Assembly (NCBI GenBank): GCA_036569045.1 | Contig: DATCRI010000077.1 | Coordinates: 24,916-88,915, forward strand | Reading direction: 5' to 3' | DNA: 64,000 nucleotides | From: Chthoniobacterales bacterium | GTDB taxonomy: Bacteria; Verrucomicrobiota; Verrucomicrobiia; Chthoniobacterales; JAATET01 | Part shown: piece after piece, positions 1 through 64,000 of the stretch | Layout: every line of letters starts with the position of its first letter | Numbering within the stretch: position 1 is the stretch's first letter | Notes under the pieces: generated by a model | Seen by the model: the letters and a program-made list of their open reading frames with translations, nothing else | The model's database searches: none | What the model was told of the DNA's origin: nothing | Translations under genes and position numbers: made by a program

Positions 1-2
1 GC

Positions 3-836
3 TTCACCGATCCGGAATTTCTTGCGGTCGTCGCGCCCCTGCTCGATCTCGGCGGAGCGCGCCCGCTGGAGATCGTCAGCCGCGGCCCGATGGCGGCGCT
101 CCGCCTCGAGCTCGACGCCATCAGCGTCCCCGCCACCTTCGATGCGCAGCAACGGGCGTTGATCGATCCTCCCCGTCGCCGCGTCGCCCTTGCCCCGGAG
201 ACGCTCTATGGCAATTTCCGCCCGCGGCCTGGCACTCCCGCCCACGCCTGGCGCAAACTCGGCCTCGTCGATTCCGAAGGGAGCCCGACCGCGCGCGGCC
301 GCGTGTTCAGCCGCTTCCAGGCCGGCGAGGGCCTCATGATCGCCGCCGCTCTGGAGGACTCGAGCTACGATCCGGCCGAAATTGTCCGCCATCTCGCGAA
401 CCTGCGGGGCGGTTATCGATTCGGCCGCGAGGATCGTGCCGGCGCGAGCGAGCGCCTGGCCATGACCTCGCGCGCCGCCTACGGCCACGAGGACTACGCG
501 GGATATTTGCGCACCGGTCTCTGTGAAGGCTACGGAGAAGGCGCCTGGGAAATCATCGAGCGGCATCTTGCCGGGAAGCCGATCGACGCCGCCGAGGGCG
601 GACTACGCCGCGGAGATGTCGAGCGCGCCGTGCTGGAATGGAAAAGTCTGCTCCGCCACATCATCCACGCACCCGATCCCGAGGCGCCGCGCTGGACGGA
701 ACTCCAGGCCGCCGCCCAGGCCTGTCTGGCGGCGCACGACACCGCACCGCCGCCGGATTTCGAGCCGGAGCTTCCCGCCGGCCTCAACCGGCGCGCCGTC
801 GAGCAGCCGATCCGGCTCGCCGCGCTGGCGGATTAA
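3..836 (+). CDS. hypothetical protein, C-terminal fragment (5' end lies upstream of the window)
   Basis: Frame 3 is open from the first bases of the window to TAA 834-836, so the ATG at 90 is probably internal. The coding pattern is high-GC and Ala/Arg-rich. I can assign no catalytic motif. Confidence 0.5.
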   Translation, partial: FTDPEFLAVVAPLLDLGGARPLEIVSRGPMAALRLELDAISVPATFDAQQRALIDPPRRRVALAPETLYGNFRPRPGTPAHAWRKLGLVDSEGSPTARGRVFSRFQAGEGLMIAAALEDSSYDPAEIVRHLANLRGGYRFGREDRAGASERLAMTSRAAYGHEDYAGYLRTGLCEGYGEGAWEIIERHLAGKPIDAAEGGLRRGDVERAVLEWKSLLRHIIHAPDPEAPRWTELQAAAQACLAAHDTAPPPDFEPELPAGLNRRAVEQPIRLAALAD

Positions 837-1483
837 TTCACGACGCGCACGGGCGTGCCATGCGACGCGTTCTCGAAGAAAATGCGCGCCATTTCGTCCG
901 GCAGGCGCACGCAGCCGTGAGAATCCGGAAAGCCCGGCAGATAGCCGGCGTGAAGACCCGAGCCACCCGAGAAGCGCATAAAATACGGCATCGGCGCGCC
1001 CTTGAAGTGCGTGCCGGCCGGGGCGCGGTCCGACGTGACGTCCACATTCTGCACGACGATGATGCCGGCATCGTCGACGAAGGCCCCGTAGAGATTCGAA
1101 CGGTGGTCCTTGTCCTTCTGCGTCACGGAGAAGCTGCCTCGCGGCGTGGGGTGCTGCGCGTTGCCGCTGGAAATCGGTGTCTCGCCGACGAGCTTGCCGC
1201 CCTTGTAGAAAAAGGCCTTCTGCTGGCCGAGATCGACCGTGATGGAGGGCGATCCGCTGACTCCATCGCCGTGCCAGTAGGCTGCCGCCTCGGCTGCGCG
1301 GGCCTTGGGCCGGGCGGAAGCAACCGAGACGATCTCGCCGTTGGCCCCGAGAAACTGCGTATCCTCGCTGTAGGTCCGCATGGCGGTGCGCCGCGAACCG
1401 GTGGAGCCCGTCGTCGCGCAGGCTGCCAGCAAGACGCCAAGCGCCGCGAGCGCTGCGAACCGGGGGGCCGACAGCGCGTTCAT
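833..1483 (-). CDS. L,D-transpeptidase (YkuD domain) lipoprotein
   Basis: 216 aa. Lipoprotein-type signal (GVLLAAC). C-terminal YkuD catalytic motif FPDSHGCVRLP. The ATG at 1483 overlaps the stop of the upstream paralog (ATGA). Confidence 0.85.
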   Translation of the reverse strand: MNALSAPRFAALAALGVLLAACATTGSTGSRRTAMRTYSEDTQFLGANGEIVSVASARPKARAAEAAAYWHGDGVSGSPSITVDLGQQKAFFYKGGKLVGETPISSGNAQHPTPRGSFSVTQKDKDHRSNLYGAFVDDAGIIVVQNVDVTSDRAPAGTHFKGAPMPYFMRFSGGSGLHAGYLPGFPDSHGCVRLPDEMARIFFENASHGTPVRVVN

Positions 1484-2094
1484 CGCACGACGGTGACGGG
1501 AGTCCCTTTCTGAACGTTCTCGAAATAAATCTTGGCCATGTGCTCAGGCATGCGGATGCAGCCGTGGGAGTCCGGCACGCCCGGAAGGAAGCCCTGGTGC
1601 ATGCCCACCGCGGGAGCGAAATGCATGAAATAAGGCATCTTCGCGCCTTCGAAATGAGCGCCCGGGGGGACCGGATCTTTCTTCACGTCCACGTTCGCCT
1701 GCACGACCTTGCCCTGCGCATCGACATAGTCACCGTAGAGATTCGAGGCGTGATCGAGGTCCTTGTCGATGATCTTGAAGTTCCCCACCGGGGAATCATG
1801 CCCCTCGCGGCCGCTGGAGATCGCCGAAACGCCGACGAGCTTGCCGCCCTTGTAGAATGACGCAGTCTGCTGGCTCAGGCTGATGACGACTGCCGGCGCG
1901 CCGGGCACGCCGTCGCCATCCCAGTAGGAATTCGCCTCCGCCAGCGTCGATGCCTTCCCGCGACTGATGCTGTCCTGACCGGCCCCCAGATACATGGTCT
2001 TCGTGCTGGTCAGGCGAGTGTCGTAGTTGGCGCAACCGGTGCTCCCCAGCACTACGGCGGCCGCCAACGCGAGAAGGAACAGGGATTTTTTCAT
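1480..2094 (-). CDS. L,D-transpeptidase (YkuD domain) lipoprotein, tandem paralog
   Basis: Start chosen at MKKSLFLLALAAAVVLGSTGC (lipobox). Catalytic motif VPDSHGCIRMP. Aligns along its length with the downstream paralog. Confidence 0.85.
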   Translation of the reverse strand: MKKSLFLLALAAAVVLGSTGCANYDTRLTSTKTMYLGAGQDSISRGKASTLAEANSYWDGDGVPGAPAVVISLSQQTASFYKGGKLVGVSAISSGREGHDSPVGNFKIIDKDLDHASNLYGDYVDAQGKVVQANVDVKKDPVPPGAHFEGAKMPYFMHFAPAVGMHQGFLPGVPDSHGCIRMPEHMAKIYFENVQKGTPVTVVR

Positions 2095-2219
2095 GCCTTG
2101 CGGAACCGGCACGTAATAGAGGATTCGGCCGCCGCGTCAAGTCCGCCTACGTTCGCCATCTTCAGCAAGGACCGGTTGCGGACGGCAGGAAGGATTTGCT
2201 ACGTTCCGCGCGACTTACC

Positions 2220-2537
2220 ATGCCGACCTACGAATACGAGTGCTCCAAGTGCCGCAAGACCTTCGAATTGTTCCAGTCGATGAAGGACGACGCACTCAAG
2301 ACCTGCCCGAAGGAACAGTGCCGCATGAAGGCGTGGGGCAAGGGGCCGGTCAAGCGCCTGCTGGGCACCGGCGCGGGCCTGATTTTCAAGGGATCCGGGT
2401 TTTACATCACCGACTACCGCAGCGAGGGTTACAAGGTCGCCGCGAAGAAGGACTCCACTACCTCGACTCCGAAGACAGAGTCGAAACCGGCCGCCGAAAA
2501 GCCCGCCGCGAAATCGAAGAAGAAAGCCGATGGCTGA
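2220..2537 (+). CDS. FmdB-family zinc-ribbon protein
   Basis: Starts MPTYEYECSKC...CP..C, the CxxC-CxxC pattern typical of FmdB/CxxC_CxxC_SSSS proteins. Lys/Ala-rich tail. Confidence 0.8.
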   Translation: MPTYEYECSKCRKTFELFQSMKDDALKTCPKEQCRMKAWGKGPVKRLLGTGAGLIFKGSGFYITDYRSEGYKVAAKKDSTTSTPKTESKPAAEKPAAKSKKKADG

Positions 2538-3348
2538 CACGCCCGTTCCCCCCACGCCATCCCTCTCGCGGTGCCCCGTCTGCGGATTCGAGAATCCGCC
2601 GGCCGTCCTGTATTGCCAGGATTGCGGGGCGAAGCTGACGATCGCCCCTCCCAGCTACCTGCAGCCTCCGCCTCCCGTGCCCACGCCAGCGACCACGGCG
2701 GAAGCCGCCCCCCTTTCCTCGTCGAAAACGTCCCCCCCGAAGACGAAGCCGCCTCGCATCCTGAGCATGAACCGGGAGCGGCCGAATTTTGCCTTCGCCT
2801 TTTCCCTGCTCCGCCTGGCCATTTACGCCGCGCTCATCGCACTGACGGTTCTCATCATCCGCGCCCCGGCGAACCTGCCTCCGGCCGAGGCGCCGATGGA
2901 TGCCACCACCGTTGGCGAGATCCGCTCCGGCCTGGAAAAAGTCTCCCAGAACGGCAGCACCGCCAGCGCCCCGTGGTCGCGCGTGAATGCCTATCTCGCC
3001 ACGGTGCTCGTTCCCACCAGCGCAGGCGCCACGAAATTCGTGCGGGCCGTCTTGATGCCGAAGCCCGGCGGCTTTGCCCTTACCACCGAGAAGCGCGTGC
3101 TCGGCGTGCCGATCTACTCGACGGTGATCTACAAGCTCGTCGTGCGCGCCGGTCATCTCGATCTGCAGGCCACCGGCGCCGCGCTGGGACGCCTGCCCCT
3201 CCCGGCTGAAGCCGCTCCGATCGTCCAGCGAATCGGCGGCGACCTCACTGGCGCCCTTGCGCTCGAAACGAGCTTCCTGAAAAGCGCCCGCATGGTGCGC
3301 CTCTCCCCCGACGCCGTCGCCATCGATTTCGGCCGGCCCCGCCCATGA
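2530..3348 (+). CDS. zinc-ribbon membrane protein (hypothetical)
   Basis: N-terminal CPVCGFENPPAVLYCQDCG zinc ribbon, Pro-rich linker, one TM helix (LAIYAALIALTVLII) and an extracytoplasmic domain. The ATG overlaps the upstream stop. Confidence 0.6.
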   Translation: MADTPVPPTPSLSRCPVCGFENPPAVLYCQDCGAKLTIAPPSYLQPPPPVPTPATTAEAAPLSSSKTSPPKTKPPRILSMNRERPNFAFAFSLLRLAIYAALIALTVLIIRAPANLPPAEAPMDATTVGEIRSGLEKVSQNGSTASAPWSRVNAYLATVLVPTSAGATKFVRAVLMPKPGGFALTTEKRVLGVPIYSTVIYKLVVRAGHLDLQATGAALGRLPLPAEAAPIVQRIGGDLTGALALETSFLKSARMVRLSPDAVAIDFGRPRP

Positions 3349-4646
3349 TCGCGCGGGTTTTGATTGCCCTGCTGCTCCTCGCGGGCATTCGCGCGGAGGC
3401 CGCGATCGAGCTGGCCAGGCGTTCCACCAGCTCCTCCGGGCAGTTCATCGTTTACACGAACGACCCGAACATCCGTTCGGAGGTCGCCATCCGGGCCGAG
3501 GATCTCAAGACCGCCTTCCTCGAGGCGCTTCACGCCAAGGACGTCTGGAAAACCCCCATCATTCTGAACATCGGCGTCCCGCCGCCCACGATGAAGCGTC
3601 CGCCGCGCACCCTGCTCGGCGTTTACGAGGGCGACAACGGCCAGAGCAAGATCCAGATCGACGTCTTCGACACCGGCGTCCTCAAGGAACCCGAGTTCGA
3701 CACCCAGATCCTCGGCGCCATCCTCATCGAATGCGCCTATCGCAGCACCGCCCTCAAGGCCGGCCGCTCCTTCGAGCGCCCGCCCGCCTGGCTGCAGCAG
3801 GGCCTCGCCGAGCGCATTCGCTCCCTCCAGGAAGGCTCGAAAACCAGTCTCTACGCCAGCCTGCTTGCGACCGGCGAGCCGCCCCGGCTCGCCGATTTCC
3901 TCGACACGCCGTTCGATCGGCTCGACTCCACCTCCAAGGCAATCTACCGGGCCCAGGCCAGCGCGCTCGTGGAAGCCGTCTTCGCCCTGCCCGACGGCCG
4001 CAAGGGACTGTGCGACTACCTCTCCGTGCCCCACCGCACGCCGTCGCAACTTTCCGAGCTCGTCGCCGCCCTCCCCAGCCTTGGCGGGAATGCCGAGGCC
4101 CTCGGCCGCAAATGGGTGCTCGCCATCGCCCGCGCCTCCGCCGCAAATCGCGTGAACCTGCTCGGCGAACGCGACACCGCAAAGCAGCTCGACGACATTC
4201 TTCTCGTGAAGGCTCTTCCCGACCCCAGGCATCCGGAGGTCGCCTCCATGTCGGGCCCCTACGCCATTCCGACCATCGCCCGCAGTCAGAATGGCCGCTT
4301 CATCCTCTCGCAGACCGAGAGCTCCCTGCTCCAGCTCTCCCTGCGCGCCCACCCGCTCTACAAATCCCTCGTCGACGAATACCTCAGCATCACCCGCGAC
4401 CTCATCGCGAAGCCCAAGCGCAGGCTGGAAAAACGCATCGCCACCGCCGAGGAGATGCGCGCCGGCCTCGCCCGCCGCACGTCGGAATCCCGCGATTACC
4501 TCGACTGGGTCGAGACCACCAAGATCAAGACCGAGAGCCCCGAGTTGAACACCACCATTCAGGACATCGACGAGATCGAGGAGCCCCCGGCGCGCAACGA
4601 CGCCATCTCGAACTACCTCGATACCCTCTCCGAGCGCGGGCAGTAG
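3345..4646 (+). CDS. secreted hypothetical protein
   Basis: 433 aa with signal peptide MIARVLIALLLLAGIRAEAA. ATGA overlap with the upstream gene. No recognisable motif. Confidence 0.6.
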   Translation: MIARVLIALLLLAGIRAEAAIELARRSTSSSGQFIVYTNDPNIRSEVAIRAEDLKTAFLEALHAKDVWKTPIILNIGVPPPTMKRPPRTLLGVYEGDNGQSKIQIDVFDTGVLKEPEFDTQILGAILIECAYRSTALKAGRSFERPPAWLQQGLAERIRSLQEGSKTSLYASLLATGEPPRLADFLDTPFDRLDSTSKAIYRAQASALVEAVFALPDGRKGLCDYLSVPHRTPSQLSELVAALPSLGGNAEALGRKWVLAIARASAANRVNLLGERDTAKQLDDILLVKALPDPRHPEVASMSGPYAIPTIARSQNGRFILSQTESSLLQLSLRAHPLYKSLVDEYLSITRDLIAKPKRRLEKRIATAEEMRAGLARRTSESRDYLDWVETTKIKTESPELNTTIQDIDEIEEPPARNDAISNYLDTLSERGQ

Positions 4647-4695
4647 CGGCTTTCCCCATTGCGCCCCGCGCCCGGCCGCCTATCCTTTCAAAGCC

Positions 4696-4839
4696 ATGTT
4701 TCACCTCACGCGGCGGGAGCGGGTGTTGATCGCGGGCGTCCTGCTCGCTTTCCTCACCGGTCTCGCCGTTCAACATTACCGCCAGGGGGACTCGATCGGC
4801 CCAACCACCAAAAAGGACACCAGGGATGCAAAGCGTTAG
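4696..4839 (+). CDS. possible 47-aa single-pass membrane protein
   Basis: My own translation, below the ORF-track cutoff: MFHLTRRERVLIAGVLLAFLTGLAVQHYRQGDS... It has one hydrophobic helix and its end overlaps the start of the next gene. Confidence 0.3.
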   Translation: MFHLTRRERVLIAGVLLAFLTGLAVQHYRQGDSIGPTTKKDTRDAKR

Positions 4840-5257
4840 TTTTTCCGAAGCACTCGACGGCATCGTCGAGCGCGACTCCCGCTATGATCGGGAGGCCTAC
4901 GTCTTCCTGCGCGACGCCCTCGAGTTCACCCTCAAGAAGCGTCGCAAGGCCAGCAAGGACGCCCCGTCCGACGTGCCCGCCTCCGAGCTCCTCGACGGCT
5001 TCCGCCTCTACGCCCTCAAGGAATGCGGCCCCATGGCGCACCTCGTCCTCGAATACTGGGGCGTGCGCTCCTGCGAAGACATCGGAAATCTCGTCTTCAA
5101 CCTCGTTCAGGCCAACGTCTTCAGTAAAACCGACCGCGACACCCTCGACGAATTCCGCGCTGGCTTCGATTTCGAGGAGGCCTTTCTGGTTCCCTTCCGT
5201 CCCCAGAGAAAAAATTTGAGCGCTTCCCCCTCTCGCGCTGTCGAACGCGGCTCATGA
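4826..5257 (+). CDS. conserved hypothetical cytoplasmic protein
   Basis: 143 aa with a clean coding frame. Its TGA overlaps the ATG of the M16 peptidase (ATGA at 5254-5257). It may belong to a PVC-restricted family (Minf_1886-like), but that is a weak recollection and unverified. Confidence 0.6.
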   Translation: MQSVSFSEALDGIVERDSRYDREAYVFLRDALEFTLKKRRKASKDAPSDVPASELLDGFRLYALKECGPMAHLVLEYWGVRSCEDIGNLVFNLVQANVFSKTDRDTLDEFRAGFDFEEAFLVPFRPQRKNLSASPSRAVERGS

Positions 5258-7887
5258 GGTCGTCGTCGTTTCTGCCCTGCCTGCTCTTAGCCCACATGCC
5301 GCTGCTCGTAACCACCGCATATTCCGAAACCCAGACGCCTCCCCCGGCCGCCGCTCCCATCTCCATCCCCGCCACCACCGCGCAGGCCTTCACCCTGCCG
5401 AACGGCCTCACCGTCATCATCGACGAAGATCACCACGCCCCGGTGGCAAGCGTCCAGGCTTGGTGCGAGACGGGCAGCATCGACGAGGACAAATGGATGG
5501 GCGCCGGCCTTTCACACATTCTCGAGCACATGCTCTTCAAGGGCACGGCCACGCGCGCGCCCGGCGTCATTTCCCGCCAGGTGCAGGATCGCGGCGGCTA
5601 CATCAACGCCTACACGTCCTTCGACCGCACCGTTTACTACATCGACACTCCGGCCGAAGGCGCCTCCGAGGCCGTGGACATCCTGGCCGACGCCATGATG
5701 AACGCCTCGCTGCCCCCCCAGGAATATACGAAGGAGCAGGAGGTCATCCGGCGGGAGTTCGCCATGGGCTTCGACGATCCCGACCGCGTCAGCTCGCGGC
5801 TGATGTTCCGCACCGTCTTCTCGCAGAGCCCGCTTCGCCACCCCGTCATCGGCTACCTCGACATCTACAACAAGCTCACCCGCGACGACGTCTTCGCTTA
5901 CTACAAGCGCCGCTACGTCCCGAACAACATGTTCTTCGTCATCGTCGGCGACGTGGACGGCCAGAAGATCAGGGCCCAGCTCGAGGAATACTTCGAGAAA
6001 TACCCGCGTCAGGCCCTCCAGCCCGTTTTCGTCGCCCAGGAACCGCCCCAGGCCGGTCGCCGCGACGCGCACGAAGAGTTCCCCACCGAGCTCACCCGCC
6101 TCTCACTGGCATGGCCCGTCCCGTCCGTGACGGATGCCGACACTCCCGCCATCGACGTGCTCGGCACGGTGCTCGGCGGCGGCTCCAGCAGCCCGCTCAA
6201 TCAGGAAATTCGCGAGGAAAAACACCTGGCCTACAGCATCGACGCCGGCTCCTACGCGCTGGCCAACGGCGGCGTCTTCGCCATCCAGGCCGTCTGCGCG
6301 CCGGAAAACCGCGTCGCCGTGGAAAAGGCATCCCTCGCGATCCTCGACCGCGTCCGCCGGGAAGGCGTCACCGCCGCCGAGCTCGACAAGGCCCGCAAGT
6401 CGCTCCTCTCCACCCAGCTCGGTGCCCTTACCACCGTGCGGGGCCGCGCCGCCGACCTCGGCTCGAACTGGATGGCCACCCGGAACCTGGATTTCAGCCG
6501 CGACTACCTCGACGCCATCAACCGCGTCACCTCCGACGACCTCAAGCGCGTGGTGAATCGTTATCTCATCGACGAGCACCTCAACGTCACCTCGCTCAAT
6601 CCCACCGGCTCGCTCGCAAAGATCGCCGCGGCCGAGTCCGCCGCCCACGAAGCCGAGATCCAGAAGTTCACGCTGCCGAACGGCCTGCGCCTGCTCGTTC
6701 GCGAGAACCACAAGGTTCCGCTCGTTTCGATGGTCGCCGTTTTCAAGGGCGGCCTCCTCGCCGAGACACCCGCAAACAACGGCGCCACCCGCCTGATGGC
6801 CCGCTCGATGCTGAAGGGCACCACGAGCCGAAGCGCCCGCGAAATCGCCGAACAGGTCGAGTCTGCCGGCGGCAGCATCGCCGCGGACTCCGGCAACAAC
6901 AGCTTCTACCTCACCGCGAGCGTCATGAAGCCCGACCTCGAGCTCGGTCTCGACGTTCTCGCCGACGTTCTCGGACACCCGACCTTCCCCGAGCGCGAGG
7001 TGAAGACCGAGCAGGCTTCCCAGCTCGCCGGCATCAAGGCCGAGGACGACGACCCGGTGAACACTGCCCGCACCGTCCTGCGGCAGAAACTTTTCGGCAC
7101 CCACCCCTACGCCCTGCGTGGGAGCGGCTCTCCCGACAGCGTTGCGAAGCTCACCCCCGCGGACCTCGAGAAACTCCACGATCGCCTCGCCGTTGCGAAG
7201 AACGGCGTGCTTGCCGTCTTCGGCGACGTGAACGCAAAGAAGGTCTACGAACTCGCCAAAAAGGCCTTCGGCGACCTCCCCGCCGGCGACGCCCCGCTCC
7301 CGAACCCTCCCGCCGCGGAGAAACTGGCGAAAGCCGAGTCCTTCACCGAGAACCGCCCCAAGAACCAGGCGATCGTCATGGTCGGCTACCCCGGCGCCGA
7401 CTTGCTCAGCCCCGATCGGCCCGCGCTCGAGGTCATCGACACCGTCTGCAGCGACCTTGGATCTCGCTTCTTCGATCGCATCCGCGAGCAGCTCGGCCTC
7501 GCCTATTTCACCGGCACCACTCAACTGCTTGGCCCCACGCCCGGCGCCTTCGTTTTCTACCTCGGCACCGATCCCGCAAAGGTCGAGAAGGTCGATACCG
7601 AGTTCCGCGACGAGATTGCCAAACTCGCCTCCGCCGGCCTCAGCCCCGAGGAGCTCGCCCGCGGCAAGAAGAAGCTCCTCGGCGCGGAAGCCATGCGCAA
7701 CGAAAGCGATTCCTCGATGGCCCTCGCCACCGCGCTCGACGAACTTTTCGGCCTCGGCGCCGATCACACCTCGAAGCGAAAGGCCGAGATCGAAGCCGTC
7801 ACGCTGGAGGACACCAGGCGCGTCGCAAACAAGTATTTCAGCCAGCCCGGCAGCGTCGAAGTTATCGTCACTCCGCCCACACAATAA
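5254..7887 (+). CDS. M16 (pitrilysin/insulinase) family zinc peptidase, double-length
   Basis: 877 aa. HxxEH zinc motif HILEHMLFKG. The second half repeats the M16 fold (FTLPNGLRLLV). Hydrophobic signal-like N-terminus. Confidence 0.9.
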   Translation: MRSSSFLPCLLLAHMPLLVTTAYSETQTPPPAAAPISIPATTAQAFTLPNGLTVIIDEDHHAPVASVQAWCETGSIDEDKWMGAGLSHILEHMLFKGTATRAPGVISRQVQDRGGYINAYTSFDRTVYYIDTPAEGASEAVDILADAMMNASLPPQEYTKEQEVIRREFAMGFDDPDRVSSRLMFRTVFSQSPLRHPVIGYLDIYNKLTRDDVFAYYKRRYVPNNMFFVIVGDVDGQKIRAQLEEYFEKYPRQALQPVFVAQEPPQAGRRDAHEEFPTELTRLSLAWPVPSVTDADTPAIDVLGTVLGGGSSSPLNQEIREEKHLAYSIDAGSYALANGGVFAIQAVCAPENRVAVEKASLAILDRVRREGVTAAELDKARKSLLSTQLGALTTVRGRAADLGSNWMATRNLDFSRDYLDAINRVTSDDLKRVVNRYLIDEHLNVTSLNPTGSLAKIAAAESAAHEAEIQKFTLPNGLRLLVRENHKVPLVSMVAVFKGGLLAETPANNGATRLMARSMLKGTTSRSAREIAEQVESAGGSIAADSGNNSFYLTASVMKPDLELGLDVLADVLGHPTFPEREVKTEQASQLAGIKAEDDDPVNTARTVLRQKLFGTHPYALRGSGSPDSVAKLTPADLEKLHDRLAVAKNGVLAVFGDVNAKKVYELAKKAFGDLPAGDAPLPNPPAAEKLAKAESFTENRPKNQAIVMVGYPGADLLSPDRPALEVIDTVCSDLGSRFFDRIREQLGLAYFTGTTQLLGPTPGAFVFYLGTDPAKVEKVDTEFRDEIAKLASAGLSPEELARGKKKLLGAEAMRNESDSSMALATALDELFGLGADHTSKRKAEIEAVTLEDTRRVANKYFSQPGSVEVIVTPPTQ

Positions 7888-7908
7888 CCTCCCACCGCTT
7901 CCACCTCC

Positions 7909-8205
7909 ATGGCTGAAGTCCAGCGCAATACCCAGACGAGCGGCGAAACCACCCAGCGGTTCATCGCCTTCATCATGATGCAATCGCAGCAGACGGCCCT
8001 TTTTCTCGGCCGTCTGCCAAATCCGCAGACCGGCAAGCCCGAGGTCAATCTCGAGGTCGCCCGCATGCTCATCGATCAGCTCGAAATGATCCGGGAGAAA
8101 ACCCGCGGCAACCTCAACCACGAGGAAAGCGAAATCCTCGGCACCATCCTCTCCGACCTGCAGGTGCAATACGTGCAGGCCACGCAGAAGGCCCCCGGCG
8201 CCTAG
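7909..8205 (+). CDS. DUF1844-like small protein
   Basis: 98 aa. The pattern FLGRLPNPQTGKPEVNLEVARMLIDQLEMIREKTRGNL matches my recollection of DUF1844. Confidence 0.6.
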   Translation: MAEVQRNTQTSGETTQRFIAFIMMQSQQTALFLGRLPNPQTGKPEVNLEVARMLIDQLEMIREKTRGNLNHEESEILGTILSDLQVQYVQATQKAPGA

Positions 8206-9119
8206 CCGCCCAACGGCTCGATCCCTTCGAGCGTTGTCTCGCTCACCGAACGCATCGTGCGAATGAACTCGCCCATGTAGGCGAGCGTCGCGGCCGAGGT
8301 CGTTGTGGCCGCATACAGGCGACTGCGCAGCCCCGCCTTCCCGATCGGTTTCGCCACCACGTAGTCCCGATCGAGGAACGGCTGCACCGTCCAGCCAGGC
8401 AATGCCGCCACGCCCCGACCGCTCGCGACAAGCTGCAGAATGGCGACCGTGAGTTCGGTGGTGCGGCGAGCCGGATTCACCTTCGCCGGTCGCAACACAT
8501 CACGCACCAGATCGAGCCGCTCGTCGGGAATCGGGTAGGTCACGAGGGTCTCCGCCGCAAAGTCCCGCGCCGTCAGATACGCCTTCCGCGTGAGCGGATG
8601 ATGGCGCGAGAGCAATCCGTGCACCTCGTAGGCAAAGAGCGGATGGAAAGTCACCCCGGCCCGCTTCTGCGCGTGCGAGACGATCACGAGATCCGCCCGA
8701 TTCTCGGCAAGCAGCCCGATCGGATCGGCGTGAAATCCCGAGACCAGATCCTGCTCCACCTGCGGCCAGTGCTCCCGGAACGAATCCATCGACGGCATCA
8801 GCCAGTCGAAGCACGAGTGGCACTCGACCGCGATGCGAAGCTGCCCCGCCTGCCCCTGCGCGATGCGCGCGAGATCCCGCTCACCGTTCTGCACGCGCCG
8901 CACGACATCGTAGGCCAGCTCGACGAGCAACTGCCCCGCCGCCGTCAGGCGCAGAGGGGCGCTCTTGCGCTCGAAGAGCTCCACGTCGTGCGCCGCCTCG
9001 ATCGCGCGCACCTGGTGCGACACCGCCGGCTGCGAGAGATGCACGCGCCGCGCGGCCTTCGAGAGATTGCCCGTCTCCGCGAGGGCGATGAGCGTTTTGA
9101 AATGACGAAATTCCAGCAT
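8202..9119 (-). CDS. metR: LysR-family transcriptional regulator, MetR-like
   Basis: HTH region NLSKAARRVHLSQPAVSHQ. Core RIAVECHSCFDWLMP closely parallels E. coli MetR (RIAIECHSCIQWLTP). Divergent from metE. Confidence 0.85.
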   Translation of the reverse strand: MLEFRHFKTLIALAETGNLSKAARRVHLSQPAVSHQVRAIEAAHDVELFERKSAPLRLTAAGQLLVELAYDVVRRVQNGERDLARIAQGQAGQLRIAVECHSCFDWLMPSMDSFREHWPQVEQDLVSGFHADPIGLLAENRADLVIVSHAQKRAGVTFHPLFAYEVHGLLSRHHPLTRKAYLTARDFAAETLVTYPIPDERLDLVRDVLRPAKVNPARRTTELTVAILQLVASGRGVAALPGWTVQPFLDRDYVVAKPIGKAGLRSRLYAATTTSAATLAYMGEFIRTMRSVSETTLEGIEPLGG

Positions 9120-9133
9120 GCCGCGCCGAACCC

Positions 9134-9154
9134 ATCATAAATGCAGCGAATGAT
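9134..9154. promoter_or_regulatory. candidate LysR/MetR operator dyad ATCAT-N11-ATGAT
   Basis: An inverted repeat in the 90-nt metR-metE divergent spacer contains the T-N11-A LysR signature. An adjacent 8-nt palindrome ATGATCAT lies at 9150-9157. Confidence 0.3.
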
Positions 9155-9209
9155 CATCCAAAAAACAACGCGTTAGGCGAATGAACCCCACGGAGGAATA
9201 ATCGCCTCC

Positions 9210-11495
9210 ATGGAATCCCGTCCTCTCGCTCACTCCCTTGGTTATCCCCGCATCGGCGCCGACCGCGAACTGAAGAAAACGACCGAGGCCTTCTGGGCGG
9301 GTCGGCGCGGGGCGAGCGAACTGCTCCAGGTCGGCCGGGAACTGCGTCGCGCAAACTGGCTGGCGCAACGCGACGCCAGCATCGATCTCATCCCGTCTAA
9401 CGACTTCAGCTTCTACGACCAGATTCTCGATCTGAGCTGCTTGCTGGGAAACATTCCCGCCCGCTTCCACTGGGATGGCGGCCCGATCGGCCTGAATCTC
9501 TATTTCCGGATCGCCCGCGGCGCGCGCGCGAATGACGATGCCTGCTGCCCGGCCGCCGCGAGCGAGATGACGAAGTGGTTCGACACGAACTACCACTACA
9601 TCGTCCCGGAATTCGACGCGCGGACGACCTTCCGGCTGAGCGGCGCGAAGCCCTTCGAGGAGTTCGCCGAGGCGCTTGCCCTGGGCATCCGCACGAAGCC
9701 CGTCCTCGTCGGCCCGCTCACCTATCTGCATCTCGGCAAGGCCGCCGGCATCGACAAACTTTCCCTCCTGGAAAGCCTGACCGGCGTCTACGCCGAGATT
9801 CTCCGCCGCCTCGCGGAGCAGGGCGCCGAATGGGTGCAGATCGACGAGCCCATCCTGACACTCGATCTCGAGCCCGCCTGGCGCGACGCCTTCGCCGCCA
9901 CCTACCGCTCCCTGCGCGCTGCAGCGCCATCCCTGAAAATTCTCGTTGCGACGTATTTCGGCGAACTGCGCGACAACCTCCCGCTCGCCGCCGCCCTGCC
10001 GATCGACGCCCTGCACATCGATCTCACGCGCGGCAACGACCTCGACGCCGCGCTCGCCGCGTTGCCTCCCGCCATGGCGCTCTCGCTCGGCGTGGTGGAT
10101 GGCCGCAACATCTGGCGCAACGACCTCGACGCCTCTCGCAAACTCATCGAGCGCGCACGCGCCAGAGGGCGCGACATCCTCCTCGCGCCGTCCTGCTCGC
10201 TGCTCCATGTGCCGGTGACGCTTCGCGCCGAGACGACGCTCGACGAGGAATTCCGCGGATGGCTCGCCTTTGCGGAGGAGAAGCTCGCCGAAGTCGCCGC
10301 GCTCTCCCGCATCGCGACGAGCGAAGGCGATCCCGTCCTCGCCTATCGCAGCCGCGTGGCCATTCAATCGCGCCGGGCCAGCACGCGCATTCACCGGCCG
10401 GCCGTAAAGGCACGCTGCGAGGCCGTCACCGCCGCCGCCACGAAACGCCGCGCGCCCTTTCCGGAGCGACAGGCCGCGCAGCGCGCGAGATTGCAGCTCC
10501 CGCTCTTTCCCACGACGACGATCGGCTCGTTCCCTCAGACGGAGGAAGTCCGCGCCGCCCGGGCGCGCTGGAAAAAAGGCAGCCTGTCGACCGCGGACTA
10601 CGAGAAATTCCTCGAGGGCGAGATTGCCCGCACCGTGCGGGCGCAGGAGGAACTGGACATCGATGTGCTCGTGCACGGCGAATCCGAGCGCAACGACATG
10701 GTCGAGTATTTCGGAGAGCAGCTCGAGGGCTATGCCTTCACGAAGAACGGCTGGGTGCAGAGCTACGGCACGCGCTGCGTGAAACCGCCGATCATCTTCG
10801 GCGACGTATCCCGTCCGCATCCCATGACGGTGCGCTGGTCCCGCTACGCGCAGTCCCTCACCGATCGCCCGATGAAGGCGATGCTCACCGGCCCGATCAC
10901 GATGCTGCAATGGAGCTTCGTGCGCGACGACCAGCCCCGCTCCGCCACCGCCCGGCAGATCGCGCTCGCGCTCCGCGACGAGGTGCTCGATCTCGAAGCG
11001 GCCGGCCTGAGCGTGATCCAGATCGATGAACCAGCACTCCGCGAAGGCCTGCCTTTGCGCCGGGCGGACCGCGCAGCCTACCTTGCCTGGGCGGTGGAGG
11101 CTTTCCGCCTGAGCGCCGCCGGCGTGCGCAACGACACGCAAATCCACACGCACATGTGCTACTGCGAATTCAACGACATCATGGGCCCGATCGCGGCGCT
11201 CGATGCGGATGTGATTTCCATCGAGACTTCGCGGTCGAACATGGAACTGCTCAGCGCATTCACCGACTTCAGATACCCGAACGAAATCGGGCCTGGTGTC
11301 TACGACATCCACTCGCCCCGCGTGCCCGCGACCGGAGAGATGGTCGACCTTCTCCGCAAGGCGTCTGCCGTGCTCCCCCGGGAAAATCTGTGGGTGAATC
11401 CCGACTGCGGACTGAAAACCCGCGGATGGGACGAGACGCTCGCGGCACTCCGCCACATGGTGCAGGCGGCGGCGACTCTTCGCGCCCAGAGCTGA
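9210..11495 (+). CDS. metE: 5-methyltetrahydropteroyltriglutamate-homocysteine S-methyltransferase (cobalamin-independent methionine synthase)
   Basis: 761 aa. Two-domain MetE layout with an unmistakable family sequence ([14 protein letters not shown]..., ...[12 protein letters not shown]..., NPDCGLKTR). Confidence 0.95.
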
Positions 11496-11508
11496 CTTCC
11501 CCTCGCCA

Positions 11509-11527
11509 CCGGGGGCGTTGCCCCCGG
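11509..11527 (+). terminator. GC-rich hairpin downstream of metE (possible terminator, no U-tract)
   Basis: CCGGGGG-CGTTG-CCCCCGG lies 14 nt after the metE stop. A second weak hairpin AGCGC-CCTC-GCGCT plus CTTTT sits at 11549-11567. Confidence 0.3.
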
Positions 11528-11726
11528 AAAATTCCCGTTTGACAACGAAGCGCCCTCGCGCTCTTTTACGTCAGCGTAGAACTTCACCCCAGTCCGGCAT
11601 CGCTCGGACGGCGCCCGTCGAATTATTCCCAGCGGGCGCAAGTCAGGTTCGACACTCTCACGGCGCATCGGTCCCCGCACAGATTGCGAGCACTCGCGCC
11701 ACCGCAGAATCAGGAATTTATTATTA

Positions 11727-12482
11727 ATGGCCGGCCACAATAAATGGTCGAAGATCAAACGCACCAAGGGTGCTCTGGATGTAAAGCGAGGGAAGATATT
11801 CTCCCGACTTTCCAAGGAAATCACCGTCGCCGTGCGGCTCGGAGGAGGCAATCCCGCCTTTAATCCCCGGCTGCGAGCGGCCATCTCCGCCGCCAGAGCC
11901 GAATCGATGCCAAATGACAACATCGACCGCGCCATCAAGAAAGGCAGCGGCGAGCTCGAGACCACGGCAGTCGAAGAGCTCGTTTACGAAGGCTATGCCC
12001 CCGGCGGCGTCGCTCTCGTGATCGAAACCGCGACCGATAACAAGAATCGCACCGCCGCCGATCTCCGCAACGCGATGTCCAAAAACAACGGCAATCTTGG
12101 CGGCCCCGGCAGCGTTTCCTTCCTGTTTCACCGAAAGGGACAGATGGTCGTGCCCGCCGCGGCCACCGATGAGGATGCCCTGCTCGAAGTCATTCTCGAT
12201 GCCGGCGCTGAGGAGTTGACACGCGAGGAGGATCAGTTTGTGATCACCACGCCGCCGGACCAGTTGTATTCCGTCGCGGAGGCGCTCAAAACCGCCGGCA
12301 TCGAGCCCGCGTCGCCGAAACTCACCTTCATTGCGCAGACCACTGTCGCCGTCACGGACGAGCACACTGCCGCACAAGTTCTCAAGCTGTGCGACGCGCT
12401 CGACGATCTCGATGACGTGATGAACGTCCACGCCAATTTTGACATTCCCGAAACCACGCTCGCGAAACTGCAGGCCGCCTGA
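11727..12482 (+). CDS. yebC: YebC/PmpR family DNA-binding regulator
   Basis: MAGHNKWSKIKRTKGALDVKRGKIF is the canonical YebC N-terminus. 251 aa. Confidence 0.9.
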   Translation: MAGHNKWSKIKRTKGALDVKRGKIFSRLSKEITVAVRLGGGNPAFNPRLRAAISAARAESMPNDNIDRAIKKGSGELETTAVEELVYEGYAPGGVALVIETATDNKNRTAADLRNAMSKNNGNLGGPGSVSFLFHRKGQMVVPAAATDEDALLEVILDAGAEELTREEDQFVITTPPDQLYSVAEALKTAGIEPASPKLTFIAQTTVAVTDEHTAAQVLKLCDALDDLDDVMNVHANFDIPETTLAKLQAA

Positions 12483-12533
12483 CGCCGCCCGAGTTCGCCC
12501 GACGTCCATCCCAGAACCCACTTCAATTTTATC

Positions 12534-13976
12534 ATGACCGAGGAAACCGAAACCCAGTCCCCCGCCACCGGGCAGACCGTGGATGAACCCGCCCGCAAGC
12601 CACAGCGCTCCCGCCGGGGTCGTCCGCCGCGCCGCCAACCCCGGGAGGCCAAGTCCAAAGCCCCGGTCAACGAGACCGCCGAGGCGCCGGAACTGGTTTC
12701 CGCGGAGATCGCGCCCACGCCCGAGCCCGTCGCCACGGAAAATGCCGTGGTCGCCCAGAACACAGCCCCCGAGTCCGTGACGGAGCCTTTCGCCGACGGT
12801 GCGCCGCAGGCCGCCGCTCCGGCCCCGACTCCTGCTCCCGAGCCGCCCCGCCAGGCCCCGCAACCGCCGCCTCCGCCGGTTTACGCCGAAGGCATCGTGG
12901 AAGTCTCCGGCAAGGGCTTTGGCTTCCTTCGCGAGCCCAAGCGCAATTTCACCCAGTCGAACAACGACGTCTTCGTCACGCCCGAGGTCATCCGGAAGCA
13001 CAACCTCCGCGACGGCATGTGGATCAAGGGTGAGACCCGGCGCGGCCCGCGCGGCCCGCAGCTCTTCAAGTGCACGGAACTCGAGCACGAAGATCCCGCG
13101 AACTTCAGCACGTTCCCCGTCTTCGAGGAACTTACGACGGTCAGCCCCGACAAGCGCATCCAGCTCGAGACCGAGCCCACGCTCTATACGACGCGCGTGA
13201 TCGACCTCGTCGCGCCCATCGGGCGCGGCACCCGCGGCCTCATCGTCGCGCCGCCCCGCACGGGCAAGACCACGCTGCTTCAGCACATCGCCGCCGCGGT
13301 AGTGAAGAACTATCCAGAGATCAAGCTCATCATCCTGCTCGTCGACGAGCGGCCCGAGGAGGTCACCGAGATTCGGCGCACCGTTCCCACGGCCGAGATC
13401 ATGGCCAGCTCGAACGACAGCGACACGAAGACGCACACCCGCATCTCCCAGCTCGCCATCGAGCGCGCCAAGCGCCTCGTCGAAATGGGCAAGGACGTCT
13501 TCGTTCTCATGGACTCGCTCACCCGCATGGGCCGCGCGTTCAACAACGCCCAGGGCGGCGGCGGCCGCACGATGAGCGGCGGCGTCGATTCCCGCGCACT
13601 GGAAATTCCGCGCAAACTTTTCGCCGCGGCTCGCAACACCGAGGAGGCCGGCTCGCTCACGATCGTGGCGACCGCGCTCATCGAGACGAACAGCCGCATG
13701 GACGATCTCATCTTCCAGGAGTTCAAGGGCACGGGCAACATGGAGCTCGTTCTCGGCCGCCTGATCGCCGAGCAGCGCATCTATCCGGCGGTGGACATTT
13801 TCCAGTCCGGCACGCGCCGCGAGGAGCTGCTCCTGCCGCCCGACGACCTTCACAAGATCAACGTCATCCGCCGAGGCCTCGCTGGCCACAAGCCGATCGA
13901 AGCCATGGAGCGCCTGCTCTTCTTCATCCGGAAATACCCGACGAACGCGGAAATGCTCAAGGGCATCCCGGGCTAG
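12534..13976 (+). CDS. rho: transcription termination factor Rho with a low-complexity N-terminal extension
   Basis: CSD-like GKGFGFLRE, Walker A PPRTGKTTLL, and LVDERPEEV. 480 aa, of which the first ~116 residues are P/A/E/R-rich. Confidence 0.95.
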   Translation: MTEETETQSPATGQTVDEPARKPQRSRRGRPPRRQPREAKSKAPVNETAEAPELVSAEIAPTPEPVATENAVVAQNTAPESVTEPFADGAPQAAAPAPTPAPEPPRQAPQPPPPPVYAEGIVEVSGKGFGFLREPKRNFTQSNNDVFVTPEVIRKHNLRDGMWIKGETRRGPRGPQLFKCTELEHEDPANFSTFPVFEELTTVSPDKRIQLETEPTLYTTRVIDLVAPIGRGTRGLIVAPPRTGKTTLLQHIAAAVVKNYPEIKLIILLVDERPEEVTEIRRTVPTAEIMASSNDSDTKTHTRISQLAIERAKRLVEMGKDVFVLMDSLTRMGRAFNNAQGGGGRTMSGGVDSRALEIPRKLFAAARNTEEAGSLTIVATALIETNSRMDDLIFQEFKGTGNMELVLGRLIAEQRIYPAVDIFQSGTRREELLLPPDDLHKINVIRRGLAGHKPIEAMERLLFFIRKYPTNAEMLKGIPG

Positions 13977-14000
13977 GCACGGAGGAGATCGAAGATTCGG

Positions 14001-14040
14001 AACGCGGAGATGGGTTCGCCCGTTTCCGCGTTTTGCTTTT
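14001..14040 (+). terminator. intrinsic terminator after rho
   Basis: Stem AACGCGGA / TCCGCGTT with an inner GGG-TTCG-CCC, followed by TTGCTTTT. It starts 25 nt after the rho stop. Confidence 0.6.
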
Positions 14041-14051
14041 CGAGCCCGCGA

Positions 14052-14585
14052 TCAGAACCCGCGATAATGGTAGCTGAGCATGCGGAAGGTGTCCGAGCCC
14101 TTCTCGGCAGTGTAAAGAATCAGCCGCAGCGACGTATACGATTGCGTCCACTGGTAGCCAACGATCGTCTGCACGACGTCGCCCTCCTTCGAGGTCTGCC
14201 GCGCAATGTTGCGACTGGAGCCGTATTTGCGATCCAGATTCCGGCGCGTCTGCTCGAAGATGGAATTGAATTTCTCGCCGTCCCAGGAGTTGTCGCTGTA
14301 TTCGAGTTCCACCTCGACGAGAGAATCGCTGTCGAAGGTGAATAGCGAGCGCTTGAGCCGCGGGTCGGGATGCCCCTCGACGATCAGCACCTTGCGGCCG
14401 TTCAACACCTTGCGATCGACCACTCGGGCCTGCGCCCGCTCGATCGTATTCTCGACGAGCTGAGCGCCGTCACCCCAGCGGAAGTTGAAGGGCACCTTGA
14501 TCTCCTCGGCCGCCCGGACGGAACCCATCGGCGCGCAGAATCCGGCAAGCGCGGCGAGAAGCAGAAATCGGCGGAAGGTCGTCAT
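14052..14585 (-). CDS. secreted hypothetical protein
   Basis: Start chosen at MTTFRRFLLLAALAGFCAPMGSVRAAEE (signal peptide). The upstream part of the track ORF is Arg-rich and looks non-coding. Confidence 0.55.
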   Translation of the reverse strand: MTTFRRFLLLAALAGFCAPMGSVRAAEEIKVPFNFRWGDGAQLVENTIERAQARVVDRKVLNGRKVLIVEGHPDPRLKRSLFTFDSDSLVEVELEYSDNSWDGEKFNSIFEQTRRNLDRKYGSSRNIARQTSKEGDVVQTIVGYQWTQSYTSLRLILYTAEKGSDTFRMLSYHYRGF

Positions 14586-14631
14586 CAGGAGAGCAGCATT
14601 CGATAGCACAAAAAGCGGAGCGCGCACGCGC

Positions 14632-15810
14632 TCATTGCGCCGGCGCCGCGAGCAGGAACGTCCCCGCATCGAACGCCGCGATCTGGTCGAGACCCGTGAT
14701 CGCAAACTCCTCCACCACGATCCCGTCGCCCTGGTAGAGCACAACTTTCGAATCGGTCGCCGTTCCCAGCGCGAAGCGGTCCCAGTTTCCGTCGCTGGAA
14801 ATCTCGAAAAGTTTCAGGCCGGTCGACGTCACCAGGGCGGTGCCGGGATGCGTCGCGGCCGGGGAAAGCTCCAGCCGAACTCTCTTGCCGGGCTCGAGCG
14901 AATTCTCCGCGAGCGTGACCGCGAACGTATTCTCCGGCTTCGCGGTTCCAACATCGGCAACCAGCCTGCCCTCGACGACCCCGAAATTCGCGCAGGGCTG
15001 GAGCGTGCGCTCGAACGCGACCTCCCAGTCCGCAACGACCTTGCCATCCTTTTGCTCGGCCTTGTCGCCGCGAACGAGCAACCGCACCCGCTCGACGCCA
15101 CCGGGCGCGCTCTCGAGCAGGAGGATCTGATTGTCACCCTCTGCGGCGAGCACCGCCTCCGGCTGCGGCTCATCCTTCGGCACACGCAACGCCCGCTCGG
15201 ATTCCTCTTCCTTGCCGAGCTGAACGACGACTTTCTGCCCTTCGTCATCGACAATCACCCAGCGCGCCTTTTCGTCCGCGAACGCCGGCGGCTCGGTCGT
15301 CTGGTCGAGGGCCCCGTCGGGGCGAATCTTCCCGAAAACGGCGCCGGCGGCCGTCGTCAGCTCGACGCCCAGCGCATCCGGCCAACGACGGAGTTTCACG
15401 CCGGTGGCGGGAATCTTGTCCTGGGCGACCCAGTCGTTGAAATGAAACGCCTCGCCGGAGACATCGACTCGCTGCCCCACGACATAGCCACGCGCGGCGT
15501 AACGTCCGCCGGGGCAGGGTTTCCCCGACTCGTCGAGGCCATCCCAGCTCGCGATGTAGCCATTCGTATCGACCTGCAGATCGGGATCGCCCCACTCGTA
15601 GGGCAGCGTGCGCACGAGTTTTCCCTGCGCATCGAAAATCCCGAGCACGATCGAGCCCATGAGATCGGGCGGCGTGAACGTGATCGCGATTGGCGGGGCG
15701 GCCACCTTCTCCGCAGGGACGACTTCCTCCTCCTGCGCCCAGAGCGGCGCGGCCACGAGAGCGAGAAAAAGACCGAACCGCGAAAGGGTGTCTATGCGTA
15801 GTAGCGCCAT
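14632..15810 (-). CDS. secreted hypothetical protein
   Basis: Start chosen at MALLRIDTLSRFGLFLALVAAPLWAQ (signal peptide). A beta-rich segment is reminiscent of FlgD-Ig-like domains (GIFDAQGKLVRTL). Its 5' end overlaps the GH57 gene end by 19 nt. Confidence 0.55.
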   Translation of the reverse strand: MALLRIDTLSRFGLFLALVAAPLWAQEEEVVPAEKVAAPPIAITFTPPDLMGSIVLGIFDAQGKLVRTLPYEWGDPDLQVDTNGYIASWDGLDESGKPCPGGRYAARGYVVGQRVDVSGEAFHFNDWVAQDKIPATGVKLRRWPDALGVELTTAAGAVFGKIRPDGALDQTTEPPAFADEKARWVIVDDEGQKVVVQLGKEEESERALRVPKDEPQPEAVLAAEGDNQILLLESAPGGVERVRLLVRGDKAEQKDGKVVADWEVAFERTLQPCANFGVVEGRLVADVGTAKPENTFAVTLAENSLEPGKRVRLELSPAATHPGTALVTSTGLKLFEISSDGNWDRFALGTATDSKVVLYQGDGIVVEEFAITGLDQIAAFDAGTFLLAAPAQ

Positions 15811-17372
15811 TGGATGTCCGCAAAGAGACTGTCGCGGGACTCGCAAAATTCAACGAATTCCTCGTCCCCCTCGCCGGCGACGAGCTTTTCATAAAGCCGG
15901 GTGAATCGCAGGAGGTGCTCCTTCGTGCGCTGGGTGGCGTATTCGCGGGCGGTGCCGGTCTTCATGAGGAAGGCCCAATCGCTCGACTGCGCGAGCAGGA
16001 GTTCGCGCGCCATCTGTCGCAGGATGCGCTCGACCATCGGCGCGGGATTCACCGCAAAAAGCCGGGCGCACTCCGACATGCGGCGGGCGGCGGCGTGCAG
16101 GTGCGGATAGATCCACGAGTTGCACTGATCGAGCCAGACCTCCCAGTAGCCCTTGTTGCCCCAGCTCGAGGCGGACGGGGTCACGATCTGCTGCGTCGGG
16201 TGACGCCGCAGATAATCGCTCGGCGAGACCAATTGGAACGTCGACTGGTCGAAAGCCGCCTTGCGCAGGAAAAGATTCAGAAACTCCGGCCCCTCGAACC
16301 ACCAATGGCCGAAGAGCTCCGCGTCGAACGGGCTCATCACAATCGGCTCGACGGGCAGCACCCCGCTGAGGTGCTCGATCTGCTTCACGCGACTGTCGAG
16401 GAAATGCCCCGCGTGAGAATCCGCCGCGGCGGCGGCCCAGCCGAGGTTGTAGAGTTCCTTCTCTTTCCCCTGCCCGGTGATGCGGTGGTATTTCACACCC
16501 GTGTAGCGACGGTGATCCGTCGGCATGAATTTCCCGAGATAATCGAGCGGCAGATCCTGTCCGATATCGCGGTAAAAATCACGATAGGCAGAATCGCCGG
16601 GGTAGCCTTCGCGCTGACTCCAGACCTGCCGGCTGGAATCCCGATCGCGGCCAAAGACCGCCGGCCCCGCGGGCGTGAAATACGGCGCGTAGATCGCAAA
16701 ACGCGGCTTCGGCTGGCCAAACATCAGGCCGTGGGCGTCCACGACGAACCACCGAATGTTCGCCTCCTGGAGGATGCGGCCGACGGCGGGCACATAGGCG
16801 CATTCCGGCAGCCAGATGCCGGCCGGCTGGCGGCCGAAGCACTCCACGTAGGAGTCGCGCCCGATGAGAACCTGCGCGCGCATCGCCTCGGGGTATTCCT
16901 CCATGAGGGGAAGGAAACCGTGAGTGGCCGCACAGGTGATGATCTCGACGACGCCGTCCTTCTGCAGCTGGGCAAACGCGCCGACGATATCGCGATTGAG
17001 GTCTTTCGTGTAGAACGACAGCGCCTCGGAAAACCGCCGGAGGTAAAAACGCGCGAGGTCGTTCTGCGCCGCATCCGCCTCCGTTCGCACGACCTCTGCC
17101 TCGGAAAGCGCAACGCCGCGGGCGAGGTAGCGCTCCGCGCGGCTTTGCAGCAGCGGATCCCGCAGCATTTCGCAGAGCGACGGCGTCATCGTGAACGTCA
17201 GCCGCGTCGGCACACGCTCGGCGACGAGCTGCCGCAGCATCCGCAGCAACGGGATGTAGGTTTCCGCGATCGCCTCGTAGAGCCAGTCTTCCTCCAGGAA
17301 GTCTTCATGCTCCGGATGGCGGACGAACGGCAAGTGAGCGTGAAGAATGAGAGCCAGGGAACCTTTCGACAT
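15792..17372 (-). CDS. glycoside hydrolase family 57 (alpha-glucan branching enzyme type)
   Basis: N-terminus LALILHAHLPFVRHPEHEDFLEEDWLYEA is typical of GH57 branching enzymes. 526 aa. Confidence 0.85.
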   Translation of the reverse strand: MSKGSLALILHAHLPFVRHPEHEDFLEEDWLYEAIAETYIPLLRMLRQLVAERVPTRLTFTMTPSLCEMLRDPLLQSRAERYLARGVALSEAEVVRTEADAAQNDLARFYLRRFSEALSFYTKDLNRDIVGAFAQLQKDGVVEIITCAATHGFLPLMEEYPEAMRAQVLIGRDSYVECFGRQPAGIWLPECAYVPAVGRILQEANIRWFVVDAHGLMFGQPKPRFAIYAPYFTPAGPAVFGRDRDSSRQVWSQREGYPGDSAYRDFYRDIGQDLPLDYLGKFMPTDHRRYTGVKYHRITGQGKEKELYNLGWAAAAADSHAGHFLDSRVKQIEHLSGVLPVEPIVMSPFDAELFGHWWFEGPEFLNLFLRKAAFDQSTFQLVSPSDYLRRHPTQQIVTPSASSWGNKGYWEVWLDQCNSWIYPHLHAAARRMSECARLFAVNPAPMVERILRQMARELLLAQSSDWAFLMKTGTAREYATQRTKEHLLRFTRLYEKLVAGEGDEEFVEFCESRDSLFADIQWRYYA

Positions 17373-17470
17373 CAGGAGAGTCCCAAAAATAGGCCGCCCA
17401 CTCCGCAGGCGCCAGCAAGATTGAGTTGCCCGCCCGCAAAAGCCGCCGTTACGTTCCCTATCCCGTCGTC

Positions 17471-18139
17471 ATGCTCCGCCGCATCCTCTTCAGCCTGATT
17501 TTCGCCACCTCGGCCCTCGCCGCGGATGTTCCTGGCGACAAGGACCGGCAGGCCGCGTTCGAGCGCCTGAGCAACGAAGCCCTCGCGACGAAGCTGATCG
17601 ACCAGGCCGCCGCGGACATCAAGGTCGGCCATTACGAGGCGGCCTTGAAGAAGTCCGAAGCCGCCGAGGCGATCCGCCCCAACGACCCGGCGATTCTCAA
17701 TACGAAGGGCGCCGCGCTCCTGGAACTGAAGCGCTTTTCCGAAGCCGGGAAGGCCTTCGATGTGGCGACGGAACTCGACCCGAACGCCTTCGCTCCGCAA
17801 TTCAACAAGGGCGAAATGTTCACTTCCCAAAAAAAATACTCCGACGCCGCGGTGCAGTTTGCCGTGCTGAGATCCCGTTTCGGCGACCTCCCGCTCCTCA
17901 AATACGAGATCTACCTCTGCTACGCGCTTCAGGGGCAGAAAGACCTCGCGGAGGATGCCCTGCTCGCGATGCGCTACCCCGCCGACGGCGCAGCCTGGTA
18001 TTACGCTCACGCCGTGGACCAGATTCAGTCCGGCAACAGGAAAGAAGGGCGCCGGCTGATCTCCGCCGCCGAGGCCATCCACTCCGACGATCTCGAAAAC
18101 TATCGCGACAGCCTGCGCGACGCCGGCCTGCTCCCGTAA
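17471..18139 (+). CDS. TPR-repeat protein with signal peptide
   Basis: MLRRILFSLIFATSALAADV followed by TPR-like A..Y..A spacing. Confidence 0.7.
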   Translation: MLRRILFSLIFATSALAADVPGDKDRQAAFERLSNEALATKLIDQAAADIKVGHYEAALKKSEAAEAIRPNDPAILNTKGAALLELKRFSEAGKAFDVATELDPNAFAPQFNKGEMFTSQKKYSDAAVQFAVLRSRFGDLPLLKYEIYLCYALQGQKDLAEDALLAMRYPADGAAWYYAHAVDQIQSGNRKEGRRLISAAEAIHSDDLENYRDSLRDAGLLP

Positions 18140-18147
18140 AAATTTCC

Positions 18148-19149
18148 ATGCCATCCAAGAAGAAGAAAAAACGCGTGCTCGTGACCGGTGCCGCCGGGTT
18201 CATCGGCAGCGCACTCGTCCACGCCCTCAATCAGCGCGGCCAGGAAAACATTCTCGTCACCGACATCCTCGGGACCGACGAGAAATGGCGAAACCTGAAC
18301 GCCCTCCGCTTCGACGATTACCTCCAGTCCGACGAATTGCTCGAGGCCGTCACTTTCGAAACGCTCGGCCCGATCGACACGATCTTCCATCTCGGCGCCT
18401 GCTCCGCGACCACCGAGAAGGATGGCGATTACCTCATCGAGAATAACTACCGCTACACCCAGCGCCTGGCGGAATGGGCTCTCGCGAACGGCGCGCGCTT
18501 CGTCTACGCCTCCTCCGCCGCCACCTACGGCGACGGCGCCCAGGGCATGGACGACCGCGATCCGCAGCTCTCGCGCCTGCGTCCACTCAATCTTTACGGC
18601 TACTCGAAGCACCTCTTCGACCTGCACGCGCAACGTCGCGGCTATCTCGACGACATCGTCGGCATCAAGTATTTCAACGTCTACGGGCCGAACGAGTGGC
18701 ACAAGGGCGAGATGCGCAGCCTCGTCTGCAAGGCCTACCAGCAGATCGTCGAGACCGGGAAGATCCGTCTTTTCAAGAGCTACAAACCGGAATACCGCGA
18801 CGGCGAGCAGATGCGCGACTTCGTCTACGTGAAGGACGCCGTTGCGATGACCCTCCATCTCGCCGAGTCGAAAAAGGCGGGCGGGCTCTACAACGTCGGC
18901 TCCGGCGTCGCCCGCACGTGGGTGGACCTCGGTCGCGCCATCTTCACCGCGCTCGGCCGCGAGCCGAATATCGAGTTCATCGAAATGCCCGAGAGCATTC
19001 GCGAGCAATACCAGTATTACACCTGCGCCGACGTCTCGAAGGTGCGCGACACCGGTTACGATGCCGAGACGGCCTCGCTCGAGGACGCGGTGCACGACTA
19101 CGTCACGAATTACCTCGTCCCCAACCGCCACCTCGGCGACGAAGCCTGA
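18148..19149 (+). CDS. hldD: ADP-L-glycero-D-manno-heptose 6-epimerase
   Basis: [15 protein letters not shown] Rossmann motif, YGYSK catalytic motif, and family-typical length and sequence. Confidence 0.85.
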
Positions 19150-20165
19150 TGCGCACGCCCGTCACCATCCTCACCGGCTTCCTCGGCGCGGGAAAAACCA
19201 CGCTGCTGAATCGCATCCTCACCGAGAATCACGGCCAGCGCATCGCCGTCATCGAAAACGAATTTGGCGAGATCGGCATCGACCACGAGCTCGTCGTGCA
19301 GAGCGACGAGGAGATTTTCGAGATGAACAACGGCTGCATCTGCTGCACCGTGCGCGGCGACCTCATCCGCATCCTCGGCCGCCTAATGAAGCGGCGCGAC
19401 AAGTTCGACCGCGTCCTCATCGAGACCACCGGCCTCGCGGATCCCGGCCCTGTCGTTCAGACGTTCTTCATGGACGACGACATGAAGGAACACTTCGTCG
19501 TCGACGCGATCGTGACCGTGGTCGACGCGAAGCACATCCTGCTCCATCTCGACGACAGCTCCGAGGCCCGCGAGCAGGTGGCCTTCGCCGACGTGCTGCT
19601 TCTCAACAAGGGCGATCTCGTCACTCCCGCCGATCTCGACGCCCTCGATCGTCGCCTGCGGGGCATCAACGCTCTCGCGACGATTCATCGCACCGTCAGC
19701 AGCGACATCGCGATCGAGAAGGTGCTGGGCATCGGCGCCTTCACCCTCGACCACGCCATGGAGGTCGATCCCCATTTCCTCGAGGACGCGGCACCCGCGC
19801 ATGACGAGCACGACCACGAATGCGGCGAAGATTGCGAGCACGAGCATCACCACCATCATCATCATCACGATGATGACGTCACCAGCGTCGGCATCGAGGC
19901 GGCGGGTGATTGCGACGGACGCAAGCTGAACGGCTGGCTCTCCGAACTCGTGCGCGTGCAGGGGCAGGACATTTTCCGCATGAAGGGCGTGTTCGCCGTC
20001 GCGGGAAATCCGGATCGCATCGTTTTCCAGGGCGTGCACATGCTCATCGATGGCGCGAATGGCGGCCCGTGGGGCGCGCGCCCGCGCACGAACAGGCTCG
20101 TCTTCATCGGTCGCAATCTCGACCGGGCCGCGCTGAATGCGGGCTTCCGCGCCTGCCTCGTTTAA
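19149..20165 (+). CDS. COG0523/CobW-family GTPase metallochaperone with His-rich insert
   Basis: P-loop [12 protein letters not shown], CxCC motif GCICCT, and [26 protein letters not shown]. The ATG overlaps the hldD stop by one base (TGATG). Confidence 0.85.
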
Positions 20166-20178
20166 CCGACGCGTCGCC

Positions 20179-21180
20179 ATGAAGCTCGCTGAACACGCCC
20201 GACTTTCCGCCGGCGATCACATCCTCGGATTATCGTGGGCCGCGGACGGCGAAAGCCTCGCGGTCACGCCCGCAAGCGGGCCGATCCTGGTGCGCCGCGA
20301 AAGCGACGTGCGTGAACTCCCCGACCACGGCCTCGGCAACGGCGCGGCGGTTTTTCATCCCTCCGAGGCCCTTCTCGCCACGGCCGGCACCGACGGACGC
20401 ATTCGCCTGCACGATTTCGCGGCCCCGCCCCGCGAAATTGCGCTCGGCAAGGGCTGGATCGAGCGCCTCGCCTGGAGCCCCGACGGCGCCCATCTCGCCA
20501 CCGGCCACGGCAAACGCCTTGTCATTCTCGACCAGACCGGAGCGCCGGCTCAGGAATTCGCCGCGCACAAGAGCACCGTCGCCGACTTCGCGTGGAATCC
20601 CCGGGAGCCGCACGAGATTGCGAGCGTCGCCGACGGCGGCGCGACGATGTGGCGTCTCGGCGAGGAGGAGCCGTTTGCCCGCTTCGACTGGGGCGGCGCC
20701 AGCCTGCTGGCCGACTGGAGCCCGGACGGCCGCTGGCTCGCCACGGGCGACCAGACCACGAGCGTCCACGTCTACGACTTCACGCGGGACTACCCGCTGC
20801 ACATCCAGGGCTACGAGACCAAGGTCAAGGCGCTCGCCTTCAACAGCGCGTCGCGCAAGCTTGCGACCGGCGGCGGCCAGCTCGTGACCGTCTGGCCCTG
20901 CACGGGAAAGCACGGCCCCGAGGGCGCCGTGCCAAAGCAACTTCCCGGCCACACCGGCGACAGCATCGCCCTTGCCTACCGCCGCGGCAGCGACTGGCTC
21001 GCCTCGGGTGGCACGGATGGACGCCTCATCCTTTTCGAGCCCGAGAGCTCTGGCCAGCCGCGGGCCAGCCTGTCCCTCGATTCCGCCGTAACGACCATCG
21101 CCTGGCACCCGGCCGATCCCATTCTCGCGGCCGGCACGGAAAATGGTGATGTCGTGCTCGTTCACGTTGCCACCAAATGA
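20179..21180 (+). CDS. WD40-repeat protein
   Basis: Repeated W(S)PDG..LATG units (LAWSPDGAHLATGH, ADWSPDGRWLATGD, LASGGTDGRLILF). Confidence 0.7.
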   Translation: MKLAEHARLSAGDHILGLSWAADGESLAVTPASGPILVRRESDVRELPDHGLGNGAAVFHPSEALLATAGTDGRIRLHDFAAPPREIALGKGWIERLAWSPDGAHLATGHGKRLVILDQTGAPAQEFAAHKSTVADFAWNPREPHEIASVADGGATMWRLGEEEPFARFDWGGASLLADWSPDGRWLATGDQTTSVHVYDFTRDYPLHIQGYETKVKALAFNSASRKLATGGGQLVTVWPCTGKHGPEGAVPKQLPGHTGDSIALAYRRGSDWLASGGTDGRLILFEPESSGQPRASLSLDSAVTTIAWHPADPILAAGTENGDVVLVHVATK

Positions 21181-21884
21181 CCGGATCCATTCTCATCACC
21201 GGCGCCAGCCGCGGCATCGGCCTCGCCCTCAGCATCGCGTTCGCAAAAGCCGAATGGACGGTCTTCGCGGGCGCCCGGCGTCCCCGCACGCCGCTGCTCT
21301 GGAACGCATCCCAGGAATTTCCGAACCTCCACCCCTTTCCGCTCAATGTCACGGACGACATCTCGGTCGGCGAAGCCGCCGCCGCGCTCGCTCGCGAGAC
21401 CGACTCGCTCGACGTGCTCGTCAACAACGCCGCCGTGTTTCCGGGCGAAGGCAACGAGCGCCTCGAGGATCTCGATCTCGAATGGTTCGCCGAAGCCATC
21501 GAGACCAATGTCACCGGCGTTGCCCGCGTCACCCGCGCTTTCCTGCCATGGCTCCGCCGGGGCATCCACCCCCGAATCATCAACATCTCCTCCGGCGCCG
21601 GCTCCATCGCCGACAAGGAGGACTTCAACTACTATCCCTATTCGGTTTCGAAGGCCGCGCTGAACATGCTCACCCGCGCGATGGCCGCGGAATTTCGGCC
21701 GTCCGGAATCGCCGTCACCGCGCTCAGCCCCGGCTGGGTGAAAACCGAAATGGGCGGTCCGAATGCGCCCCTCACGGCCGAGCAATCCGCCCGCAGCCTC
21801 TACACGACGATCGGCCGGCTCACGCTCGCAGATTCCGGCCGCTTCCTCGGCCGAGACGGCCAGAGCAGCGATTACACCTGGTAG
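21177..21884 (+). CDS. short-chain dehydrogenase/reductase (SDR)
   Basis: ITGASRGIG cofactor motif and YSVSKAAL (YxxxK) catalytic motif. ATGA overlap with the WD40 gene. Confidence 0.85.
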   Translation: MTGSILITGASRGIGLALSIAFAKAEWTVFAGARRPRTPLLWNASQEFPNLHPFPLNVTDDISVGEAAAALARETDSLDVLVNNAAVFPGEGNERLEDLDLEWFAEAIETNVTGVARVTRAFLPWLRRGIHPRIINISSGAGSIADKEDFNYYPYSVSKAALNMLTRAMAAEFRPSGIAVTALSPGWVKTEMGGPNAPLTAEQSARSLYTTIGRLTLADSGRFLGRDGQSSDYTW

Positions 21885-21894
21885 ATGGCGAGGG

Positions 21895-22239
21895 TCATAT
21901 CCCGCGCTCGCGCTTCACCAGCGCGATGGATTCGCGAAAAACTCCACCCGCCGTTTCCACCTCCGACGCCAGCGCCGCGACGCTGCCAGCCTTTGCCTGC
22001 GTCTCGATGCGGGCCATCACGCCGCTAAACCCGGTGAAGCCAAAATTCGCCGCGCTGCCTTTGGCCTGGTGGGCCGCCCGGGCGAGCTGCACCGCATCGC
22101 CAGCCGCCGCCGCATTCGCGGCTTCCTTCAAAATCCGGGGCAGATCGATCTCGAACTCCCGGTAGATCTCGACGAAGTCCGGCGTGAAGCCGTCGGCAAT
22201 CATGTCGAGCTGCTCCCAATCTATGGCGGGGGAAGTCAT
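21895..22239 (-). CDS. stand-alone Hpt (histidine phosphotransfer) domain protein
   Basis: 114 aa beginning MTSPAIDWEQLD. Hpt signature AHQAKGSAANFG. The longer track ORF upstream is Arg/Ser-rich shadow sequence. Confidence 0.7.
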   Translation of the reverse strand: MTSPAIDWEQLDMIADGFTPDFVEIYREFEIDLPRILKEAANAAAAGDAVQLARAAHQAKGSAANFGFTGFSGVMARIETQAKAGSVAALASEVETAGGVFRESIALVKRERGI

Positions 22240-22300
22240 AGGCGGCGAGTGTGCCGTCGGACCGAAAATTTCGCAACGCCGAATGCTCGGAGTCGAACGA

Positions 22301-22888
22301 TCAAATCGGCCAGCGCAGCACCGCAGGCTGCTCGATCGCTGCCGCCAGCAGACGCAGGTAGCGGAGCCGGGGAATCTCGATGGCGCCGAATTGCGCGAGG
22401 TGCGGCGTAGTCCATTGCGTGTCGAGCAACGAAAAGCCGCCGGCCAAGAGAATGCGCGACAGCCAGACCAGGGCGACCTTCGAGGCATGCGTGCGCCGGT
22501 GGAACATCGACTCGCCGAAGAACGCGCCGCCGATCGCCACGCCATAAAGCCCGCCCGCCAGCTCGCCATCGCGCCAGACCTCGACGGAGTGCGCGTGGCC
22601 CAGCTGGTGCAGGCGCACGAAGCTCGCAACGATGATGTCGTCGATCCACGTCTCCGCCCGCTCCGCGCAGGCGCGCATCACCGCCTCGAACTCCGTGTTC
22701 ACCCGAACCTCCCATTCCGGGTCGCGCATCGCCTGGCGCGTGCCGTGGGGAACATGGAAGCTCTCGAGCGGGATCACGCCGCGACGCTGGGGACTGAACC
22801 ACTGGATGTCCCCCGGCGCGACCGCCATCGGGAAGGCGCCCTGTCGATACGCACTCAGCAGGAGTTCGGGCGGAATGAGGATTGCCAT
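22301..22888 (-). CDS. aat: leucyl/phenylalanyl-tRNA-protein transferase
   Basis: The last 195 aa of the 867-aa track ORF: LLSAYRQGAFPM...WFSP..RGVIPL...GGLYGVAIGGAFFGESMF. The rest of that ORF is antisense to guaA. Confidence 0.9.
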   Translation of the reverse strand: MAILIPPELLLSAYRQGAFPMAVAPGDIQWFSPQRRGVIPLESFHVPHGTRQAMRDPEWEVRVNTEFEAVMRACAERAETWIDDIIVASFVRLHQLGHAHSVEVWRDGELAGGLYGVAIGGAFFGESMFHRRTHASKVALVWLSRILLAGGFSLLDTQWTTPHLAQFGAIEIPRLRYLRLLAAAIEQPAVLRWPI

Positions 22889-22915
22889 GACAGGCCGATT
22901 TTCTATGCTGCCGCG

Positions 22916-23092
22916 GTGAAAATCGCCTTCATTCTTTGCGGAATCTGCATAAGCGCCCTCCTCGCCGGCTGTGCCGTGGCGGAGAGCGACGGCAGTGAAG
23001 TCGGCACACAATTTCAACGCGGCATCCAGGGCCAGGGACAGATCGTGCCCAACAACGCGACCAGCGACTCCTTCGGCTCCGACTACCGCTAG
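22916..23092 (+). CDS. possible 58-aa lipoprotein (GTG start)
   Basis: VKIAFILCGICISALLAGCAVAESDGS... has a lipobox LAGC. It is in frame with the tail of track ORF 22184..23092 and below the 60-aa cutoff on its own. Confidence 0.35.
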   Translation: MKIAFILCGICISALLAGCAVAESDGSEVGTQFQRGIQGQGQIVPNNATSDSFGSDYR

Positions 23093-23119
23093 CTCACCGT
23101 CCTCACTCTCATCCTGCCC

Positions 23120-24697
<1,578 letters not shown>

Positions 24698-24884
24698 TTT
24701 CTCGCGATCAATCCCTCTCCGCGGAGAGAAAGGAACATGGCCGCGCCGAGACCATCGGTGCCGTGGAGACGTCCAATGGTGAAACGGTCGCGGTCGACAT
24801 GCGGGGCGACCCCGCCCCGGGAGGAAACTGATCTCCGGCAATTCCTTGTCGGCGCCGCGCGCAGTCGCTATGCGTGACGCCACC

Positions 24885-25373
24885 ATGCATAGTGGAAGGG
24901 CCATTTATCCGGGCAGCTTCGATCCAGTCACCCGCGGCCACCTCGACGTCATTCAGCGAGCGCGAGCCATGTTCCCGCAGCTCATCGTCGCCGTCGCCCG
25001 CAACGAGCCCAAGGGCCCGCTCTTTTCCGCGGAAGAGCGCGCCCGCCTCATCCGGAAATCCCTGCCCGCCGACTCCGGCGTGCGCGTGGAAACCTTCGAT
25101 CAGCTGCTCGTCGAGTTCGCGCAGCAGCAGGATACCTTCGTCGTCATTCGCGGCCTGCGCGCCGTTTCGGATTTCGAATTCGAGTTTCAGATGGCGCTCA
25201 TGAACCGCCGGCTCGAGCCGCGGCTGGAAACGGTCTTCCTCACGCCACAGGAGGAGTTCACCTTCCTGAGTTCGCGCATCGTGAAGGAAGTCGCCCGACT
25301 CGGCGGCGACGTCACGCCCTTCGTGCCCGCGCACGTCGCCAGTTCTCTGAAAGAGAAGTTCGCGAAAGGTTGA
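24885..25373 (+). CDS. coaD: phosphopantetheine adenylyltransferase
   Basis: AIYPGSFDPVTRGHLDVI motif. The start is ambiguous (ATG 24885, ATG 24870 or TTG 24846). Confidence 0.9.
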   Translation: MHSGRAIYPGSFDPVTRGHLDVIQRARAMFPQLIVAVARNEPKGPLFSAEERARLIRKSLPADSGVRVETFDQLLVEFAQQQDTFVVIRGLRAVSDFEFEFQMALMNRRLEPRLETVFLTPQEEFTFLSSRIVKEVARLGGDVTPFVPAHVASSLKEKFAKG

Positions 25374-25400
25374 GTCGGACGGCCAAAAAAACGAAAGCTC

Positions 25401-25428
25401 CCGGAATTTTCCGGATTTCCTGTTTTCC
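25401..25428 (+). terminator. weak hairpin plus T-rich tail after coaD
   Basis: CCGGAA-TT-TTCCGG followed by ATTTCCTGTTTTCC, 28 nt after the coaD stop. Confidence 0.3.
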
Positions 25429-25493
25429 AGATTCCAATTTGTAGCGGAAACTCCCGAAGTCCGCTGCGTTCTCGCCTCAGCCCTTCCGCCGCA

Positions 25494-25952
25494 ATGAAAA
25501 TTCATCTTCGCCAGATTCCGCAGGACACCACCGTCCACCTCACCGACGAGCTCGATCCCGCCTTCCTCGAGCTCGATCCCGAGGAAGCCACTGCGATCAC
25601 GCCGGTGCATTGCGCCCTCGATGTCGGCGTATCCGGCGGCGGATTATTCGCCACCGGCCGCATCACCGTCGGCATCCGGCTGACGTGCGTGAAATGCCTG
25701 AACGAGTTCGATACGACCTTCGTCGTGCCCGATTTCGCAGCCCAGGTGGAACTCGACGGTCGTGAATCCGTGGACTTGACCCCGGAGATTCGCGAAGATA
25801 TTCTCCTCGTCTTGCCTACCCATCCGCGATGCGATGCGGACGGCAGGACCAAATGTCCCGCCACGTTCCGGAGCGCGCCCGCCGCGCCCTTGACCGAAGA
25901 AGTGGAACCCTCCACCTGGAGTGCGCTGGACCAAATCAAACCGAAGAAATAA
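25494..25952 (+). CDS. yceD: YceD/DUF177 family protein
   Basis: 152 aa, with Cys pairs (CVKCLNEF ... HPRCDADGRTKC), in the conserved position immediately upstream of rpmF. Confidence 0.8.
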   Translation: MKIHLRQIPQDTTVHLTDELDPAFLELDPEEATAITPVHCALDVGVSGGGLFATGRITVGIRLTCVKCLNEFDTTFVVPDFAAQVELDGRESVDLTPEIREDILLVLPTHPRCDADGRTKCPATFRSAPAAPLTEEVEPSTWSALDQIKPKK

Positions 25953-25970
25953 CCTAAACGCTTTCCAGTC

Positions 25971-26153
25971 ATGGGAGTTCCGAAACGTAAAACCTCGAAA
26001 ATGCGCCTGCGCACCCGCAAGGCGGCGAACCGCTGGCATGCTCCCAAGCTTGCCAAGTGCCCGCAATGCAGCGCCGCTGTGCTCAGCCACATCGCCTGCC
26101 CGTCCTGCGGCTACTACAAAGGCCGTCAGGTCCTCACGATCGAGGCTCACTAA
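25971..26153 (+). CDS. rpmF: 50S ribosomal protein L32
   Basis: MGVPKRKTSKMRLRTRKA..., zinc-ribbon form (CPQC...CPSCG). Confidence 0.95.
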   Translation: MGVPKRKTSKMRLRTRKAANRWHAPKLAKCPQCSAAVLSHIACPSCGYYKGRQVLTIEAH

Positions 26154-27173
26154 CATTTTTTCCCGCTGTTCCCAAGTCTATGAGGGTGGCCCTCGACGCC
26201 ATGGGGGGAGATTTCGCCCCCAAGAATGCCATTGCCGGTGCGGCCATGGCGCTCCGCGAGCTCAAGGACCTCAAAAAGCTTTATCTGACCGGAGATGAAG
26301 CACAGCTCACTCGTGAGCTGAAGGCGAACAAGTGCAACGACCGGCGCATTGAGATCGTCCATACGACGCAGGTCGTGGAGATGACCGATCACGCCGTCGA
26401 GGCCGTCCGGAAAAAGAAGGACTCTTCGGTCAATCGCGCCGTCGACATCGTCAAGAGGGGCGATGCTGACGCCGTCGTGAGCGCCGGGCACACAGGGGCG
26501 ATGGTCGCCTCGTGCACGATCAAACTCCGCACCCTCAAGGGCGTGGAGCGGCCCGGTATTGCCAGTTACCTGCCCACCGAGCACAACGTCTGCGTCCTCA
26601 TCGACGCCGGCGCGAACGTGGACGCCCGCCCGATCCACATGCTCCAGTATGCGATCATGGGCACCGTCGTTTCGGAACTGGTGCTCGGGCAGAAGAATCC
26701 CTCCGTCGGCCTCATGTCGATCGGCGGCGAGGACCAGAAGGGCAACGAATTCACGAAGGAAATCTTCAAGCTGCTCAAGGCGAGCAAGCTGAACTTTCGC
26801 GGCAACGTCGAAGGCCACGATCTGTTCGAGCGCCCCGTCGAGGTCGTCCTCTGCGATGGGTTCGTCGGCAACGTCGTGCTGAAGACCTGCGAGGCGACCG
26901 CCAGCGCGGTTTTCAGCTGGCTCAAGCGTGAGCTGATGGCAAATCCCAAGCGCAAGGCCGGCGCCATGCTGGCGCAGAACGCGTTTCGCGCGATTCGCAA
27001 CAAGACGAACTACGAGACCTACGGCGGCAGTCCGCTCGTCGGCGTCGACGGCATCGCCATCATTGCCCACGGCGCCAGCAGCCCGCTCGCGATGAAGAAC
27101 GCGATTCGCGTCGCCTGCGAACTCATCGAGAAAAAGATCAACCCCCGCATCGTCGAGGCCATCCAGCAGTTTA

Positions 27174-28190
<1,017 letters not shown>

Positions 28191-28250
28191 GCCCCGGCTG
28201 ACGGGGCCATTGCAATTTTGCCGGCGTTGTCCGAAGATCATGGCCCCGCC

Positions 28251-30335
28251 ATGAGATTCAGCCTGCGAGCCAAGATTCTCAGCCTTGCCGCGCTCGCCGG
28301 CGTGCTGTCGCTGCTCGCCGCGGTCGTCGTCATCTGGTCGATCGGCTATCGTCAGCGAGTCGTCGAGCAGGGTTCCCGGTTCCAAAGCGAGGCCGGCCAC
28401 GTGGCCAACACGCTGCACCTCCTCGTCGACCAGGAAATCAGCAGCCTCGAAGAACTGCTCGTCCTCGGCAACATCGCCGGCGACCTCTCCCGCATCGCCC
28501 CGGGCTCCAATGCCGGCGTCGATGTCGCCAGGCTCGACAAGGCGTGGGCGAACCTGCCGCTGTCCGCTCCCGAGATCTCCACCGTCCTTCAGAACGATCT
28601 CTCGGTGGCCCTGCGCCGGTTTCAAAGCACCAATCCCTCCTTCGCCGAGATCCTTGTCACCGACGAGCACGGCCGGCTGATCGCCGCGACGGGAAAGGCG
28701 AGCGACTACGACCAGTCCGACGAAGACTGGTGGCGGCAGGCCATGGCGCTCCGCGCCGGGCGGGCGCTTCTCACGGGGCTCGATTACGATGAAAGCGCGG
28801 GCGTTTTCTCCCTCGATATCTCGATCCCGATTCCCTCCGCCAACGCAGGCAGCCCGTCCGGGGTGATGAAGGCCGTTCTGAATATCTCGCCCATTTTCGC
28901 GAGCATTCCGGTGTTTTCCCCGCAATCCGGCGTCACCAGCTCCGTGGTGCGCCCCGACGGCGACATTCTCCTGCGCGCTTCCGAGCACGCTCCCCAACCC
29001 TCCGGCGATCGGATTCTTCCAAAGGCCATGGAGCAGCTCCAGTCCGCATCCTCCGGCTGGTTCGTTGGCCCCCTTCGCGATAACGTCACCAAAATGGTCG
29101 GCTTTGCCTCGGTGCATCTCTCCGGCATCGTCAACGCCGAGGGCGCCGCCCAGGGACCCGCCATCTATCTCGTCATCGAAGAGCCCGCCCGCGCTCTGCT
29201 CAGACCCGTTCTGCAGCGCACCCTCATCACTCTCGGCGTGGGTTCCATCTTTATCATTGGTTGCGTGCTCACGGGCGTCTGGCTCATCCAGCGCAACCTG
29301 CTCACGCCCATTGAAATTCTTCGCACCGCCGCTGCGGCGATCACGACCACAGCCAGCCGCCCCGCCGTGCAATCCACGCCGATCCTTCAGGATTCCTTCC
29401 GTCGCATTTCCACCATCCGCACCCGCGACGAAATGCAGGAACTCGCGCAGGACTTCTCCACCATGGCCGGGCGGTTACTCAATTACCAAAGTGATCTCCG
29501 GCGCGAGATCGGCACGAAGACGGCGGAAATTCAGCGCGATCTCGATCTTGCCCGCGACTTCCAGCAGGCCTTCCTTCCGCACGCCTATCCCCGCGTGCCC
29601 GCCGTCAGTGCACCGGGCGCTCTTTCGCTGAACTTCTGCCACATCTACCAGGCAGCCTCCACCGTGGGCGGCGACTTCCTCGATGTGGTTCAGCTCAACG
29701 ACCATTGCGCCGGCGTCCTCATCGCCGACGTCATGGGACACGGCACCCGCTCCGCTCTTGTCACCGCCATCCTCCGCACGATCCTTCACGGCCTCGCGAC
29801 CCGCACCGAAGATCCCGCCCAGTTCCTCGGCCTGCTCAACCAGCGCTTCCACGACATCCTCAAGGAAACCGACGAGCTCATCTTCGTTTCCGTCTGCTAC
29901 GTCATCCTCGACACGCAGGCGCAGACCGTGCGTTGCGCCTCCGCCGGTCATCCGAGTCCGCTCGTCGCCAATCGCGGCACCCGTGAGCTCACCGCGCTGT
30001 TCGAAATCCTCCGCCACAATCCCGCCCTCGGCCTCTATTCCGACAGCCAATACGAGGTCTTCGCCCGGCCGCTGCGCGACGGCGACGTCCTGCTGCTTTT
30101 CACCGACGGCGTCATCGAGGCCATGAACCCCTCCGACGAAGATTTCGGAATTACCCGACTGGAAGCGGCCGTGCGCGAGAATCTCGACGCCGACCTCCCC
30201 TCTCTCACGAAGTCCCTGCTCGACCGCGTGCTCGCCTTCACCGACACCCAGCCCCCCACCGACGACATTTGCCTGCTCGCCGCCGAGGCTGTCGCCTCGG
30301 TGCGGGTGCGCACCCCGTCACCGGATTCCCGCTAG
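28251..30335 (+). CDS. membrane sensor PP2C/SpoIIE-family serine phosphatase with HAMP linker
   Basis: Two TM helices flank a ~300-aa extracytoplasmic domain. HAMP-like DEMQELAQDFSTMAGRL. PP2C block GGDFLDV...ADVMGHG...FTDGVIEA. ATG 28251 preferred over TTG 28218. Confidence 0.8.
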   Translation: MRFSLRAKILSLAALAGVLSLLAAVVVIWSIGYRQRVVEQGSRFQSEAGHVANTLHLLVDQEISSLEELLVLGNIAGDLSRIAPGSNAGVDVARLDKAWANLPLSAPEISTVLQNDLSVALRRFQSTNPSFAEILVTDEHGRLIAATGKASDYDQSDEDWWRQAMALRAGRALLTGLDYDESAGVFSLDISIPIPSANAGSPSGVMKAVLNISPIFASIPVFSPQSGVTSSVVRPDGDILLRASEHAPQPSGDRILPKAMEQLQSASSGWFVGPLRDNVTKMVGFASVHLSGIVNAEGAAQGPAIYLVIEEPARALLRPVLQRTLITLGVGSIFIIGCVLTGVWLIQRNLLTPIEILRTAAAAITTTASRPAVQSTPILQDSFRRISTIRTRDEMQELAQDFSTMAGRLLNYQSDLRREIGTKTAEIQRDLDLARDFQQAFLPHAYPRVPAVSAPGALSLNFCHIYQAASTVGGDFLDVVQLNDHCAGVLIADVMGHGTRSALVTAILRTILHGLATRTEDPAQFLGLLNQRFHDILKETDELIFVSVCYVILDTQAQTVRCASAGHPSPLVANRGTRELTALFEILRHNPALGLYSDSQYEVFARPLRDGDVLLLFTDGVIEAMNPSDEDFGITRLEAAVRENLDADLPSLTKSLLDRVLAFTDTQPPTDDICLLAAEAVASVRVRTPSPDSR

Positions 30336-30409
30336 TTCGCCGCTTCCGCCCAAGGATTTGCATTTGCTGCGGACAGAGGGCGGGATAACGTGACGGACAT
30401 CACCACTCC

Positions 30410-30820
30410 ATGAAAACCCGGGTGCTTCTCTTCGCTGCCGCGCTCCTTCTTGTCTCCATCACCGCCTCGCAGGCGGGCGGACGCTGCGGTCCCGGCTGGG
30501 GCGGCGGCCCTCGATTTTACGGCGGTTGGGGCTGGGGCGGTGGCTACTGCGGCCCGGCGTTCGGCGTCGCCTTTGCGGCGCCCGTCGTCGTTTACCGACC
30601 CGCTCCGGTCTACTACTACGCCGCGCCCGTCTACGTCGCCAGTCAGGCCTCACTCGTCCGGGCCCAGGCGCAACTTTCCCGCCTCGGCTATTACCGCGGC
30701 GAGGTCGACGGCTCCTTCGGCCCGCTCACGAGCAGCGCCCTGCGCCGCTATCAGGCCGACTACGGCCTCCCCATCACCGGTCGACTCGACCGCGCGACGC
30801 TCGACACGCTGGGCGCCTGA
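30410..30820 (+). CDS. secreted peptidoglycan-binding (PG_binding_1) domain protein
   Basis: Signal peptide, Gly/Trp-rich segment, and C-terminal LSRLGYYRGEVDGSFGPLTSSALRRYQADYGLPITG. Confidence 0.7.
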   Translation: MKTRVLLFAAALLLVSITASQAGGRCGPGWGGGPRFYGGWGWGGGYCGPAFGVAFAAPVVVYRPAPVYYYAAPVYVASQASLVRAQAQLSRLGYYRGEVDGSFGPLTSSALRRYQADYGLPITGRLDRATLDTLGA

Positions 30821-30822
30821 AC

Positions 30823-31176
30823 ATGCTCAAGTTCTACGCCTACGCGAAGTGCGACACCTGCCGAAAGGCGCTGAAGTTTCTGCGGTCAACCGAGATCGCC
30901 TTTGAGGAAATCGCCATTCGCGAGACGCCGCCCACGAAGCCCGAGTTCCGCGCCATGCTCGCCGCGCACGACGGCCAACTTCGCAAGCTCTTCAACACCT
31001 CCGGCGGCGACTACAAGGCCCTGGGCTTGTCCGCAAAACTTCCCGGCCTCGATGTCGAGGAAGCTCTCGACCTGCTCGCCGGGAACGGGAACCTCGTGAA
31101 ACGTCCGTTTGCCCTCAGCGACGACGTTCACCTCGTCGGATTCGACGAGGCGCGCTGGCGCGCGGCGCTGGCGTGA
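30823..31176 (+). CDS. ArsC/Spx/YffB-family thioredoxin-fold protein
   Basis: 117 aa. MLKFYAYAKCDTCRKA... and ...LVKRPF are typical of the family. Confidence 0.8.
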   Translation: MLKFYAYAKCDTCRKALKFLRSTEIAFEEIAIRETPPTKPEFRAMLAAHDGQLRKLFNTSGGDYKALGLSAKLPGLDVEEALDLLAGNGNLVKRPFALSDDVHLVGFDEARWRAALA

Positions 31177-32036
31177 TCGAGCGCGGGCTTTTTCTTCTCA
31201 AGGCCTCCCGCCCGGGCCTGTGGTTTCAGACGCTCTGGCTTTACACGCTTCCCCTCGCGACCTCGCATCGCGTGGGCGACGCCGCCTTCTGGCTCGGCTT
31301 CGCCTTCGTCCTGCTCCCGCTCAACCTCCTCGTCTACGGCTGGAACGATCTGGTCGATCGCGAGACCGACGCGATCAATCCCCGGAAGGATAGCTATCTT
31401 TTCGGTGCGCGCGGCACGCCGGCGCAACTCGCGACTCTGCCGCTCGCCATCGCGGCCATCAACGCCCCGTTCTTCCTCGTCTTCGTGATCCTGCGAGGCG
31501 GCATCATGGCCGCCATCCTCGCCGGCATGGTGCTCACGGTTGCGCTCTACAATCTCCCGCGGCACGGATTGCGCGGCCGTCCTCCGCTCGAGCTGCTCAA
31601 CCAGTTCGGCTACCTGCTCATTCTCCCGTTCGCGATCGTTCTGAACGATGTTCCCCCGCTTCCCTGGCAATCCGTCGCCTACCTCGCGCTATTCTGCACC
31701 CACGCCCATCTCATGGGCGAGATCATGGACGTCACTCCCGATCGTGAGGCTGGCCGCCGCACCACCGCGACCGTTCTCGGCATCATCCCGGTCAAACTCA
31801 TCTGCCTGGTCCTCGTTCTCGCGGAGGCGTTCCTCCTGTGGATCGTCTTTCGTGATCACGTCCTCGGCACCTTCCTCCTGCTCGGCGCGGGCTGGCTCGT
31901 CTTCGATCTGTTCGCCTTCCGCGATCGCTCGTATTCCCAAAGCCAGTTCCTGCTCTTCGGCGCGGGACTCAACCTCTCCGGCTTTGCGAGCATGGCGTGG
32001 GTCTGGGCCACCGGCACCCTCACCCGTCTGCCTTGA
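31173..32036 (+). CDS. UbiA-family prenyltransferase
   Basis: Polytopic membrane protein. First Asp-rich motif WNDLVDRETDAINPRK, second MDVTPDREAGRRT. The GTG start overlaps the upstream stop (GTGA). Confidence 0.8.
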   Translation: MIERGLFLLKASRPGLWFQTLWLYTLPLATSHRVGDAAFWLGFAFVLLPLNLLVYGWNDLVDRETDAINPRKDSYLFGARGTPAQLATLPLAIAAINAPFFLVFVILRGGIMAAILAGMVLTVALYNLPRHGLRGRPPLELLNQFGYLLILPFAIVLNDVPPLPWQSVAYLALFCTHAHLMGEIMDVTPDREAGRRTTATVLGIIPVKLICLVLVLAEAFLLWIVFRDHVLGTFLLLGAGWLVFDLFAFRDRSYSQSQFLLFGAGLNLSGFASMAWVWATGTLTRLP

Positions 32037-32099
32037 CCCGGCCGCAGTTGCGCCAACTTCGCCGTCGCGTCGCCGCGATCTCTGCGCGACATTAGCTCC

Positions 32100-32948
32100 A
32101 TGCTCATCGACACCCACGCGCACCTTGACTACCCCGACTTTGCGGACGATCTCGACGGCGTGATCGCCCGGGCTCGCGAGGCCGGCGTCACCCGCATCAT
32201 CACCATCGGCACCGGCGTCGAGAGCAGCCGTCGCGCCGTCGCGCTGGCCGAGCGTTTCGACAATATCTTCGCCGTCGTGGGTCTCCATCCCACGAACGTC
32301 CTCGACGAGCCCGGAGACTTCCTTCCCGCGCTGCGCGAACTCGCCGCCCACCCGAAAGTTGCCGCCATTGGCGAGACCGGCCTCGATTACCACCGCCTCC
32401 CGAGCGAATCCCTCACGACCTCTCCCGCCATCGCCGCGATGCAGGCCGAGGTTCCCGAAGACGCGCAGGCCGCCGTGATGGACGGCGCCTACAAGGCCGC
32501 CCAGGCCGACGCCTTTCGCGCCCAGCTCGACCTCGCCGCGGAACTCGGCCTGAACGTCGTGATCCACCAGCGTAGCGCGTGGGACGACACGATCGAGCTC
32601 CTCCGCCCCTACACCGGCCGCCTGCGCGGCGTCTTCCATTGCTTCGGAAATCTGCCCGAGCAGGCCGCGGAGATCGCCGCCATGGGGCATCTCGTCTCCT
32701 TCACCGGCATTATCACATTCAAGAATGCCGCCCTCGTGCGCGAGGTCGCCGCCGCCGCGCCGGCCGATGGCTACATGGTCGAGACCGACTGCCCGTATCT
32801 CGCGCCCGTCCCGCACCGCGGCTCGCGCTGCGAACCGGCGCACACCCGGCTCGTCGCCGAAAAAGTCGCCGAGGTCCGCGGCATCTCGCTCGAGGAACTT
32901 GCCACCGTCACCACCCGCACGGCCGAGGCATTTTTCCGTCTTCGCTAA
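32100..32948 (+). CDS. TatD-family metal-dependent hydrolase
   Basis: [37 protein letters not shown]. Confidence 0.9.
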
Positions 32949-33000
32949 ACCCGCGACAGAACTGCTCGCCGCCTCGCAAATTTTCGGCCAGCATCCGCTC

Positions 33001-33744
33001 ATGAAGCTGCTCGGCATCGACATTGGAGGCACCGGCATCAAAGGCGCGCCGGTGGACGTGGAAACCGGCACCCTCCTCGCAGAACGCTTCCGAATTCCCA
33101 CGCCGCAGCCCTCGCTGCCAAACGCCGTCGCCGACGTCGTCGGCCAGATCGCCGCGCATTTCGATTACCAAGGCCCGACCGGCGTCACCTTCCCCGCCAT
33201 CGTCAAGAAAGGCGTCATTTTCTCGGCCGCGAACGTCGATAAATCCTGGATCGGCACCAACGCAAACGAACTTTTTTCCTCGCACGTGGGCGGTCCGGCG
33301 GAAGTCGTGAACGACGCCGATGCCGCAGGCATTGCGGAGATGCGCTTCGGCGCCGGGCGCGATCGCGGGGGCGTCGTCATCATGCTCACGCTCGGCACCG
33401 GCATCGGCTCTGCCATTTTCCTCGACGGCAAACTCCTGCCGAACTCGGAATTTGGTCACCTCAAGATGCGCGGCAAGGACGCCGAGAAACGCTGCTCGGA
33501 AAAAGTGCGCGAGGACAAGAAGCTCACGTGGAAAGCCTGGTCGAAGCACTTCAGCCAGTATCTCAACGAGCTCGAGCTCCTCTTCTCGCCCGACCTTTTC
33601 ATCATCGGCGGCGGCGCAAGCAAGAAGGCCTCGAAATTTCTGCCCTTCCTCACGACGAAGACCGAGGTGCTCATCGTCCCGGCGCAGATGCAGAACGAAG
33701 CCGGCATCATCGGCGCTGCCTATCTCGCCCGGCACCTCGTCTGA
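33001..33744 (+). CDS. ppgK: ROK-family polyphosphate glucokinase
   Basis: [40 protein letters not shown]. The ~247 aa length is typical of PPGK. Confidence 0.8.
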
Positions 33745-33756
33745 TTTTGCGCGACC

Positions 33757-34248
33757 ATGCCGACGTTTGACATCGTCTCCGAAGTGGACCGCATGGAGGT
33801 GAAGAACGCCCTCGACCACGCCACGAAGGAACTCTCGAACCGCTTCGACTTCAAGGGCGTGAAGGCGACGATCGAACTCGATCCCAAGAGCGGCTCGATC
33901 AAGCTCACGACCGACGACGGCGAGCACATGAAGCCGCTGCGCACGATCGTCATGGAGAAGCTCGCCAAGCGCGGCGTCGACCTGCGCAACGTCGAGGCCA
34001 AGGATGCCGACATCTCGCCGCTCGGCCATTCTCGCCAGGAACTCGCCATCAAGCAGGGCCTCGACGGCGACAAGGCCAGGACGATCACCCAGGCCATCAA
34101 GGCCCAGGGCTGGAAGGTGCAGGCGTCTTTGCAGGATCGAAAAATCCGCGTGACCGGCGCCAAACGCGACGACCTCCAGAAGGTGATCGGGTTTCTTCGC
34201 AGCGGCGACTACGGCGTCGCGCTGGCGTTCGAAAACTTCCGCGACTGA
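33757..34248 (+). CDS. yajQ: YajQ-family nucleotide-binding protein
   Basis: MPTFDIVSEVDRMEVKNALDHATKELSNRFDFKG is the canonical YajQ N-terminus. Confidence 0.9.
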   Translation: MPTFDIVSEVDRMEVKNALDHATKELSNRFDFKGVKATIELDPKSGSIKLTTDDGEHMKPLRTIVMEKLAKRGVDLRNVEAKDADISPLGHSRQELAIKQGLDGDKARTITQAIKAQGWKVQASLQDRKIRVTGAKRDDLQKVIGFLRSGDYGVALAFENFRD

Positions 34249-34919
34249 TCGACGGCCGCCCGCCGCACGAACCCGATTGCGCCCGTGGCGACACACGCCA
34301 GCGCGAGGATCTGATAGCCGGTGAGCCCGCCAAACGCGCGCGGCGTGTCGCGGACAAATTCGTGCAGGAAGCGAAACGTTCCGTAGGCGATGAGGTAGAG
34401 GTGAAAATGCTGGCCTGGCAAAATCCCCCGTCGTCGCATTCCGAAAAAAATCCCGGCCGCGAGAAGATTGAAGCCAATTTCCATCGGCACCGCCGGCCAG
34501 CGCAGAATGCTGGCGCGATCCGGCAGCGCACAGACCCCATTCCACGGCGCCCCCAGACAACAGCCGGCGCGCAAACAGCCAATGCGCCCGAGCGCAATGC
34601 CGAGAGGGACCACCGTGGCAAACCAATCGCCAGTCGGCGCCTGGTAGCCGAGCGCGCGCTTGAGAATCTCCACGGTGAAGTAGCCGCCGAGCAGCCCCCC
34701 CAGAATGGTTTTGCCGGTGACGAGGGCGAGCCAGAACTGCGACGCGCCGAGCATTTGCCAGCCTTCCGCAAAGAACCAGCCGAGCTTCGCACCGGCGAGG
34801 GCTCCGAACAACGCACCGAGGTAAAGCAGGAAGAGCCGATGATCGCGACGCGCCAGGCGAAACCAGAACCAGCCGGAGAGAGAGATCGCGGCAAGCAGAG
34901 CCACGGAATACGCGTTCAC
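34209..34919 (-). CDS. prolipoprotein diacylglyceryl transferase family protein (short, GCC-variant)
   Basis: Polytopic. Contains GKTILGGLLGGY, LGRIGCLRAGCCLG, HLYLIAYGTFRFLHEF. GTG 34919 chosen because it overlaps the upstream TGA (GTGA) and the longer N-terminus is Arg/His-rich. Confidence 0.75.
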   Translation of the reverse strand: MNAYSVALLAAISLSGWFWFRLARRDHRLFLLYLGALFGALAGAKLGWFFAEGWQMLGASQFWLALVTGKTILGGLLGGYFTVEILKRALGYQAPTGDWFATVVPLGIALGRIGCLRAGCCLGAPWNGVCALPDRASILRWPAVPMEIGFNLLAAGIFFGMRRRGILPGQHFHLYLIAYGTFRFLHEFVRDTPRAFGGLTGYQILALACVATGAIGFVRRAAVDQSRKFSNASATP

Positions 34920-36283
34920 GGCGCGCAGCAGGTGCCGGGGAAGCCCGAGTAGTAGCGGCAGAAGGAGTCGAGTTTGCCATCCTCGCGGATGACGTGCGTG
35001 CAGCAGCGATCGATGCGGTCCTGATCCCACGTAAAGGCGTCCATGAACGGCTTCACGAACAGGCGGAAGGCATTGGACTCATCGAGCTCGAACTGGCGCA
35101 GCAAATCTCCCAGCGGCTCGTTCTCACAGCCGCAGCGCGTGAGGTCCTCGAGCGAATAGCGCACCTTGTCGCGAAGAAAATCCTGCACGGCGTGAAAATC
35201 CACGAACTCGCTCACCGAGCGCACTTCGCCCTCGAGCCGGAGGAGATAGCCGATCGTGGCGCAATTGGGATCGCCGCACGGCAGCGGCGTGAAGTCCGAG
35301 GGGCCGAGCTTTCCGCCGGAGTGCTCGATGAGCGACAGGATCACGTCCGCCGTATTGATCGGCTCGTGCGTGGCGGCCTCGATCACGGAACGGCGGCCGC
35401 TCGTGAAGAACGGTTGGTAGCTGACGCCGCGCACGTGCGGATAGCGCAGGCCGAATTCCGCGGTCGCCCAAAGGTTGCCAAGGTTGGCGCGCGTGACCGT
35501 CATGGCCAGCGTGACCGGGAGCCCGATCGCCTCGCAGCGTTCCAGCGCCCGCTCCCGCAAGGCCCGGAGATCCGCACCGCGCAATTCCCGCTGGCCGTCG
35601 GCAAGCGTGCCATCGAACTGAAGATAGACCTGGATGTGCTTCCTCGCGGCGGCTTCGGCCATGCCGGCGAGAAACTCGTCGTCACGCGCGAGGCGCACGC
35701 CATTCGTATTCACCAGCACATAGCGAATACCGGGATGCGCCTGCGCCCAGGCGAGAAGTTCGAGGAATTGCGGATGGAGCGTGGGCTCGCCACCGGAAAG
35801 CTGAAGAATGTCGATCTCGCCTTTCCGGGCGATCACCCCCTCGATGCGCGCCTTGATCTTCTCGAGGGGAGCGGCCTTCACGGCACTCTCGTGCGGCGAG
35901 TCCGCATAGCACACGGGGCAGGCGAGATTGCAGGACTCGACAATTTCGATGAGCGCGAGACAGGTGGCGAGCTTCTCGAACGGCCCCTCGCCGCGCCCGG
36001 AGGCATTGCGGCCGAGCGTGCCGGGATTGCCGTCATCGGAGGCGCAGCACGCGGAGCCGGGCGAGCAGCACGAGTTTTCGGGATCGCCCTGCGCAAGCCA
36101 GTAAAAACGGGCGTCGGTGGCGATGCGAGTTTCCGTCACGCCGTGCTCATCGCATCTGCGGCGCATGAAAACGGCACCGTCACGGCGAACGACGACCGCC
36201 GGGCAATCCGCGAGGCATACCGGGCAGCGGCCCCGGGTGCGCTTGAGTTCGGTCAGAACCGGAATGGGGATCGGAGCGCTCAT
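34916..36283 (-). CDS. radical SAM enzyme with N-terminal zinc-ribbon and extra Cys clusters (MJ0619/Tes-like architecture)
   Basis: 455 aa from MSAPIPIPVL. Contains CPVC...CDEHG, NSCCSPGSACCAS, the radical SAM triad CNLACPVC, SGGEPTLHP, and a Cys-rich C-terminus (CGC, DRCCTHV, SFC, GTCC). Confidence 0.85.
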   Translation of the reverse strand: MSAPIPIPVLTELKRTRGRCPVCLADCPAVVVRRDGAVFMRRRCDEHGVTETRIATDARFYWLAQGDPENSCCSPGSACCASDDGNPGTLGRNASGRGEGPFEKLATCLALIEIVESCNLACPVCYADSPHESAVKAAPLEKIKARIEGVIARKGEIDILQLSGGEPTLHPQFLELLAWAQAHPGIRYVLVNTNGVRLARDDEFLAGMAEAAARKHIQVYLQFDGTLADGQRELRGADLRALRERALERCEAIGLPVTLAMTVTRANLGNLWATAEFGLRYPHVRGVSYQPFFTSGRRSVIEAATHEPINTADVILSLIEHSGGKLGPSDFTPLPCGDPNCATIGYLLRLEGEVRSVSEFVDFHAVQDFLRDKVRYSLEDLTRCGCENEPLGDLLRQFELDESNAFRLFVKPFMDAFTWDQDRIDRCCTHVIREDGKLDSFCRYYSGFPGTCCAP

Positions 36284-36567
36284 CCGTGAACGGCGAGGAC
36301 GAACGTGCATCCCCCCACTCCGACCACGAGGTGCACGAGCAACATCCCGAAGGCCATCGCGATGGCAATCATCACGCGGTTCAGGGGATGGACGGCGAGA
36401 ACCATGGCGACCGCGAAGGCCAGGCCGAGCAGGAGCGCGACATACATCACGAGCGCCACTCCGATTCCGTCGCCGTTCGACCAGATGACCACCGGAATCG
36501 CCAGCAGCGGGAGGAAGAAGAGCGCCAGGAGGCGGAGCAGCAGAGGCCGTCGGGAATTCTCGGGCAT
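36280..36567 (-). CDS. small three-helix membrane protein (hypothetical)
   Basis: 95 aa and strongly hydrophobic. Its TGA overlaps the ATG of the radical SAM gene (ATGA). Confidence 0.55.
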   Translation of the reverse strand: MPENSRRPLLLRLLALFFLPLLAIPVVIWSNGDGIGVALVMYVALLLGLAFAVAMVLAVHPLNRVMIAIAMAFGMLLVHLVVGVGGCTFVLAVHG

Positions 36568-36651
36568 GGGGAATGCCTAGCGAATCGCCGCCCAAACGAA
36601 AAGCTCCGCGCGTGGCCGCTCGCTCGAGCGCCAGCCGGCCGCGCGCGGGAA

Positions 36652-37302
36652 TCAGGCCGCGATCCGGTCGCCGGGCTCGGCGATCTCCCGAAAGCGGAAC
36701 CGCTCGTGGTATTTTCCGTCGTTGTGCTTGCGACAGCACTTGATGCAGGCGACGCGCGATTTCACGGCGCGCACGCGGGCCATCACGGTGAGGCACTCGG
36801 GGCACTGGTAGAAAAACCGGCGCGTCATCCGACGGGATTTGAAAGGGAGCTCGTGGCAGCGCTTTTCGTCGGGAATTCCGAGATCGGCGCAGGCCTGCTG
36901 CCACTCCGGTCCGTGTGCCGTGATCCGGCGACGACCGGCCCGTGCATGGGCGACGAGGTGCGCCAGTTCGTGGCGCAGGGTGCGTTGCACTTCCCCGGCG
37001 GAAATTTCGATGAGCTTCGGATTCAGGATCACTCGTTTCGTGCGGAAACAGGCGACGCCGGCCGTGGTGCGCATGCGGGGATTCCAGAGCACGGAGAGTT
37101 CCTTCGCGAGGCGGTGGCAGCCGACGCGTTTCACGAGCATGCGGGCGACTTCTTCGAGAATGGGGTCGCGGCGCAGAGCGGTCTCCGTGCGGGCACGCTG
37201 GCGCGGCGCAATGGCCGCCGCGGTAAGCCGGGGCAGCAGATTGATCTGCCGCAGGAGGTCGCGGCCGAAATTGAAGGCAAGCTGGCGGGGTGCGGGACTC
37301 AT
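36652..37302 (-). CDS. SprT-like zinc metalloprotease domain protein
   Basis: HELAHLVAH (HExxH) followed by a C-terminal zinc ribbon CPEC...CIKCC. ATGA overlap with the desulfurase gene. Confidence 0.75.
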   Translation of the reverse strand: MSPAPRQLAFNFGRDLLRQINLLPRLTAAAIAPRQRARTETALRRDPILEEVARMLVKRVGCHRLAKELSVLWNPRMRTTAGVACFRTKRVILNPKLIEISAGEVQRTLRHELAHLVAHARAGRRRITAHGPEWQQACADLGIPDEKRCHELPFKSRRMTRRFFYQCPECLTVMARVRAVKSRVACIKCCRKHNDGKYHERFRFREIAEPGDRIAA

Positions 37303-38456
37303 GCTTCTTGCGTGGGTTGGGTCAGTTTTTGTCGTTCGAGCACTCGGGCGAGCGCGGTCAGCGCCGCTTCAATTTCAGCGCCGGTCGTCGATTTGCCCAA
37401 TGAAAATCTTACCGTAGCCTGAGCGATCTTTTCCGGCACCCCCATGGCCAGCAAAACGTGCGACGGCTGGACGGAACCGACCATGCAGGCGGACCCGCTG
37501 GAAACGCTCACCCCCTCCATGTCCAGCCCGATGAGCAGCGTCTCCCCGTCGGCCCCCGGAAAGCTGACGCTCAACGTGTTAGCCAAAGTTTGCTCGGGAT
37601 CGCCGTTGCGGACGGCGGTCGGAAATTCGGTGCGAATTCCCTCCCAAAGCCAGTCGCGCAACTCCCGCTGGCGATCCTGCTCGACGTCGACGCTGGCGAC
37701 CGCGGCCTCGGCGGCGGCGGCCAGACCGGCGATGGCGGCCACGTTTTCCGTCCCGGGACGGCGCTGGTTTTCGTGGGCGCCGCCGTGGTGAAGGGTCGTC
37801 AGCGGCAATCCGGCCCGTAAAAACAGCGCGCCCACACCCTTCGGCCCATAAAATTTGTGGGCCGCCAGGGAAATGGCGGCGACGCCCATCTCGTAAGGGC
37901 GGACGGTTTCCTTGCCGAAGGACTGCACCATGTCGCTGTGGAAGAGCACGTTGCGTTCCCGGCAGATGGCGGAAAGCTCCGCAATTGGCTGCAGGGTGCC
38001 CGTCTCGTTGTTGGCAGACATCACGGAGGCGAGCGTGGTGTCCGGGCGAATGGTGGCCGCAAACTCCTCGGGATCGACCCGGCCGGCGCGATCGACGGGC
38101 AGGATCGTGAGTTCGAAGCCGTGGCGCTGCCGAAGAAACTCCATCGCATGAAGGACGGCGTGGTGCTCGGTCGCCACGGTGATGAGATGCCGACCGACGC
38201 CTTCATGGGCCAGCGCGAGCCCGATAAGGGCAAGATTCACGGATTCCGTGCCGCCGCTGGTAAAAATGATCTCGTGCGGACGTCCCCCGACGAGGGCGGC
38301 GAGCCGGTCGCGGGCATCATCGATCGCCGCTCGAGCGCGCCGGCCCGGGGCATGGATGCTCGACGGATTCCCGAACTCTTCGCGCAGAAACGGCAGCATC
38401 GCCTCGAGGGCCTCGGGGCCCAGCGGCGTGGACGCATTGTAATCTAGATAACCCAT
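37299..38456 (-). CDS. cysteine desulfurase (NifS/IscS class)
   Basis: 385 aa from MGYLDYNASTP. PLP-Lys region AHKFYGPKG and active-site loop SSGSAC. Confidence 0.9.
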   Translation of the reverse strand: MGYLDYNASTPLGPEALEAMLPFLREEFGNPSSIHAPGRRARAAIDDARDRLAALVGGRPHEIIFTSGGTESVNLALIGLALAHEGVGRHLITVATEHHAVLHAMEFLRQRHGFELTILPVDRAGRVDPEEFAATIRPDTTLASVMSANNETGTLQPIAELSAICRERNVLFHSDMVQSFGKETVRPYEMGVAAISLAAHKFYGPKGVGALFLRAGLPLTTLHHGGAHENQRRPGTENVAAIAGLAAAAEAAVASVDVEQDRQRELRDWLWEGIRTEFPTAVRNGDPEQTLANTLSVSFPGADGETLLIGLDMEGVSVSSGSACMVGSVQPSHVLLAMGVPEKIAQATVRFSLGKSTTGAEIEAALTALARVLERQKLTQPTQEA

Positions 38457-39355
38457 TCCAATGCGGCGTCGGCCCCCGGGGAATTGCGCTTCGGAAGAAT
38501 CTTCAGCTGGGTTTCTTCGTAAAAGACGAGCGAGCGGGCCGGCACGCTGTGGGTGAGAAAGACGTTTGCGCCGATGGTGCTGTCCGTGCCGATGACGGTA
38601 TCGGCGCCCATGATCGTCGCCCCGGCATACACCGTAACCTCGTCGTGCAGGGTCGGGTGACGGCGCTTGCCCTTCAGGGCCTGACCGCCGGCAAGGGAAC
38701 GCCCGATCAAGGCGACGCCCTGGTAAAGCTTCACGCGATTGCCGATCACGCTCGTTTCGCCGACCACTACGCCCGTGCCGTGATCGATGAAGAAATGCGT
38801 GCCGATTTGCGCGCCGGGGTGGATGTCGATGCCGGTGCGCGAGTGCGCCCATTCGGTCATCATGCGCGGCAGCAGCGGCACCCCGGCCTTGTAGAGCCGA
38901 TGGGCAGACCGCTGGATGGCCACCGCCTCGAGGCCGGGATACGAAAGCACGATCTCCTCGAGGGACAGTGCGGCAGGATCTCCCTCGAAGGCAGCCTCGA
39001 TATCGGTGCGTAAAAGCTCGCGAATGGCGGGCAGCGCCTCGAGAAACCCGGTGAGGATCTCCTGGGCTCGGGATTGCGGGCACTCCGGCTCGGTCGTGCG
39101 CAGACTGCGGCAAATCTGGTCCTCCATGCGGTCGGCAAGGCTCGCGATGCGCGTCCCCGTCAATTCTGCGAGAAAATCGGGGTGGATGGGCTCCTCGTCG
39201 TGGAATCCGGGAAAGAGCAGCTGCAGAAGATCCTCGCAGATCGAGGCAATGGCGCGGGTCGAGGGCAGGTTGAGGCCGTCGGTGTTGTTCATCCCGCCGA
39301 CAGTCTCGTAGGACGCGAGGAGATCCCGCGCGACCCGTTTCAGAGTGCTTTCCAT
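38444..39355 (-). CDS. cysE: serine O-acetyltransferase (long form)
   Basis: 303 aa from MESTLKRV. Left-handed beta-helix hexapeptide repeats (IDHGTGVVVGETSVIGNRVKLYQGVAL). Confidence 0.85.
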   Translation of the reverse strand: MESTLKRVARDLLASYETVGGMNNTDGLNLPSTRAIASICEDLLQLLFPGFHDEEPIHPDFLAELTGTRIASLADRMEDQICRSLRTTEPECPQSRAQEILTGFLEALPAIRELLRTDIEAAFEGDPAALSLEEIVLSYPGLEAVAIQRSAHRLYKAGVPLLPRMMTEWAHSRTGIDIHPGAQIGTHFFIDHGTGVVVGETSVIGNRVKLYQGVALIGRSLAGGQALKGKRRHPTLHDEVTVYAGATIMGADTVIGTDSTIGANVFLTHSVPARSLVFYEETQLKILPKRNSPGADAALEWVI

Positions 39356-39396
39356 TGCGGGCCGAAAATAGGCGCCAGGCGCCGGGGTGTCGAGGA

Positions 39397-40470
39397 TCAC
39401 GCTCCAGGCACGGCCCCGTCGCCGATGTGGCAACGGGTGGCGCGAGTCTCGACGCCGGTGCGCTGGCGGTAAGTGGAAATGATTTTTTCCTCCACGCGAG
39501 TCGCCGCCGCAGAATCCACCGCCGCCACGATCGCGCCGCCAAATCCACCGCCGGTGAGTCGCGCACCATGCACGCCAGGCTGGAGCTGAGCGAGCGCCAC
39601 GAGGAGATCGAGCTCCGGCGTGCTGTTCTCGAAATTCACCCGCGAGCTCTCGTGCGACGCAGCCATCAATCGCCCGAAAGCCGCGATATCTCCCGATCGG
39701 AGATGCTCCACCGCCGCGAAAACGCGCTCGTTCTCGCCGATCACATGGGCCGCGCGCCGGCCGACGACATCCGGGAGGTTTGCCGCCGCAAGCTGCGCGG
39801 ACGTGGCGTCGCGCAGCGCCGGCACGCCCAGGAGCCGGGCCGCCTCGAAGCATTCGGCGCGACGTTCGTCATATTCTCCGCCGGTGAGCGCATGCGGCAC
39901 TCCCGATTGCACGACGAGCAGTTCGATGCCTTCGGGAAAGGGAATGCGCTCCACGGTTTCCGCCCGGCAATCCAGATAAATGGCGTGCTGCTTCTGGCCG
40001 AACACCGAAGAAACCTGGTCGAGGAGACCGCAGCCGACGCCGACGAATTCATTCTCCGCGCGCCGCCCGAGCTTCGCGATCTCCAGCGGAGTCATCTCGA
40101 GTTTGAAAAGATCCTTCAGGAAGACCGCGGTCGCGATTTCCATCGCCGCGGAGCTGGAAAGGCCCGTGCCCACCGGAAGCGTCGCCGAGAATTCCGCCTT
40201 GAAGCCGCCGATCTCGACGCCGCTGGCGCGCAGAGTCGCGACGATGCCGAGCGGATAATCGCTCCAGGCGCCCGCACGCTTCAGCGGCTTGCCCGCCGGA
40301 ATCTTCACCTCCGGAAACCCCGCGCTCGCCAGGGAGATCGCGCCATCCTCCGTGCGCTCGCCCTTCACCGTCACGCCCAGATCGAGCGCCGCGGAGAGGA
40401 CGACGCCTTCATTGTAATCCGTGTGATTTCCGAGCAGTTCGACTCGGCCGGGAGCAAACGCAGTAAACAT
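39397..40470 (-). CDS. galK: galactokinase
   Basis: GRVELLGNHTDYNEG signature and GHMP motif PVGTGLSSSAA. Confidence 0.9.
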   Translation of the reverse strand: MFTAFAPGRVELLGNHTDYNEGVVLSAALDLGVTVKGERTEDGAISLASAGFPEVKIPAGKPLKRAGAWSDYPLGIVATLRASGVEIGGFKAEFSATLPVGTGLSSSAAMEIATAVFLKDLFKLEMTPLEIAKLGRRAENEFVGVGCGLLDQVSSVFGQKQHAIYLDCRAETVERIPFPEGIELLVVQSGVPHALTGGEYDERRAECFEAARLLGVPALRDATSAQLAAANLPDVVGRRAAHVIGENERVFAAVEHLRSGDIAAFGRLMAASHESSRVNFENSTPELDLLVALAQLQPGVHGARLTGGGFGGAIVAAVDSAAATRVEEKIISTYRQRTGVETRATRCHIGDGAVPGA

Positions 40471-40599
40471 AAAGTCCGCGAGGCTAGAACGACATCCGCC
40501 CGGCGACCAAGTCCGATTGTTCGCAGGGCGATCTTTTCTTGCGACAACCCGGCCACTTTGCGACCCTCAAGCGAACCTCATCCGAAAGGAATCTTACCC

Positions 40600-41022
40600 A
40601 TGTCCGAAAGCACCAACGAAGAGTCCGTCACGGATCCCGTGAACACCGCCAACGAAAAGTTCGAAAGCGGGACCGCCCATGCCAAGGCCGCCCTCGAGGA
40701 AACCACCGCCGCCGCGAAGGAAGTCTTCGAAACCGGCAAGAAGCGCGCCCAGACTGCCGTTGCCGCCAGCCGCGAGCATCTCACCCATGCGGCCAAGGAC
40801 ATCGGCGAAGCCGCCGGCGCCAAATATCAGGATCTCCGCACCCAGGCCACGATCAAGGCCGAGGAATACAAGGGCAAAGCCCAGCAGGCCTACTCCGGCG
40901 CTGCGGCCAAGGCCCAGAATCTCCAGGGCGATACCGAGCAATACATCCGGGACAATCCGCTTCAGGCGGTCGGAATTGCCGCGGCAGCGGGCTTTCTGAT
41001 CGGCCTCATCATGCGCCGATAG
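40600..41022 (+). CDS. YqjD/ElaB (DUF883) family membrane-anchored stress protein
   Basis: 140 aa. Ala/Lys/Glu-rich helical body and C-terminal anchor NPLQAVGIAAAAGFLIGLIMRR. Confidence 0.8.
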   Translation: MSESTNEESVTDPVNTANEKFESGTAHAKAALEETTAAAKEVFETGKKRAQTAVAASREHLTHAAKDIGEAAGAKYQDLRTQATIKAEEYKGKAQQAYSGAAAKAQNLQGDTEQYIRDNPLQAVGIAAAAGFLIGLIMRR

Positions 41023-41050
41023 GCGCCGTTACCCTGACCTCGACGTCCGG

Positions 41051-41491
41051 ATGACTCATCCTGCTTCACCCGGGCCCGCTGGCGCGGAAACGCGCGGCGT
41101 CGTCGCCCAGGCGATGCGGCTCTTCAGTTCGCTCACGCGTCATCTTCAATCCCTCGTCGCCCTCGCGGGCCTCGAGGGGCGTGAAGCGGTCGGCCTGTAT
41201 GTGCGCGCCGCCATTGCTCTCGGCGTGGCTCTCTTCTGCGCCGCCTTCGGCTACGTTTTTCTGATTCTCGCCGTGGCCTTCGCCCTCGATCGCTTCCTTC
41301 ACGTCGATTGGATCTGGATCGCGTCGGGATTTGCCGTTCTGCATCTCCTCGGTGCCGCGATCGCCGGCTTCCTCACGAAAAAATTCTTCACCACGCCCGT
41401 CTTCCGCGGCACTGCGGAGGAAATCCGCCGCGATGTGGCCGCCCTGCACAGCGCCGGCGCCACGACTGGCACTCAACCTCCTCTGATGTAA
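41051..41491 (+). CDS. YqjE-like (holin-X/DUF1469-type) membrane protein
   Basis: Two-helix membrane protein directly after the DUF883 gene, as in the E. coli yqjD-yqjE-yqjK arrangement. Confidence 0.55.
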   Translation: MTHPASPGPAGAETRGVVAQAMRLFSSLTRHLQSLVALAGLEGREAVGLYVRAAIALGVALFCAAFGYVFLILAVAFALDRFLHVDWIWIASGFAVLHLLGAAIAGFLTKKFFTTPVFRGTAEEIRRDVAALHSAGATTGTQPPLM

Positions 41492-41841
41492 TGACCGCCG
41501 ACGACCTCCGCCAGGAAATCGCCGCAAGCCGGCGCGCCATTCAGGCCGACTACGTGGGCCTGCGCTACGAACTCGACTTCGCCACGAAGGCAAAGCGCGC
41601 CGTCGTCGAACACCCCGGCCGCTGGCTCGGCGGCGCCGCCCTTTTCGGTTACCTCCTTTCCGGTCGCCGGCACAAAAAGCCAGCCAAGGCGCGCCACAAG
41701 AAGGATGAAGCCGAACCCGTCAAGCGGCTTACCATTGTCGGCGTCATCCTCACCGCCGCCCGCATTTTGTTCCCGGTCGTGAGGCCTGCCCTCACATCTT
41801 TCGCGCTCCGCAAGATCTCGGACTACGCAGGCCGCCGGTAG
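41491..41841 (+). CDS. hypothetical membrane protein (YqjK-position)
   Basis: 116 aa from MTADDLRQEIAASRR. The ATG shares one base with the upstream TAA. One or two hydrophobic segments. Confidence 0.5.
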   Translation: MTADDLRQEIAASRRAIQADYVGLRYELDFATKAKRAVVEHPGRWLGGAALFGYLLSGRRHKKPAKARHKKDEAEPVKRLTIVGVILTAARILFPVVRPALTSFALRKISDYAGRR

Positions 41842-41943
41842 TAGCCGTCCGGCCCGGCGGAATCGAAACGGATTGCCAGAGGCCGCATTTCCGCGGAATT
41901 TCTTGGCTTTCCCGCCTTCGTCGTCTTTCTTCACCGCCGCCTC

Positions 41944-43500
41944 ATGTCCAGCCAGTCCCATGCTCCCTTTTCTTCGCCCGGCTCCGGAGCTCCCATGACT
42001 GAGGGGCCGCAAAAGAGCGTGGGGGTAATCGGTGGCGGCCCCGCCGGACTGACCGCAGCCTATCTGCTCGCGAAGGCCGGCGTCGCCGTGACGGTTTACG
42101 AAGCCGATCCGGAATACGTTGGCGGCATTTCCCGCACGGCGCGCTACAAGGGTTTTCACTTCGACATCGGCGGCCACCGCTTCTTCTCCAAATCGCAGGA
42201 AGTCGAAGATTTCTGGGACGAGATTCTGCCCGACGACATGCTCGTCCGCCCGCGCTCGTCCCGCATCTACTACCGCCGCAAGTTCTTCTCCTACCCGCTG
42301 CGTCCCTTCGAGGCGCTCATGAATCTCGGCATCTTCGAGTCGATTCTCTGTGGGCTCTCCTACGCGAAGGCCCAGGTTTTTCCGGTAAAAAACCCGCGCA
42401 ACTTCGAGCAATGGGTCAGCAACCAGTTCGGCCAGCGCCTGTTTCGGATTTTCTTCAAGACCTACACCGAAAAGGTATGGGGAATGCGCTGCGAGGACAT
42501 CTCCGCCGACTGGGCCGCCCAGCGCATCAAGGGGCTTTCGCTCGGCAAAGCCGTGTTGAGCGCGCTGCTTCCCAAGCCGAAGAGCGCCGACCGCGGAGCC
42601 GTCGTCAAAACGCTCATCAACACGTTCCGCTATCCGCGCAAGGGCCCCGGCATGATGTGGGAAGCCTGCGCCGCGAAGATCGAAGCCCTCGGCGGCAGGG
42701 TCGTGATGGGCCGCCGCGTCACCGCCCTCACGCAGGAACCCGGCAGCACGCGCTGGGCGCTTATTACCGAGGACGCCGACGGCCAGAGCGAGACCGCCAC
42801 GTTCGACCACGCCATCTCGACCACCCCCATTCGCACGCTGGCCCGATTGATCTCCCCCGCGCTGACCGCGCCAACCCTCGAGGCCGCGGCTTCGCTGAAA
42901 TATCGCGACTTCCTCACCGTCGTCCTCATCCTCAAGTCTAAGGCGTCGTTCGACGATAACTGGATCTACATCCACGAGCCCGGTGTGAAGGTCGGCCGCA
43001 TCCAGAACTTCCGCTCGTGGTCGCCCGAGATGGTGCCCGACCCGAATGTCTCCTGCCTCGGCCTCGAATACTTCTGTTTCGAGGGAGACCAGCTCTGGAA
43101 CTCCACCGACGAGGAACTCATCTCCCTCGGCAAGCGCGAGATGGAGTCGCTCGGCCTCGCCCGTGCGTCGGAGATCGTCGATGGCTGCATCGTGCGCCAG
43201 CCAAAGGCCTATCCGGTCTATGACGACCAATACGCCGCGCACGTGGCGACGATTCGCGCCGAACTCGACGCCCGTTTCCCCACGCTCCACCTCGCCGGCC
43301 GCAACGGCCTCCACAAATACAACAACCAGGACCACTCGATGATGACCGCCATGCTCGGCGCGAAAAACATCCTCGCGGGCAAAAAGGTTTACGACGTGTG
43401 GGAGGTCAACGAAGACGCCGAATACCACGAAGGCGGCTCCGCCGGCTCGCAGTCCGTGAGCGGCCTTCGCCAGACGCCCACTCGCGTCGTCGCCGAGTGA
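41944..43500 (+). CDS. NAD(P)/FAD-dependent oxidoreductase (amine-oxidase/HemY-like fold)
   Basis: Dinucleotide-binding [15 protein letters not shown]...VYEA, then [22 protein letters not shown]. Confidence 0.8.
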
Positions 43501-44957
43501 ACGCTCGAGTCGGCACCGCGCTCTTCTTCGCCGCCGCGCTCGTCGGCATGATCGCCCTCGCGCTGGGCGCGGAGCTCAACCACGACGAGCACCAGTTCGT
43601 CGCCTCAGCCGCGCTTCTCGCCCGTGAGGGCCTGCTGCCCTACCGCGATTTCCCGTATTTCCACACGCCGAACCTCGTCGGAATCTACGCGCTGCTTTTC
43701 CAGCTCACGGATCACCTCCTGCTCGCCGCGCGGCTGTTTTCCATGGTCTGCGCCTGGCTTTCCGGCCTCGTTCTGTTCGGCTTCGCATGGCGTCGCAGTT
43801 CGAGCATCGCCTTCGCACTTGGCGTCGCCGCGCTGTTCCTGACGAATCCCGTTGTCGTCTACACGTTCCCCAAAGCCTGGAACAATTTCCCGCCCGTGCT
43901 GCTGCTCCTGCTCGCGTTCGTGAGCCAATGCCGTGGCGCGCGAACCGCCCACGTTGGCTGGTTTTTTGCGAGCGGACTTTTCGTCGCCTTCGCCGCCGGC
44001 ACGCGCATTTCCTTCGCCCCGCTCGCGCTGCCGTTTCTCGTCATGGCGTGGTTCACGCCCGGAAAATGGCGCACCGTCGCCGCCGCCCTCGCCGGCATGT
44101 TCCTCGCGTCGATTCCCGTGTTCTTCTTCCTCGCGATCACGCCCGGCGAATTTCTCTTCGACAATCTCGTCTACAACGGCCGCGTGAACGCCGCCTATCG
44201 GCTCGCCTCCGGCGACGAACGCTCCGCCCTGGCCGCCAAGGCCTTCTTCGTCGCCAAGACCCTCGTCAACCCGGGCAATCTCGCCCTGTTCGCCGCCGGC
44301 CTGTTCGCCCTCTGGCAAGTCGCCCGCCGCTACCGCTCCGATTACGCCGTCGCGCTGCTTCTCGCGATTCTGCCCTTCGTGCTGCTCGGCGTCTTCGCCC
44401 CCACGCCATCGTATACCCAATACTACTCCGTCCTCGCTGCCGTGCTCGCCCTTGCCGTGGCAATCGGCCTGAAACCGCGACCGATCTGGCCACTCGCCGC
44501 CGCCGTGGGGCTGAGCCTGATCGCCTCCCTCGTTCAGCATTTCACCATGCTTACCCGCTTCGCCTCCGGAAAATGGACGCCGCTCCAGCTCCATGCAAAA
44601 GGCCGCGCCGTGCCTGCCGAGGCCGGTCCCGGCCGCATCCTCACGCTCGCACCGATCGTCGCATTGGAAGGCGGCTCGGAAATTTACGGGGCGTTCGCGA
44701 CCGGCTCGTTCGCGTGGAGAACCGCACCCTATCTTTCGGAGGAAGATCGCCGCCGCCACGGATTCGTTGCACCGCCGGACCTTCCCGCCTTGCTCGCCGC
44801 GCAACCTCCGGCTGGCATCCTGCTCGGCTACGACAAAGAGCGCGAAGAAGCCCTGCTCAACTACGCAAAGACCCACGGCTACCGCCGCGTCAAACTCCCG
44901 GACAAAATCAATCTCTGGCTGCCGCCGGCGGCTGCCCCGGGGAATTCATCGCCCTAG
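43497..44957 (+). CDS. polytopic GT-C-like glycosyltransferase (PMT_2/ArnT-like), hypothetical
   Basis: About 10 or more hydrophobic helices. N-terminal loop motif [16 protein letters not shown] resembles the YxDxxxxxPP loop of GT39/83-type enzymes. The GTG start overlaps the upstream TGA. Confidence 0.55.
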
Positions 44958-45376
44958 GAATCGATCGGGGGCGCGAGGTATTCGATCTGCTGCACCTTCG
45001 TGGCGAGAATTTTCCACTTCCCGCCATCCAGCCGCAGCAAATGCTCGCCGGTCACGCGATTGTCGCGAAATCTTGTCTCGGGCGACCGCCGGCGCGTAAC
45101 CTGAGCGTAGCCCACGCGCACCTCCCAAGGGCCGCTGCCCGCCACGTGGCATTGCTCGAGCGTGTAGGAAAGATCCAGAGGTCGCACCTGTGCGAAGATC
45201 GCGTCCATCTGCCCGTAGAGCGGATTCTGGGGATGCGTCGTCGCCCTCGCCAGATCGGCATTGCCCTCCGCGAACGCCCGCACATTTTCCCGAACCACTT
45301 CGAGCGCCCGTTCGTCCGGCGGACGATGGCATCCGCTCAGCAACAGGCAGGCGATCACTCCTCCCACCCAGGCCAT
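44954..45376 (-). CDS. lipoprotein, hypothetical
   Basis: Start at MAWVGGVIACLLLSGC (lipobox). About 140 aa. Confidence 0.55.
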   Translation of the reverse strand: MAWVGGVIACLLLSGCHRPPDERALEVVRENVRAFAEGNADLARATTHPQNPLYGQMDAIFAQVRPLDLSYTLEQCHVAGSGPWEVRVGYAQVTRRRSPETRFRDNRVTGEHLLRLDGGKWKILATKVQQIEYLAPPIDS

Positions 45377-45545
45377 TCTTCGTCCCGCAATCACCGCCCC
45401 TGTCTCGCACGCTTCGCACCCTGATGACAATTGCGATCCGAGGGACTTGACGCCTCGCCCGGCGCAAAGTAACAGCCCACTGCAACCACCATGTTCCCCG
45501 TTCGCCCCTGCCCGGCCTTCCCAGTTTTCTGGGACGCGCTGCCGC

Positions 45546-45563
45546 CGACAAAATCATTTGTCG
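45546..45563. promoter_or_regulatory. inverted repeat CGACAAA-ATCA-TTTGTCG upstream of pilT
   Basis: Perfect 7-bp arms 48 nt upstream of the pilT GTG, inside a 180-nt intergenic region that also carries a TTGACG hexamer near 45449. Confidence 0.25.
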
Positions 45564-45610
45564 ACGTCGCGAACTCCGCTTTATTTCCCTCTCCCCTTTG
45601 ATTCCTTCCC

Positions 45611-46696
45611 GTGAGTGATTCCCCTCATCCGCTGCTCGAGCACGTCGATCTTTATCTGAACGTTGGCAAGGAGCACGACGCCTCCGACATTCACCTCAGC
45701 GTCAACTCCCCGCCCATGTGGCGACGCTACGGCGTTCTGCAACCGATCTGGGACGACGCCCCGCTCCTCACCCCGGAGGATACCGAGCGACTCGCGATGG
45801 GCTTCCTCACGCCCGCCCAGAAGCATCACCTTTCCGACATCGGCGACGTCGACTTCGCCTACCAGAACGACTTCGGCCGTTTCCGCGCGAGCGTCGTGCG
45901 CCAGCGCCTCGGCATCGATCTCTGCTTCCGCATCATCTCCACCTCGCTGCGGACCATGGACGACCTCGGTCTGCCGAACGCCGTCAAGCTCCTCACCCAA
46001 TACCAGAACGGCCTCGTGCTCGTGACTGGCGCCGTCGGCAGCGGAAAATCCACGACGCTCGCCGCCCTCGTGCAGGAGGTGAACCGCACTCGCCACGACC
46101 ACATCATCACGCTCGAGGATCCGGTCGAATACATCATTCCCTCCGCCAGCTGCCACGTCACGCAGCGCGAAGTCCACACTCACACCAAGTCCTTTGGCGC
46201 CGCTCTCCGTGGCGCCCTTCGTGAAGATCCGGACATCATCATGGTCGGCGAAATGCGCGACCTCGAGACCATCTCGCTCGCCATCACGGCTTCCGAAACC
46301 GGTCACCTCGTGCTCGGCACCCTCCACACCGCAAATGCCGCCCGCACGCTCGATCGCGTGCTCGACGTCTTCCCCACCGACCAGCGCGACCAGATTCGCA
46401 TCATGGTCAGCGAATCGCTCCGCGGCATCGTCTCCCAGCAGCTCGTCCCGCGCGCCGATGGCCAGGGCCGCGCGCTCGCCCTCGAGGTCATGGTGAACAA
46501 TCCCGCCGTGGCAAACCTCATCCGCGAATCCCGCACGTTCATGCTCCCGGGCGTCATTCAGACCGGCAAGCGCCTCGGCATGAAACTCATGGACGACTCC
46601 CTCATCGAACTCTTCGAAGCCGGCATCATCACCGCCGAGGAAACCCTGGCCCGCGCCGAGCAGAAAGCCGTCGTCCGCCAGGTCGTCGGACTCTAA
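45611..46696 (+). CDS. pilT: type IV pilus retraction ATPase PilT
   Basis: Walker A GAVGSGKSTT, GEMRD, and HLVLGTLHT motifs. GTG start. Confidence 0.9.
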   Translation: MSDSPHPLLEHVDLYLNVGKEHDASDIHLSVNSPPMWRRYGVLQPIWDDAPLLTPEDTERLAMGFLTPAQKHHLSDIGDVDFAYQNDFGRFRASVVRQRLGIDLCFRIISTSLRTMDDLGLPNAVKLLTQYQNGLVLVTGAVGSGKSTTLAALVQEVNRTRHDHIITLEDPVEYIIPSASCHVTQREVHTHTKSFGAALRGALREDPDIIMVGEMRDLETISLAITASETGHLVLGTLHTANAARTLDRVLDVFPTDQRDQIRIMVSESLRGIVSQQLVPRADGQGRALALEVMVNNPAVANLIRESRTFMLPGVIQTGKRLGMKLMDDSLIELFEAGIITAEETLARAEQKAVVRQVVGL

Positions 46697-46726
46697 TTTC
46701 TCCAAAATCCCAACCCCCGCAAACCC

Positions 46727-47881
46727 GTGGCCTACATCGATCAATTCTTCCAGGTCCTCATCGACGCCGGCGCTTCCGACCTTCATCTCGCGGAAGGCCA
46801 GCCTCCCAAGATCCGCCGCCACGGCGAGATCGTTCCCATTCGAGAGGAGATCCTCGAGCGCGACGAGGCCACCCACATGCTCAGCGAGATCTGCTCGCCC
46901 AAGCGCTGGGAGACCTTCGAGCAAACCGGCGACCTCGACTTCGCCTACGAGATGAACGAGGAAGCGCGCTTCCGCTGCAACTACCTCAAGCAAACTCAGG
47001 GCTATGGCGCGGTCTTTCGCCTCATCCCGACGAAAATCCTGACCCTCGAGCAACTCAAGGTGCCCGAAGTGATCAAGGAATTCGGCAAGATGCGCGCCGG
47101 CCTCGTGCTCGTCACCGGCCCCACCGGTTCGGGCAAGTCCACGACGCTCGCCGCACTCATGGACTTCATCAACACGAACTACTCCCGCCACATCGTCACG
47201 GTCGAGGAGCCCATCGAATTCGTTCACAAGAACAAGCGCAGCATCATCACCCAGCGCGAGGTGCCCGAGCACGCGAAGTCCTTCCCCACCGGCCTCAAGG
47301 CCGCCCTGCGCGAGGACGCCGACATCGTGCTCGTCGGCGAAATGCGCGACCTCGAAACGATCTCCCTCGCCCTCACGGCCGCCGAAACCGGCATGCTCGT
47401 CTTCGGCACCTTGCATACGAACAACGCCCGCAAGACCGTCGACCGTATGATCGACGTGTTCCCGTCCGACCAGCAAGCGCAGGTCCGCACCATGCTCGCC
47501 GCCTCGCTCCGCGGGGTCATCGCCCAGCTTCTCATGAAAAAAGCCGACGGCAGCGGACGCGTCGCGGTGAACGAGATTCTCGTCGTCAACAGCGCCGCCT
47601 CCGCGATCATTCGCGAGGGAGCCACCCAGAAATTACAGGATGTCATCGTCGGCGGTCGCGCGGAAGGCATGCAATTCATGGACGACGCCATCTGGACTCA
47701 GCTCCAGCAGGGCGTGGTCAACCCGCACGAGGCCTACATGAAGGCCATCGACAAGGGCCGCTTCAAAAACTTCCTCCCGCCTGAGGAAGCCGACCTCGCG
47801 AACTCCGCCGGCGCGAGCGAAAGCGACATCCCGACAAAGCCGCAAGCCCCGCAGCGGGGATATCGCCCCCCGGGCGCATAG
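46727..47881 (+). CDS. PilT/PilU-family ATPase, second copy
   Basis: Walker A GPTGSGKSTT, GEMRD, MLVFGTLHT. Extra C-terminal tail. GTG start. Confidence 0.85.
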   Translation: MAYIDQFFQVLIDAGASDLHLAEGQPPKIRRHGEIVPIREEILERDEATHMLSEICSPKRWETFEQTGDLDFAYEMNEEARFRCNYLKQTQGYGAVFRLIPTKILTLEQLKVPEVIKEFGKMRAGLVLVTGPTGSGKSTTLAALMDFINTNYSRHIVTVEEPIEFVHKNKRSIITQREVPEHAKSFPTGLKAALREDADIVLVGEMRDLETISLALTAAETGMLVFGTLHTNNARKTVDRMIDVFPSDQQAQVRTMLAASLRGVIAQLLMKKADGSGRVAVNEILVVNSAASAIIREGATQKLQDVIVGGRAEGMQFMDDAIWTQLQQGVVNPHEAYMKAIDKGRFKNFLPPEEADLANSAGASESDIPTKPQAPQRGYRPPGA

Positions 47882-47950
47882 TCGAAGATTACCCGCTCCG
47901 GCAGCGTCCCGAAGTTTGCCCCGGAGCGCCGGCACCGATATTCCATTTCC

Positions 47951-48688
47951 GTGCCGCGCATCCTGGTCATCGACATCAGTAATTCCTTCACGAAATTCAC
48001 CGTCGCCCGACGGGGAAAACTGGGGCGAGTCCATCGCCTCCCGACCCGGGAGCTCTCCACGGCTCGATTTCGCACGGAGATCGCCTCGTTGAAATTCGAT
48101 CGGGCTGTTCTCAGCTCGGTCGTCCCTCGCCGTAACGCCGCCATCGAGCGCGCCCTCGGCTTCGCCCCCATCGAGGTCAATCATCGCGCCCCGCTCGGCA
48201 TTGCGATCGACTACCCGAAGCCCGCGAGCATTGGCGCCGACCGGCTCGCCAACGCCGTCGCCTGCGCCGCGTTGCACGGAACTCCCGCGATCGTGGTGGA
48301 CTTCGGCACCGCCGTGACCTTCGACGTGATCTCGGAGGCCGGCAGCTATCTGGGCGGCGTCATTGCCCCCGGCCTGAGCGCGATGACCGAATATCTGCAC
48401 TCCCGCACGGCGCTGCTTCCCCGCATCCAGCTCGTCGAGCCCCGCCGCGCCGTCGGCAAATCCACCCGCGAAGCCATGCTGGCCGGCGCAGTCTACGGCT
48501 ATCGCGGCCTCATCCGGGAAATCGTCGGCCACATCACCGAGGAGGCGTTCCCCGGCGGATCGCCGCACATCGTCGCAACGGGCGGTGACGCGAAAGTCAT
48601 CGCCCGCGAAGTCCCGCTCTTCACCGCTGTGGATCCCCTGCTCACTCTCCAAGGGCTGCGGATCATCGGCGAACGCGCCGCCTCCTAA
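47951..48688 (+). CDS. coaX: type III pantothenate kinase
   Basis: LVIDISNSFTKF, GADRLANAVA, VVDFGTAVTFD. GTG start. Confidence 0.9.
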   Translation: MPRILVIDISNSFTKFTVARRGKLGRVHRLPTRELSTARFRTEIASLKFDRAVLSSVVPRRNAAIERALGFAPIEVNHRAPLGIAIDYPKPASIGADRLANAVACAALHGTPAIVVDFGTAVTFDVISEAGSYLGGVIAPGLSAMTEYLHSRTALLPRIQLVEPRRAVGKSTREAMLAGAVYGYRGLIREIVGHITEEAFPGGSPHIVATGGDAKVIAREVPLFTAVDPLLTLQGLRIIGERAAS

Positions 48689-48978
48689 TACTGCGAGTCC
48701 GAGCTCGGGTAAGAGCCGCGCGGTGGCGGTTGCAACCGCGAACCCGAAGCCTCCCGGTCGGATTGGAAGTAGAAATATTGCACCGGCAGGGTGATCAGAT
48801 CGAGCGGCAGCACGAGGGGCACGAGCGCGTAATAACCCGGGGCCGGATCATAGGGCCGCCCGCGTGGCTGCGTTGGCGGCGTCGTTCCCTCCGCGTGCGC
48901 AATCATGTCCATCGTCATGCACGAGGTCTGGAGCGTGGCCGTCGCGAAGGCGAGCGCGGCGATCGGGAGGATCTTCAT
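48685..48978 (-). CDS. small secreted or lipoprotein, hypothetical
   Basis: Start at MKILPIAALAFATATLQTSC. The segment YALVPLVLPLDLITLPV faintly recalls YceK-type lipoproteins (unverified). Confidence 0.45.
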   Translation of the reverse strand: MKILPIAALAFATATLQTSCMTMDMIAHAEGTTPPTQPRGRPYDPAPGYYALVPLVLPLDLITLPVQYFYFQSDREASGSRLQPPPRGSYPSSDSQY

Positions 48979-49050
48979 GGTCGGAGACGTTCGACGCATC
49001 CCGGGCACGATTCAAGGCGGAACCCCTCGAGAACTTTCGGAGATGCAGCC

Positions 49051-49078
49051 TTGACACCCCGCGACTGACCGCTAGTCT
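49051..49078 (+). promoter_or_regulatory. candidate sigma-70 promoter for rplI-dnaB
   Basis: TTGACA (49051-49056), a 16-nt spacer, then TAGTCT (49073-49078). An AAGGAG Shine-Dalgarno lies at 49099-49104, 5 nt before the ATG. Confidence 0.4.
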
Positions 49079-49109
49079 CTTCCCTCCGATCCATTTTCAA
49101 GGAGCGCAT

Positions 49110-49610
49110 ATGGCACACACCGAAGTCATTCTCACCACCAATCTCCAGCCCCTCGGCGCCGAAGCGGATATCGTTCGCGTCCGCCGCGGCTATGCGCGCA
49201 ATTTCCTCGTTCCGCAGGGCAAGGCCCTCGAAGTCTCGAAGGGTGCGCTGCGTTCGCTGAATCATCTCAAGCAAAAGCGCGCCGAACGCGAGGCCCGCGA
49301 AGTCACCGCCGCCGAGGAGCTCGCCTCCCGCATCAACAAGCTCAAGCTCACTCTCGAGCTCGAGACCGGTTCCCAGGGCAAGGCCTTCGGTTCCATCACG
49401 GCCAAGGACCTCACCGAGAAGCTTGAAGCGGAACTCAAGGACGTCACCCTTCCCAAGCACGCCGTCCAGCTCGAGAAGGGCATCAAGGAAAGCGGCGAGC
49501 ACGAGATTTCCGTCCGCCTGCATCCCGACGTGACCGCGAAGCTCAAGGTTACCGTGGCCGCGCACTCCGACAAGGACATCGCCGCCGAGGAAGACGCCGA
49601 CCGCAGCTAA
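49110..49610 (+). CDS. rplI: 50S ribosomal protein L9
   Basis: MAHTEVILTTNLQPLGAEADIVRVRRGYARNFLVPQGKA is the canonical L9 N-domain. Confidence 0.9.
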   Translation: MAHTEVILTTNLQPLGAEADIVRVRRGYARNFLVPQGKALEVSKGALRSLNHLKQKRAEREAREVTAAEELASRINKLKLTLELETGSQGKAFGSITAKDLTEKLEAELKDVTLPKHAVQLEKGIKESGEHEISVRLHPDVTAKLKVTVAAHSDKDIAAEEDADRS

Positions 49611-49624
49611 GCACCGATTTCTGA

Positions 49625-51109
49625 ATGCCCGATTCTCAGGCTAGTCTGCCGGAGAATCCCCCGTCGTTCGACGGGGACGCGAAATCCGGAAAGCGCGCCC
49701 GCAAAGGGGATTATCCCCAAAAACAGGCGAGTTATTTACCGGATATTCACAGAACACTCCCGCAGAGTCTCGACGCCGAAAAAGGCGTTCTCTGTTCCGC
49801 CCTGCTCTCGCCCGGCAACGTGCTCGGCGAGTGCATCGAGCGGCTGAGCGAGATTCACTTCTATCAGCCGGCCCATCAGATCATCTACCGGGAGATGATC
49901 ACGCTGCAGAACGCAGCCAAGCCGGTCGACTTCATCACGCTCACCCAGGCGCTCAAGGACAAGGGCGAGCTCGACAAGGCCGGTGGGGCTGCCGCGATCT
50001 CGGAGTTGTTCACATTCGTGCCAACCTCGAGCAATGCCGATTACTACATCGATATTGTCCGCGAGAAATTTCTCCTGCGGCAGCTGATTCAGACCTGCAC
50101 GGAATTCGCCGGCCGCGCCTACGACGAGCAGGGCGAAGTGAAGGTCCTCCTCGACGAAGCCGAGTCCAAAGTGATGCAAATCGGCGAGGAGCGCTTCAAG
50201 GGCGTGTTCGCCGACATGCGCACCGAGGTAATGAGGGCGATCGAGAACATCGAGAAGCTTTACAAGAACCGCGGCGGACTTTCCGGCCTCTCCACAGGTT
50301 TTAAGAAGCTCGACGAAATGACGAGCGGCCTGCACGGCGCGGAAATGTTCGTCGTCGCCGCCCGTCCTTCAATGGGCAAGACCGCCTTCGCCATGAACAT
50401 CGCCGAGCACGTCGCGGTGAACTGCAACAAGGCGGTAGGCGTGTTCAGTCTCGAAATGAGCGCGAACCAGCTCGTCCAGCGTCTGCTCTGCTCGCACGCG
50501 CGCGTGAACCTCGGCCACGTCCGCGACGGCTTCCTCTCCCAGCAGGACGTCAACAAGATCACCAAGACCGCCGGCGTCCTTTCGAAGAGCCAGATCTACA
50601 TCGACGACACCGCCGGCATCAGCGTTCTCGAGTTGCGCGCGAAGGCCCGCCGCATGAAGGATCGCCACAACATCGAGCTGATCGTCATCGACTATCTTCA
50701 GCTCCTGCGCTCGACGACGAAACGAGGCCAGGACAACCGCCAGATCGAAATCGCGGAAATTTCCAACGGCATCAAGGCGCTCGCCAAGGAGCTCGATATC
50801 CCGATCATCGTTCTCGCGCAGCTCAATCGTAATCCCGACGCCCGCACCGGCAATGCGAAAGGCCGCCCGCGCATGAGCGACCTGCGCGAATCCGGCTCCA
50901 TCGAGCAGGATGCCGACGTCATTGGCCTGCTCGTGCGCTCCGAGGTCTATGAGGATGACGAAGACGAGAAGAAGGAGAAAGCCGGTGAAGCGACGCTCAT
51001 CATCGCAAAGCAGCGTAACGGCCCGGTCGGCGACGTCCCCCTGACCTTCCTCAAGGAGTTCACGCGTTTCGAGGATCGCGCGGACGCCCCGTCGGACGAC
51101 TCGCACTAA
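49625..51109 (+). CDS. dnaB: replicative DNA helicase DnaB
   Basis: LPQSLDAEKGVLCS N-domain, Walker A ARPSMGKTAF, IVIDYLQLL, AKQRNGP. Confidence 0.95.
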   Translation: MPDSQASLPENPPSFDGDAKSGKRARKGDYPQKQASYLPDIHRTLPQSLDAEKGVLCSALLSPGNVLGECIERLSEIHFYQPAHQIIYREMITLQNAAKPVDFITLTQALKDKGELDKAGGAAAISELFTFVPTSSNADYYIDIVREKFLLRQLIQTCTEFAGRAYDEQGEVKVLLDEAESKVMQIGEERFKGVFADMRTEVMRAIENIEKLYKNRGGLSGLSTGFKKLDEMTSGLHGAEMFVVAARPSMGKTAFAMNIAEHVAVNCNKAVGVFSLEMSANQLVQRLLCSHARVNLGHVRDGFLSQQDVNKITKTAGVLSKSQIYIDDTAGISVLELRAKARRMKDRHNIELIVIDYLQLLRSTTKRGQDNRQIEIAEISNGIKALAKELDIPIIVLAQLNRNPDARTGNAKGRPRMSDLRESGSIEQDADVIGLLVRSEVYEDDEDEKKEKAGEATLIIAKQRNGPVGDVPLTFLKEFTRFEDRADAPSDDSH

Positions 51110-51129
51110 CCCCCTTCAATCGCCAGGGA

Positions 51130-51735
51130 CTACGCCAGCTCGCCGGGAAAGTTTGCGACCAGCGCTTCGCGGACGCGTTCGATCGGAAGTCCCACGACGT
51201 TCGAGAACGATCCCTCGAGGCATTCGATGATGCGGCCGTCATCCTCCTGCGCCGCGTAGGCGCCGGCTTTGTCGAGCGGGTCGATCGAGGCGAGGTAAGC
51301 CTGAATTTCCTCCGCGGAGAGGCGCTTGAACCGGACGCGAGTCACCTCGTGAAATTTGACCATCGCCGTGCGCCCCCATTCGACCAGGCACACGCCGGTG
51401 ATGACTTCGTGCACGTGCCCGACCAGGCGGCTGAGCATCTCGAAGGCGTGGTCGTGATCGCGAGGCTTCCCGTAAACGTCGCCCTCGAAGACGACGATGG
51501 TATCCGCCCCGAGAACGATGCGGTCCGGCCGGGAAAGCGCAATCGACATGGCCTTGAGCTCCGCGTTCGCCAGAGCGAGTCCATACGGTGGCCCGTCGGC
51601 GACGGTCAGCTCCTCGACATCAGTCGGCTCGCAAACGGCCTCGATCCCAGCCTCGGCAAGCAATTCCCGGCGGCGCGGCGAGCCCGACGCCAGCACGAGC
51701 CGGGAGGCGGACACTCGTTCGATCGACTCGCTCAA
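51130..51735 (-). CDS. maf: Maf-family nucleoside triphosphate pyrophosphatase
   Basis: LVLASGSPRRRELL and GKP.D motifs. 201 aa. Confidence 0.9.
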   Translation of the reverse strand: MSESIERVSASRLVLASGSPRRRELLAEAGIEAVCEPTDVEELTVADGPPYGLALANAELKAMSIALSRPDRIVLGADTIVVFEGDVYGKPRDHDHAFEMLSRLVGHVHEVITGVCLVEWGRTAMVKFHEVTRVRFKRLSAEEIQAYLASIDPLDKAGAYAAQEDDGRIIECLEGSFSNVVGLPIERVREALVANFPGELA

Positions 51736-52031
51736 GCGATCTCGTCGTCTCCGGCGAAGCCGACATCCTCACGCAGCGAATCCAGACGGCGACGCATGTC
51801 GCGCTCCGAGGACGTGCGATGGCTGAGGCGATCGTAGATACCGGCCACGAAGGGAATCACCGCGGCGGCGCCGGCGCCGATCAGGACGATGGCCGCGCGC
51901 TGGCGGGCCGTGGTCTCGAGCTTGTCGGCAACGAGCAGTCCCACTCCGAGGCCGACGGCGACTTGCGACAGGGCACTGAGGCCAGTGACGGGAAGGTTTT
52001 CGCCGAACTTGGAAATGGGAAGAGACGCCAT
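51732..52031 (-). CDS. small membrane protein, hypothetical
   Basis: 99 aa with two hydrophobic helices. Its stop overlaps the maf start. Confidence 0.5.
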   Translation of the reverse strand: MASLPISKFGENLPVTGLSALSQVAVGLGVGLLVADKLETTARQRAAIVLIGAGAAAVIPFVAGIYDRLSHRTSSERDMRRRLDSLREDVGFAGDDEIA

Positions 52032-52075
52032 ACGTCTCGCAACTTAGGAGCGAGGTATGGCATTTTCAATGGCAA

Positions 52076-52513
52076 ATGAAACGCGCCCTTGGCATCGATC
52101 CCGGAGACGTTCGCGTGGGCGTAGCCATCAGTGACGAACTCAAATTTCTCGCGCATCCGCTCGAGACGATCGACGTTCGCCGCACGCCGGCCATCGCCCG
52201 CATCCGCGAACTCGTCACCAGCCGCGATGTCGACGCGATCGTGATCGGCCTGCCGCGCAACATGGATGGCTCCCACGGGCCCGCCGCCGAGAAGGCCGCC
52301 AAATTTATCGACGCCCTGCGTGCCGCGATCAACGATCCCGCCGTGCGCATCATTGGCCTCGACGAGCGCATGACCACGCTCTCCGCCCAGCGCTCGCTGC
52401 GCGAGGCCGGCCGCAAGGCTCACGAGCAGAAGAACATCATCGACCAGGCGGCAGCGCAGGTGATTCTGCAAAGCTGGCTCGACGCCCAGGCCGGCGGCCT
52501 CTCGAGCCTTTGA
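52076..52513 (+). CDS. ruvX: Holliday junction resolvase-like RuvX (YqgF)
   Basis: ALGIDPGDVRVGVAISD and IVIGLPRNMDGS motifs. Confidence 0.9.
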   Translation: MKRALGIDPGDVRVGVAISDELKFLAHPLETIDVRRTPAIARIRELVTSRDVDAIVIGLPRNMDGSHGPAAEKAAKFIDALRAAINDPAVRIIGLDERMTTLSAQRSLREAGRKAHEQKNIIDQAAAQVILQSWLDAQAGGLSSL

Positions 52514-53256
52514 CCGTGCGGCTGAAACTGACCATCGCCTACGACGGCGCGCCTTTTTCGGGCTGGCAGAGCCAGGCGGGCGGCAACACCGTCCAGGATC
52601 TCATCGAGGGCGCCCTCCTCAGGATATCCGGCACGAAGATCACGCTGCATGGCTCCGGTCGCACCGATGCCGGGGTTCACGCGCTCGGCCAGATCGCGCA
52701 TTTCGATGCCCCGGCCGACTCCCGCATGCCAGCCGATGCATGGCTCCGCGCGCTGAACGCCACCCTGCCTCCAGCGATTCGCATTCTTCGGTCCGTCCGC
52801 ACCCGGACAAATTTTCACGCGCGCTTCGCCGCCAGGGGAAAAATTTATCGCTACGAGATGGATACCCGGCCCGTGCTGGCGCCATTCCGCGCAGGGCGCG
52901 CCTGGCATTTTCCCCACGCGCTCGATCTCGACGCGCTGCGGGATTCGCTGCAGCTTTTCGTCGGCACGCATGACTTCCGCGCCTTCGCGGCAAATCGCAG
53001 CACTCCGGTCACCGATCCGGTGCGCACGATCGATTCCATCCGCCTCACCACCACCAGCTCGGGACTCGCGCTGACGTTTCACGGCAACGGCTTCCTCTAT
53101 AAAATGGTCCGCATGCTCACGGGCGCCGGCGTGCGGGTCGCGCAGGGGCGCGATTCCGCGGATCGAATTCGCACCCTGCTCGCCGCGCCCACCTCGGGGC
53201 ACTGGACCTATGTCGCCCCGGCGGACGGCCTGTATCTCGTGCGCGTGCTCTACTGA
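52510..53256 (+). CDS. truA: tRNA pseudouridine(38-40) synthase TruA
   Basis: IAYDGAPFSGWQSQ and catalytic GRTDAGVHA. The start is uncertain (TTG 52510 overlapping the ruvX stop, or GTG 52516). Confidence 0.9.
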   Translation: MTVRLKLTIAYDGAPFSGWQSQAGGNTVQDLIEGALLRISGTKITLHGSGRTDAGVHALGQIAHFDAPADSRMPADAWLRALNATLPPAIRILRSVRTRTNFHARFAARGKIYRYEMDTRPVLAPFRAGRAWHFPHALDLDALRDSLQLFVGTHDFRAFAANRSTPVTDPVRTIDSIRLTTTSSGLALTFHGNGFLYKMVRMLTGAGVRVAQGRDSADRIRTLLAAPTSGHWTYVAPADGLYLVRVLY

Positions 53257-53774
53257 GCGGCGACCGTCTGCGGAGCGCTGATCACCACGGCGTGGGCCTG
53301 GTAGGCGACCTTCACGTTCGCGAGCTGGGCCACGTAATCGAGCACGCTGGTCACCGGCACGCCCGAAAGCTGGAGCGTGATCAGCTTCTCGCGGCCGTAG
53401 TCCGAGGAGAACATCCGCACGATATTGAGGGTGGCATGGCCGCCGGTTTGCTCCGCGACAACCTTGGGCAGAAAGTCCAGCACCGTGGTGAGCGAGGTGT
53501 CGCGGAAGTCGATTTTCGGAACAATAACTCCCTCCATCTGCTTGCGCAGGTCAACGTTCTTCGGCTTTTCCGCCGCGATGCGCTGGAGATACAGGGCCGC
53601 GGGCTGATTGCCCGGATCGGCCGCCAGCACCTCCCGGAAAAGCTTCTGCGCCTGCTCGAGATTGCCGCCGCTATACGCCCGCACGCCGCGCGCGTAAACC
53701 TGCTGCACCGACTCGGCCTGCGCCACCGACGCAGCGACCGTGAGAAAAACGACGAGGGGGAACCACCGTTTCAT
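53250..53774 (-). CDS. secreted protein with TPR-like N-part and secretin-N/STN-like C-part (hypothetical)
   Basis: Signal peptide MKRWFPLVVFLTVAASVAQA. The C-terminal pattern IDFRDTSLTTVLDFL...LQLSGVPVTSVLDYVAQLANV resembles STN/secretin N0 modules. Confidence 0.55.
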   Translation of the reverse strand: MKRWFPLVVFLTVAASVAQAESVQQVYARGVRAYSGGNLEQAQKLFREVLAADPGNQPAALYLQRIAAEKPKNVDLRKQMEGVIVPKIDFRDTSLTTVLDFLPKVVAEQTGGHATLNIVRMFSSDYGREKLITLQLSGVPVTSVLDYVAQLANVKVAYQAHAVVISAPQTVAAQ

Positions 53775-53852
53775 GCGGACATGCTACGCCCAACCACCGC
53801 ATTTGCAAAGGCCATCACTTGAACCCTCGCGGTATTTTGCTAGCCTGCGCGC

Positions 53853-54923
53853 GTGCGCAAGCTGCTTCCCGCCGGTGTTCTCCCGGTCCTTCTGTTTTTT
53901 GCGGCGATCGCCAACTTTCTCCCGGTCGCTCACTCCGAAATGACCGACGAGCAGAAGCGCGCCCTTTTTCTCCGCTCGCGAGAGGACATTCGTCCCGTTC
54001 CCCGCGCCACCTCGACGCCGAAGCCCAAGCCCACTCCGGCCAGCCGTTCGACCCCAAAGCCGAAGCCGCGCAGCACCCCTCGTCCGACCCCGGACGAGGA
54101 GGAAGAGCCGGCAAGCACGCCGCGGCCGAAACCGAAAGCCACTCCCGAAGAAGAAAAAGAGTCGGAGACCGAGAAACCCACGCCCACTCCAAAACCGACC
54201 CCGACACCGCGGCCCACCACCACTCCCAAACCCACGCCGACACCGCGGCCCACGCCGACACCGCGGCCCACGCCCACTCCGGAGCCGACGGTCGACCGCA
54301 AGGCCGACGAGAAGGCCAGCGCGCCGATTGTCATCGAAAAATCCGGCAAAGCCGAGGACGAGGGTGAGATTCCTCCGCCGAAGAAGCAGGGGTGGTCCCT
54401 CTTCGGTGGTGGCCCGAAATACACTTACCTCACGCCCGCAGTCCGCGCCGCCATCGACAACGCGAAGGTGAAGCGCAACCGCTGGAAATACATCATCGTG
54501 CACAACAGTGGAACGCGGCAGGGCAACGCGAAGGCGTTCGACGCCTACCACCGCAATGTGCGCCACATGCAGAACGGTCTCGCCTACCACTTCGTCATCG
54601 GCAACGGCCATTCCTCCGGCAACGGCGAGATCGAGATCGGCAGCCGCTGGACCCGGCAAATCAACGGCGGCCACGTCGCCAGCGACTATCTCAACAATAT
54701 CGCGCTCGGCATCTGCCTCGTCGGCGATTTCAACCGCGACGTGCCGACGAAGACCCAGCTCGCCGCCCTGCAGGAACTCATCACCTACCTCCGCAAGCGC
54801 TGCGGCAAGGTGAAGGGCAAGGACATCATCGTGCGCGGCCACAAGCAGATCAACCCCAAGCCCACCGACTGCCCCGGCGACCGCTTCCCGCTGAAGTGGC
54901 TGAATCGCACCTTCAAGGATTGA
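53853..54923 (+). CDS. N-acetylmuramoyl-L-alanine amidase (amidase_2/PGRP fold) with Pro/Thr/Lys-rich linker
   Basis: Signal peptide, a ~90-residue TPKPxP linker, then IIVHNSGT...AYHFVIGNG...GGHV...DCPG. GTG start. Confidence 0.85.
54201..54274 (+). repeat. imperfect tandem 18-nt repeat inside the amidase linker
   Basis: The unit CACGCCGACACCGCGGCC is perfect at 54233-54250 and 54251-54268, with partial copies on both sides. It encodes (T)PTPRP repeats. Confidence 0.6.
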
Positions 54924-54970
54924 TTGCCCGCCAGAAGCGACCAAACGGCCCGCCGCTTCGTATCCCCAGT

Positions 54971-55849
54971 ATGAAAATCGGCATCACCGGCGCCCGGGGA
55001 TTCATCGGCGGCCATCTCGCGAAGCTCGCCCGCGAACACGGCCATCAGGTCGTCTCGTTCTCGCGGCATCCCGAGCCGCTTCCCGGATTTCTCGAGGCTC
55101 GCCCATTCTCCCTCGACACGCCTCCGGATGTCTCCGGTCTCGGCGCCCTCGTTCACCTCGCCGGTGAAAGCATCATGGGCCTGTGGACTCCCGCCAAGAA
55201 GCGCCGCATCCGCGAGAGTCGCGTGCAGGGCACCCGCCGCGTCGTGGAAGCCATCGCCGCCGCGCGCTCCGGCCCCTCGGTCTTCATCTGCGGGTCCGCC
55301 ATCGGCTTTTACGGCGACACCGGCGAGCGGGAAGTCTCCGAGGGCAGCCCGTCCGGCACCGGCTTCCTCGCCGATGTCTGTCAGTCCTGGGAAGCCGAAG
55401 CCCGCGCCGCCACGATCCGCACCGTGCGTATTCGCACCGGTTTCGTCCTCGGCCGCGACGGCGGCGCGATGCAACTCGTCGCCCCGGCATTTCGCCTCTG
55501 CCTCGGCGGCAACCTCGGCGACGGGCGCCAGTGGATGTCGTGCGTGCATGTCGACGACGTCGCCGGCCTCATCCTCCACGCGATCGAGAGCGAGTCCATC
55601 GAAGGCCCACTCAACGCCGTGCTGCCCGATCCGGTGCGAAATGCCGATTTCACGCGCGCCGTTGCCCGCGCCGTCCATCGCCCTGCCATCATTCCGGCGC
55701 CCGCATTTGCCCTGAAAATCGGCCTCGGCGAGCTATCCCACCTCCTGCTCGACAGCCAGCGCGTCGTGCCGACGGCCACGCTCGCATCCGGATACCGCTT
55801 CCGCCACCCGACCCTGGAGTCCGCCGTCGCCGCAGCCGTCCGCAGCTAG
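54971..55849 (+). CDS. TIGR01777-type NAD-dependent epimerase family protein (YfcH-like, DUF1731 C-terminus)
   Basis: MKIGITGARGFIGGHL Rossmann motif. 292 aa. C-terminal ...SQRVVPTATLASGYRFRHPTLESA is typical of the family. Confidence 0.85.
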   Translation: MKIGITGARGFIGGHLAKLAREHGHQVVSFSRHPEPLPGFLEARPFSLDTPPDVSGLGALVHLAGESIMGLWTPAKKRRIRESRVQGTRRVVEAIAAARSGPSVFICGSAIGFYGDTGEREVSEGSPSGTGFLADVCQSWEAEARAATIRTVRIRTGFVLGRDGGAMQLVAPAFRLCLGGNLGDGRQWMSCVHVDDVAGLILHAIESESIEGPLNAVLPDPVRNADFTRAVARAVHRPAIIPAPAFALKIGLGELSHLLLDSQRVVPTATLASGYRFRHPTLESAVAAAVRS

Positions 55850-55903
55850 CGCCCGCGGGTTTTCCATTCGCATGGCCCGAAACTTGCGATCACTCTGCGC
55901 CCC

Positions 55904-56785
55904 ATGTCCTCTCCGCAAAACATCATCGCAATCGTTTACGATTACGACCAGACCCTCAGTCCGAACTACATGCAGGAGGAGGCGATCTTCCCGCACTTCG
56001 GCATCAACTCGAAGAGCTTCTGGGAAAAATGCGGCGAGCTCGTGCAGGGCGAGGGTTACGACAATGAACTCGCCTACATGAAGGTGATGCTCGACTACCT
56101 CGGGATGGATCGCCCGACGAATGCGCAGCTGCGCGAGCTCGGATCGAAGCTGAATTTCTATCCCGGCCTGCCCGAGATGTTTTCGGAGTTTCAGAGCGGC
56201 CTGCTCACCGCGGAGCACGAGGCGCACGGCATCACGGTCGAGCACTACATCATCTCGTCCGGCATCAAGGTGCTCATCGAAGGCAGCCGGCTCGCGCCGT
56301 TCGTGAAGGCCATCTTCGGTTGCGAGTTCGCCGAGGACGCCCACGGCCAGATCACCTTCCCCCGCCGCGTCATCAGCCACACCCAGAAGACGCAATATCT
56401 CTTCCGCATCAACAAGGGGATGCTCGACATGTCGCAGGACGTGAACGACCACATGCCGGCCGAGCTGCGGCCCGTGCCGTTCCAGAACATGGTCTACGTC
56501 GGCGACGGGCCGACCGACGTGCCCTGCTTCACCGTGATGCGGCGCAATGGCGGCCAGGCCATCGCGGTCTATAATCCCGAGGACCCCACGCGCTCGAGCT
56601 TCAAGAAGTGCTACCAGCTCTGCGTCCACGCCGACCGGGTGAAGAACATCGCCCCCTCGGATTTCCGTCGCGGCAGCCACCTGCGCCTCCTGCTCGAAGA
56701 GATGGTGCACGAGGTCGCCGACCGCATCGTCCAGCGCCGCCGCTCGGACATCGAGGCTGGCACCGTTCGCGCTCCGAAATTTTAG
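55904..56785 (+). CDS. HAD-superfamily hydrolase-like protein
   Basis: Motif I IVYDYDQT (DxDxT) and motif IV-like VYVGDGPTDVPCF. Confidence 0.7.
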   Translation: MSSPQNIIAIVYDYDQTLSPNYMQEEAIFPHFGINSKSFWEKCGELVQGEGYDNELAYMKVMLDYLGMDRPTNAQLRELGSKLNFYPGLPEMFSEFQSGLLTAEHEAHGITVEHYIISSGIKVLIEGSRLAPFVKAIFGCEFAEDAHGQITFPRRVISHTQKTQYLFRINKGMLDMSQDVNDHMPAELRPVPFQNMVYVGDGPTDVPCFTVMRRNGGQAIAVYNPEDPTRSSFKKCYQLCVHADRVKNIAPSDFRRGSHLRLLLEEMVHEVADRIVQRRRSDIEAGTVRAPKF

Positions 56786-56788
56786 AGC

Positions 56789-58159
56789 CTACGGCTCGAG
56801 CGTCGGATCGCCGCCCGGCAAGCCGTCGAGAGCCTTCGACGGGATCACGCAGATTTCCGGGCTTTCGTCGATGCGCACGAAGAGTTCGTCGCCCTTCCGC
56901 GCGCCAATATGCACCGTCGCCACCGCGCGGCGGCCAGCCGTGGTCTCCGGGGTGTTCTCCGACAGCCACGCATCGAACGCGATTTCGCCCGACGGCGTGG
57001 CCAGGCCGGCCGTGCGGAGATTTTCCTCCGTGATCGGCAGGTAGCGACTGACCTTTGCGCCGCTCAGATTCTTCACGACGCGTTCGACGACCTTGTCCTT
57101 GACCACACGGCCGTTCGACTTCCAGTCGTCGCCATCGCGCGCGATCGTGCGCTCTTTCGCACCATCGCGCAGGCGAATCGCATCCACCGTATCGAGGTTC
57201 AGGTCGAGCAGATGCCGGTCGCGCAGGTTATCGGGATCAAGCGGCAGCAAATCCCACGCTTTCACGGGAAGATGGTAGATGCTGTCGCGGGCGGTAAACT
57301 GCGCGAGCACGGTCTTCACGCCCCCGCGGTCCTCCTCCGCACCGATCCGCAGCGCGATCGGCCGCGCCTCGTCCTCGACCTGCATCACGAGTTCGGCCCT
57401 CGGCCCGCCCAGGCCATACGCGCTCAGATCGTCGGAATCGTCGGCGACGAAATCGAGAATTTCGAGACCGAGCAAATCCCCGAGCAGCTTCTCAACGGTC
57501 GCATCGTCCGCTCGCGCCCGCAGCGGACGCACGATCTCCCAGCCCCGGCCGCCTCGCTCCAACGCGATCTCGCCGCCCGCTCGGCGAATGGAAAACTTGT
57601 CGATGCGGTCCGGCGTGAGATTCGTGAGCCGACGGTCGCGAAAATCCTGGGCATTCCGAAACGCGAGGCGCTGCAACTGGTCGCTCACGACAAAGACGTC
57701 GTTCGAGTCGGCCCGGCGCACGTAGATACGGCCGTCGCTCGCCGCTTCCTTGCCGAAATAGAGCGCCGGCGCGCCATCGCCGATGAGGTCCAGCTGGCTC
57801 TTCGGATTCTCGAGACCGTAGGTGTCGAGATCGTGCGCGTCCCTGAACTCGGAGGCCTTGATCACGTCGAAGACGCGCAGACGCGCCGCAGCCTCGAGCA
57901 ACTGGCCCACCATCTTCGGCGAGGCCACGTCCTTCGGCTTCGGGCCAATCCACCAGCCGGCATCCCGGCGCTCGAGTTCGTAGCCGTCGTCCCCGGCGGC
58001 AACGCGAATCCCCGTGATGGCTCCGGGATTGATCTGCAGCACGAAATCCTTCGTGGCCTCGGCCTCGCGCGTGCTTTTCCAATGCGGCTCGACGAGCAGC
58101 AGAAACAGCCCCGCCCCGAGCGCAAGCAGCACGAGCAGAATGGTGGCGACCCTGCTCAT
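56789..58159 (-). CDS. DUF4340-like membrane-anchored protein
   Basis: 456 aa from MSRVATILLVLLALGAGLFLLL. Repetitive beta-rich body, in the conserved position after a GldG-like gene. Its start overlaps the upstream stop. Confidence 0.7.
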   Translation of the reverse strand: MSRVATILLVLLALGAGLFLLLVEPHWKSTREAEATKDFVLQINPGAITGIRVAAGDDGYELERRDAGWWIGPKPKDVASPKMVGQLLEAAARLRVFDVIKASEFRDAHDLDTYGLENPKSQLDLIGDGAPALYFGKEAASDGRIYVRRADSNDVFVVSDQLQRLAFRNAQDFRDRRLTNLTPDRIDKFSIRRAGGEIALERGGRGWEIVRPLRARADDATVEKLLGDLLGLEILDFVADDSDDLSAYGLGGPRAELVMQVEDEARPIALRIGAEEDRGGVKTVLAQFTARDSIYHLPVKAWDLLPLDPDNLRDRHLLDLNLDTVDAIRLRDGAKERTIARDGDDWKSNGRVVKDKVVERVVKNLSGAKVSRYLPITEENLRTAGLATPSGEIAFDAWLSENTPETTAGRRAVATVHIGARKGDELFVRIDESPEICVIPSKALDGLPGGDPTLEP

Positions 58160-59667
58160 GCACGGCGGCGCAGTCCCATGATGATGCCCAGCAGCGCGGC
58201 GGCCGCGGGAATGAGGACGAGCACGTAGAGCGCGATGGAGCGCAGTTGGGCCTCGGTGAGGCTGAGCATGTAATTCGTGATGGCGCGCGGCGCTACGCCG
58301 GTGAGCTTCGAGCGACCCTCGATCATGCGGTTGATCACGCTCACCATGAAGTCGAGATTGCCCTGGGTGGCGGTGTCGGCAAGCGCGGCATCCTCGATGA
58401 ACGCGCTGTTGCCGACGACGACCATGCGGGAGGCTGCGATGTCGGTGCGCTCGTCCCGTGCGCCGCCTTTTTCGGCGGAGGCGGCAATGATGACCGGCTG
58501 GCCGGTGTCCACCCCGTCGTCGTAGCGCACGCCCTTCTTCTCGGCATCGAGGTAATCGACTTCGCCCCAGTATTGCTCGGCGGCGAGGATGAGCGGACGC
58601 ACCTGAATGTCCCCCCGCGGCGCGGCGGCGATATCGAGGAAGAGCGACGAAGTTCCTCCGACGAAATAGGCGTTCACGCCGCCGAGCCGCTTCGTAATGG
58701 GGCTGTCGGGCATGAAGATGCCCGCCACGCGGTATTCGATGCCGAGCAGGTCGGGCTGCGTGACCGAACGCACGGTGACGAGCACCCTGTCGTTGCGCGG
58801 GAAGATGCAGGCGGCGTTGAGCAACTTGCGGAGGTTCGGCGTGTTCGTGCCGGGACGAATCAGGACGACGATGCGGCCGTTGTCCTGCCAGTATTTCTCG
58901 AGGATCTCGAGCTCGCGGGAGGAGATGTCGTATTGCGCGCCGACAATGCAGATCGCGTCGGCGTCCTTCGGAATGGCGTCCGCGGCGGCGAGATTCAGGC
59001 CGAACGACGCCGCGTTCTGGCGCGTAATGAAATCGTTGAGCCGGGTGAGATCGGCCGGGGGCACCTCGCCGTGGCCCTGGAGAAAATAAATGCGCGACTG
59101 CTTCGGATTCAGCAGCTCGATGAACGCGGCGGTGAGCACGGCCTCGCCCTTGAAGGCCTGCAGGCGCGGGGGTTCGCCGGCCGCCATGCCGCTCATGTCG
59201 AAATCGCCGAGCTCCCGGATCGGGATGAATTTCGTCCGGCCATCGTAGTCGAGGATGAGCCGGTTCTCGTCGTCGTTGAATTTGTATTTTGTCTGAAGTT
59301 CCCGCGCCCGGGAGACATCGCGCGTCGGGTCGACCCATTCGATCTTGAGATTGTCGCGGGCCGAGAACTGGACCTCGGCGAGAAGATTCTCGAGGTCGCC
59401 GGCGAGCGAGGACTCCAGCGTGAGGCTGCTCGCCGAGAAATAGACGATGATTGTGGCGGGCTTGTCGAACTGCCGCAGCACCTGCTTCGTCTGCTCGGCG
59501 AGGGAAAACCGCTGCGAACGGGAGAAATCCCAGCGCTGGAAGTAATTGAAGCCAATGTTGTTCGCGACGATCACGAGGAACACGACGCAGATCGCCTGGA
59601 TGACGACGCCGAAGCCGATGCCAGTGCGCGAGAAGCTGGCTTTCGCCGATTTTTTCGATTTGGCCAT
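58156..59667 (-). CDS. GldG-like ABC-transporter auxiliary protein
   Basis: 503 aa with N- and C-terminal TM anchors and a large external domain, following an ABC-2 permease. Confidence 0.8.
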   Translation of the reverse strand: MAKSKKSAKASFSRTGIGFGVVIQAICVVFLVIVANNIGFNYFQRWDFSRSQRFSLAEQTKQVLRQFDKPATIIVYFSASSLTLESSLAGDLENLLAEVQFSARDNLKIEWVDPTRDVSRARELQTKYKFNDDENRLILDYDGRTKFIPIRELGDFDMSGMAAGEPPRLQAFKGEAVLTAAFIELLNPKQSRIYFLQGHGEVPPADLTRLNDFITRQNAASFGLNLAAADAIPKDADAICIVGAQYDISSRELEILEKYWQDNGRIVVLIRPGTNTPNLRKLLNAACIFPRNDRVLVTVRSVTQPDLLGIEYRVAGIFMPDSPITKRLGGVNAYFVGGTSSLFLDIAAAPRGDIQVRPLILAAEQYWGEVDYLDAEKKGVRYDDGVDTGQPVIIAASAEKGGARDERTDIAASRMVVVGNSAFIEDAALADTATQGNLDFMVSVINRMIEGRSKLTGVAPRAITNYMLSLTEAQLRSIALYVLVLIPAAAALLGIIMGLRRRA

Positions 59668-59670
59668 CGG

Positions 59671-60426
59671 TCAGACTTTCCAGCGGCGGTATTGAAATAC
59701 CTGATACGTGAAGAAAAGCACCATGCCGGTGAGGCTGAGATAAAACACCACCGGGCGCGTATCGAAGAGCCCCTGCGAGAATTGCGCCATGTGCTGAATC
59801 GGCGAGACGTAGTCCGTCACATCGCGCAGCACCTGGCCGACGCTCGGAAACACCCGCGAGAGATAACTCCAGAGGAAGGGCAGCACGATCATCGCGAAGG
59901 ACATGATCGCGGCGACGATCTGATTCCGCGTGAGGGCGGAGGTGAAGCAGCCGAGCGAGATGTAGAAAAGCCCGAGCAGCAGCAGCATCGCATACGCGCC
60001 GAAGTAGCACCCGGGCGACGGTGCCGCCTGCAGGCCGGTCTGCCATTGGAAGACGGCGAAATAGAGCAGGCTCGGCAGCCAGAGGATCGCGTAGAAGAAG
60101 ACGGCGCTGAGATATTTCGCGAGCAGCACCTGGATGTCGCGCACGGGCGCGGTCATCAGCGGCTCGATCGTGCCGAGCTTATATTCCTCGGAAAACAGGC
60201 GCATCGTGATGAGCGGAAACGGCAGCACGAAGCCAAACCAGAAAAAGACGGTATTGAAATACGCTTCGAAGACCGAGACGAAGGCCGGGCTGCGATTCAT
60301 CGCGTTGAGCACGGACCAGAAATTGAAGCCCGTGAGCAGGAGGAAGAAAAACAGGATCACGTAGGCGGCGGGCGACCGAAAATACACGGCGACCTCACGG
60401 GACCAGAGGGTGAAAAACTTGCGCAT
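59671..60426 (-). CDS. ABC-2 type transporter permease (GldF-like)
   Basis: 251 aa from MRKFFTLWSREVAVYFRSPAAYVILFFF. Six hydrophobic helices. Confidence 0.8.
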   Translation of the reverse strand: MRKFFTLWSREVAVYFRSPAAYVILFFFLLLTGFNFWSVLNAMNRSPAFVSVFEAYFNTVFFWFGFVLPFPLITMRLFSEEYKLGTIEPLMTAPVRDIQVLLAKYLSAVFFYAILWLPSLLYFAVFQWQTGLQAAPSPGCYFGAYAMLLLLGLFYISLGCFTSALTRNQIVAAIMSFAMIVLPFLWSYLSRVFPSVGQVLRDVTDYVSPIQHMAQFSQGLFDTRPVVFYLSLTGMVLFFTYQVFQYRRWKV

Positions 60427-60433
60427 GGGGCGG

Positions 60434-61369
60434 CTATTCGTCCGGGTGAGTGATTTCGGTGAACACGTCCTCGAGGGTGACGCGGTCGCGGCTGAGCTCG
60501 CGCACCGGCCAGCCGAGGCGAACCGCCGTGGCGTGAATCTGCTCGCGGGGATCCGCGCCGGGTTCGATGCCAAGGGCGAAGAGCGTCCAGTCACCCTCGG
60601 GCATCGCCGACGCGGTTTTCACCCCGGGCAATTCCAGCAGGACGGCCTTTGCCTTTTCCTCGTCGGGCACGCGGGCCTCGAAATGGACGTCGCCGGTCGC
60701 GCGCAGGCGAGCGCGGAGGTTTTCCGGTGCATCGGAGGCCTCGATGCGGCCCTTGTTGATGATGATCACCCGAGAGCACGTCATCTCGACCTCGGGCAGG
60801 ATGTGCGTCGAAATGAGGATCGTGTGGTGGCGGCCGAGATTCTTGATGAGTTCGCGGACCTGCCGAATCTGGTTCGGGTCGAGGCCGATCGTGGGCTCGT
60901 CGAGGATGAGCAGGTCGGGCTCGTGCACCATGGCGTCGGCGAGGCCGACCCGCTGCCGGTAGCCCTTCGAGAGGTTGCCCACGAGCTTGCGTTCCACGTC
61001 CTTCAGCGCGCAGAGGTCCATCACATCGCCCACGCGTTCCTTCATGCGGCGGCCGCGCACCCCCTTCAGCGAGGCGCGGTATTTGAGATATTCGACCACG
61101 CGCATGTCGTTGTAGAGCGGCACGCTCTCGGGCATGTAGCCGATGCGCTCCCGGGCACGGAGCGAATCCTTGAACACGTCGTAGCCCGCGATCTCGGCCC
61201 GACCACTCGTCGGCGGCAGGTAGCACGAGAGCATCTTCATCGTCGTGCTCTTGCCGGCGCCATTCGGCCCGAGAAAGCCAACGATCTCACCCTTGCCGAC
61301 CTCGAAACTGATGCCATTGACGGCGGTGAAGCCGGCGTAGCGCTTCGTGAGGTTCTCGACTTTGATCAT
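60434..61369 (-). CDS. ABC transporter ATP-binding protein (GldA-like)
   Basis: Walker A GPNGAGKSTT, signature LSKGYRQRVGLA, Walker B LLILDEPT. Confidence 0.95.
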   Translation of the reverse strand: MIKVENLTKRYAGFTAVNGISFEVGKGEIVGFLGPNGAGKSTTMKMLSCYLPPTSGRAEIAGYDVFKDSLRARERIGYMPESVPLYNDMRVVEYLKYRASLKGVRGRRMKERVGDVMDLCALKDVERKLVGNLSKGYRQRVGLADAMVHEPDLLILDEPTIGLDPNQIRQVRELIKNLGRHHTILISTHILPEVEMTCSRVIIINKGRIEASDAPENLRARLRATGDVHFEARVPDEEKAKAVLLELPGVKTASAMPEGDWTLFALGIEPGADPREQIHATAVRLGWPVRELSRDRVTLEDVFTEITHPDE

Positions 61370-61489
61370 GGGGCGGGTTGAAGAGCTAAACGCGGATCCG
61401 GCAAAATTTCCAGATTAACAGACCGGGCAGAAACGTAGACGCTCGTCGGGGTTAGACAAGTTTCGGCTCACGCCGCGTCCTTCTTCCGG

Positions 61490-61999
61490 ATGTCCACCCT
61501 CGCCCGCCTCTACGACGACCACGCGTCCGCGCTCTACGCCTTCGCGCTCGAGCTCACGCGCCGCGAGGCGGAGGCGGCCGATATCCTCCAGGAAATTTTC
61601 TGCCAGCTTGCCACCCGCCCCAGGCTGCTCCACGGAGTTCGCAACGAGCGCGCCTTCCTGCTTCGCATGATCTACACGCGCGCGGTCGATGCGGCTCGCC
61701 GCCGCGCCGTCCGCCAGCGCCACGCGGAAGCCGAGGCCGCCGCGCCACCACTCTTCTCGGACCCCAACCCCGCCGACGACTGCGACGAAGCCGCCTTCCG
61801 CGACTCCCTCGTCCGCGCCCTCGGCGACCTTCCGCCCGAGCAACGAGCGGTCGTCCATCTCAAGCTCTGGCAGGGCCTCACCTTCGAGGAAATCGCCGAC
61901 TCCCTTCGCATTTCCCCAAACACCGCAGCCAGTCGCTACCGCTACGGCATGGACAAATTACGCACGCTGCTGCGTCCGCTTTACGAGGAGATCCAATGA
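61490..61999 (+). CDS. ECF-type RNA polymerase sigma factor
   Basis: Region 2 (ADILQEIF) and region 4 HTH (LTFEEIADSLRISPNTAASRYRYGMDKL). 169 aa. Confidence 0.85.
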   Translation: MSTLARLYDDHASALYAFALELTRREAEAADILQEIFCQLATRPRLLHGVRNERAFLLRMIYTRAVDAARRRAVRQRHAEAEAAAPPLFSDPNPADDCDEAAFRDSLVRALGDLPPEQRAVVHLKLWQGLTFEEIADSLRISPNTAASRYRYGMDKLRTLLRPLYEEIQ

Positions 62000-62394
62000 C
62001 GCCTTTCGAACGACGCCTCGCCGCCACCCCACGCCGCGACGCTCCCTCCGAGCTCCGCGCCCGCATCCTCGCCATCGCCCGCGAGGCCGAGCGTCCCGCT
62101 TGGCGCATCGTCCTCGCCCGGCTGCTCTGGCCGCACCCGATCGCCTGGGGCGCGCTCGCGGCGGCGTGGATCGCCATCGCCGCGCTGAACGTCGCCGGCC
62201 CCCGCGGCCCCGAGCTCTACACCGTCAGCCCGCCGGAATACCGCGACCGCCTGCCCGCGGCGCGGGAGTATTTCGTGCAATGGGAGATCGAGCGACGCCT
62301 CCTTGCCCGCCTCGAGGCCGAGTGCACCCGCGACCTTCGCCCGGTGCGCCCGCTCCATCCGGCGCTCATCCTCCCACGCCCCGAAGATTTATGA
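61996..62394 (+). CDS. putative anti-sigma factor (single-pass membrane protein)
   Basis: ATGA overlap with the sigma gene. One TM helix (IAWGALAAAWIAIAAL). Assigned by position only. Confidence 0.5.
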   Translation: MTPFERRLAATPRRDAPSELRARILAIAREAERPAWRIVLARLLWPHPIAWGALAAAWIAIAALNVAGPRGPELYTVSPPEYRDRLPAAREYFVQWEIERRLLARLEAECTRDLRPVRPLHPALILPRPEDL

Positions 62395-63803
62395 CCCCTT
62401 CCCGCCCCCCGCTCTGGAAACGCTTTCTCCGCTTTGCGGTTTTTTCCGGCATCGTCGTCGTGACCCTCGTCGCGCTGGGCCTCTCGTGGTTCTCTTTCAC
62501 CACCCGCCGCGAGTGGGCAAAAACGAAGGCCGAACTGCTCACCCGGGGCGAGAAGCTCTCCATGGTCGAATTTGCCCCACCACCGATTCCGGACGATCAG
62601 AATTTCTTTGCGGACTCCATCTGGCGTCCTGCCGAGCCCCCCCCGGGCCAGCCCGCCATCAAGGAGACGCCATTCCAGCTCCTTGATTCTCTCGTGACGG
62701 CGGACGAGCTGGCTGCTATCCGCGTCGTTTTTCCAAACTTTCAGCCCTCGGGCTCTTCCGCCCGCGCATATGCCGCCTATCAACTTGGCCTGAGACTTTC
62801 GGAGCTTTCTCCCAAAATGCGACCAGCAGGCGTGACTCTTCTCGGCCGCCTGCTCGCCCCTCTGGCCCCGGTCCCATCCAAAATCGAGTCGTTGCTTGCC
62901 CGAGGGGATGCACGGTTTCCTTTCGACTACGCAACGCTCCCTTGGAAAATGAATCCCTATCCGGGCTTCCATGAGATCGGTTATACGCTGACCGCCTTTG
63001 CCTACGCCGCGCTTTTTCGCGGCGACTCCGCGACGGCCACCCTGCTCACCTTGGATCTCCTGCGAATGAGCGACACCTTGGCAAGAGAGCCCCTTCTTTA
63101 CGCCCAAATGCTCCGCATCAGCGTGGTTGCCCAGGCTAGAACCCTCGTTCAAACCGGCCTAGAAGAGCACCGATGGAGCGACGCCGAACTCGCATCTCTC
63201 CAAAACACCCTCGCGCAAATCGACCTTCTGCCAGGCTTAGCCCTCGCCTACCGCACGGAACGCGGCCGATCCAACCAAGCCTTCGAAGCCGTCCTTCTTC
63301 GTCCGTCGAAAGACCGTGCGGATCTCGTCGAGCAACTCCCCTCCGGACTACGGCAGGCTTTTCCGATCTATCTTCACCTGTTCGGCTTCGACGACCGCGT
63401 TGCTCTGAACCGGGGCGTCCAGAAAATCGTCGACGCCCTCGAGGCCGCACCTCTCAACGGGCTCGATCCTCGCCGCTATCGCTACGTCCCCGCGCCTCTA
63501 AGTCAAGTGACGCGGGTCTTCGCCAACAACTTCTTCTACTTGCTGGGAGGCCAGGTGGATGTTTTCGCGGTCCACATGACGGACATTCGGCAGACCATCG
63601 TCGCCTGCGCGCTGGAACGATACCGCCTCCGGTATGGATCCTATCCCGGCAACCTCGCCGAACTTGTGCCGACCTATCTCCCGACGATTCCCCGCGATGT
63701 CCTCGTCCATGAGCCCTTTCACTACCGCCGACTTTCGCCCGAGACCTTTCGTCTGTGGGCAGCAGGCGATTCGCCGGAGGCAGATCTTATCTGGCCAAAT
63801 TAA
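62391..63803 (+). CDS. membrane-anchored hypothetical protein
   Basis: 470 aa from MTPSRPPLWKRFLRFAVFSGIVVVTLVALGL. ATGA overlap with the upstream gene. No recognisable motif. Confidence 0.55.
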   Translation: MTPSRPPLWKRFLRFAVFSGIVVVTLVALGLSWFSFTTRREWAKTKAELLTRGEKLSMVEFAPPPIPDDQNFFADSIWRPAEPPPGQPAIKETPFQLLDSLVTADELAAIRVVFPNFQPSGSSARAYAAYQLGLRLSELSPKMRPAGVTLLGRLLAPLAPVPSKIESLLARGDARFPFDYATLPWKMNPYPGFHEIGYTLTAFAYAALFRGDSATATLLTLDLLRMSDTLAREPLLYAQMLRISVVAQARTLVQTGLEEHRWSDAELASLQNTLAQIDLLPGLALAYRTERGRSNQAFEAVLLRPSKDRADLVEQLPSGLRQAFPIYLHLFGFDDRVALNRGVQKIVDALEAAPLNGLDPRRYRYVPAPLSQVTRVFANNFFYLLGGQVDVFAVHMTDIRQTIVACALERYRLRYGSYPGNLAELVPTYLPTIPRDVLVHEPFHYRRLSPETFRLWAAGDSPEADLIWPN

Positions 63804-64000
63804 GATTCCTTGCGCCCCAGAGAGTATCAATATCCGTTCCCTCTCGAATTCTCTGCGTTAGAAGGCCGGTAAAAGCCTCTCGATCATCCGTTGGTAGCAC
63901 ATCCGTGCTGGTCATTGCCCTCCCGTCGTCGAAAAGTGCTCACCATGCACTTGGCTTTCTCCTCACCGATCAATTCATCGATACCAGACGCACCGAGAGC

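Follow-up and report, generated by a model that had tools for sequence, protein, structure and literature searches.

A 64-kb stretch of Chthoniobacterales DNA, referred to here as the window, contains three minus-strand genes that are chained by overlapping ATGA and GTGA sequences and encode, in order, a small membrane protein, a radical SAM enzyme and a divergent member of the Lgt family (Table 1). On the plus strand the overlaps read TCAT at 36280-36283, between the small-protein and radical SAM genes, and TCAC at 34916-34919, between the radical SAM and Lgt-like genes, and all three genes are translationally coupled. The chain of genes with 4-nt overlaps described in the original prediction is thereby borne out by ORF reading. 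For the Lgt-like gene, a GTG start is a plausible assignment, since this codon is the sole ATG, GTG or TTG between a far-upstream GTG at 35030 and the point at which homology begins (Y4, equivalent to E. coli Y26).

Table 1. Positions in the window of the three genes and of the motifs that they encode
Feature	Position	Strand	Basis
Small membrane protein, 95 aa, 3 predicted helices; FxGC-tail family, putative acceptor substrate	36280..36567	-	ORF read
V-G-G-C, aa 84-87, lipobox-like, end of last helix; followed by 8-aa tail TFVLAVHG	36307..36318	-	family logo
Radical SAM enzyme, 455 aa; GDGT-MAS/Tes/TrsS superfamily; unnamed, mainly verrucomicrobial subfamily	34916..36283	-	Pfam, NCBIfam, PDB, Foldseek, family alignment
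Rubredoxin-like / zinc-ribbon motif CX2CX20CX2H, aa 20-47 (CPVC...CDEH)	36143..36226	-	PF23545; C20, C23, C44, H47 invariant in family
Cys-rich insert CCSPGSACC, aa 72-80	36044..36070	-	C73 and C79 nearly invariant in family alignment
Radical SAM cluster motif CNLACPVC (CX3CX2C), aa 118-125	35909..35932	-	invariant in family
C-terminal Cys-rich domain LPCGDPNC...CGC...KPFMD...CCTHV...SFC, presumed auxiliary-cluster domain	34949..35284	-	conservation, GDGT-MAS alignment
Divergent Lgt-family membrane transferase, 236 aa, GTG start, 7 helices, minimal periplasmic head, no arm-1	34209..34919	-	PF01790, TIGR00544, AF2, 5AZB
Variant Lgt signature motif GRIGCLRAGCCLG, aa 111-123; R112 = E. coli R143; C115, C120, C121 replace N146, E151, L152	34551..34589	-	73-member alignment
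YGTFRFLHEFVR: Y179, R183, E187, R190 = E. coli Y235, R239, E243, R246	34350..34385	-	73-member alignment

The radical SAM enzyme and its Lgt-like partner

The central enzyme is a member of the radical SAM superfamily, as indicated by its CNLACPVC motif, a match to Radical_SAM PF04055 (E 3.8e-16; 60 bits, cut-off 29.5) and a GGE motif, SGGEPT, that is invariant in the family alignment. Pfam also detects Zn_ribbon_HMPTM PF23545 (E 7.5e-15; 54.7 bits, cut-off 27), and this rubredoxin-like domain, together with full-length fold similarity, places the protein in the GDGT-MAS/Tes/TrsS superfamily of HMPTM-type zinc-ribbon radical SAM enzymes. Specifically, GDGT-MAS/Tes (MJ0619; 7TOL/7TOM) is the top PDB match by sequence (7TOL, E 3.7e-36) and also by fold (Foldseek E 4e-26, TM 0.66/0.61, full length over 491 columns), the latter with a query model of only moderate confidence (pLDDT 62.9). 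The two enzymes share the rubredoxin-like motif with identical spacing (C9X2C12X20C33X2H36 in GDGT-MAS; PMC9433317), a Cys-rich insert, the CX3CX2C core and a C-terminal KPFMD...CC...FC segment that aligns with the GDGT-MAS C-terminal domain, and the MJ0619/Tes-type affiliation proposed from the sequence at the outset thus stands. Seven cysteines of the window enzyme (C336, C341, C384, C386, C427, C428 and C442) are invariant in the family alignment. The insert CCSPGSACC, which is the Cys-dense segment already singled out, appears by position rather than by residue-by-residue alignment to correspond to the N-terminal auxiliary [4Fe-4S] domain of GDGT-MAS, where C73, C77, C80 and a His coordinate the [Fe4S4]N cluster (PMC9433317). 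All other motifs quoted in the original prediction (CPVC...CDEH, CNLACPVC, SGGEPTLHP, CGC, CCTHV and SFC) are likewise present, but the terminal GTCC is kept in the closest relatives only.

Affiliation does not extend to orthology. The Tes equivalog model NF045702 scores 157.6 bits against a cut-off of 450 and aligns only with the N-terminal two-thirds (positions 2-314 of 486), and Tes orthology was rejected. The TrsS model NF045646, although the best-scoring in NCBIfam and aligned end to end (positions 2-430 of 441), reaches 225.9 bits, less than half of its cut-off of 490, and relatives at 31-54% identity likewise fall below this value. TrsS is a radical SAM (seleno)protein of the same superfamily and, like the window enzyme, of uncharacterised function, but the window enzyme contains no selenocysteine. 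Compared with GDGT-MAS, identity in the fold alignment is 23%, an invariant Lys occupies the position of the labile Met439 ligand, with an invariant Met three residues further on, and the host is a bacterium with ester lipids.

The downstream partner belongs to the Lgt family, with 74.3 bits for Pfam LGT PF01790 (cut-off 24.9) and a 7-helix Lgt fold; for its AF2 model (pLDDT 88.7), the sole PDB fold match at E <= 0.001 is E. coli Lgt 5AZB (E 4.8e-6). Its identity to E. coli Lgt (5AZB/5AZC) is only about 25%, and it scores 33.8 bits against the cut-off of 118.9 of the canonical equivalog TIGR00544. When 73 family members are aligned with E. coli Lgt, the equivalents of Y26, R143, G154, Y235, R239, E243 and R246 are kept in 67-73 of them (R143 in 73/73), including the four residues, Y235, R239, E243 and R246, that belong to a buried hydrogen-bond network and phosphatidylglycerol-binding site in E. 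coli (PMC4728403). In contrast, N146, E151 and L152 are each replaced by Cys in all 73 members, H103 by L, T, V or I and H196 by W, arm-1 is absent and the head is shortened from about 47 to about 22 residues; H186, inside YGTFRFLHEFVR, and H173 just upstream are new, family-specific invariants. The variant motif quoted in the original prediction is GRIGCLRAGCCLG, and the assignment of the partner as a variant Lgt-family protein holds.

Residues absolutely required in E. coli Lgt are Y26, H103, R143, N146, G154 and R239 (PMC13251419), of which the family keeps Y26, R143, G154 and R239 and has lost H103 and N146. Substitutions of the latter two also occur in certain distant Lgts that are functional (PMC13251419), such that Lgt-like activity is possible, but the protein could also be inactive or catalyse something else. 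Distant Lgts with Cys at N146 and E151 are known already, among them the partly functional enzyme of Leptospira (PMC13251419), and the motif by itself is therefore no proof of changed chemistry. Among Lgts with N146C, that of Leptospira interrogans, which also has a second Cys nearby, retains reduced but real activity (PMC13251419), and MSMEG_5408 of M. smegmatis is presumed to have low activity (PMC12462473); unlike the present family, with its three invariant cysteines and minimal head, neither has a reported radical SAM link or dedicated mini-protein substrates.

Hypervariable mini-proteins in a conserved gene set

The small membrane protein of the window has no Pfam or NCBIfam match and is the only FxGC-type small ORF in the 64 kb. 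It is a member of a hypervariable family of which 132 candidates were found, in 77 of 84 genome loci with 1-4 detected per locus, where homologous or analogous small ORFs adjoin the radical SAM gene; in the other 7 genome loci the motif-filter search found no FxGC ORF. The filter was passed by 10.8% of nearby same-strand ORFs versus 0.2-0.3% of control ORFs, and candidate density was 0.53 per kb versus 0.007-0.016 per kb in controls, a 30- to 70-fold enrichment beside the gene pair. Since the filter demands [GAS]C near the C-terminus, invariance of the Cys within the 132-member set arises partly by construction, but the preference for G, the F at position -3, the enrichment over controls and an unfiltered cluster are not built in this way. 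In that cluster, assembled by BLAST with no motif filter, the C-terminal Cys is present in 19/19 members.

When 52 diverse mini-proteins are aligned, G and C are the sole invariant residues and columns average 23% identity, compared with 63% and 55% for the enzymes. Start sites of the small ORFs are uncertain, and the conserved part is the C-terminal end alone: a basic loop, a helix of about 22 residues, F-A-G-C and a tail of 4-12 residues. In the family logo, G occupies position -1 in 115/129 members, F position -3 in 64 and A position -2 in 45, with R/K at -23; the uncharged stretch before the Cys has a median of 22 residues, and the 10 residues preceding the last helix have a net charge of +1.8 on average. 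Tails frequently terminate in F-[HKR], and MDFK, NFH and GRIAP are among the endings that recur. The original prediction of a tiny membrane protein in the operon was thus correct as to the gene, but a role as a fixed accessory subunit does not fit a multi-copy, hypervariable family in which only the C-terminal F-A-G-C is conserved.

Lipoprotein signals consist of an n-region, an h-region and a lipobox, [LVI][ASTVI][GAS]C (PMC12462473), and judged by its sequence the C-terminal end of the mini-proteins imitates such a signal. As with the acceptors of canonical Lgt, a lipobox-like x-x-G-C follows a basic loop and a hydrophobic helix. However, the mini-proteins do not conform to a Sec/SPII lipoprotein precursor: these elements lie at the C-terminus, the putative acceptor motif follows a full transmembrane helix (median 22 residues) and only 4-12 residues come after the Cys, with no folded mature protein.

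The linkage between the two enzymes is real and conserved, as had been suspected from the window. An Lgt-like gene lies downstream of the radical SAM gene in 127/133 informative loci (95%), nearly all of them verrucomicrobial, with the same-strand arrangement in 73/78 informative genome loci and 54/55 informative metagenome loci; it is absent nearby in 6/133. This synteny spans radical SAM proteins that are 48-88% identical to that of the window. In the reverse direction, three independently picked Lgt-like proteins all have a radical SAM gene directly upstream, and one small protein retrieved by profile search is encoded immediately after a radical SAM gene. When neighbouring ORFs were clustered without bias, no further conserved enzyme emerged, and tblastn with E. 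coli Lgt over the window and all examined loci matched Lgt-like copies only. Radical SAM relatives occur at 484 pattern-confirmed places among 185,579 species genomes, and the best 80 of the 484 are nearly all labelled Verrucomicrobiota; a 50%-identity representative library contributes 4,671 matches at E <= 0.001. The gene set is conserved in many Verrucomicrobia and undescribed so far: in line with the view that no known system combines these genes, no description was found in the literature or in family libraries.

Candidate functions of the gene set

The available data are compatible with a model in which the three genes form a dedicated protein-lipidation module, a reading that we favour tentatively and to which we would give slightly less than even weight. 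Mini-proteins (one here, up to 4 detected per locus elsewhere) would insert with the last helix N-in/C-out, thereby placing the C-terminal F/V-A/G-G-C at the periplasmic leaflet in the manner of a lipoprotein signal peptide with its lipobox. The Lgt paralogue, which keeps the phospholipid-binding arginines, would use a phospholipid as donor and load the Cys thiol with a diacylglyceryl or a related lipid. It has lost most of the head that in E. coli helps determine protein-substrate specificity, and a minimal Lgt-like head would fit acceptors with a "mature" part of only 4-12 residues. From their sequences, the mini-proteins look like the gene set's own lipidation targets, that is, dedicated acceptor substrates of the Lgt paralogue, although their topology, the acceptor role of the Cys and the identity of the lipid donor are inferred.

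The part played by the radical SAM enzyme, and the order of steps, are more speculative. Radical SAM enzymes must work in the cytoplasm, and direct action on a Cys predicted to be periplasmic would be topologically awkward. Only by analogy with Tes, which joins two tails of saturated lipids through a C-C bond at their terminal carbons, the enzyme may instead couple or otherwise modify the ends of lipid tails in mid-bilayer from the cytoplasmic face, after or before the Lgt step, possibly yielding an anchor that is macrocyclised or spans the membrane. In GDGT-MAS, a hydrophobic tunnel accommodates the lipid tails, and the enzyme was even co-crystallised with bacterial phosphatidic acid (PMC9433317). 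In its boldest form, which we consider possible but rather doubtful, the model would describe an unrecognised lipidation in which the Lgt paralogue loads a glycerolipid onto a C-terminal "inverted" lipobox and the Tes-type enzyme forges a tail-end C-C, or C-S, bond, such that proteins end up covalently fastened to a lipid that is macrocyclic or spans the membrane.

Several paralogous, hypervariable small ORFs that share a short conserved core and adjoin a radical SAM gene are also the classic RiPP layout. The mini-proteins might accordingly be precursor peptides on which the radical SAM enzyme acts directly, for instance by cross-linking residues in or beside the G-C motif and tail through a thioether or C-C bond, while the Lgt-like protein lipidates, anchors or exports the product or confers immunity to it, and cleavage after lipidation could free a lipopeptide of 5-13 residues. 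The recurrent tail endings would suit such a product, and the fold matches that follow GDGT-MAS are RiPP maturases (SkfB, SuiB and CteB-type), but at much lower scores: their TM values are 0.34-0.38 or less and cover the shared radical SAM core only, whereas GDGT-MAS matches over the full length. Furthermore, no SPASM or RRE domain was detected in the enzyme by Pfam, SPASM-type NCBIfam models match its radical SAM core alone (25-50 bits), no protease or exporter is conserved among neighbouring ORFs, and the conserved motif closes a transmembrane helix and is predicted to lie on the periplasmic side. Taken together, we regard RiPP-like maturation as unlikely.

A module for bulk membrane lipids, with a Tes/Mss-like synthase of membrane-spanning lipids, an Lgt homologue that handles diacylglycerol lipids and mini-proteins as adaptors or regulators, would draw on the homology to GDGT-MAS/Tes, on the proposal, made without a test, that bacterial Tes homologues produce membrane-spanning lipids (PMC8941075) and on the binding of phosphatidylglycerol by the Lgt family (PMC4728403). 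By description, Mss of Thermotoga and the proposed brGDGT Tes homologues offer precedents as radical SAM enzymes for which a coupling of bacterial lipid tails has been proposed or demonstrated (PMC13159169, PMC8941075, PMC13459092), but they act on bulk lipids and have no described Lgt or mini-protein partners; nor has the obligate link to an Lgt paralogue and FxGC mini-proteins been reported for Tes. An adaptor would be expected to be single-copy and conserved throughout, which the mini-proteins are not, and known Lgt chemistry needs a protein thiol acceptor. In addition, clustering of neighbouring ORFs linked no glycerolipid-synthesis genes, and the enzyme lies far under the Tes cut-off. We know of no report of membrane-spanning lipids from cultured Verrucomicrobia, which also counts against this function, and we judge it quite improbable. 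The multi-copy, hypervariable FxGC family favours lipidation of dedicated protein substrates over a remodelling of bulk membrane lipids. The lipid or lipoprotein-anchor module of the original prediction keeps its Tes-type enzyme, its variant Lgt and their linkage, but its bulk-lipid part gains only partial support.

Mere coincidence of an ordinary lgt having lineage-typical N146C/E151C with an unrelated radical SAM gene and ordinary small membrane proteins seems very improbable: sources do annotate the protein as Lgt, and distant bona fide Lgts carry N146C and E151C/D, with the Leptospira N146C enzyme partly complementing E. coli (PMC13251419), but the low TIGR00544 score, the roughly 25% identity to E. 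coli Lgt (39%, E 4e-54, for the canonical Lgt of the verrucomicrobium Methylacidiphilum; PMC10260701), the mere 484 pattern-confirmed matches for a near-universal enzyme, the synteny across diverged radical SAM proteins and the enrichment of lipobox-like small ORFs all argue against it.

The hypothesis of a dedicated lipidation module is directly testable, since the gene set is carried by the cultured Chthoniobacter flavus Ellin428 and Haloferula sp. BvORR071. If true, it would provide a first concrete, testable function for the large orphan bacterial branch of the Tes/GDGT-MAS superfamily, discussed until now only as possible brGDGT or membrane-spanning-lipid synthases. It would widen the reach of Lgt-type chemistry from the N-terminal signal peptides of lipoproteins to motifs at the C-terminus of polytopic mini-proteins and, in its boldest form, would make the bacterial gene set the first example in which Tes-type tail chemistry acts on a lipid bound to a protein. 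In that case, metagenomic counts of bacterial "Tes homologues" should not automatically be equated with tetraether makers, which bears on the lipid proxies used in palaeoclimate research.

A conserved gene pair and its surroundings

The locus, in a Chthoniobacterales (Verrucomicrobiota) MAG, comprises three minus-strand genes, for a small membrane protein, a radical SAM protein resembling the archaeal tetraether lipid synthase Tes, and an Lgt-like protein (see table). The position, strand and four-base overlaps that the original prediction assigned to this trio were all read directly, the plus strand giving TCAT at 36280-36283 (ATGA in the coding sense) and TCAC at 34916-34919 (GTGA), and every motif it had quoted was found in the sequences; only the closest relatives share the GTCC at the end of the radical SAM protein. 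A promoter and terminator scan returned nothing beyond shuffle expectation, and a horizontal-transfer island was rejected, as the region carries no GC or compositional anomaly.

The Lgt-like gene converges with yajQ in a 40-nt 3' overlap, and the identical overlap is present in L001, an 89%-identical relative. Directly upstream of the trio and on the same strand lies an operon of CysE-like, IscS-like (Aminotran_5) and SprT-like (HExxH) genes, the latter two overlapping by 4 nt, which is syntenic in L001. It was placed outside the system because a Na/Pi cotransporter parts it from the trio in L001, and its genes are missing from other loci. A UbiA-like prenyltransferase was likewise rejected as a component, being on the opposite strand and not conserved near the system. 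Three very long ORFs of 378-690 aa run antisense to the real genes or in another frame; such ORFs are common artefacts of high GC and not genes.

Coordinates of the features discussed, in the window unless a relative's locus (L number) is named
Feature	Position	Strand	Basis
Small membrane protein, 95 aa	36567..36280	-	ORF reading
Radical SAM protein, 455 aa	36283..34916	-	ORF reading
Lgt-like protein, 236 aa, GTG start	34919..34209	-	ORF reading
yajQ	33757..34248	+	
Lgt-like/yajQ 3' overlap	34209-34248		
CysE-like, IscS-like, SprT-like operon	36652-39400	-	
UbiA-like prenyltransferase	31173-32036		
Artefactual long ORF	32908-34980	-	
Artefactual long ORF	34994-36289	+	
Artefactual long ORF	36286-37422	+	
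~135-aa four-helix protein (also at 18 other loci)	L008:6764-7276, L043:7399-7782, L073:6559-6996		
Expanded cluster	L003:2180-9406		
Transposase-interrupted locus	L086:2495-6717		
Radical SAM gene lacking a downstream Lgt-like gene	L007:5128-6384		
Divergent metagenomic locus	L147:1510-3929		
Small protein with weak NF058595 match	L053:9455-9760		

A scan of 185,579 species genomes yielded 484 confirmed relatives of the radical SAM protein, and the best 80 of these 484, inspected for taxon, are nearly all labelled Verrucomicrobiota (Chthoniobacterales, Pedosphaerales/Limisphaerales and Verrucomicrobiales); Chthoniobacter flavus Ellin428 and Haloferula sp. BvORR071 are cultured carriers among the relatives. 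In 73 of 84 genome loci an Lgt-like gene follows on the same strand, and six of the eleven exceptions are cut by a contig end. An independent metagenome scan, whose generic search pattern returned mostly the same family and did not reach TrsS or Tes contexts, added 80 loci with radical SAM proteins 48-88% identical to that of the window; where at least 900 nt follow downstream, 54 of 55 have the Lgt-like gene. The gene linkage proposed in the original prediction is conserved, with the pair present in 127 of 133 informative loci (95%) across genomes and metagenomes. In the reverse direction, all three Lgt-like proteins picked from the Lgt search have a radical SAM gene directly upstream, which at one locus an IS element interrupts. 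When all neighbouring ORFs were clustered without bias, no further conserved enzyme emerged, and no LspA, Lnt, protease or exporter; the sole conserved neighbours are small same-strand membrane proteins.

Individual loci depart from this arrangement. In one MAG (L086), a DDE_Tnp_1 transposase insertion cuts the radical SAM protein to 348 aa with the Lgt-like gene still present, which looks like a natural inactivation of the system. Five genome loci (L007, L023, L049, L066 and L071) lack an Lgt-like gene over at least the 5.7 kb that follow the radical SAM gene; small ORFs of the FxGC type described below are present in four of the five, and upstream in L007 stands another, different radical SAM gene (…ITNICNADCGF…). 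On the metagenome contig L147 (GC 0.36), the radical SAM protein shares 54% identity with that of the window; the Lgt-like gene, at only 32% identity, precedes the radical SAM gene instead of following it, and a search for FxGC ORFs detected none. The locus may represent a divergent branch of the system beyond the high-GC Verrucomicrobia. Several loci (L011, L033, L038, L042, L045, L057, L060 and L073), their radical SAM proteins 63-65% identical to the window's, come from MAGs labelled Binatia, Acidoferrum, Sulfotelmatobacter, Oligoflexia, Saccharimonadales or Bifidobacteriaceae, which could reflect binning contamination or lateral spread.

Other loci are extended. At 21 of the 84, the window not among them, a ~135-aa four-helix membrane protein is encoded just upstream of the radical SAM gene (LLALDAAVLFLLG...GLWGC...DPLRHxVWVQVGIARGALE...LYPR); it lacks an FxGC tail and matches no Pfam or NCBIfam family. 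The 61%-identical relative L003 has an expanded cluster that includes a 157-aa membrane protein, a B12-binding radical SAM protein (PF02310/PF04055/DUF4070) and five small proteins in tandem (an xxGC tail in four, an N-terminal zinc ribbon in two), followed by the Tes-like radical SAM gene, its Lgt-like partner and an MFS transporter.

A Tes-like radical SAM enzyme and a divergent Lgt

In Pfam, the radical SAM protein matches an HMPTM-type zinc ribbon (PF23545) and Radical_SAM. Among NCBIfam models, profile classification placed it closest to TrsS, at 226 bits for a cut-off of 490, and to Tes, at 158 bits for a cut-off of 450, and because both scores fall short, it belongs to neither equivalog; relatives at 31-54% identity behave likewise. 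The Tes/MJ0619-type assignment of the original prediction holds in sequence and fold, and the enzyme is no Tes orthologue. Specifically, the closest solved structure by sequence is the Tes enzyme GDGT-MAS (PDB 7TOL, E 3.7e-36), and the predicted fold, from an AlphaFold model of only moderate confidence (15 homologues, pLDDT 62.9, pTM 0.66), matches it over its full length (E 4e-26, TM 0.66/0.61), with SkfB second at TM 0.38. The N-terminal CX2CX20CX2H has spacing identical to the GDGT-MAS rubredoxin site, the Cys-rich insert probably occupies the place of its N-terminal [4Fe-4S] domain, and the KPFMD...CC...FC tail aligns with its C-terminal cluster domain. GDGT-MAS holds lipid tails in a hydrophobic tunnel and makes C-C bonds via a cluster-sulfur intermediate (PMC9433317). 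The wider family is large: a 90%-identity collection holds over 4,900 clusters at E <= 1e-10, and a 50%-identity library 4,671 representatives at E <= 0.001, of which 303 reach E <= 1e-30.

The partner proved to be a variant Lgt-family protein, as had been proposed, scoring 74 bits against Pfam LGT and 33.8 against the canonical equivalog TIGR00544 (cut-off 118.9); the sole significant PDB match of its AlphaFold model (pLDDT 88.7) is E. coli Lgt (5AZB, E 4.8e-6). E. coli Lgt absolutely requires Y26, H103, R143, N146, G154 and R239 (PMC13251419). When 73 locus copies were aligned to it, Y26, D129, R143, G154, E202, Y235, R239, E243 and R246 were found to be kept, all 73 copies carry N146C, E151C, L152C and H196W, and L, T, V or I replaces H103; H173 and H186 are family-specific invariants. 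The protein lacks arm-1, and its periplasmic head (E. coli E151-P197) has about half the length; the head domain and arm-2 contribute to protein-substrate specificity in Lgt (PMC13251419). The Cys signature is unusual and has precedent: distant Lgts have C or C/D at N146/E151, and a Leptospira N146C Lgt partially complements E. coli; H103 is poorly conserved (PMC13251419). With this signature the protein may still be an active transferase.

Small proteins with a C-terminal FxGC motif

The conserved small neighbours form a family of 132 ORFs, one to four per locus in 77 of 84 loci, adjacent to the radical SAM gene, either in front of it or in the space that separates it from the Lgt-like gene. 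They were collected with a filter for a hydrophobic C-terminus followed by x-x-[GAS]-C and a short tail, which 10.8% of nearby same-strand ORFs passed, vs 0.2-0.3% of control ORFs (from the opposite strand, from other parts of the loci or from within the radical SAM gene); their density is 0.53 per kb near the radical SAM gene vs 0.007-0.016 per kb in controls. Although the filter accepted G, A or S at -1, G stands there in 115 of 129; position -3 is F in 64, and position -2 is A in 45. An R/K peak at -23 precedes an uncharged run with a median of 22 residues before the Cys (IQR 22-25), and the 10 residues ahead of that run have a mean net charge of +1.8. The tail after the Cys counts 4-12 residues, F-[HKR] being a frequent ending, and the C-terminal Cys is shared by all 19 members of a BLAST cluster for which no motif filter was applied. 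The 95-aa protein of the window, ending …HLVVGVGGC-TFVLAVHG, is a typical member and the only such ORF in the 64 kb.

Among 52 diverse members aligned, no residues other than the G and C are invariant; columns average 23% identity, vs 63% and 55% for the two enzymes. About 41 of the 132 have an N-terminal CxxC...CxxC zinc ribbon, a count that over-long ORF calls may inflate, start sites being uncertain. Pfam and NCBIfam searches matched no family, and a profile search with the C-terminal alignment (A3) against 5.8 billion proteins gave only four matches because the family is too short and divergent. Recurrent matches of 7-10 bits, mostly to the N-terminal part, link small proteins of L053, L026, L052, L058, L074 and L081 to NF058595, "lipo-invert putative C-terminal anchoring domain"; with a cut-off of 37, membership was rejected and the matches are a lead only. 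As the name of this NCBIfam model indicates, inverted lipid anchors are an idea that curators have already had.

A candidate protein-lipidation system

The small proteins share with lipoprotein signal peptides the basic loop, hydrophobic N-in/C-out helix and x-x-G-C layout, the lipobox consensus being [LVI][ASTVI][GAS]C (PMC12462473), but differ in carrying this layout at the C-terminal end of a mini-protein. The positive-inside rule would put the Cys at the periplasmic leaflet, on the active-site side of Lgt. Being multi-copy and hypervariable, with only a short motif conserved beside a modifying enzyme, the small proteins behave like substrates and not subunits; of the tiny membrane protein originally proposed as part of the module, the gene is real and the role is recast accordingly.

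Building on the observed architecture, homologies, conservation and motif statistics, the leading if tentative model is that the Lgt paralogue would S-lipidate the mini-proteins on the FxGC Cys; we infer the topology, the Cys as acceptor and the identity of the lipid donor. Acceptors with almost no mature domain are well matched to a head-less Lgt. The Tes-like enzyme, by analogy with GDGT-MAS, might then work on the lipid tails, either on the protein-bound lipid or earlier on the donor lipid, both its reaction and the order of steps being speculative.

Direct, RiPP-like modification of the peptides themselves is an unlikely alternative to Cys lipidation. Somewhat less probable still is the original view of bulk-lipid remodelling with the small proteins as accessories: the Tes-type enzyme, Lgt variant and linkage behind it all hold, but the substrate-like behaviour of the small proteins argues against it, and it ranks under protein lipidation. 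In the window and the collected locus DNA, tblastn with E. coli Lgt detected no canonical lgt, only the Lgt-like paralogue, which is ~25% identical to E. coli Lgt; the canonical Lgt of Methylacidiphilum shares 39% identity with the E. coli enzyme (PMC10260701). That a housekeeping lgt stands beside the radical SAM gene by coincidence is highly improbable, and the remaining probability falls to some other explanation.

Bacterial Tes homologues, 456 of them counted, have been proposed as brGDGT synthases without a test (PMC8941075), and a 2026 review on lipid radical SAM enzymes mentions neither Lgt nor lipoproteins. Literature searches on Lgt paralogues with radical SAM enzymes, C-terminal or inverted lipoboxes and TrsS, the last listed only as a selenoprotein family without function, turned up no account of the system, as the original prediction had held. 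Taken together, the system is real, widespread in Verrucomicrobiota and undescribed, and the reading that fits best is a novel form of Lgt-type protein lipidation that would be coupled to a Tes-type radical SAM enzyme and have its own C-terminal-lipobox mini-proteins.
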